NCBI GenBank assembly: GCA_036867785.1
Contig: CP145427.1
Location: 682,001 to 722,821, forward strand
Length of the DNA: 40,821 nt
Direction of reading: 5' to 3'
Origin: Plasmodiophora brassicae
Taxonomy: Eukaryota
This document shows, in pieces, positions 1 to 40,821 of this stretch; within the stretch, counting starts at the first letter, position 1, and the number at the start of each line of letters is the position of its first letter. A program made the translations under genes and the position numbers. Under the pieces are notes generated by a model. That model was not told the DNA's origin. It saw nothing but the letters and a program-made list of their open reading frames with translations, and searched no databases.

Positions 1-428
1 GACCGCATCCTCACCAGGGTTGCGGCGGGTAGGCCCCTGCTGGACACGACCATGACGAGCGTGTACAGCGATCGTCCGATGGCGATCGCCTGCTGGCGCT
101 GCGTGCCGATCGGCATGGCCGACGCCGTGCGCTGGACTTCCCGGACGAGCTTGCCGAGGTCCTTGCCGCCGATGCGATCCCTGGACCCGTCCACGCCGGG
201 CTGCTGGAGCAGGTAGACCGCGTACACCCGGTCGTCGTGCGCCAGGCGGCGTAACGCGGGGCGCGGCAGGCCCGGCGACCCAGGCGACAGCACCGGCGCC
301 CAGGGCAGGCCACCGGAGCGAATGGCGCCGTCGTCGCCGCCGAACACGATCATGAGGTACGCGGGGCAGCGGAACACGCGAATGTGTTGACGGCGGGCGG
401 CCGCTGCTTCGGGGCCTGCGCCTGCCAT
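1..428 (-). CDS. 5' part of a hypothetical protein, running off the window edge
   Basis: ATG at 428 opens a stop-free frame to the window edge (MAGAGPEAAAARRQHIRVFRCPAYLMIVFGG...DRVYAVYLLQQPG...). GC-rich codon usage resembles neighbouring genes. No family recognised. Confidence 0.5.
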   Translation of the reverse strand, partial: MAGAGPEAAAARRQHIRVFRCPAYLMIVFGGDDGAIRSGGLPWAPVLSPGSPGLPRPALRRLAHDDRVYAVYLLQQPGVDGSRDRIGGKDLGKLVREVQRTASAMPIGTQRQQAIAIGRSLYTLVMVVSSRGLPAATLVRMR

Positions 429-717
429 TGACTGTCGACACCCGCTTCCGTCGTTGTCGCCGTTGCGAAGCGATTCGATCTCTGGGCGGCCACCAACCGA
501 TATACGGCGGATCCCGAGCGTGACACCCACGACGGCGTCGACGTGAGTCACGACGCGTCGATCTGCACCCATCAACGGAACAGACCTCCAACAACGTCGC
601 CCGCGAGCGCGTAACTGGAATAGAGTTTAATGAATGCCGGCCGGTTCGGCGACGGGCGCCCTGTCACACTGCGACATGCCACACGAAGGTCAGACGGCGC
701 CCATCTCCAGACGCGGA

Positions 718-3700
718 TCACCACCCCCCCGTACCTGAGGTGGACCGTTGCCGCGGGACGTTGATGAAATCGTTGTTGTCGTCATCGATGTCGACGCCGC
801 CGGACTCGTTCCGTGCCTTCTTGGCGGGCGGCTTCAGGTCAATGCTGGGCGCGGACACGCGCTTCTTCCTGATCGACGATTTCCTCGCGGCGCCGTCGTC
901 CGCCATGTCGCCGTTGTTCTTCTTCTCAGCGCCCTTCTCGATCAGACGAACGAGAATGTCGACACGCCGGCCCAGCTCCTGCGGCGACCTGCTCTTGAAG
1001 AAGTAGTCGAACAGGAACAACGGGGACGTTCGGATCGACACGTGCAGGCGGTCCCACTCGCCGTATCCGAATTCGCCTGCGCAAACAGCACCGTTGGGTA
1101 AAGCACTGGATTGCGACGACCACGAGCGGACCTGTCTTGACGAGAAGGTACCGGTCGTTGAGCTCCGTGTACCCTTTGCCCTTGTGCTGCGCGCCGTACT
1201 TGAACTCGAGCTGCGACATCGGGTCGGGACGGCACTGGTTCAGCTTGCGCTCGATGATCGCCTGGACATCGTTGGCGCGCACCAGGCGCCCTTCGCCCTT
1301 CTCGATGGCCTTCACGATCTTCTCCCAGCCGTCCAGCTCGGTGTACCGTGACCAGAACGTCTCGTGGTACGCTCGGACCTGTGTGGGAGTGTCACCGACG
1401 CATGATAAACCGGCCGCGCGTCATGCAGACCTCGTCCTCGGTCTTCGACGGGACCGATTTCGCGATCTGGTCAATGGCGTTGCGCCCGTGGCGTTCTGCG
1501 TGTACCATTCGTTCAGGCCATGTGCCCAGCGAACGCGTTCGAACCATCATACCCATGGCCCGCAGGTACTGGTTGAAGTCGCGCTTGTTCCAGTGCGAAT
1601 ACCCTTCCGCCAGCAGCGCCTCCTTCTCCGCCAGCTCTTCGTCGGTCAGCGCGGGCGGCAATGCGTCAATGTCGGGCGCATCCAGCGACAGCGACCAGCG
1701 CTCCAGCTCCCGTTCCGACAGTTCGATGATGCGGTCGCGACGAAGGAACTGCCCGAGTCTGATCAGGGACAGTGGCAACGGGAACACAGGCGAATGGGCG
1801 CGCGCGCACCTGGAAATCGAACAGCTGGGGCAGACGCTTCGGTCGGGGGACCAGGGACGGCCCCTTGCGCCGCGAGCGCTGGTCCCGTTCCATGACCTCT
1901 TTGTAGTACTGGTCGACGTCATAGCTGGTCCGCGGGCGAACGCGTTCCCGCTTGCCGAGAGCCTCGGACACCTTGTTCAGGAACGCCAGGTCGGATGCGG
2001 CACCGTCGTCTTTGCCACCGGCGCCCGCCAGGGACAGGAACGCGTCGTCGGCCGACGGAGCTGGTCGGACACGACAATGAGCGACGTCGAGTATGGTCAA
2101 GCAGCGTCAGGGACGCACCTTCCTGCCCGGCAACGTCGCCCATGGCGAAGCTGGCCAGCGACGTCCTCTCGAATTCGCCCATCTTGGCCGCTAGCTGCTC
2201 CGTCCGCTCGGCGCCCTTCGACAGGATAATGTCAATGTCCTCGTCGGTGATCGTGGAATCCTTCGACCTGCGACCCCGAAGACGGAAACGTTCACAGACG
2301 GCGGCAGGCAGGCAGCACACGAAAACGGTACGGCGACGTACCGGAACACCTCATCGGCACCGTATCGGATCAGGGCCACCAACTCCCCTTTCGACATCTT
2401 CGTCGACCGGTCGGCCAGGCGCCCTTGCTGGATGACCATGGCGTCCAGCCGGAGTTTCAGTTCGGCGCGCTCGATCACCTTCTCCTCGATCGTGTGCTCC
2501 GTGACAAGCCTGTAGAGAAGTGGCAATCAGCGGCAGGCACGACGGAGCGGTGCAAATGGGGCGGTCCTGACCGGTACACGTGAACAGGCTTCTTCTGCCC
2601 GATGCGATGGGCGCGGTCCTGCGCCTGCAGGTCCATTTGCGGGTTCCAATCGCTGTCGAACAGGATGACGATGTCGGCGGTCTGCAGGTTGATGCCCAGA
2701 CCGCCCGCCCTGGTCGACAGCAGGAAGATGAACTTGGACGACCCTTCGGCATTGAATTCGCGCATCTGCGCATCCCGATCCTCGCTGCTGGTCGACCCAT
2801 CGATCCGGCAGTAGTCGTAGTCCCTGTAGTGGCAGAAGTCCTCCAGGATGTCCAGGACGCGGGTCATCTGCGAGAAGACCAGGACGCGGGAACCAAGGGC
2901 CCGCAGGCGCGGCAGCAGCTTGTCGAGGACAACCTGCCAGGGGCGCGGCGTGTCAGCACGGAGGGGAACCCCACAGGCGACGCCCCACCAGACCATCTTG
3001 CCCGAATTGAGAATCATGTGGTCGCCGTACGCCGGCAGGGACCGGTCCTCGACGCCCTCGAACAGGTACGGGTGGTTGGCCGCCTTCCTCAGCTGCATGA
3101 CGATGTTCAGCAGGCGCTTCGAGGACTTGGTCGACCCCTGGATCGCGTCCATATCGCGAGTGAAGATTGACCGATAGATCTCGCGCTGCAGCGCCGACAT
3201 GCCGACGTACAGCAGCGTCTCCTTCTTCGGCGGGATGTCTTTGGCAACGTCCGTCTGGCAGTGCGTCGTGAGGGACGGGAGCCGCACCGAGGAACGCGGC
3301 GAGATCGGGCCATACCTTCAATCGCCGGAGCAGGAACGGGCGCAGGATGGCGTGCAACTTGGACAGCAGGTTGCTGTGATCCTCCGCGTCGTTGGTGACG
3401 TTCAGGAACGCGTCGAACTCGCTGGCGGAGTCGAACAGGCGCGGCATGAGGAAGTTCAGCAGGGCCCAGAGCTCGTGGAGGTTGTTCTGCAGCGGCGTCC
3501 CGGTGATCAGCAGGCGCGCCTTCGACTGGAACATGCGAAGGACCTGCACCGCCCGGAGTCAGACACAGCAGCAGGGCGGCGCCAGGCATGGGGGAGGCCA
3601 TATCGCACCTGTGACAAGATGGAGCTCTCGTTCTTCAGGCGATGGGCCTCGTCGACGACGAGCAGGTGCCATGGGATCTTCTTGATGGCGCCCTTCTCGC

Positions 3701-4509
3701 GCAGGACCATCTCGTAGCTCGTCACGCAGACGTCGAACGCTCGGGGCGCCAACCGCTCCCGAATCATGTCGGCGCGCTCCTCCCGGTTGCCATGGAAGGC
3801 GAGGACGTCGACGTCCGGGCACCAGCGCGTGAACTCGTTCACCCAGTTGCCCATGGTCGACTTGGGCACCACCATCAGGTGCTGCCCCGTCACGTTGCGG
3901 TACTGGCGCAGGTACGCCACCAGCGAAATCGTCTGCAGTGTCTTGCCCTGCACAGAGCGAGCGCGCGGTCAGACCCGCAGGTGGGGGAACGGACGGCCAG
4001 TGCGGAACGGGGACGGACCAGGCCCATTTCATCGGCAAGGATGCCGTTCACGTTCGTCTCATACAGACGGATCAGCCAGTTCAGGCCGGCCAGTTGGTAC
4101 GACTTCATGGTCCCGCCGACAATGTTCGGCGGCTGCACGTCGAACCGCGGTATGACGGCCATCTCCTCCGTCGCCTCGTCCTGCCAGCAGCACACCGTAT
4201 TGAAACGCCTGGTCACCCGCTGGGGAAACACACACGCCTCGTTACCTTCATGATGACGGCATCTTCTTCCTTCTCCGTCATGCGTCGTCGCGATCGCTGT
4301 CCGGCAGGGCGGGCGGCGGGCGGCGGCGGCGGCGGCGCCGCAAGCTGGTCGTCGAGCCCGGTCAGGGCGGCGCGTGACAACTGCTCCGCCTTGCTCAGGA
4401 TCGTCTCGATCGTGTTGCCGCCGGTCGGCGGCGGCGGCGATGGCGACGCCGCCGCCTTGCTCGTCATCGGCGCCCTGTGGCCGGACGCGCGCCGCGTCGA
4501 GGTCGTCAT
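718..4509 (-). CDS. ISWI: ISWI-family (SNF2) chromatin-remodelling ATPase, multi-exon
   Basis: Spliced exons give [18 protein letters not shown] (Walker A), [10 protein letters not shown] (DEAH), [88 protein letters not shown]-terminal SANT/SLIDE-like segments: WNKRDFNQY and [21 protein letters not shown] 4509, TGA 718-720. Confidence 0.95.
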
Positions 4510-4603
4510 CGGCTGTGTGCGGAGTTGCCGCTGACACACACACACACCAACTGGCGGCCGTGTTTCGGACCGAAATATCCTGTTACATCGCCCCAACAAG
4601 CCG

Positions 4604-5052
4604 CGGCAGCCACTCGGCGGCGACTGGCAGGCGCTGCGTCCGAAGCTGCAGGCGACTACCGTCAACTGCAGACACGCGACTACCGTCAACTGCAGACACG
4701 CGACTACACGGCAGCCACTCGGCGGCGACTGGCAGGCGCTGCGTCCGAAGCTGCAGGCGACTACCGTCAACTGCAGACACGCGACTACCGTCAACTGCAG
4801 ACACGCGACTACACGGCAGCCACTCGGCGGCGACTGGCAGGCGCTGCGTCCGAAGCTGCAGGCGACTACCGTCAACTGCAGACACGCGACTACACGGCAG
4901 CCACTCGGCGGCGACTGGCAGGAGCTGTGTCCGAAGCTGCAGGCGACTACCGTCAACTGCAGACACGCGACTACACGGCAGCCACTCAGCGGCGTCCGAC
5001 AGACGTGTCCGAAGCCGCAGGCGGATACCGTCAGCTGCGAAAGCCCGAGTAC
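4604..5052. repeat. Nested minisatellite (units of 105, 105, 81, 81 bp plus one degenerate unit, with an internal 24-bp subrepeat)
   Basis: CGGCAGCCACTC starts at 4604, 4709, 4814, 4895 and 4976. The subrepeat GCGACTACCGTCAACTGCAGACAC occurs twice in units 1-2 and once in units 3-4. Confidence 0.95.
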
Positions 5053-5193
5053 GTACCGATTCGGCGGCCTACACCACTTGACACTCGCTCCGTTCTACGA
5101 CGGCCGAGCAGCGTGGCTGTACGGCCGGGCTCAGACTCGGGCCACAGGTCGTTTACAACGCGGGCAGGATGGGGCCGGGGCGGACCAGCCCGA

Positions 5194-6719
5194 TCAGTGC
5201 TGTTTGTCGGCGGCGGCGGCGTGGCTGGCCTGCAACTCGCGGGTACGCAGGATGCGCTCCCGGCACTCGGCGGCCTGTGCCGATTCCGACCCCTGCAGCG
5301 TCTCGTAGATCGTCTCCGCCTCCTGGAAGCTGGCGACCGCCACCTGGAACCGGCTACCGAGCGTCTCCACGTCGCCGCGCGTCTTGATCAGGTCGGCGAC
5401 CTGCAGGCTGTTCGGCCCGTGCAGGCGCGATTCCGCCTGTGCGATCGAACGGTCAGGTCACACGTACCGCGCTCTCGGCGATGTTCTGCAGGCACGACCT
5501 TGATCGTCATCGCCAGGTACTGGATCGCGCTGTCGACATTGCGCAGCTTGACGAAGAGCGATGCAATCTGACGGAGCGTCCTGGCGACCTGCGACGACTG
5601 CCGCCCGTGCAGGTTCCGGTAGATCTTCAGCGCCCGCTCGAAGTTGTCGATCGACGCCGTCGGGCTGTCTGTTTCGGCCAGGGCGACGCCCAGGTGGAAC
5701 AGCGCGTCGCCCATCTCCTGCCGGTACACGACCTCGTTCGCCACGCCAACGTTGACCGCCCTGGTCAGCGTCGCCACCGCCTTGCCGACCAGGGCGCCGC
5801 CGGCGTCGTTCAGCGACGACGCCAGCTTCAGGTAGACGCGGCCCAGCGCCAGGAACATGGCCAGCATATCCGGGTGCGTTTCGCTAACGCTCTTCAACTT
5901 CTCGCCGACGGCCGTCTCCAGCGTCGTCGCCGCGTCCCCATAGAATCGTTTCTGCGAGCGCGCGCCCGTTCAGTGCACCCGTTCCGAATGCCAACCCGGA
6001 CGACGCGCCCGCCTACGTTGGTCTGGACGGCAGCGATGGCCACCAGCAGGTCGCACTTCTCGGCGGGCGTCGGCGCCGGCAGCAGCGTCGCCTTGTTCAG
6101 GTGCGGCTCCGCCTTGGCGAACTGCCTCTGGCCGACGTACGCCTGCCCGAGCGTGGCCAGCGCGCTGAACCTGCACCAAGGCAACGGTCGGCGACGGGGT
6201 GGCCATCGGCGGGCGACGCACGAACCGGATTGGGTCGGCGCTGGTCCCGTGATCGCACTGGTCCAGGCGCTCCAGCGCGGCCTGGGCATGTCCCTCGGCC
6301 TGGGGGAACAACCCCTTGCGCAGGTAGGCATGGGCCAGTCGGCAATGCGCCAGGGTCACCTCCGGGTGCAACTTCCCGAAGCAGAGCTGGGCGAGCGCCA
6401 GGCAGTGCGTCCTGCCCAGGACCAGGTTGTCGAAGTCGTGCGCCTCCTCGTACCCGACGCAGCGCACCGCGTGATTCGTCAGGCGCTCCTCGGGCGGCGT
6501 CATGTCGACCGGTTCGACGTCGACGTCCGCGTCCGGGTGCCTGCCGTTCGCCCTTTTCGACGACGGCGACGGCGAGCGCCGGCGCCGCTCGCCGCCCTGC
6601 AGCGACGGCCGCGATCGGCGCTTCGCCGCGTGGTGCCCGCCGAACATGACCGCGGCATGGTTGAACCCCATGCTGCTGTCCAGGCCGATGATGGCGCCCG
6701 ACTTGGAGTGCGAGCTCAT
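5194..6719 (-). CDS. TPR-repeat protein, TTC23/TTC23L-like, 4 exons
   Basis: Spliced product contains HCLALAQLCFGKLHPEVTLAHCRLAHAYLRKGLFPQAEGHA, which resembles my recollection of the TTC23 N-terminal TPR region. Further TPR helices follow (FERALKIYRNLHGRQSSQVARTL). Ends ADKQH-TGA at 5194. Confidence 0.75.
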
Positions 6720-6932
6720 GCGTCTACACGTGGGCCTCTAGGGGCAGACCGCCGCCGATGCCTGCGTCGACCGGTGTGTGTGCGCGCTGATATGCGCTCG
6801 CGATCGGGGCGTGGCGCATGCCCGATGAATATCTCAGCGGCAGGAGCCTTCCCCTCGTCCCAAGAACGACGACGGCGCTGTGTTGCACGCGGCCCGTCGT
6901 GAACCCGGACCAGGCTAATAGCGGAATGGGCT

Positions 6933-7725
6933 TTAATGCAGCGATTGTCGGTTGGGCAGGCGGGGCTCGTTCCTAGCCCGGGCGATAAAGTTACGACAGC
7001 GGAACATGGTCAGCGGGTGTCGGTGGACGTCGCCGGCCAGGCCGTTCAAGCGCGCGCAGACGGTGACGACTGTCGCCGTCTGCGCGGCGTTCAGCCTGCC
7101 GCACGCCCCCGGGAACGTCGCGACCAGGTACACGATGCGATCGTCGCGCCGGCGGGCGACCAGCTCGAAGCAGGCGACGTCATCAGCTCTGGCGTACCTC
7201 GTCAGCGTGCCCTAGACCACGGGCGACGCGTCAGATTGCACATCAAAGGGGGCACGGCCCGCCAGGGCAAGGTGGTACCTCGAACAGGTAGAGCGGCATG
7301 TCACAGGCGACCAGTGTGTACACCAGAATGCCGCCCTTGGCGTCCATCTTGAACAGGACGGACGCCTCCCTGACGTCGTCGGTGTCGTCGGCGATGTCCC
7401 GCGTCTGCACCGCCTCGTCGTCGACGGTCGGCTCGCGGGCGAGGGCGGTCGCCAGGAACGACGTGATGCGTCCGGTGCGGCCGACCAGACGTCGGGGGAC
7501 GCGACTCCATTGCTGGTCGATGCCCGCCTGCAGGGGCGTCGGCGCCTGGAACAACGACGTCGGTAGTACCCGGGACGCCAACCACGGCACAAGCAGGACG
7601 ACGACGACCACGACAGCCATGGCCGGTATCAGGTGCCACGCCTCTGGTAGGGACGGCAGCAGGACGGGCGACGTCAGCGCGCCGACCGCGACCCATAGAA
7701 CAATGTCGGATGACGAGAGCGTCAT
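6933..7725 (-). CDS. Hypothetical membrane protein (two N-terminal hydrophobic segments), 2 exons
   Basis: ATG 7725; IVLWVAVGAL and LIPAMAVVVVVVLLVPWL segments. A GTACC...TCTAG intron joins it in frame to the 6933-7133 ORF. Confidence 0.6.
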
Positions 7726-7942
7726 GGCGGCACCCGTTTAACTTAACTGGCGGGAGAGGCCCAGGACGAACGCTCCCCCAGTTCGACGCAGCGGGCGAAA
7801 CCGTCCCCACCTCCCGCAGCGCAGAACCGTGTTGACTCAACTCCACAGTGATTCATCGGTGACCGCCACACATACGTCGCTGTATTGCCCATTGCCTCTA
7901 AACGGACGACGAACGGGTCCGCCACATCGCAGGCGCACACCA

Positions 7943-9477
7943 TCATTCGCGTTCGTAGACGGCGGCGGCACCCATCCCTGTACGGACAGTATCAGGCGGG
8001 TTGCATGCGTTGGCGTCGACGGCGATGGACGCGTACCGGACCCGATGCACATCGAGACAACGCCAAAGCGGGCCCTGCGTTTCGCCATCTCGTGCAGCAG
8101 AGTCGCCGTCATACGCGAGCCAGTGCATCCGAGCGGGTGACCCAGCGCGATGGCGCCACCGTTGACGTTGACCTTGTCCCAGGACAGACCGAGTTTGTTG
8201 ACACAGTAGGTCGCCTACGGGCAGCAGCTCAGTGGTGTGCTGGGGACCGAGAACCCTGACGACCGGGCCGGTACCTGCGATGCAAACGCCTCGTTGATCT
8301 CGAACAGGTCAACCTGGTTCAGCGACAGGCCGGCCTTCTTGACGGCGGCCGGGATGGCGTACGCCGGGCCGACACCCATGATCTCGGGCGGCACACCGGC
8401 GACCGCGAAGCTGCGCAGCACGCCAATGTGCTTGAGCCCCAGCCGCCTGGCGGTTGCCCTGGACATGAGCAGCGTCGCGGCAGCACCATCGCTGACCTGG
8501 CTGGAGTTCCCGGCAGTGGTCGTCCCGTCTTTCGTGAAGACGGGCTTCAGCGCCGCCAGCGCCTCAGCCGACGTCTCACGAATGCCGTCGTCCTTGCTGA
8601 CGACAACCTTCTTGACGGCACCCGTCTTCGGGTCCTTGACCTCGGTCTCGACAGGGACAATCTCGTCCTTGAAGCGGCCCGTCGCGGTCGCCTTGGCCGC
8701 GCGCGCATGCGATTTCACCGACAGGGCGTCCTGCGTTTGGCGATCGACGCCGAACTGCTTGGCGACGTTGTCGGACGTGATCCCCATCGGGATCATGCAG
8801 TTGCGCGCCTTCGGGTGCTGCTTGGCCGCTAGGTCGATCTTGCCGCCCCATGCCTGCGCGGAAACAATCAGCAGGGGGAGCAGGCGGCGCCGGAAACCGC
8901 GCCCCAGCCTACCATCGCGTCGGTCGTCATGCTCTCCACACCTGCAACGCAATACGCAATGGGATATCCACACACGCGTGCGACATGCGATTCGGCGAAC
9001 CTGCCCCAATGCCGACCTGGATGTACCCGGACTGGATGCTGGACGCGATGTCGGCAATCGCCTGAAGGCCTGCCCACGCGCTGCCGTTACCCCGATTGCC
9101 GTCGACCTCGCAACGAATGGACCGGGCAACGTACCGGAGGAGCACTGCCTGTTGACGGTGCGGACACAGGTCGACTCGGGGAACCCGGCCAGGAACGCGG
9201 CAATGCGGGCCTCGTTGGCGCGCGACGACCCGGGCGCCAGGACGGTGCCGACGGCGATATCCTCGACGAGGGACGGGTCGACGCCCGACGCCTTCAGCAC
9301 GCCGGCCAGCGCCGCCGTCAGCATCGTCGTCGCCGACGTGGACGCGAACGCGCCCCGCTTCGCACGCGTGACCGGCGTGCGCACCGCCGCCACGACCACG
9401 ACGTCGTTGTCGGATCGCCCCGCCGACGACGTCGCCGACACCCCGACCTGATCCATCAGACGACGAGCGCGATCCAT
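7943..9477 (-). CDS. 3-ketoacyl-CoA thiolase (peroxisomal type), multi-exon
   Basis: VNRQCSSG (catalytic Cys), [40 protein letters not shown] and [17 protein letters not shown]. Start [11 protein letters not shown] at 9477. Confidence 0.95.
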
Positions 9478-9765
9478 GTTGACGGCGCCCGACCAAATGT
9501 CAAAATGGCACCGCGCGGTCGTACACACGACGCCAAAGGGGACGCGCAGGCGGGGGGCGTTACGCGGCGCGTGACAGCGGCGCGCGGGTTGCCGCTGCAC
9601 TCCCGCAACAAAAAAAAAAACGCCGGATGTTCCATTTCGGGTGTTGTTTGTTGCGCCTCGTCGTCGACGACCGGTTTGGTCCAGGTTTCGCGTTTTTCTG
9701 GGTCGCTTCGAGACGGGGCCCAGTTGGGCGCGAAGCCGCCGGTTCGTGCAGGCCGCGCGCGCATC

Positions 9766-10750
9766 ATGACGGACGCGGGTCGTCGTCCGTTGCTGGACGT
9801 GTGCGAGGCGCGGTGGCCTGAGTTCGCGGCGCACTGCAGGAAGGAGGTGCCGGGGGCGGATTCCTCATCGCGTATTTTCGTGCTGCGCGGCACCCGCTCC
9901 CCCGTTTGCTGACTTGCTCGCAGGCGTTCGTTTCATATTGTCGCTGGCCGGGTTGTGCTCCGCGAACGACCAGACCGCACTGGACGTTCTCGAGCGTCGC
10001 GTTCAGGAGCATGTTGACGTGCTGCAACGGTTGACTGGCGCGTAGCTCGTCGTGCGATTCATGTGGGTTAATGTCTGCGCGTTCGGCAGGCGCCCTGATC
10101 GCGATATCGCCGACGATCTGCGTGTTCTGTCGTCTGCGTGCGATCGGCATTACAAGGCGCTGACGGGCTGTCACCTATCGTTCCCGCACGACGTTGCGGC
10201 AGCGGCACGTCCGCCCTCGTCGGCCGCTCCAGCAGGCGACGATCTGGACCGAATGTACGACGGTCGCATGTCGCCCGCCTACGTACGCCTGCTGAATCCG
10301 TGTATTGTGCCCAGGCGCGAATCTGTACGCAAGCTGGAGTCGGATGTTCACGGTTTGGACCCTGCGCCCGAGATGGACGTGGAACGGTGGCGGGCCGCGC
10401 TGGACGCCTGTCGAAGCGCCTTGGACGACGCTGGCGATTGCATCAGGCAGTTCTGCGATGCCAGCGACAGCATTGTCGCGGCGAAAGCCCCGACCAGCCG
10501 TATCGGCGAGGTCGCGGATGTCGGCACGTCCCAGGCGATGGGCCCCCTGGTGCTCGCGCTGTCTGAAAGCCTGCGATCGCTATCGACCGTCCTGAACACG
10601 TACGCGACGCTCCGGGCCAACCTCCACGATCTGTCTGTGTGCGCGCCAGACAAGTGCCCGACGTCGATGGCAACGATAGACGTGCTGCACTCTGACGTTG
10701 CTGTTCTGCACGATGCCGTTCGACGCCTGCGACGACAGCCAGTGCACTAA
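9766..10750 (+). CDS. Helical/coiled-coil protein, possibly HAUS augmin subunit 7-like, 3 exons
   Basis: ATG 9766, two short in-frame GT-AG introns, last exon equals ORF to TAA 10750. LLDVCEARWP...SLAGLCSAND and MGPLVLALSESLRSLSTVL resemble HAUS7 segments from memory. The gene is well supported; the family call is tentative. Confidence 0.5.
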
Positions 10751-10863
10751 ATTATTGTGGAGCGGGCGGGGGCCGCTGCGACCCGCATCGCTATGTACGT
10801 GGATCCCGCCTGTACGAGTAGGCGACCGCCGAGTACAGTCGCTGACCGCGGCTTGCCACGTCA

Positions 10864-13031
10864 ATGCCCTGGAGTTATCGCCGCGTGCTGGCGATGGTCG
10901 TGGCTGTGCTGTCGGCGACGACGTCGACGTGTTCAGCGGTGACGTACTGCGCAAAGGCGAATGCCTGCGTTTGCGATTGGGTCGTTAACGCGTGCGACGG
11001 AACCGCCATGTGATGTGCCGCCCCCCGCACCGACGCCTCTTACGTCATTGCTGATATACACGCCGACATCGCACCAGATTTATACAAAGCGTGGCAATCG
11101 GTGGCCGGCTCAATGCGTCCTGGTTCGACGTGGCGTCTCCGCAGATGTACCGATCGCTGTCAGTCGGCGCCAGGCCCCCATCCGGTGCGGCCGTGCCACT
11201 GATCTGCGCCTCAGCACCCTGCAGACGTGCCGCATTTGCGGGATAGATGACAATGCCTTCTCGCCGCTTAGCGCGCTGACTTATATGTAACGAACAACGC
11301 GTCATCGACCGTCGTGTCGTCCAACGTCGGGTGGTTCAGTTACCTCGCGTACAACCAGATCTCGTCACCGCTGTCCAGCGCTACCTTTGCCGGCCTAACA
11401 AGGCTGGCACATTTGTACGTCGAAATGGTGCTGCCATGGGAAACCCTTGGCATCCTGATTGCCGTGCTGGTGCCTGCAGAAACCTCGGCGTTAACCAGAT
11501 CGCGTCTATATCGTCGAACGTGTTCACCAACGTCAACCAACTGACGTACCTGTTGGTCAGCGTGGTCGACGGCAGCGGTCTGCACTGACGTTTCTGAGTG
11601 GATTGCCCCTGGTAGGAACCTTGGGACGAATTCCATCACAATGATAACAAACGGGGCGTTCGACTCACTAACCGCGTTGAGAACATTATACCTAGACACC
11701 AACCAGCTGTCGGCCCTGCCCGACCATCTGCTCGATCGCTGCTCGCTGCTGAACGTCCTGTTAGACGTCGAAATATGTCCAACTCGTAAACCGACACCTG
11801 ATCAGCTAACGCGGCCCGTCTGCAGGGCGGTCCATGCTAACCCGTTTCTGATGCGCCTTCCCTACGACCTATTCCGCAATCTGACATCGGCCACAGAAGT
11901 GGGTCAGCCCGGGCAAGTCCATCCGGGATTGTGATTCCATTTCGGCACCACGATGTGCTGATTCGGTGCTTGTAGGGCGTCCCGACCGGCGACACAGATC
12001 GTCTGCTGGCCGGCACCGTCCCCGTCGTACCTTGCATTCCCATATAGCACCAACCTGTGCTCCCCAGGTCCTTGCTCGCACGCGTGTCTGGCCGCATGAT
12101 TTGCTGAACGTGGCGCGTGTCAGATGGCAGTGAGACGTTCGGAACCGCCCAGGCGGGCGGCTATCTATCGTTAACCTGCCCGGCATACAGCGTCATCTCA
12201 GACGTCGTGTTCGCGTCGTTTGGCACCCCGGTGGGCGTGTCCGGTCGGTACCAGCTAGGGAATTGCACGTCAAGCTCCAGCCTCGATGTTGTCAGGGCGT
12301 CCTGCCTGAAGCAGAAGAGATGCCTGCTGACGGCGTCGCTGGCCACGTTCGGATCCTACCTCTGCCCCTCCGCGTCGCCATCTTGGCTGTCGGTTGCTGT
12401 CAATTGCACAGCGAATCGTACAGCCGGAAAACGAACGTCAACTGGGAATCGCATCGTCAGGCGGCCAATCACGCTATCCACACGGCCGTCAAATACGATG
12501 TCGTCAGTACGGATAGGTGCAACGACAGCGTTAACGGTAGCAAACGTGCTATCGGCGACCCCGTCGTCGGTGGGGACGCCAAGGACGACACCGACCTCGT
12601 GGTCGTCGTCGACGGCCGCTTCCGCGCCCTCTCGATACCGTTCGACTACCTGTATGCCACGAAACTTCAGCGGCCAGACACCTGCCATGGACGACTCGTC
12701 GACCAGGGATGGCAGGGCCTCTGGTTCTAATTTCGGGTCGTACATCATACTAACAGTGTGTGTCGTCGCCCTGGGCATCATCGGTGCCGCTGCGCTGTGC
12801 CAATTGTGCCGCTCGAATGCCCAGCCACGTGTGGTCCAGCGAGCAGTGTCATCGACGTTGCCGACCAAGGCCAGGTTGTACACGGCTCCGCGCGATGTCC
12901 CGTTGTCAAGCATCCTAGGTCATCCGGGAACTCAACCGATCCTCTACGGCAACGAGGGCTCGGCACCTTCTTCCAGGGAAGTCCTATCGCGTACCCAACA
13001 CATACATCGGTGGCCAAGGTCCCTCTCATGA
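10864..13031 (+). CDS. LRR + SUEL-type (galactose/rhamnose-binding) lectin single-pass membrane protein, copy 1 (~7 LRRs, 9 exons)
   Basis: Signal peptide MPWSYRRVLAMVVAVLSA and Cys cap CAKANACVCDW. LRR exons 11078-11158, 11215-11286, 11340-11414, 11480-11551, 11616-11759, 11826-~11912. Last exon 12124-13031 has LTCP...ISDVVFASFGTP...C...C...C...CP...LSVAVNC, a Ser/Thr stalk, TM YIILTVCVVALGIIGAAAL and a short tail. Confidence 0.85.
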
Positions 13032-14095
13032 CCTGTTGACGTGCACAACGGCCGTCTGCCCGGCACGCAATTACGAGCAAGCAGGTCATTGAAGACGGAG
13101 GGCGAAACGGTGCCTCGGGCCATGGCCTCATGGACGTCGGCCCACAGCCAGGCCGGACGGCGCGCGCGGGCCTGTCCCTGCTAAAACGGGTGGTACCGCT
13201 GACCATTCCCACGGAATTTCGTTTGACCAGACCCTCGCCCTCGCGCGGCACCGGCAGAGAATCCCTCATCACACGCGGCGCTTTGCTGACCGAGCTCGAC
13301 CGGGACGTTGCTGCCCGCCGTTCGTCAATTCAGAGTCACGCCAGTTCGTCGATTCCGAATCGCCCCGGTTCGTTGACCGTCAACATTTCCGCTTTCGGTA
13401 CCGGAAGCGGAATCGCCTATGCAGGTTCGCCATTCTCAATTAGTCAAACAGCAAAAGGTGAACCAGCGTCGACTGTAAGCTGGACGGGTTCAGGATGGAC
13501 TTACGTACGAAGGGGAGCATTGTTAAGGAGCTGGAGATAATATTGGAATTCAATTACAATAAGTATAGGACCAAGGCGCAACGCAGATCTGATAATCGTC
13601 ACCAAACCTGGCACCGTCGGGCGTGGTTTTAGCATTGACCAGTGGAAACGTCACCGGTTACATCACCGACTTTTATATTCTTACTTGGCGGAATTTCAAC
13701 TCATTGAATATAGTAACGCTGCCGGACGGGTCGAGGTGGTTATATAGGACCGCGTGACCATGGCCCCCTGGACGAACGTGTCCGGCACAATATTACCCTC
13801 GTCTCGATCGTTTGTCCAGAAAAGCGTTTCCGTCAGTGTATTCCTCTCGTCATTCGAGGAGGCTGCGTTGTGGCATATTACAGCTCCCAGCGTCCCATCA
13901 TCGGGCCCCATTTACATCTATGGCCGGCGCCGTGATGTGATTACGAGCCTGATCTGGCGTTATGACGATAACAGACCTGCTGCCATGGATGACTGCACTA
14001 CTTACCCGTTGAGATTCGGTAGTACGGTAAACGATCGTTAATCAGAACCGCCTAATTGGATAGTGTCCCCCCATTGCGTAGGTCGAAAGCGGACA

Positions 14096-16751
14096 ATGAC
14101 CAGGAGCGCTCACTGGCTGGCCGTGGCCGTGGCAATGGCGCTGGTTACAACGTTGACGGAATCCAGTTGCACAGTGCGGAACTCCTGCATTTGCGACTGG
14201 GTTACTTCTTCATGCAGCGGAGACACAATGTGAGTCCAGGCTATATGTCACACAGTTTGTTGTTCATTCCTCCTCACGCATGGTGCATTGGTCAGATCCG
14301 TTGCCAATCAATTCATCGGTGGCAAGATCAACGCGACCTGGTTCGATCTGGACAACGCTCAGAATTACCACACGCTGTCAGTTAATTACATGCCGCATCG
14401 ACTGAATAGTATTAATGCATCGACCCGACGGCAGCACGCTGCAGAACTGTGGCATCACAGGAATCGCCGATAACGCGTTTACGCACCTCGGTTCATTAAC
14501 ATCCCTGTAGCTGACTCAGTTGCAGTTTCCGCTGACGAAATCAAGTGTCTAAGCGCACGTTTTTCGCGCTCAGATGCCTTTTAAATAACCAGATCTCGAC
14601 TCCGCTCTCTACGGCAACTCTTGCCGGTATATCCATGGTGTCATACATGTACGTCGTTTGGAATACGCTGGTCACTGGGTACTGAAGCTGAAGGACACTG
14701 GTCGTCCCAGTGACCTTGGCCGAAATCAAATCACTTCAGTAGCGTCGAACGCATTCAAAGTCTCCAGCCAACTGACTTACCTGTTGCCTCCATTGTTCCG
14801 AGTACTGCCCTCACTTTCTGATTAGAGTCCGAAACTCCCTGTAGGAGCCTTGGATCGAATGCCATCGCGGTGATCGAAGATGGAGCGTTCAACGGCCTGA
14901 GCATGCTGTCCAACTTGTAAGTCTGAAGTTCGAGAATACGTCTTACAGTAAGCACTCGTTGTACTAATGCATATGCATACCTTGCACAGGGACATCAGCA
15001 ACAACTACATTTCCTCGATATCATCGACCGTCTTCGCGAATCTAACGCAACTGATTCACTTGTACCCTAAAGTGCCTACCGATTTCGATGTCAACTGAAG
15101 TCGTATGTGGGCTACAGGAACCTTGCGGTAAATTCCATCACGACGATGCAGGACGGAGCCTACAATGCCTTATCACGGTTGACTTCTTTGTACGCCGAAA
15201 GAGCGTTGTGCCCGGACACGCTGTGATTGTGACATATTGGCCGACCTTTCCAGGGACTTTGGTGTTAATCGCATAACGTCCATATCATCCACCGTCTTTG
15301 CAAATCTCAGCAAACTGAATTTCCTGTGTGTTACTCACATGAACGTACCGCCTCAGAAATCCCACTGAGAACGAATGGCCTTATAGAAATATCGGGACAA
15401 ATGCCGTCACAAAGATTCAAGGCGGAGCGTTTAACTTCCTGACGTCGGTAACAACAATGTACATAGACACCAACCAACTATCATCCCTCCCGGACCAATT
15501 GCTCGATAACTGCATGTCGCTGAGCATCTTGTGAGAGTGTTCACGCCCTGTATACACGAGTTCCTTCTTTTGACCGGTTGCTTCAGGGGCTTCCATGCCA
15601 ATCCGATGTTAATGAGACTCCCCTACGGCATATTCCGCAACCTGACATTGTTGTCCAATATTTGGTTCGCTCGAATGGCGGCTCCAAAACGACATTATAT
15701 ATAACGTGATTCATGGCAGGACGTACAAGCCACCTACTCAGATTGTATGTTGGCCAGCACCTCCGCCATCGCAACTTCTTATACAAGGTTACAGCAGCAA
15801 CCTGTGTGCCCCAGGTAAATTTGCTGATGGCCGTTTATAATATTGTGCATTAGCGCGCTCACGTATGTTACAGATGGCAGTGCGACATATGGAACCGCTG
15901 TTTCGAATGGATATCTAGCGTTATCCTGCCCTGCCAAAAGCTTCATTTCTGGCGTCACGTTCGCGTCGTTTGGGACTCCAGTTGGCGTGTCCGGGCGCTA
16001 CCAATTGGGGACATGCGCGTTTAACAGCACGGTTGCTGCTGTTTCCAGCGCCTGCATCAAACATCAAAGCTGCCTATTAATGGCATCAACGACAGCGTTC
16101 GGACCCAATCAGTGCCCTAGCACACCACAATCGTCCTTATCGCTCTCCGTTGCTGTGAATTGCACCTCGAATGCTACTACCAAAAGAACAGCAGCAGCCC
16201 GGAACACTTTCAACCTCCGTACTGTGCCGTCACACAAATCCTCCGTCAGCTACGGCCAAAGACAGCTGAAGGTCCTTTCAACACAGGGAAGGACATTACT
16301 GACAACGCTGAGAACAACTGTGTCGGCGCCGCGGGCAACTACCCGGCACTCACAGCGAGGGACAGTACTGGCAACGTTGAGGCCAACTGTGCCGACGCCA
16401 CTGTCGACCACCCGGCACTTGACTGGAAGCCGTTCTGACGAGATGCAGAGTGGCACCCAAGACATATCCGGGACCGCAACTGGACGCTCGAACATTTCCG
16501 GCCCGTTTATCCTAATAGCGTGCACAGTGACTGTGAGCATCGTCGGCATTGCGTCTCTCATACAGTTATGGCGGCTCAAGCAGCAACCGGACTCTTCTGG
16601 TGCTGCCCAGCGTCAAGCACCTTCCAGTGTAATGTTGCCAACGTCAGCGAAGTTGTTTTCGTCTCCGGGCCAAGCTCGAGCATCCAACACCGAATTTCCG
16701 TCCGGGACTGCCTCCGTATATTCGTACTTCTATCCTTCGAATCGACGATGA
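14096..16751 (+). CDS. LRR + SUEL-type lectin single-pass membrane protein, copy 2 (~11 LRRs, 13 exons)
   Basis: Signal peptide MTRSAHWLAVAVAMALVTT and cap CTVRNSCICDW. Exons 14096-14229, 14296-14376, 14435-14506, 14574-14648, 14711-14782, 14845-14916, 14990-15061, 15118-15189, 15254-15325, 15387-15530, 15587-15664, 15720-15814, 15874-16751 all join in frame through GT-AG introns. Contains FASFGTP lectin domain, Thr-rich stalk and TM FILIACTVTVSIVGIASLI. Confidence 0.9.
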
Positions 16752-16886
16752 CAAGAACTATCATATCAGGCGAACGGCAGCATGGAGTGCATTACAATTC
16801 GAGATAGACCCCAAGAATGAGGCTGTACTGCCATAAACATTGTTACATAAAACGCCCCAAACTTCGCCATATAATATCATGATGCA

Positions 16887-18445
16887 TTATACCATGCCAT
16901 GGTTAGCGAGCTTGTTTGACAACAATATAGAGTGAACGCTGCTAAATACTTTGGCGACGTTGTCCTTGTCGATGGCTGTTGTGAAATAGAAGTGGACAAC
17001 ACGAGGCTGTAGAGACATTGCCTGAAAAACGCGTTCCGCCGTGTTCTTGTACTGGGCCATCATATACTGACAAGCCGATTCGTACGAACCGTCTCCCTCA
17101 TAGTCCACTGCATAGTGTTTGAATGGCACGACTTCTAGTTTTTCCCTAAACTGGTCTATACGTCGTAATCTCAGGTCCAATCCAAATCCATATTGGCTGC
17201 GCTCATACCGCATTTGTTGAAGAATACGACGATCCTGCAGAATATCGGGAATTAATCCAAGGAGTCAATTGCAAACGTACTCCCGTACCCTGCTTTAACG
17301 AGCAATGGTGCAGAGCACACCTCTTCGAATACCCTGAGCGACTCGGCCATTCGAGGGGATCGGTTATCCTATCACACAGTAGAATTATTATGAATATTCA
17401 TCAACCATAATTCATACCGAACTCCACACACACCTCAGAGCAGAGTTGATTGTACTCCGATAATGCAACCACGTACATAATCGCCGTCGCACTGGAGAAC
17501 TGGCTAATCCATTTTCTTCGTTCGCTAATTGACCTCCGATATCAGGGCCTGGACAACGGTGTAATTACGCCAGACGAACCTTCTTTGACCGCCAACGTCA
17601 ACGATACGGATGACTGTGAGACACTGAATGATTTTCCTGCAATCACAAACCATGCAATACGTCATGATTACCTGAACCATTCATTGTTATACGCTGGTCC
17701 TGGATCCCTGTCGTTCTGTTTCGCAAACGGACAATATCCGTCTCCGTTGGCAGCCATGACGGCTTGGCAATCGTTGCGATCTTATCCAGAAAGTGTTGCG
17801 CATGTGATCCCAAATGGAACTCATTTCGGTACTTGTAAACCTGCGCACATATCTTAGTTTGGAACCACAGCTTACGAGTTCCAAACTACCTGCTGAATGG
17901 CAGGGTCCGTCCAGAGCGTGTAAACGGTGTTCGCAATCTCGTCGGTGACGACGCTTGGTTTGCTACCGAAGAGCCATTGCGAAACGAAGTACTTGGCCTC
18001 TTCCGTGCTGGGGTGCATGGGCAATACCGGCTCCTTGATTTTGCTGACGACCGATACGTCGGACGCGGCGGTCACGAGCCGGCACACGTCGTTGATGATC
18101 ATGGTATGCACCGAATCCCGAAACTGTACCAGCTCTGGCAGTTCGAACTGGACACCGTGCAGCAGGCGGAGCTGCTTGTAAAATGTGCTCTACCGTCAAC
18201 ACGACGCATTATTAACAGGCGTTCAGTCGCACAGCTCCTGCCAGGACACACCTTGCCCGACTCCCCAATTCCTAATGCCAATGTCACTCTGCATGCCATG
18301 GGACTGTACCAGCAATATATTGTATACCAAGGAATAGCGCGACAGGCATCTTCGCTGCCGCCAGGCGTTCGACGCGCAACTGCCTGTCGATTAGGTCGGT
18401 GCATTCGTCAACATCGGGCGCCACCGTCCCTGCGCAGCATGACAT
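16887..18445 (-). CDS. Heterotrimeric G-protein alpha subunit, multi-exon
   Basis: Spliced motifs: G1 LFLGIGESGKSTFYKQ, switch I DIVRLRNRTTGI, G3 IVDVGGQRSERRKW, G4 VFFNKCD, G5 FTTAIDKDNV. ATG 18445 (MSCCAG), TAA 16887. Confidence 0.93.
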
Positions 18446-19098
18446 AGGCGTCCACGTTACCGTAGTTCGTCGTCACTTAGGGTCGCCCTGTTAGGTACCA
18501 GTAGGTACAGAGGTACTCAACACGCCTTAAGTGCACCTAACAGGTGTACGTCCGCAGAGCTGACCATTACCTCATCAATTATATATCGACCAATGTTTGA
18601 ATCAGAGAGCTTTTTTGAATGGGACAACATGGTTCAGGGCCTGCTCTAAGCCCCAGCATGTCTTGGACGAACGCGAAGACGATGATATGGGTGTTAGGCG
18701 ACCGCGACCTCGTTAGCTGTTCAACCGCAACGGCTAGCAGCTCGTCATCAGCATTCTATCTTCCAGAGAAGGCCACAATTTGAAAGCCCCACGTCTCGCT
18801 TGCTGACGAATTACCGGCCGTGAAACGCGATTGATGCCTTTCATTCTCGGGCCGCTTCTGGTTCGTGAGATACGCGGGATGCAGAAGCGCTGCTAGGAGT
18901 ACAGCCTCATTGGAGTAGTGAGCGTATGCCAAAGTTTCTTCTACTGGTCAGAAACGTATAGTAACACTGTCTCCACCGTATACTACAGGACGAGTGACAG
19001 ACTGAAAGTAACAAGGATTTGATAATGCCATGAAATACGAGGTTTACATTGACCTTTTGCCAATCGAGAAGTGGAAGTCAGGGACGCGGTTTACGTTG

Positions 19099-22000
19099 TT
19101 ATTGGGCGGCAGCGCCAGATGATGCCGCCGAGCCCGCGCCGCTGTTGTTGTGTTCCGCATCCCTAAACCGGGCAGCATGCCTCCTGGATTCCTCCAGCTG
19201 CACGAGGTCGCCGCCGTCCATCGGTACGTTGATGCTGACATGGTAGGCGACGTTGCCGATGAGCTGCAGGTGCGGTCTCCGTCTGGATGCGCGCGGAGGT
19301 GCGGACGCACCCAGGGGCCACCCGACGAACGCGACGAAATCCACGGAGACGAACCCGCCTGTGCCCTCCGCCTTTGACGACGGGTTCAGCGTCAGCGTCA
19401 GGAACCGCCCCGTGTGTTCTTTGGGCAGGATGATCTCGACGAACCGATGCGGGCGCAGGTCGATGGCGAACACTGGCGCGCGATCCACGTTCTGCTGCTG
19501 CTGCTGCTGGTGGTGGTGGTGATGGCTGTGCTGCTGCTGGTGCTGCGGCTGTTGGGATTCGCTGTTGGCGCCGCGCTTGTCCTCGTCCTGCAGCAGGGCG
19601 TGGGCACGCAGGTCGCCGAACCCAGCCGGTTTCAGGTCGTGCAGGATGGGCTCCTCGGTGAGGTATAGGGCCATGGCGGCCACGTCCGTCCTCAGCTGCC
19701 GGGACTGATCCCCGACCGCCACAATGACGTGCGTCACCGCGAACCGTTCCCGTTCCGGACCGAGCACGAACTCGCAGTGCACGTTGACGTCGTACCCCTT
19801 GCAACTCCGACCCTGCGGCAGGCGCGCCTCCGTCATGTTCGCCAACGGGAACAACGCGCTGGACAGGTTCGGGCGCGGGCCCGCACCTCGGCAGGCATTC
19901 AGCGACAGGCGCAGGCGCTCCAGGCCAAAGTCCTCGGTGAACAGGATTCGTTGCACTAGGCGAGCGTTCTCCGACCCGATCGCTGCCGCCTAAGAATTGC
20001 AAGGTTGGCTAAACGACGGCACTATCGTATGCGAGATGGCAAACGCTACCTTCTGTTCCATCAGGCGCAGGGCCTGCTTGGTCTCGTCGTCGGTGGCGCG
20101 AATGTCGCCGCCTTTCAGGATGGACCAGGAGCGATGCCGGAACGAATCGGGTGCGGCGGCGGCGATGGTCTCTGACGTGACAGACGCGGCCCGCGTCAGG
20201 ACGGCCGACTGCTTCTTCTGGATCAGCTTGCGTTGGTTCGGCGACGACGACGTCGTGATCTGGGCGGCAGCGACGGCCACTGCGGATACGAGCTCGCACG
20301 AAGACGCGTCCTTGGTGCCGGAGGCAGGCCCACCGGTCTGCGTCGCGGGCTTGTCCCGGCCTACAGGCAGCACCGGGAACGAACTCTGTCGCGTTATACT
20401 ACGCCGGGCCGGCATCAGGGCGGGTCGTTCCAGATCCATGCCCCGATGCCGCGGCGACAGGTTATCGCCATTCTTCTCGTCCGAGTCCGATATCGTCGTC
20501 ATTGGCGGGGGCCGGTCGTCGCGGGCGAGTTTGGCGCGCTGCAGGATCGACGTGCGCACGTCCTTTAGCGCGGCGGCGGGCTCGGACCCGCTGGACCCAG
20601 GTGTCGTCAGAGGCGACATTCCCCGATACGTCTCGACGATCTCGTCGACGACCGTGGTCAGCGCCATGCACAGGTCCAAGGCGTCGACGGCCAGGTCGGT
20701 GTCGGCGTGCTCCACCAGATGGTACGCCAGGATGCGGTCGATGCTCTGCGCCGACAGGCGCCGCGCGTACGACAACCGCCACGAGAACGGCAGGTCGACC
20801 TGGACCGCGAATGTCGTCAGCAGTTGCATGGCGCGAACCTGGCCAACCACGAATGGATCAAGTCAGTCGCACGGCGTTACAGACAAGTGCGCCGCAGTCT
20901 TGTGCCGCGGCGCCAACGGACCGACCTGTATGGATTCGGCGATCAGCGGCGCCTGCGGGTGGTCCGGGTCGACGAGCCGGATCAGGTTGCTGATGGCGAC
21001 GCCGTCGTCGCTGGACAGGGCGTCCATGCGAGGCCCGGGGTCGAGCCGGGCGATCATCTCGAGCACCGACAGGCAGATCGTCGGCGTCATCATGTCCAGG
21101 TCGGTCAGCTTGGCGAGCTGCCCGCCGAAATGGTATAACGAGGCGGCGAACGCGTTGCCGAACCGGGCGGTGCCCGTGTCGAGCACGATCCAGAGCTTAT
21201 GGGACAGCTGGCGGTACACGGACACGCGCGACAGGGCCGACGTCGATTCATCGTTGCGGAACCGGGTCGGCGCGGCGAACATGGCCTCGAACACGTCCCG
21301 CTGCAGGACGCGAATGAGGGCGGGCGGCGGCGTGATCTCGTCGTCGCCAGCTTTCAGGTTGCGCATCAGGTCCTGCGGGTCGGAATACTGCACGATGTGC
21401 AGGACGACCTGGAACCCGGCCATGACGGACGCGACGTCCGCCGACGACAGCATGTCGACGATATACGTGGGCGACATCGCGCGGGCGAATATGCGAACGC
21501 ACCCATACTTGAACGCGTCCGTCTGCGGCGACCGGGTGGTGGCGTCCATGTCCGCGCCCATCATCACCTAGCGATCGCATTGTCAGAGGGGCGGGCCAAC
21601 GAGGCGTGGATCGCCGGGTGGACGTACGTTCAGCGCCGGGCGTCTGATGCTGGCGGGCGACGTCGGCGGCAGTGGCGCTGGACGATCGGCGTTCGTCGTG
21701 TGGCACCATGACCAGGAGCAGAGCGCTGACCGGCGCCGTTTCGCTTCATCGGCCAGCAGCGCCGCTGTCGGTTCCACATCCCTGCAACAGGCAGTGGACG
21801 TCAGCGAATCCACCCCGCACGTCCCGACGCGACGCCCTCGGTACCCGATCTGGCAGAACTCGTCGAGGCCGAATTCCAACTCGAAGATCTGCCGGATGCT
21901 GAACGTGGCGGTACCGACGAGGTCGCCCAGCGCGTCGTCCCAGATCTCGACGCGCAGGTTGCCGTTCATGACATCGTCGAGGTCGAGCGGGACGCTGAAC

Positions 22001-22814
22001 AGGGGCGGCGGTGGGCCGAATTGCTGATCCAGCGATCGGCGTTTCCCGCCGCCCGTGGCCTCACTGGGTGGCCCTGGGGACGCCGCGTCGGAGTCAGCCG
22101 GCGGTGCCGCCTCCCCGTCCATCGGCGACGTGATCGCCTGCGCCAGCGACGCCTCATGGGCGATCCTCGGGTCCTCCATTGCGAACACGGGCGACAGTGT
22201 CCCGCAGACGACCTGTGCGGCAGTATTAGGGCGCGCGCCGTGCACAGAGAACGCTCGCCATGCAAGCGTCAGGGCGCCGCTATACCGGCGTCTTAAACTC
22301 GAGCATCTTCGTGGGCGGCGGCGGTGGTGATGACGCCGATGATGGTGCCGCACCCGGCACGGGCTCCACGTCGCCGGGAGACGGCGTCGCACTGATGGGC
22401 GGCGAAGCGGGCGCGTCGGCCGGGCGGCCGTGGGGCGGTGTCGGGTCGCGAACAACAATCAGACGACAGTAGACGTTCCGGGTCTTCGGGCGCCGCTGGA
22501 AGATCGACACGGGCCGCGGCGGGACAATGTCGTTGATGGAGATCTCGCGTACGCGCAACTCGGCATACGGCATGACGATGACGACGATGCTGACGGGGGT
22601 CGTCTCCTGCTACCGGGCGCACGGCAGCAATCGCATCAACAGGGGCCGCCGAACCTGGCGACGACCCTCTCAGATGACGATGACGGCTGGGCGGATGCAG
22701 GGACGCCACACCGAATTCCGCACGCGATGGGAGATCGGATCGACTGTACCACCGCGGGTGAGCCCGGAATCTTCGTACCCACCTACCCGCGGGATATTCG
22801 ACAAACAGACGCAT
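19099..22814 (-). CDS. Large multi-exon protein with N-terminal C2-like domain, helical middle region and C-terminal domain containing a polyQ/H tract
   Basis: C2-like strands ELRVREISINDI, NVYCRLIV, FKTPV..GTLSPVF and NLRVEIWDDALGDLVGTATFSI. ORFs 20863-21567, 19990-20850 and 19099-19956 can be joined by short GT-AG introns (MEQK|AAAIGSENARLVQRILF). The start and 5' exons are uncertain. Confidence 0.65.
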
Positions 22815-22870
22815 GGAGAGCGTTGATGACTGACTAGCACGCGGGGAATCGCGTATGTATCGCGGTGCGA

Positions 22871-23550
22871 CTAGCGAGGGTTGAGGCGGTTGTAGTCCAG
22901 GCCGCCCATGAAGTCGCGCGCGTCCGGCGCCTGCCCTGTGAATTCCGCGTTGGAGAAGTCGAACCCGGGGTTCTACCACAATGATCGCCGTTAGCATCGC
23001 TATGCGAAACAGCGCTGCCAATCCGGGACGAACCTCGGCCTGGAAGCGTTCAAGGAGCAGGTTCTGGCGTTCGGCGGCGACTTCGGCGACATTGAGCGCG
23101 CCCTTACCCTTCAGGACGGACGACCATGTTTCTGCGGCGGTCGCCTTCTTGAAGTCGATGCAGATCTCGCCGCTGTCCAGCGTCCACATGCTGTCCTTCA
23201 CGACGACGCGGCCGAACAGGTCCTCCTGCGCAGGCATGCGTCACGACTGGCCCGCATGCAGCAAGCGAACGCACAGGGAACACACATCGATGAACGGCGG
23301 GTTGCCTTTCAGTCCGACACGCAGATGGTCGGATGTGATAGCAATGTCGAGATCCTTGGCGCGCACACCTGCGACCAGAAACCGGGGTTGGGCGACGCGC
23401 CATACACAGCGACCATGACGCGCACCTGCCTTCCGGTGGCCGCATGAACATTTCGACACCGTCGAGCGTCTGCATCCATTCATAGACGACAGTGCCGTCG
23501 ACGACGAATTGTTTTCGTTTGCCGCGCGTGACACTACTGGCGATGGCCAT
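22871..23550 (-). CDS. NudC-domain (CS domain) protein, NUDCD2-like, 4 exons
   Basis: YEWMQTLDGV, LRVGLKGNPPFID, DSMWTLDSGE, WSSVLKG and the C-terminal LLLERFQAENPGFDFSNAEF motif. Confidence 0.9.
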
Positions 23551-23736
23551 CGTTCGAGGCGTCGGGGCCGGCGACGCGCAGTGACGGAGTCCGTGGCCTG
23601 GCAACCCGCGCGCGCCCCTCGTCCCGTCTTCCCGCCGCCTCCTCCGCTGTGACCCGGCGCGCGCGCCCATGCAGCTTAGCACGTAACGCGCACAGCCGTT
23701 CGTGTCGATGCGTTGCCGCCATGTGTGACCACGGGG

Positions 23737-25448
23737 ATGATGGTGTACAGGGCGCGCGACCTGCATTGCATTGAGCAGATTGGCCGCGGCACCTACGGCA
23801 CCGTCTGGAAGGCGTTCAATGCCAGTCGACGTCTGGTCGCCGTCAAACGGCTGACCATGGAGAAGGAGACTGAAGGGGTGCGTCCTGTCGTTCCCATTAT
23901 CCTACTGCCTGTGCATTCGTTTGCTAACCGACCGTCTGCCATGCTTAGTTCCCGGTGACGGCGTTACGCGAGGTGAAGATCCTGCAGGCGGTCCGGCACC
24001 CGAACATTATCTGGCTGGAGTCGTGCGATGCGTCCGTCGATGCACACCTGTATCGCACAGGGTCTTCCATTGACATGGTCTTTCCGTACCATGATCACGA
24101 CCTGGCCGGCCTCATCGAGAACGACATCGTGGAGATATCCCCCGCCATCGCCAAGTACTACCTGCAGGAGATCCTCAAGGGTCTCGACTACCTGCACTCC
24201 AACCATGTCATGCATCGGGACATGAAGTGTAAGATTGAACCCGCTGCGTTCATTCGTCACCGCGGCTCTAACAGCAACTGGTGCACAGCGTCGAACATCC
24301 TCATCAACAACGACGGGCGCGTTCGTATTGCGGATTTCGGCCTGGCGCGCTTCACCGACATGCGATGCCCGGACTACACGAACCGTGTGGTGACAATGTG
24401 GTACCGCCCACCTGAACTCTTCATGGGCGTCGAGCAGTACGACTGCAGTGTGGACATGTGGTCTGTCGGGTGCATCATGGCCGAGCTGGTCACCGGCGCG
24501 CACCCGTTCCAGGGCACGACCGACCTGGAGACGCTCGACCGCATCTTCCGCCTCTGCGGGACGCCAACGCGCGACACCTGGCCCGGGTTCGAACGCACAC
24601 CCTGGTACGAGCACATGCGGCCGCGCAAGCCCCGCGCCCGACAGTTCGACACGGCGTTCGCCGACCTGCCCGAGGACGCTCGCGACCTGCTGGATGGGCT
24701 CCTGTGCCTGGATCCGGCTCGGCGCCTGACCGCTCGCCAGGCACTGCAACACGCGTTCTTCCGCACCGAGCCGCTGCCGATCACGGGCGACCAGCACCCG
24801 CAGTTCCCACAATCGCACGAGCTCAAGTGCCGCGCCCTGCGAGCACATCGACGTGCCGAGGAGAAGCAGCAACAGGCCATTGCTGCGGCCACCGCATCGA
24901 AGCCGCCGACGAACCCGAGAGCGTCGCCGCGTCCCGCTAAACGGCAACGGTCGCCGTCACCGAAGCCGACTCGATCGCGTCGATCACCGTCCCCATCAGC
25001 ATCTCCTCGAAAATCCCGGAAGCGGCATCGGTCCTCGTCGAGGCGTCGATCCGAATCCGGCGCCCGGGACAGGTCCACGGCTCGGCGTGGATCCGGGTCC
25101 CGAGACAGATCCACGACACGTCGCTCCACGGCACGTCGCCGATCCCGATCCCGAGACAGATCCGCGACACGTCGCCGGTCCCGATCCCGAGACAGATCCA
25201 CGACACGTCGCCGATCCCGATCACGAGACAGATCCACCACACGTCGACGATCCCGCTCCCGACGCCGATCGCAATCGACCGAACGGTCCCGGGTTCGTCG
25301 GTCGCGATCCCGATCTCGTCGCCGATCGGCGTCGTCGGGGCGGTCCAGTCGGCGGCACTACGGCGCCAGCCGGGGCCATGACCGGCACGATTCCCGTTCC
25401 CATGGGCATGGCAGATCACAGAATAATACACATGCAACCCGTCACTGA
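23737..25448 (+). CDS. Cyclin-dependent kinase of CDK9/CDK12/CDKC type with C-terminal RS-rich tail, 3 exons
   Basis: IGRGTYGTV, VAVK, EG|FPVTALREVKIL, HRDMK|.SNILI, ADFGLAR and YTNRVVTMWYRPPEL, followed by an Arg/Ser-rich tail. Confidence 0.92.
25132..25262 (+). repeat. 36-bp coding tandem repeat (~3.5 copies; RRRSRSRDRS[AT]T) in the CDK tail
   Basis: CACGTCG unit starts at 25132, 25168, 25204 and 25240, with degenerate copies upstream. Confidence 0.9.
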
Positions 25449-25854
25449 GAAGTCGCGCATTCCTCGGCGTGATCAGCGTGCAGCAGCGCCAATGTCGACA
25501 TCGGAGAAGAGCAGGGCCCGTCCACCACAAATCGGCACACGCAGACCGAGCCGTCCCTGGACGACGGGTGCCGACTGGACGGAACTGCGTGGGCGGGCGA
25601 CGTAACGTGTGTGCACTTAAGCCAGGGGCCGCGCACCGGTGAGGCAGTGGCGACGGACCGATGCGCCAAAAATAGGCCCGGGGCGGCAGTGGGCGGATGC
25701 TCGCCTGGAAGTCCGTGACAGTGGGACGGGGAACCCGAGTGGCGTTACACAAGCGCGCCCATCGCCCGAGAGCGCCGACCGGCCACTACACGTAACCCGC
25801 ACACGCGTCACCGTCCTGGACAGTCATCCGTCCGTTACCAGGCGCAGCTCGCCC

Positions 25855-26710
25855 ATGGACAACCAAGGGCTCTCGTCGGCAACTGACAGCGACATGGGCG
25901 CTGCGGATACCGGTCAGCGCGCTGCTGCACCCGCTGCACCTACTCCTTCTGTACCGGCACCTGCGGCTGCTGACGATGACGGTACTGTGTTTGTCGGCGG
26001 CATTAACTGGAAGGTGTGTGTATGCGTGCGCCCCAGGTCGTGCGGTACGACCGTGTGCTCAATGCGACCGCGTGCAGGCGACCGAGGCCGAACTGCTGGA
26101 CTTCTTCGAGTCTGCCATCGGCCACGCACTGCACTGCCGCATCATCACAGATCGGGAGACGTCCCGCTCGAAAGGGTACGTGCCTACTGTTTCGGGCGTG
26201 ACTGGACATTGCTCTGAACGCGTCCCAAGGTACGGGTTCGTTACATTTGCATCGGCCGACCTGGCGCGCCAGGCAAAGATGTGCGGTCCGCTGGTGTTCA
26301 TGGGCAAGACGCTTAATATCCACGATGCGTACAGGAGGTACACAGCCGTGCCAGCTCCTGTGGCCATGCAAGAGCAGACCGAACAGGTTGCACCTGTCGT
26401 ACCCGTTCCTGGTGATCCGTTCTACTACGAGCAGGTCCAGCAGCAGGCAGGAATGCCGTCGCCGTTCCCCTACGTGTTTGTCATGCCGGACGGCACATGG
26501 TATCCATCGTATGCGCCAGCAGCCTACCAGCCGACCGGCGGCTACATTGTGCAACAGCCATACGCGTCAATGCCAGTGTATCAGCACAGCCCTGTGGCTG
26601 TTGCGCAAGCGGGGTCGGCGCCCGCTCGACAACCCATCGGTCAGCACAATCACAGTCAGGACGGGCACCGCGTTCCCGTCAATAACGGCAAAGTCAACGG
26701 CAGCGTGTAA
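25855..26710 (+). CDS. Single-RRM RNA-binding protein with Pro/Tyr/Gln-rich tail (Boule/DAZ-like appearance), 3 exons
   Basis: RNP2 VFVGGI, RNP1 SKG|YGFVTF, then GKTLNIHDAYRR and a P/Y/Q-rich C-terminus. Confidence 0.85.
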
Positions 26711-27790
26711 GCGTCCTCGCTGTGTATCGTTCGAGTTCGCTAACGACACCATCATCGCGCCACGCTGCCTCCACCACCACATATGCCATAATATTATGAC
26801 CGAACCACTACACATGGACGTTGATCCTGTGCGGAACTCTAATCTGATGACACTTGACGAGGTTCAGTGCCGGCATGTCTTCGACGTTGACGTTACGTAC
26901 TGCCCAGCCACTGTGACGTCGCCAATGACATGAACTTCTCGAACACCTCCCGGCCCATGTTCCACGACCCTTGCGATATCGTTATCGTGAATATGTACGA
27001 TCGATTCTGGGAGATCCACAGCATCACTGGCGAGTACGTCGAGTCAGGACGCGGCGGCTTCTACCGTAGCGAAGGTCGGTTGGCAGCTGTACGATGCGTC
27101 AGGGACGCGACTGTGGTCCAGCTTCTCGGTTTTGGCGCAGTCGTGCACATGGGTGCCGCGCCAAGCTTGCCTGCATAGCTGGCAGTTGGTCGCTCGGTCT
27201 TGAGTGGCACCCTTGGACACGATGTAGGGCATATGAATGTATACCTGCCCGTAATGCCGTTGTCAAGGCCTTCGGTCATCATCTGCGCATGTAGCACTCA
27301 GTAATCTTCGCCTGAACAGACGCGCCCAACGTCCACCATTATACTGCAATGTCGCCAGCCTGACACGAACGATTTGCCGCTGTTGGTGCCGAGGAAGCGA
27401 CGTCATCGCGGAAGGTGTAGGTGACCAGCATAGCGCGCTTGTGGCTGCACAAGAAGAGGCGAGCACCCGTCAGGACAGCCACATGCGCGCAGGATGGACG
27501 TCACTACATCAACGCCAGCATCCGAGACCGAGGCGCCTGCGTGAAAAGCGCGAAACCCAAATAAACTAAACTACACTAAACTAACAACGCCAGCAACGGA
27601 CGTCTCCAACGGCGTCGACAGTGCGGATGACGCGTTCTTGACGGATGCCACCGTACCCCCAGGCTGTCCTAGTGGTGCTCGATCGGCGCAGCTGCTTTTA
27701 ACGCGTGGGTTTAAGCCTGTGCTGAAGTACAGTCTCTCAGAGACTGCCTAGTGCGCTGTAACTGGTGGCGGTGCGGTAGGCACTGCGGTA

Positions 27791-30700
27791 ATGCAAGCCC
27801 AAGAACTGACCGGCACACACGCTTTCATGGGTCTCCGTTCAGTATCGTCGGCCGAGTCGTCGACGGCGCAGTCGTTCGTATCGGGGGCGGCAGTCGCCGA
27901 TGACCTGGATTTCAGTCTAGGCCAGGATGGGACACAGAATACGTCTCTGGCGGAAAGGCTGGTGATATGGTTCAATTCGTGTCAAGCCGGATTTATCGCC
28001 CTGCTGTACATCATGTCCAAGTCGTCATCGCATTCCGCTGCCTACGACGTCGTCGTTGAAATCATCGAAGCGTTTCAAATGGTAAGCCATTGAAACGAAC
28101 ATTAACGCTTCGTTCTCAACGACTCGATGCAGATGGCGTTAATGGTACCGCCCGCAGACGCGTTTAACTTTGGACTGGAACGGCCGATCCAGTCATGGTT
28201 CGACTTTGCGCTGTATTTCACTGTGCTCCCGCGGGTGGTCCTCGGCGATAAAGCCGTCGAAATCGGCAACTACCTGTCCGCAGGACTGCTGATGATACTG
28301 TTGGCAACCGGAACATATCTTGGATATGCGTGCGTCGCTGGCAGCAATCGGTATATGTGGATCGCTGTCGTGTTCCGCAGCCTTGCCGGCGCGATGGTCA
28401 CCTTCATGTATGTGCCTACCTTCGGGATCCTCACGTGGTACGTTACATTCGAAGATTTGCCGATCTGGGCGAACACCTTCATCACCGTCTTAATGCTTGC
28501 TCTGGCGCCCGTCATCGCCGTCGTCGGCGCCGTCATCGCACTAACCATGTTTGAATCGGAACCGACAAGTACGGCAGCGTCGGCTCGACCTCATTCGCGT
28601 ATCTTCCAACTGCGATTTGCAATGAAGACAATTCTGACAGTGATCGGCCAATACCTATGGTGGACCCCGATCGCCCAAACCGATGCCTGCCGTATCTGCT
28701 GGGCTCTGCTAACCCTTGCGTCTGCGTTCACACTCGCCTATCTCCAGGTGATGTATCAGCCGTTCTACAACATGAAATCGAACATGTTGCATGCGGTATT
28801 TCAGTCAGTGGTCTTCTGGGCGGTTTTATGCAGTACGTTTCTTCGGGTCATCCTTCCAAGGACCGTCAGCGTTATGACATTATTCTTCGGAGGGCCCCTA
28901 TTCGTTGTACCCCTGGTAATCCTGGCCGTTAAGACCCGCCGGTCCTACCTCGATCGTCTCGACGTTGCCAAATGCTCGAATGTCTACGAAGTTGAGCTCT
29001 GCTGTCGCCCTGCAGATTGGCGCAATGCGACAGACAGTGAACTCGATGCGATCGCGGGCAAATATCAGCAAGCCCATGAGAGGTTCCCGAAATCAGTCGC
29101 ACTGTATGTCCCAATAGCTGTTCTGTTTGTGAGCCCCGATGACCTGTGTTTACGAGTAGGCACATCTTCGAGTCGATATTTCTGCTGAGTGTGAGAAACG
29201 CTACGCTGCAGGCCCGAAAGGTGCTTCTTCGTGCTGACAAACTTGAGCTGTCAGTGGACGAGAAGTTCTATCTGTTCCGTCAGGTGCGCAAACTGAAAGA
29301 GTGCATGGAGTCGTGGACAACGGGAAAAGATCGTACCGCGCTTGAGTTCGTCAACTTGGAGCGGGGCCTGCTGGAGGCACGTCGACTGGACATGAAGTGC
29401 TGCCAGACGATGGTGCAGTTCTGGATCGAGATTGACAAGAAGTCAGACATGAACAGGGTTCTGCGATTGACGCAGGCCATTGGGTTCCTGACCAACCGCG
29501 CATCGGCTGCATATCGGACGCTCGTGCGTCGATCGCCGAACTCCCCCAAAGCGCTGCACATGTACGCCGGGTTCTTACATACCGTTATCAACAATACCGA
29601 CCTCGCCGACCGCATGTCGATCAAAGCGGAACGGGCGGTCAACCTGCGTCGTCAGGAAGGTGGTACACAGAACGACTACATGGACGAGCAGGTGGCGACT
29701 GTAACCATTTCCATCACCGACGACACCAGCAATAACTTTTCTCTGGGCTCTATCATCGCTGTCAACGACCCCGCTGTGACGTTGCTCGGCGATGGGGTTG
29801 TCGGTCGTGACTTGCATCAGTTTCTCCTGCCGCCGTGGTCAACCGTCTTTCCGACGGTTGCAACCAGGTACTTGGACTCTGGCGAGACCGATCTGATGAT
29901 GCGCCCGATAAACGCGTTCTGTAAGAATGCCAAAGGCGAGCTTTTCCAAGGGACCATCTTTCTACGTCCTTTCTCTCACGATGGCATCACATTCGTCACG
30001 TTTGCGTCCATCGTGCCGACCTCATCGCCATTGGCGAGTATCGTGATTGCCGACAGCAGTACTGGGTTGGTGTTTGGAATGTCAGCCGCTGCACTGAGCC
30101 TTTTCCAAGTCGGCGTCGACGATTTGGCATCTAATTCTCTCAAGGTTACCGACCTAATCCAGGACTACGATGACAACCGGGAGGAGTTCCTTCGCGACCC
30201 AGGCGTGGCCCGCGAGGCAGCAATGTCGCATCGCGTATCGCTCGACGACCCCGGACGGATCAATGTGGCCGTCACTTTGTTCCAGGTGCACACCGAAACC
30301 GTCGATGCCATCACCGTCAGCCCGTTCGACGAACCGAGGCACTCAGTGGCGTTTTCATCGTCGAAGGTCTCTATTGCGCTGCCGCCAGTCGACAGCGTCA
30401 GCGAAGTGTCAGATTCGGAACGTGACCTAACGTCTTTGGCCGTTATTGCGCCGGAACAGACAAGTGGAAATCGTTCACGACGGCGCTTCTTTGGCCAAAG
30501 TAGTCGCAAGGTTCAGTTTACCGCGCTCCAGGATACTCCGGACGGGACGAATACGGCTTGTGTCGATCTCGTGGCCGAGTCGAAGATGGACGTTGCGGGT
30601 AAAGCAAATACGGGATCCGGCCGTGCTCGCGTGCGGAACAGCAACGTCGGCCCTCCTTCGGCGTCATCTGTGTCGGAGGCAAATTCGAGCGTCAACCAAG

Positions 30701-33068
30701 CACGGGCGTTACGCCATGCTCTACTGCGAAATAATTCTGAATTGGACCCCAGCCTACGATCTTTCCGGAACATCTACCTCCGCGTTATTGCCCTTGTTGC
30801 CGTGGCATCGACCGCATGGTTCGTCGCTGAACACCAGTCCGTAACCACCTACAACAGCTTTATGCAGACGGCCATTGCCTCATCCAATCGGCGAGCCTAC
30901 CTAACATCAGCTGCGTTCGCTGCTTTCAACCTCATGCTTATGAATAACGGGCTCATTCCGAATGATACCGATGTCCAGGCATTGCTACGGGAACGCATGT
31001 CAGGAGCCGCGGCCACCCTGCACAGCAATGATCTTGCGCTCTACAAAGGTAACTATGAACGAATCCAATACTCACACATGCTGACGGCATGCGACAGCAC
31101 GAGGTTTATTCGGTGGAGATGTGGTCCCTCTCTATGAGACCCCAGCGGTCAAAGTACGATTGCTGCTGCAGGACTCAGACAATTCCCACGGGACGTCGAC
31201 TATGGTATCGCAGATGGGGCTGTTTGACGCTGTAACGATGTATACGTCAGCAGCGGACCAACTGACTCGCAGCGACCTATCTAAGTTCAGGTCGACCGAT
31301 CCACTTGTCTTTACGCTAATAGCAAACGCGCTGGGGTCGACACCATCATCATTGCCCGGAGCGATAACTGCAAGCAGAGACGCCGTATTTGCCAAATTGA
31401 CGAGCTTATTATCCTCAACAGGTAGATGTAAAGTACTTAAATGATGCTGCCTGTCCGCTGACCACGCTTTCATCGGCAGTTTCCATGACGGTCATTGTCA
31501 GCGTTATATGCCTGGTATTGATCACGATCTCTGTTCTGGCTCTGTACCCAAAAGTCAAGACTATCGAAGAATCAAAACACGAAACGATGCAGACCCTGAT
31601 GAACCTCCCGGAGGAGGCGACTGCCGCAATCCGCGACAGTATTCTGGACCGTCTCGAGACGACTCACGGGATCGCGGCTCGCAGCGTCCTGATGGCCACC
31701 AACGCAACCAGATCAGGACACAATCGTTCCAAGACCAAGCGGCGCCGACCACAGAACGATAGCGGTGATTTGACCTTGAAACCGGCAGACGAAGATGACG
31801 ACCAACGGAATGACAACGACCAACGTTGTGAGGATTCGCCTACGGCCGATGCCAGATCACAACCTCGAGATGCCGGAACAGGCGGCGACCTCCAAATTGG
31901 GACTACGCCTGCTTCGAATATGACAGCTGACCAAGGCACCATGAATGTGAAGCATGCGGACTCGATATCGATTGCAGACCAACGTCTTGGGAAGCAGACG
32001 TTTCAAACAAGACTTGGGAAGATGTTGATGGCGTTAGACCATTTTCTGGATTTTCTGCAGGACAGAGGGACGCATGTGACGTTGCGCGCTGCAACTATTA
32101 TTCTGGTCGCTATGGTATACTTTATTGCTGCCAATTTGCAAGTGACAAGCATGCATGATTCCATGCGTAACCTTCCGGCCTGGATGAGCCTGAGCTCCTC
32201 GAACCATCGACTGACAGCCGATATTGCCTTGTATCTGCAAATGTATGCTGCTGGCGCCAAGGTCAAAGGCGTTGACGACGACGTCCCCGCGAACCTGATC
32301 ACGCAGCCACTGATCATGAACTCAATTTTGCAGTTGGAGACATCGGCATCACAACTGCTGTACAGTAATGAGAACAGGGGAACAGTTGGGATGGTCAATG
32401 TGTATGGTGGTACACAGCCAGATTCTGTCAGCGATGAACTCGACCTTCTCCTCACCAACGGATGCATCCATTTCCAGGAAGGTGCCAGTCCTACACAGGT
32501 CACATGCGAACAATTCCGGAACGGTGTCATGGCCAGTGGTTTGTATCACGCTACAGTGGAATATGCACGGCAATCGAAAGGGCTGGCAAATGTCCTATCG
32601 AACACGGCACCGGCGGCTAACGCTGACATTCAAGTGGAGGGAGCGACTGGTACCGGAATATGGCTACTTGGCAACGAAACAGCTGTGATGTCGAATCTGG
32701 CCACAGCTGACTTGGTTAACTTACTGGAATTCGAAAACTCATTCATGGACCCTGTTGGCCGTCGAAGCCTTAAACTGTTTGGCAACGTCGTTGGCGCCAT
32801 CCTGCCCGACTATGTCTTGACGCAGATTCTATTGCTAGTTGGGTTCATTGCTGCGGTGGTCGCGCAATACCTGTTCGTCGTATATCCGCTGATTGGAGTC
32901 CTCGACAGCGAATGCAAACAGGCCCGCATGTTGCTGCTCTTGGTGCCCGAAGAAAGCCTTGCGGGAATAGCATCCAGCCACCTGTTCACGAACATCGTCA
33001 ACACCGACGAACAATGCCAAGCTAATTCCGCTGAAAAGAACGATAAGGCTCCCGTGACAAATAACTGA
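27791..33068 (+). CDS. Large polytopic membrane protein with TPR-like and PAS domains, TmcB/TmcC (tiny macrocysts)-like
   Basis: N-terminal multi-TM block (PHSR...KTIL, QPFYNMKSN), helical region (YRTLVRRSPNSPKALHMYAGFL..VINN), PAS-like GSIIAVND...LLG...VGRDLHQFLLPP, further TM pairs, and a C-terminal YP...LDSECKQARMLLLLVP. Five ORF blocks are joined by short introns. Confidence 0.8.
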
Positions 33069-33099
33069 ATCGCATTCACAACTTGTGCTGGAAAGAAGA

Positions 33100-34700
33100 A
33101 AGTGTCTCAAACGGCCAGAGGATGCACTCCCTTTCGAATTCATTTCTTTTGCAATAAATTGGACAATTGCCTGGCGAAGTGGATCGACGCCGTCGACATC
33201 AAACACCTGATGATGTCGTCTAAAATGCATCATTTGACCTTCGACTGTTTGCAGGCGCCGTTCATTACAACATTTCGGGAATGATGCATTTTAGGCGACA
33301 ACGTCAAGTTGTTTCTCCGATTGCCCTGCTGGGCGATTCCTGAACGCGGAACAGAATCCATGGTATTTTGGCGGATGGTAGCCTGAACCGCCGACGTCGG
33401 GCGCACAAGTTTGTTCGGCCCCTGCCTCTTCGATAGGGGATGGACCCGGTTGAGCGGTACATTCGAACATCCGTTTCGACAATGGCAAAATCGGAGGAGC
33501 CCGGCCCCCCTTTCTGCTCGCGTGCATGCAGACGTATGCACGATCAGTGGAAACCCGTGGTAAATAGCAGGCCCGCATGTAAGCCGCAGCCGCCTTTGAC
33601 GACGATCCTGTGGCGGATACGTATCCGCCGCAGGACATTCGGCGTCGTACATGTCGCCGCCCGACATCGGCGCGCGCGCCCTTCTTCATCAGCTGCTGCT
33701 TGCGAAATTCTTGATGTCCGCGATGGCGCCGCCGATACCCGGCGTTCCGTTGCTTCACGCATGAATGCGATATGACCAGAGCCCTGCAGTGTTGCGACCG
33801 GAACATGTACGTGCGCGTTCTGGTTTGGCAGGAATATGCCAGCACTAACCGTGAACTGCCCCCTTGAGCGGCTATATACCACTTACCCCAACCCGGCTGC
33901 TCTGCTTCGTCTGCCTTCATGTCGCGTGATCGTGTCGTCTCAACATTATGACCGACTTACCCCAACGTACCAGGCTGCACCGCTCCGCGTCGCACCGCCT
34001 CGTCGTCCTTCGCCTGCACCTCGTGCGGCGTCCTTCTCCGTCGTGTCCTCGGCATCATTCGCGCCACACATGAGAAAGTTCCCGGTTTTGCGTATGGCAT
34101 CGGTCACTGCCTTGTCGCATAGCTCGAGCGCTTTCGTCATGGCCCCGTCCCGACATTCGAATCCTATCTTCATGCCGGTTTCGTCCTGACACTACTCATC
34201 GTCCCGGCTGCTACGTAGCAGAAGAGAACTGACAGGCCGCATACGGCCTGTCAGTTCTCTTCTGCTTGGCTGTTTCATTTGAATTCTGCTCCCTCACCTC
34301 TGTTTCCTTTCCCTGTCGCACTCCATCTATCTGTCTGCCAGTCTGATTCTCTGTCATGCGCGTCAGACACGGTTGTCGAGGGAGATCGATCGAGCTGTCT
34401 GATTGTAAGGCGATGACGGCGCTAACGATGCAGAAGCAGAAGTTGAGGCAGACGTGGATGCCCACGATGGATAGGCGCCTCGGTCTCGGGTCCGAGGGGA
34501 CCGATCCGATGCTGGTTGCGTACCCACCCAACAGGATCACGGCGACGGCAAGCACAGCCACAACGGCACCTCTTCGAGCACGTTGCAGCTTGTACACGGC
34601 CAGTGAGGCGGTAGCAGCAAATAGTGGCAAGTCGTTAACCGAATATCCGCACGCGTAGACCGTACCTCGATAAACGGAATCAGTATCTTTCTCGGTGCGG
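33100..34700 (-). CDS. Possible multi-exon hypothetical gene (structure unresolved)
   Basis: Several minus-strand coding-like segments with splice-like sites, including a hydrophobic helix GAVVAVLAVAVILLGG and MKIGFECRDGAMTKALELCDKAV. I could not assemble a full frame or find the start; bounds are approximate. Confidence 0.25.
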
Positions 34701-34808
34701 TGGGAGGCGACTCGATTCGCTCGGCGCGTTGACCTCTTCGCGTCGCTTGACTACCTGGCGTCTGCGGTTCCGGCCGGCAAGATATTGCCGCGTGCGACAG
34801 CGCACAGG

Positions 34809-36076
34809 ATGGCAAGCTCGCGCCGGCACGTTGCGAGGATCGCGATCACGGCCGCTACCCTACTGATGTTGTACGGCACCGCGATACTGTACCAGCTGAC
34901 ATTTGCCGAACCTGCATTGCTTCTGCCGTCAGAGGCGGATCAAATCGGCAGCCAGATGTTCGTCTTCTTCTATGAAAGCCCGTACTGGGGCGCCCCCTAC
35001 CCACGCAGGACCTATGAATGCGGCGGCGCCGATGCGCGTTTCGAGAAGGTCATGATCACCTCCGCGAAACGATACCGGCACGTGGCAGGTTCGTCCGGTT
35101 CCATGCATATCAACGTGCCCGGTCATCTAACAATGCCTTTGGTGCCAGGTGCGCTCGTTTTCCAGCCATCGCGATATTATGAGCCCCGGGACCGCAAGTC
35201 GGTGCCGTGGGTGATGGATACGCTGGAGAACCCGGCGGTAAGAACGATATCGTCCAGCGTGTTCCGCCAACTCGATTACGCCATGTCGTATCGATACGAT
35301 AGTGATGGGACTGACCTGGAGTACGCCACCGGCCTACTGAGTGAAGGCGGCCTAGAGGCCTCCATTCGACGGCTAACCGCATCGGTCGATATGTCGATGA
35401 AGGACCGCTCGAGGCCAATCTTCTGGGTGGCGTCCAACTGCGTTGCCGCCAATGGACGAACGAACCTCGTTCGCGAGCTCATGAAGCACATCCCGGTGGC
35501 CAGCTACGGCCCGTGCCTAAACAATGCGCATGGCGATAACGGACGGGGCAACACAGAATCCGTTGTTAACCTGCCCGAGCACTGGGCCAAGGTCCACAAG
35601 TTCTACCTCGCCTTCGAGAACGACAATTGCGTCGATTACATCTCAGGTAGGTGCAAATGCCTTCGTTGACGTTTGCGCTCCATGTTGAGGTTCGTGTACT
35701 AGAGAAGTACTACAAGACTATCAAGGCGGGCCTGGTCCCGGTCGTCGACGGCCCCCGGGTGTACCCGAACTGGGTGCAGCCGACAGCCCACTCTATCATT
35801 CATGTCGACGATTTCGCGTCAATCTCCGATTTGGCGGCGTTCCTCCACAAGCTGAACAATGACGACGACCTGTACCTGGAGTACCTGTCGCACAGGACCG
35901 GGAAGGCCCCGTTGCAACCTGCGTTCACCAAGTTCCTCAGCCGGCTATCGCAACCCACAACGGCCGGGGAGCGTTGGTGCCGAGTGGCATCCATGATAGC
36001 TAGCGGAAAACCATCACGGAAGATCGATATGAAGGATGACCAGTGCCAACACGGCAAATGGAAGCACCTGTCATGA
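34809..36076 (+). CDS. Alpha-1,3/4-fucosyltransferase (GT10), type II membrane protein, 2 exons
   Basis: N-terminal TM, MSYRYDSD, WVASNC...RTNLVRELMKHIPVASYGPC, and the alpha-1,3 motif KFYLAFENDNCVDYIS|EKYY...GLVPVV split by an intron at ~35648-35703. Confidence 0.92.
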
Positions 36077-36842
36077 CCTTCAGAAGAGAGAAACGCTCGC
36101 CTGCTTTACAAGGGGTTGTTTCTGAGTTTGGGCCACCGTCAGCTGAGCACAACGGTGCGGTTGGAAAGAGCAGGAAAAATCAGAGGCAGCTGGGCTGTTT
36201 TATTTGGCATATGTGTCACCGTCCCTCTCGTATCGCCGAGAATGAGTAGACCCGTTTGACAGGTGACAACCCGTGAAGCATGAAGAAATCCGCCCAAGCG
36301 TCATTGGCGAACTGCCATTTATGGGACCGTGCCGAGCAGGTGCCATCTCCGTGGTGGGCGTCGTCAGCACGGCAGACGACCCGACGACGCTGCCGCCAAC
36401 GCGGCCTACTGCGATATCGTACTCTGCCGCCCGGTCGACACCGTACGGCACAAGTGGTCCAGACCCAGATGCGCCGGCCTGCCCTGTCCGCTCGCGCCGA
36501 CGTCGCCGCCGCCGAACAGAGGCACGGGTCAACGCGACCGCTACGACCTCAATACGGCGTGCTGGACGCCAGGCGACGTTTCCGACACGTCTGCGAGATC
36601 GTACTGCACCTTGACGATAGGTACAAGTCATCGCCTGCTGCACAGTCACGCAGGCCTTCTGACACGCTGGACGTCATAGGTCTGCCGTCGCCTGCCGTCG
36701 AAGCGGGATGGGTACAACGTCGCGCAGGCCTGGTGGCGCACTCGTCGTCCGACGACTGCTACGACTTGGCATGCCGCGCCCCAGCCCTGCACCATGCGCC
36801 GGTGGCTGGCTGACCAGCCAGGGTCGGCGCCGACCTCCCTGT

Positions 36843-36900
36843 CTGCGCGTCGAGCGGTGCCTGCCTGCCTGCGCGTCGAGCGGTGCCTGCCTGCCTGCGC
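36843..36900. repeat. 26-bp perfect tandem duplication
   Basis: CTGCGCGTCGAGCGGTGCCTGCCTGC at 36843 and 36869, with a partial third copy at 36895. Confidence 0.9.
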
Positions 36901-39344
36901 TGTGTTCGGCATCGCATGTCGCAAGTCCTCGACGTCCCGAGGCGCGTGATCGCCGTACCAGCGACTGTTGCGGCATCGTCGATGCATCCTGCAGGATGTC
37001 TGCAGACGCGCCGAACACTTCTGGGCGAACGCCATGCACTGGTACGGATTGTCGCCTAATGCAAAGGACCAGGTCCTCACACGTTCTGCACAGTACCCGC
37101 ACCTCGCGTGTCGCCAACGACCTGTCGCGCCTGCTTGTCCTGCATGCGTCCTCGCCGTGGTCGTCGTCGACCGGCGCCACCGGCAAACACGGCCGCCTAC
37201 GACCGTAACAGGGCGCTGCTGCCCGCCTGTTCACCTCCTGGTCAGCGGCGTGTCGTCGCCCTGATTGCTCTAGTCACCGACCCCCGGATACGCCTTCCTG
37301 CCCCTGCTTGCGTCCATGTCGACGTCGCCGCCGACCATATCTGCACGGGCCAACACATTCACGACGAAGACAACGTCCCTGCGACGCCGCCACCACTCAA
37401 CACCACGGGTCAACAGATCCACCACGACCGCGAACGTTCTGAAGGACGCCTGCTGACGCACCAGATACATCTGGCCGGACGCCCTGCACCTTCACGGCAG
37501 GTTCGAGTCGACGCCTGATGATGCACAGGGTCCCGGGACATTTGACATTCTGGACAGGACTCGAGTGCCGTCGCCTATCCAGCATGAGGACCTGCAGCGC
37601 AGCAGGCATCATGGCGATAACTCTGCTTTTCTGCGAGGTGAAGGCCCATTAACCTGTTGCCTTTCGAACCGGCTGACATTCATGTCGTTACCGGCAGGCG
37701 CCAGCGTTGCTGCTCAGAATCCAGGCGAGTTCGGAACCATCGTTGTTGCCGCGTCGGCCCCTGCTGGTACTGGTTTGACGAATTGTGCATCTCCAGCCTG
37801 GCTGACATCCCCGGTATTCTGGCAGACACTGGCGATGCTGCTAAGAATCCTGACGAGTGCTGTGTCACCCCTGTTGCCGCCGTGCGCCCTTTCTGATGCT
37901 GGTCGGCAGGCGTCACGTAATCGACTTCCTGTTCTGGTCGACCTTCAGGCGACTGCAAGCTGCTTGAACCACTCCATTCTGGTACGCCGTCCGTCGATTC
38001 CCCATGGTATCGCATCGCTTTTGAACGATTCTGCTTGTATTGCAGGTACCGCCCTGGACCGGCTCGACGCCATACGACGCGGTGTCCCTTCGCGTATGTC
38101 ACATGCCCATTCCATTCGGTGCAAGAATCTGATCCCGACCACTGAAGAACTGTCGCCCGGTGAGGCCATCATCGTGCGTCCAGATGCGCCACGTGTCCTG
38201 TATGGCCTGGCTGACACATAGATCAGGCCGTCAGTTCCATAGCACGTACAGTGACAATCCGCCCAGACATTCTAACCGCTGTCCTACAGGTCGGCCCTAA
38301 CGCGCCTGCCTGCCCTGCCCGAGCCCACGCTGATGTCGCCGCCCACCATCATCACTGACGGCCGGATTCACTACGACCAGAACACGTCCTGCTGGACGCC
38401 TGCCAGCGAGCCCGATACGTCTGGGCGAACGTGCGGCCCCTCCTGGACAGGTACGATTCTTTGCCCGATGCATCGAGTCGGGCACTCTAACACGTGATGG
38501 ACAGAACACGCCTACAGTCAGCCGCCGTTTCCCGTCCAGCGTGAACACCAGCAAGACAGCAGTTGTGCTGCGACGGCGAGCTGGGGACAACGTCGCGCCG
38601 ACCTGCTCCTCAGCTGAGGTGGCACGCGGGCGGCAAGCCGATCGCTGCAATCGGTCGCGAGCTCACCTGCACTGCACCATGCGTCTACGCCCGTCCGACA
38701 AACCAAGGTCATCGTCGAGGCCCCCATCTGCTTGCACATCGGCGCCTGCCTGTCCTGCATGCCGTCGAGCAGGGCGGCGCCGCCTATCGTCCGTTGCCGC
38801 CGATTGACATGCGAACGCCTACCTGCCATCGACGACCCGCCGCCATCCCGGCCGGCGTATTGCCACAACCAGACCCGTTCAATACAAGCTCACCGTGTCG
38901 TCACACGCGTACAACGACCGTGCACATTCGTCCTGGCGTCACCGGGCGCCCAACGGTAGCCTTTGCTGCAACCGTTGCCGTGGAGGCGAACTTGGCGCTC
39001 CTCGGGGTGATCGTCAGCTATGCATGCATTCGTCAGGCACCAGAATGAGGTCAACGGACGGATCCGAGCACACGTCGTCGATCGCGATGGGATGATGTCG
39101 CATTACGGTTCGGACGTCAAGTTCACGAGCCTTCGCCCACAGATGGTGGGAGATACCATCCACAGTGTCAGGTGCGTAGCTGCTGCACGTCCGGCATCGC
39201 GAAATTTGCAGTGCCGCCAGACTCAGTGGCAATATGTTGTCAGCGCACACCATCATCAATCGGTGATCGACGAGGCTGATGAAGGCACCGGCTGACAATA
39301 ATGCTCATTTGGGTCAAGCTTCTCCAAGTATCGGTGAACAAGCG

Positions 39345-39693
39345 AAAGTTTCGTTTCCATCGACCACCCGTGGTAGTGTAGAAAACATTCAACTACTCAG
39401 CGCCTGCGAGGAACGGTGACAATTCCTATTGCATAAATACGTAGGTGTTGCTGTAGAGTGCTCGTATATTCTCTGATTGTCACTATCATCGACAGAACGA
39501 TCAGCACAGAGAAATTGAAAAGTTTCGTTTCCATTTTGACCACCCGTGATACTGAAGAAAACATTCAACTACTCAGCGCCGTCGAGGAATGGACACAATT
39601 ACTATTGCTAAAATACGTAGCAGTTGCTCTAGACTACTCGTTTGCTCTATGATTGTCACTATCATGTACAGAAAGAGGAGCACAGAGAATTGA
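39345..39693. repeat. Diverged AT-rich tandem duplication, 174-bp period, 2 copies
   Basis: AAAGTTTCGTTTCCAT starts at 39345 and 39519. Shared blocks include AGAAAACATTCAACTACTCAGCGCC and TGATTGTCACTATCAT. About 25 substitutions plus two small indels by manual alignment. Confidence 0.95.
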
Positions 39694-39997
39694 ATCCACG
39701 CAGGGCCCGCGCGCGGCGACGTTGGGTCCGTCTGCATGCCGACCATTTCAGATCTGGCGAGACTAGCAACCGGTAAAGACGCGGTAGCGCAACGCGCACG
39801 TAGAACAGTTGGTCCCGCCCAATTCCAGGCAAACGCGTCTTCGCGACCACCTTAACCATGAGCATACGTGTGGCCACGGGCCAAGTCGAACGTCTCGGAT
39901 GAGTCGACCTGCCACGACGCTCTTCTGCCAGGTTACGCCATGCAATGCAGACCCGTCCATTGCGTTATTGAAATGGAAAGCATCCGGGGCAGGTTTA

Positions 39998-40531
39998 TTA
40001 TACACGGGCGGCCATGCACCGATAGAACAGCATGCGGTAGACGCGCCTGGTTAGCAGGCCGGCGACATGCGGGTCTCGATACCGCACGAGGCGACTGGTG
40101 TCGCAGAAGGCCCAGCAGCCACTCGCCTGCTTCACCCAGGACACGTAGTGTCCTTGGTCTTGACCAAGACGCTGGGTGTCACCACCCTGGTAGTCGACGA
40201 GACCGACCAACTCGAAGTACGCCGGGCCAACCTGGACAACCGGCATCTGATGCAGGCCTGTGTCCGCTGAACTGCCCCTGTTCATCAACGAGTTCCTCGC
40301 CCTGTCCATGGTTCGGACAACCACATCTCTGGGGTCAGGTTGCACCTTCACATCCGCCGATCGACCCGTGGCGCGACACTGATATTGTTCGTATCCCAGG
40401 CGTTTCGGCACCTCTGTACGCAACCGGCGAATGAAGATGGATGCCGGGCAACGTAAAGCAGACGCCGATCCCGCGGTGGGTGCAATCTCGGCGCGATCGT
40501 CTACGCGACGTCGCTGCAAGTCACGGGTTTT
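39998..40531 (-). pseudogene. 5'-truncated ubiquitin-specific protease (peptidase C19)-like fragment abutting the telomere
   Basis: FELVGLVDYQGG...GHYVSWVK...GCWAFCD...RMLFYR matches the USP His-box/C-terminal signature. No Cys box is present, and the frame stays open into the first telomeric repeat. Confidence 0.7.
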
Positions 40532-40821
40532 TTAGGGTTTTTTTAGGGTTTTTTAGGGTTTTTTAGGGTTTTTTAGGGTTTTTTAGGGTTTTTTTAGGGT
40601 TTTTAGGGTTTAGGGTTTTTAGGGTTTAGGGGGTTAGGGTTTTTAGGGTTTTAGGGTTTTAGGGTTTTAGGGTTTTTAGGGTTTTAGGGTTTTAGGGTTT
40701 TAGGGTTTTAGGGTTTTAGGGTTTTAGGGTTTTAGGGTTTTAGGGTTTTAGGGTTTTAGGTTTTAGGGTTTTTTAGGGTTTTTAGGGTTTTAGGGTTTTT
40801 TAGGGTTTTTTAGGGTTTTAA
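40525..40821 (+). repeat. Telomeric repeat array T(2-7)AGGG, predominantly TTTTAGGG
   Basis: Continuous array to the end of the window, with the G-rich strand running 5'->3' towards the end as expected for a true chromosome terminus. Confidence 0.98.

What the first reader, a model, noticed from the sequence alone, without database searches (positions are those of the whole stretch)
10864..16751. Tandem LRR-lectin surface receptors built from one-LRR-per-exon cassettes with variable repeat number
Seen: two paralogues share the layout signal peptide - Cys cap - LRRs - SUEL lectin - Ser/Thr stalk - TM - short tail. Nearly every LRR is its own 72-bp (or 75/78/81/144-bp) exon bounded by phase-2 introns, so any exon can be skipped, duplicated or swapped without a frameshift. 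Copy 2 has four more 72-bp exons than copy 1. They alternate between an 'ISS.VF.N' type and a 'DGA[FY]' type, as if a two-exon module had been triplicated. Established: symmetric single-repeat exons underlie exon shuffling in brown-algal ROCO-LRR genes. Inference: this may be a diversifying recognition or adhesion receptor family ~25 kb from a telomere, combining protein-binding and glycan-binding modules. The genes are mostly invisible in the six-frame ORF track. I do not know this architecture as a described system.
Basis: partly seen in the sequence, partly recalled or inferred. Interest (0 to 1): 0.75.

Follow-up and report, generated by a model that had tools for sequence, protein, structure and literature searches.

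The report
Clubroot parasite LRR-lectin membrane protein genes
Two neighbouring, intact, intron-rich genes of the clubroot parasite are predicted to encode cell-surface proteins that join leucine-rich repeats to a lectin-type domain; their one-repeat-per-exon layout is real but common, the extra repeats of the second gene come from an old duplication, and both lack an inner-tail motif that their relatives share, so they are likely fixed adhesion or recognition proteins rather than a system that keeps generating new receptors.

Summary
Gene 1 (9 exons, 558 aa) and gene 2 (13 exons, 638 aa) of Plasmodiophora brassicae are open frames: signal peptide, Cys cap, LRRs, SUEL domain, basic Ser/Thr stalk, TM helix, tail. 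All LRR introns are phase 2, and gene 2 carries a triplicated two-repeat module.

The 'diversifying cassette' reading is not supported. The layout is in print for rice, brown algae and Tetrahymena and occurs at about 12 other LRR loci here (the scan also noted it elsewhere in this genome, e1-7153119). The triplication is old. All 44 repeats of six paralogues cluster by position. No exon skip appears among 6 RNA splice joints (shallow data). Face dN/dS is below 1.

What is new: I found LRR+SUEL+TM only in this six-gene family. Another public assembly carries a clean hybrid of two paralogues that switches inside the lectin exon. The four paralogues share a C-terminal tail motif with at least 13 other predicted membrane proteins with unrelated ectodomains; the two window genes lack it, and lack the rhamnose-binding residues. 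Likely fixed adhesion or decoy members of an undescribed receptor superfamily.

The parts
10864..13031 (+). Gene 1, 9 exons, 558 aa; public models PBRA_009095 (fused to the upstream gene) and SPR01723.1 end in a wrong frame without the TM helix
   Evidence: introns 2, 7 and 8 seen spliced in an RNA-like run
10864..11009 (+). Gene 1 exon 1: signal-peptide-like N-terminus and four-Cys cap
11078..11912 (+). Gene 1 LRR exons 2-7 (11078-11158, 11215-11286, 11340-11414, 11480-11551, 11616-11759, 11826-11912), all phase 2; seven repeat units
11552..11615 (+). Gene 1 intron 5; the only spliced contig uses a donor 4 nt downstream (11556), which leads to an early stop
11913..11975 (+). Gene 1 intron 7, a 63-bp GC-AG intron
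   Evidence: predicted, joint, same junction in public protein P0002
11976..12067 (+). Gene 1 exon 8: family-specific C-terminal Cys cap
12124..13031 (+). Gene 1 last exon: SUEL domain, basic Ser/Thr stalk (112 aa, 37% S+T, 14 K+R vs 3 D+E), TM helix, 74-aa tail without the family motif
   Evidence: 12121-12530 is continuous in an RNA contig
13190..13257 (+). 68-bp intron in the 3' untranslated region of gene 1
   Evidence: joint
14096..16751 (+). Gene 2, 13 exons, 638 aa; public model PBRA_009094 holds only residues 296-638
   Evidence: intron 1 seen spliced
14296..15664 (+). Gene 2 LRR exons 2-11, all phase 2; eleven repeat units
14711..15458 (+). Triplicated A/B module of gene 2: A = 14711-14782, 14990-15061, 15254-15325; B = 14845-14916, 15118-15189 and the first 72 bp of the 144-bp exon at 15387
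15720..15814 (+). Gene 2 exon 12: C-terminal Cys cap
15874..16751 (+). Gene 2 last exon: SUEL domain, basic Ser/Thr stalk (114 aa, 34% S+T, 16 K+R vs 3 D+E, with a 69-bp two-copy repeat at 16282-16419), TM helix, 60-aa tail without the family motif

Best explanation
Two intact paralogous genes, both with spliced RNA evidence, are predicted to encode single-pass surface proteins that likely hold a leucine-rich-repeat binding surface away from the membrane on a SUEL domain and a basic Ser/Thr stalk, and that likely act as fixed adhesion, co-receptor or decoy proteins because they lack the cytoplasmic motif of their relatives. Shown: gene structure, domains, six-gene family, old triplication of a two-repeat module in gene 2, positional conservation of repeats, loss of the rhamnose-binding residues and of the tail motif. 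Inferred: the LRR concave face binds a protein ligand; the SUEL domain of these two copies is a spacer or protein-contact module rather than a rhamnose lectin; the stalk is extended and O-glycosylated or binds polyanions; the LRR-SUEL fusion arose when an LRR exon array was joined through the phase-1 intron to a SUEL-stalk-TM-tail last exon of the kind other genes in this genome carry. Variation arises slowly in the germ line, by rare in-frame exon duplication and by unequal crossover or conversion between tandem paralogues centred on the lectin exon, not by routine exon skipping.
For: Open frames and TM helices in 6 of 6 family members; public proteins reproduce my junctions (P0002 identical to gene 1 over 260 aa, P0001 is the C-terminal 343 aa of gene 2, P0014 contains my whole C17c model). 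Five of six genes have 9 exons. 44 of 44 repeat units have their nearest neighbour in the same positional class, null mean 5.5. Repeats within gene 2 are no closer to each other (0.53-0.65) than to gene 1 (0.62-0.68); 3 of 28 intron pairs reach z 2.3-2.9 and they do not follow the module pattern. Gene 1 vs gene 2 ectodomain dN 0.33, dS 1.24; face differences 12 of 25 vs 33 of 71 elsewhere, p = 1. DNA run X7 matches the whole stretch without a difference (it may be the source). None of the six CSL3 primary-site residues (PMC3269628 passages) is kept in gene 1 or 2, against 4 of 6 in C17a. The closest solved structure is the rice beta-galactosidase C-terminal domain 5iaz (E 1e-18), for which no sugar binding was seen (cited in PMC8121149). 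Tail-motif HMM scores 61-65 bits in paralogue proteins, at most 8.6 anywhere in the window. Hybrid record P0081: 130 C17a-type sites, then 100 C17b-type sites, none mixed; C17a/C17b dS 0.22 in SUEL vs 1.1 or more in the LRRs.
Against: No ligand, localisation or protein evidence. RNA depth over the coding exons is only about 3-10; 4 of 20 predicted introns were seen spliced at the predicted sites, one only at an unproductive donor, several were retained, and exons 3-11 of gene 2 had no RNA cover in 3 of 3 RNA-like runs, so rare or stage-specific skipping is untested. The concave face does change faster than the rest in some pairs (C17a vs C11 12 of 35 vs 15 of 103, p = 0.024; among gene 2's own module copies 23 of 30 vs 46 of 84, p = 0.049; six tests, uncorrected). 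No isolate panel was examined. The spliced form of gene 1 intron 2 lies on a contig that runs in from the upstream gene, so it may come from read-through RNA.
Confidence: 0.55

Rival explanations
1. A diversifying receptor system in which LRR exons are skipped, duplicated or swapped at high rate, as proposed for brown-algal ROCO genes.
For: Every contiguous skip is in frame; gene 2 did triplicate a module; face residues change faster in some pairs; a hybrid paralogue exists in other assemblies; a pangenome preprint reports accessory variation among LRR effectors (10.64898/2026.10.14.759018, passages).
Against: Frame compatibility follows from the split codon being hydrophobic (second base T at the LRR junctions) and is shared with about 12 other loci; positional clustering 44 of 44; highest identity between two repeats of one gene 0.65; no skip joint among 6; dN/dS below 1; the one recombination event found lies in the lectin exon, not among LRR exons; introns of 53-73 bp fit intron definition, which is associated with retention rather than skipping (PMC6142364 passages; that paper also names exceptions).
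Confidence: 0.1
2. The two window genes are decaying, weakly expressed duplicates under relaxed selection; the working receptors are the C17 and C11 paralogues that keep the tail motif and more of the sugar site.
For: Loss of tail motif and sugar-binding residues; low RNA depth, retained introns and an unproductive donor in gene 1; low GC3 in gene 2 (0.59 vs 0.67-0.73).
Against: Both frames are open over 20 introns despite dS 1.24, with dN/dS about 0.27; Cys caps, SUEL cysteines, hydrophobic N-termini and TM helices are kept.
Confidence: 0.15
3. True dual-ligand signalling receptors: the SUEL domain binds a host wall glycan through a non-canonical site, the LRRs bind a protein, and the tail signals by its own means.
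For: The SUEL fold with six cysteines is kept; Gal-lectin domains are reported enriched in plasmodiophorids (PMC4471660 passage); a bipartite LRR + F-lectin receptor kinase is described in Chlorella (PMC12757656 passages).
Against: No kinase or other domain in the tails; the tails of gene 1 and 2 show little likeness to each other or to the paralogues; canonical sugar contacts are missing.
Confidence: 0.2

Closest known systems
Brown-algal ROCO LRR exons (Teng et al. 2024, PMC11378527; passages read)
   Same: 72-bp phase-2 exons, one LRR each, variable number
   Different: ROCO proteins are LRR-ROC-COR GTPases with reported shuffling, splice variants and positively selected face sites; here single-pass proteins, position-specific repeats, no skip seen, dN/dS below 1
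Rice LRR receptor kinases (Sun and Wang 2011, PMC3050792; passages read)
   Same: Phase-2 introns split a conserved Leu of the strand motif; exons of 72, 75, 78, 81 and 144 bp, the same size set as here; membrane receptors
   Different: They carry a kinase; no SUEL domain or basic stalk is mentioned in the passages read
Tetrahymena 90-bp LRR exon arrays (PMC6564038; passages read)
   Same: Phase-2 one-repeat exons with variable number among paralogues
   Different: Tens of thousands of exons scrambled between genes; here six genes with position-faithful exons
Plant beta-galactosidase C-terminal SUEL domain (PDB 5iaz) and animal rhamnose-binding lectins CSL3, 5h4s, latrophilin RBL
   Same: SUEL domain; best match is the plant type (E 1e-18)
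   Different: The window copies lack the Glu, Asp and Lys of the primary sugar site and the first disulfide; they are fused to LRRs and a TM helix
MEGF8/ATRN family with the MASRPFA tail motif (bioRxiv 10.1101/2020.05.25.113944; passages read)
   Same: Works-like analogy only: single-pass proteins united by a short conserved cytoplasmic motif that recruits a shared partner
   Different: The motif sequence is unrelated and sits at the C-terminus; no partner is known; the two window genes lack it
EVA-1/EVA1C SUEL-domain single-pass co-receptors (recalled; named in scan note e1-7787129)
   Same: SUEL domain outside, one TM helix, short tail
   Different: No LRR in the same chain (recalled); animal-specific; not tested here

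Membership tests
Single-pass LRR receptor-like protein | Extracellular LRRs with Cys caps | tested here: met
   Pfam LRR_8 on exons and public proteins; four-Cys N-cap
Single-pass LRR receptor-like protein | Signal peptide and one TM helix, no catalytic tail | tested here: met
   hydropathy only; no tail domain; no SignalP or TM predictor was available
Single-pass LRR receptor-like protein | Surface localisation and ligand binding | not testable with these tools
   no experiment
SUEL / rhamnose-binding lectin | SUEL domain (PF02140) above cut-off | tested here: met
   47.7 and 45.5 bits, cut-off 31.4
SUEL / rhamnose-binding lectin | YGR and DPCxGTYKYL motifs; Glu7, Tyr27, Asn74, Asp79, Gly83, Lys86 of CSL3 | tested here: not met
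   0 of 6 kept in gene 1 and gene 2 (Tyr replaced by Phe, Asp by Tyr or Asn); 4 of 6 in C17a; read from alignments with residues from PMC3269628
SUEL / rhamnose-binding lectin | Four disulfides | tested here: not met
   six of eight cysteines; the Cys1-Cys3 pair is absent
ROCO-type exon-shuffling LRR system | One LRR per 72-bp phase-2 exon | tested here: met
ROCO-type exon-shuffling LRR system | Repeats shuffled within and between genes | tested here: not met
   44 of 44 nearest neighbours in the same positional class
ROCO-type exon-shuffling LRR system | Exon-skipping isoforms | tested here: inconclusive
   0 of 6 splice joints skip an exon, but depth is low and gene 2 LRR exons were uncovered
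ROCO-type exon-shuffling LRR system | Positive selection on the concave face | tested here: inconclusive
   face dN over gene dS about 0.3 (gene 1/gene 2) and 0.7 (C17a/C11); face faster than the rest in some pairs; no site model run
ROCO-type exon-shuffling LRR system | ROC-COR domain | tested here: not met
   no such Pfam match
P. brassicae tail-motif membrane proteins (defined here) | C-terminal motif RRxxARDKF(N/G/D)QGAxT followed by a Ser/Thr/acidic end | tested here: not met
   absent from both window genes; present in their four paralogues

The most novel reading that the evidence does not exclude
P. brassicae has an undescribed superfamily of at least 17 single-pass receptors that plug unrelated ectodomains (LRR+SUEL, LRR alone, LamG+SUEL, NHL propeller, GH18, glucoamylase-like) onto a basic stalk and one shared cytoplasmic docking motif, all feeding one intracellular partner; its LRR-SUEL branch makes new alleles by crossover in the lectin exon, and the two window genes are motif-less decoy or adhesion members.
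Probability: 0.3. Interest if true: 0.7.

Novelty: new variant of a known kind. Interest (0 to 1): 0.42.

Why it matters
How the clubroot parasite attaches to and senses its host is poorly known, and the two secretome studies I read remove proteins with TM helices before analysis, while public models of both window genes are truncated or fused. A correct six-gene LRR+SUEL family gives testable candidates for surface recognition. The shared tail motif offers a single bait to find a common signalling or trafficking partner. The exon layout itself is not news.

Tried and rejected
Run search: no holder is on record as RNA; six guessed RNA runs held part of the stretch. The 14 best DNA holders all show share 1.00, but they are ranked by share and marked as possible sources, so they say nothing on other isolates. 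Lack of RNA cover on gene 2 exons 3-11 is not taken as silence. The joint 12343/12589 was dropped: 20-nt side, present in the DNA run, from another locus. An alternative phase-0 model of gene 1 intron 7 was rejected by the RNA joint. A gene-prediction artefact for the hybrid P0081/P0013 was considered: no in-register splice signal lies in the switch region as printed for G000 and two assemblies give it, but their DNA was not seen. Protein search with the lectin region alone among long proteins found nothing (0 of 485 candidates). ESM Atlas gave only generic LRR clusters, best score 0.89 and 0.87, best TM 0.44. Thirteen other SUEL-bearing 10-kb stretches showed no LRR profile hit (0 of 13). Literature: PBRA_009094/009095, PBRA_008417/008418 and the tail motif in 0 papers; searches listed no paper on an LRR+SUEL membrane protein (titles and abstract starts seen). 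bioRxiv supplements are closed and eLife Supplementary file 9 (LRR list) was not opened. A telomere link was rejected. No complex prediction was run.
Full report
Setting. The window is G000:C19:682001-722821 of a 25.3-Mb, 20-contig genome and ends in TTTTAGGG repeats. Database labels on proteins identical to parts of both genes name Plasmodiophora brassicae.

Observation. Gene 1 (10864-13031) has 9 exons and 558 codons, gene 2 (14096-16751) 13 exons and 638 codons, both without internal stops. 18 of the 20 introns are phase 2, the last of each gene phase 1; introns are 53-73 bp. Pfam finds SUEL in both last exons and LRR_8 in both 144-bp exons. Each protein has a hydrophobic N-terminus, a four-Cys cap, a stalk of 112-114 aa with 34-37% Ser/Thr and a strong excess of Lys/Arg, one TM helix and a tail of 60-74 aa. 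The four extra exons of gene 2 fit a triplicated two-repeat module: identity within type 0.53-0.68, between types 0.35-0.49.

Transcripts. I laid 3 guessed RNA runs and 1 DNA run of the 24 listed. Of 7 joints one is spurious (also in DNA, 20-nt side). Of the other 6, all from run X15, four match predicted introns (gene 1 introns 2, 7, 8; gene 2 intron 1), including a GC-AG intron that I had predicted; one is a 3' UTR intron; one uses a donor 4 nt downstream in gene 1 intron 5, on a contig that also retains intron 4, and leads to an early stop. Run X17 contigs are unspliced where they cover introns. No joint skips an exon, but depth over the coding exons is about 3-10, exons 3-11 of gene 2 are uncovered and the tool withheld 14 pieces, so skipping is only weakly tested. 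The DNA run matches the whole stretch without a difference and may be its source. Public models are wrong for both genes: PBRA_009095 fuses gene 1 to its upstream neighbour and, like SPR01723.1, leaves the frame inside the SUEL domain, a place that an RNA contig crosses unspliced; PBRA_009094 starts at residue 296.

Family. Searches with the SUEL exon, the 144-bp exon and the cap exon each return the same four paralogues at the top: three in tandem on C17 and one on C11. All four give open 9-exon models of 601-617 aa; a public protein contains my C17c model whole. Repeat number is 7 in gene 1, 8 in the four paralogues and 11 in gene 2 (counting exon 2). None of 13 other SUEL-bearing stretches holds an LRR hit.

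Is it shuffling? Of 44 repeat units, 44 have their nearest neighbour in the same positional class (null mean 5.5, maximum 16); the closest two units within one gene are 65% identical. The module copies in gene 2 are as far from each other as from gene 1, and their introns show no patterned similarity, so the triplication is old. Between genes 1 and 2 ectodomain dS is 1.24 and dN 0.33; face dN is 0.36 and face residues differ no more than others (12 of 25 vs 33 of 71). In the closest pair, C17a/C11, the face changes faster (12 of 35 vs 15 of 103, p = 0.024; dN 0.23 vs 0.10) but stays below the gene's dS of 0.34; among gene 2's own module copies the face also differs more (p = 0.049). These are 3 of 6 uncorrected tests below 0.05 and are compatible with relaxed or mildly diversifying change. 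That every skip is in frame (76 of 76) follows from the split codon being hydrophobic. The layout is common here: 14 of 30 other LRR loci (12 distinct places) hold two or more such exons, against 0-1 calls per shuffle. It is in print for rice LRR kinases with the same size set (PMC3050792), brown-algal ROCO genes (PMC11378527) and Tetrahymena (PMC6564038); I read passages of each.

Where variation does arise. Two public records from assemblies with other contig lengths (CEP01105.1, SPR01565.1) are a clean hybrid: 130 diagnostic sites match C17a, then 100 match C17b, with the switch in a 15-codon window of the SUEL exon. C17a and C17b are nearly homogenised there (SUEL dS 0.22, an 80-nt identical run) while their LRRs are saturated. 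The simplest reading is unequal crossover that reduced the cluster from three genes to two; I did not see that DNA, so an assembly collapse is not fully excluded. C17c differs at 8 of 636 residues between assemblies, whereas the correctly modelled parts of genes 1 and 2 in public records are identical to the window. A pangenome preprint names a chromosome 17 of about 747 kb as a variation hotspot (passages); whether its numbering and orientation match C17 I did not check.

The lectin. The best solved match is the rice beta-galactosidase C-terminal domain (5iaz), for which no sugar binding was observed (Rimlumduan 2016, seen only as cited in PMC8121149). Against the six primary-site residues of CSL3 (PMC3269628), genes 1 and 2 keep none, C17a four (my reading of the alignments). 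Glycan binding is therefore plausible for some paralogues and doubtful for the window pair.

The tail. The four paralogues end in a conserved motif. A search of the genome with one such tail gives 16 places, plus one on C16 from an earlier search; in 14 of the 16 a TM helix lies 76-169 residues before the end of the same frame. Ectodomains include LamG+SUEL, NHL repeats, GH18, a glucoamylase-like domain and LRR arrays without SUEL. The C16 gene shares the cap and exon-2 pattern with the LRR-SUEL genes, which suggests that the fusion arose by joining an LRR array to a SUEL-stalk-TM-tail last exon (inference). Genes 1 and 2 lack the motif in any frame. A shared docking motif on diverse single-pass proteins has a precedent in MEGF8/ATRN (passages); the analogy is functional only. 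The motif is in 0 papers of the library.

Novelty of the architecture. Among 78 SUEL hits with precomputed domains, the 3 with LRR domains are this family (only 8000 candidates scored). A profile of two repeats, cap and SUEL against 1.84 billion representatives matched 4109 proteins; among the best 150 only four family records span the junction, and of 227 proteins held, the 6 with both domains are family records. The lists are dominated by multi-repeat proteins, so a distant LRR+SUEL protein could be missed. A Chlorella kinase with LRR and F-type lectin is described (PMC12757656). Paper searches listed no description of this family.

Position. The genes lie 24-30 kb from the telomere, between what look like ordinary genes (helicase- and thiolase-like frames upstream by my reading; a G-alpha gene downstream). 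The paralogues lie 137 kb or more from a contig end. I see no telomere link.

Verdict. Real genes, known exon layout, probably undescribed domain combination. Most likely fixed adhesion, co-receptor or decoy proteins (0.55); dual-ligand signalling receptor 0.2; decaying duplicates 0.15; active cassette diversification 0.1. Interest 0.42, carried by the architecture, the hybrid allele and the tail-motif superfamily rather than by the exons.

Noticed in passing
L088, L090, L093, L095, L091, L108-L123 (G000 C7, C11, C12, C13, C16, C17, C19): At least 17 predicted single-pass proteins with unrelated ectodomains share a C-terminal cytoplasmic motif RRxxARDKF(N/G/D)QGAxT plus a Ser/Thr/acidic end; not found in the paper library.
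   Followed up: partly
L032:2041-8858 (G000:C17 493-501 kb); P0013, P0081: Public records from other assemblies encode a C17a/C17b hybrid with the switch in the SUEL exon; C17a and C17b share a converted tract there.
   Followed up: partly
L034:947-6210 (G000:C11): A 5264-bp LTR retrotransposon with identical 176-bp LTRs, a 4-bp target duplication, RT, RNase H, integrase and chromo domains sits in intron 2 of the C11 paralogue: a very recent insertion.
   Followed up: partly
window 9770-11440: The deeply covered RNA contig of the upstream 270-aa gene (P0005; the part tested has no Pfam match) runs on into gene 1 in two runs, in one with gene 1 intron 1 kept and intron 2 removed; this probably explains the fused public model.
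   Followed up: partly
window 13190-13257: Spliced 68-bp intron 158 nt after the stop of gene 1.
   Followed up: no
window 13001-19000: G+C drops to 48-55% against 60-69% in the flanks; gene 2 has GC3 0.59 against 0.67-0.73 in the other five.
   Followed up: no
window 16887-18447, - strand: A G-protein alpha subunit gene directly downstream of gene 2, converging on it.
   Followed up: partly
L076, L077 (G000:C7), L118 (G000:C19 113-115 kb): Clusters of LamG + SUEL + stalk + TM genes, three in tandem on C7.
   Followed up: partly
L114, L116 (G000:C11): Two GH18 chitinase-like domains on a stalk and TM helix with the shared tail motif; catalytic residues not checked.
   Followed up: no
window 4604-5038 and 25074-25262: Tandem repeats of 81/105 bp and of 36/51 bp; the second encodes an RS-rich tail of a CDK-like frame.
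   Followed up: no
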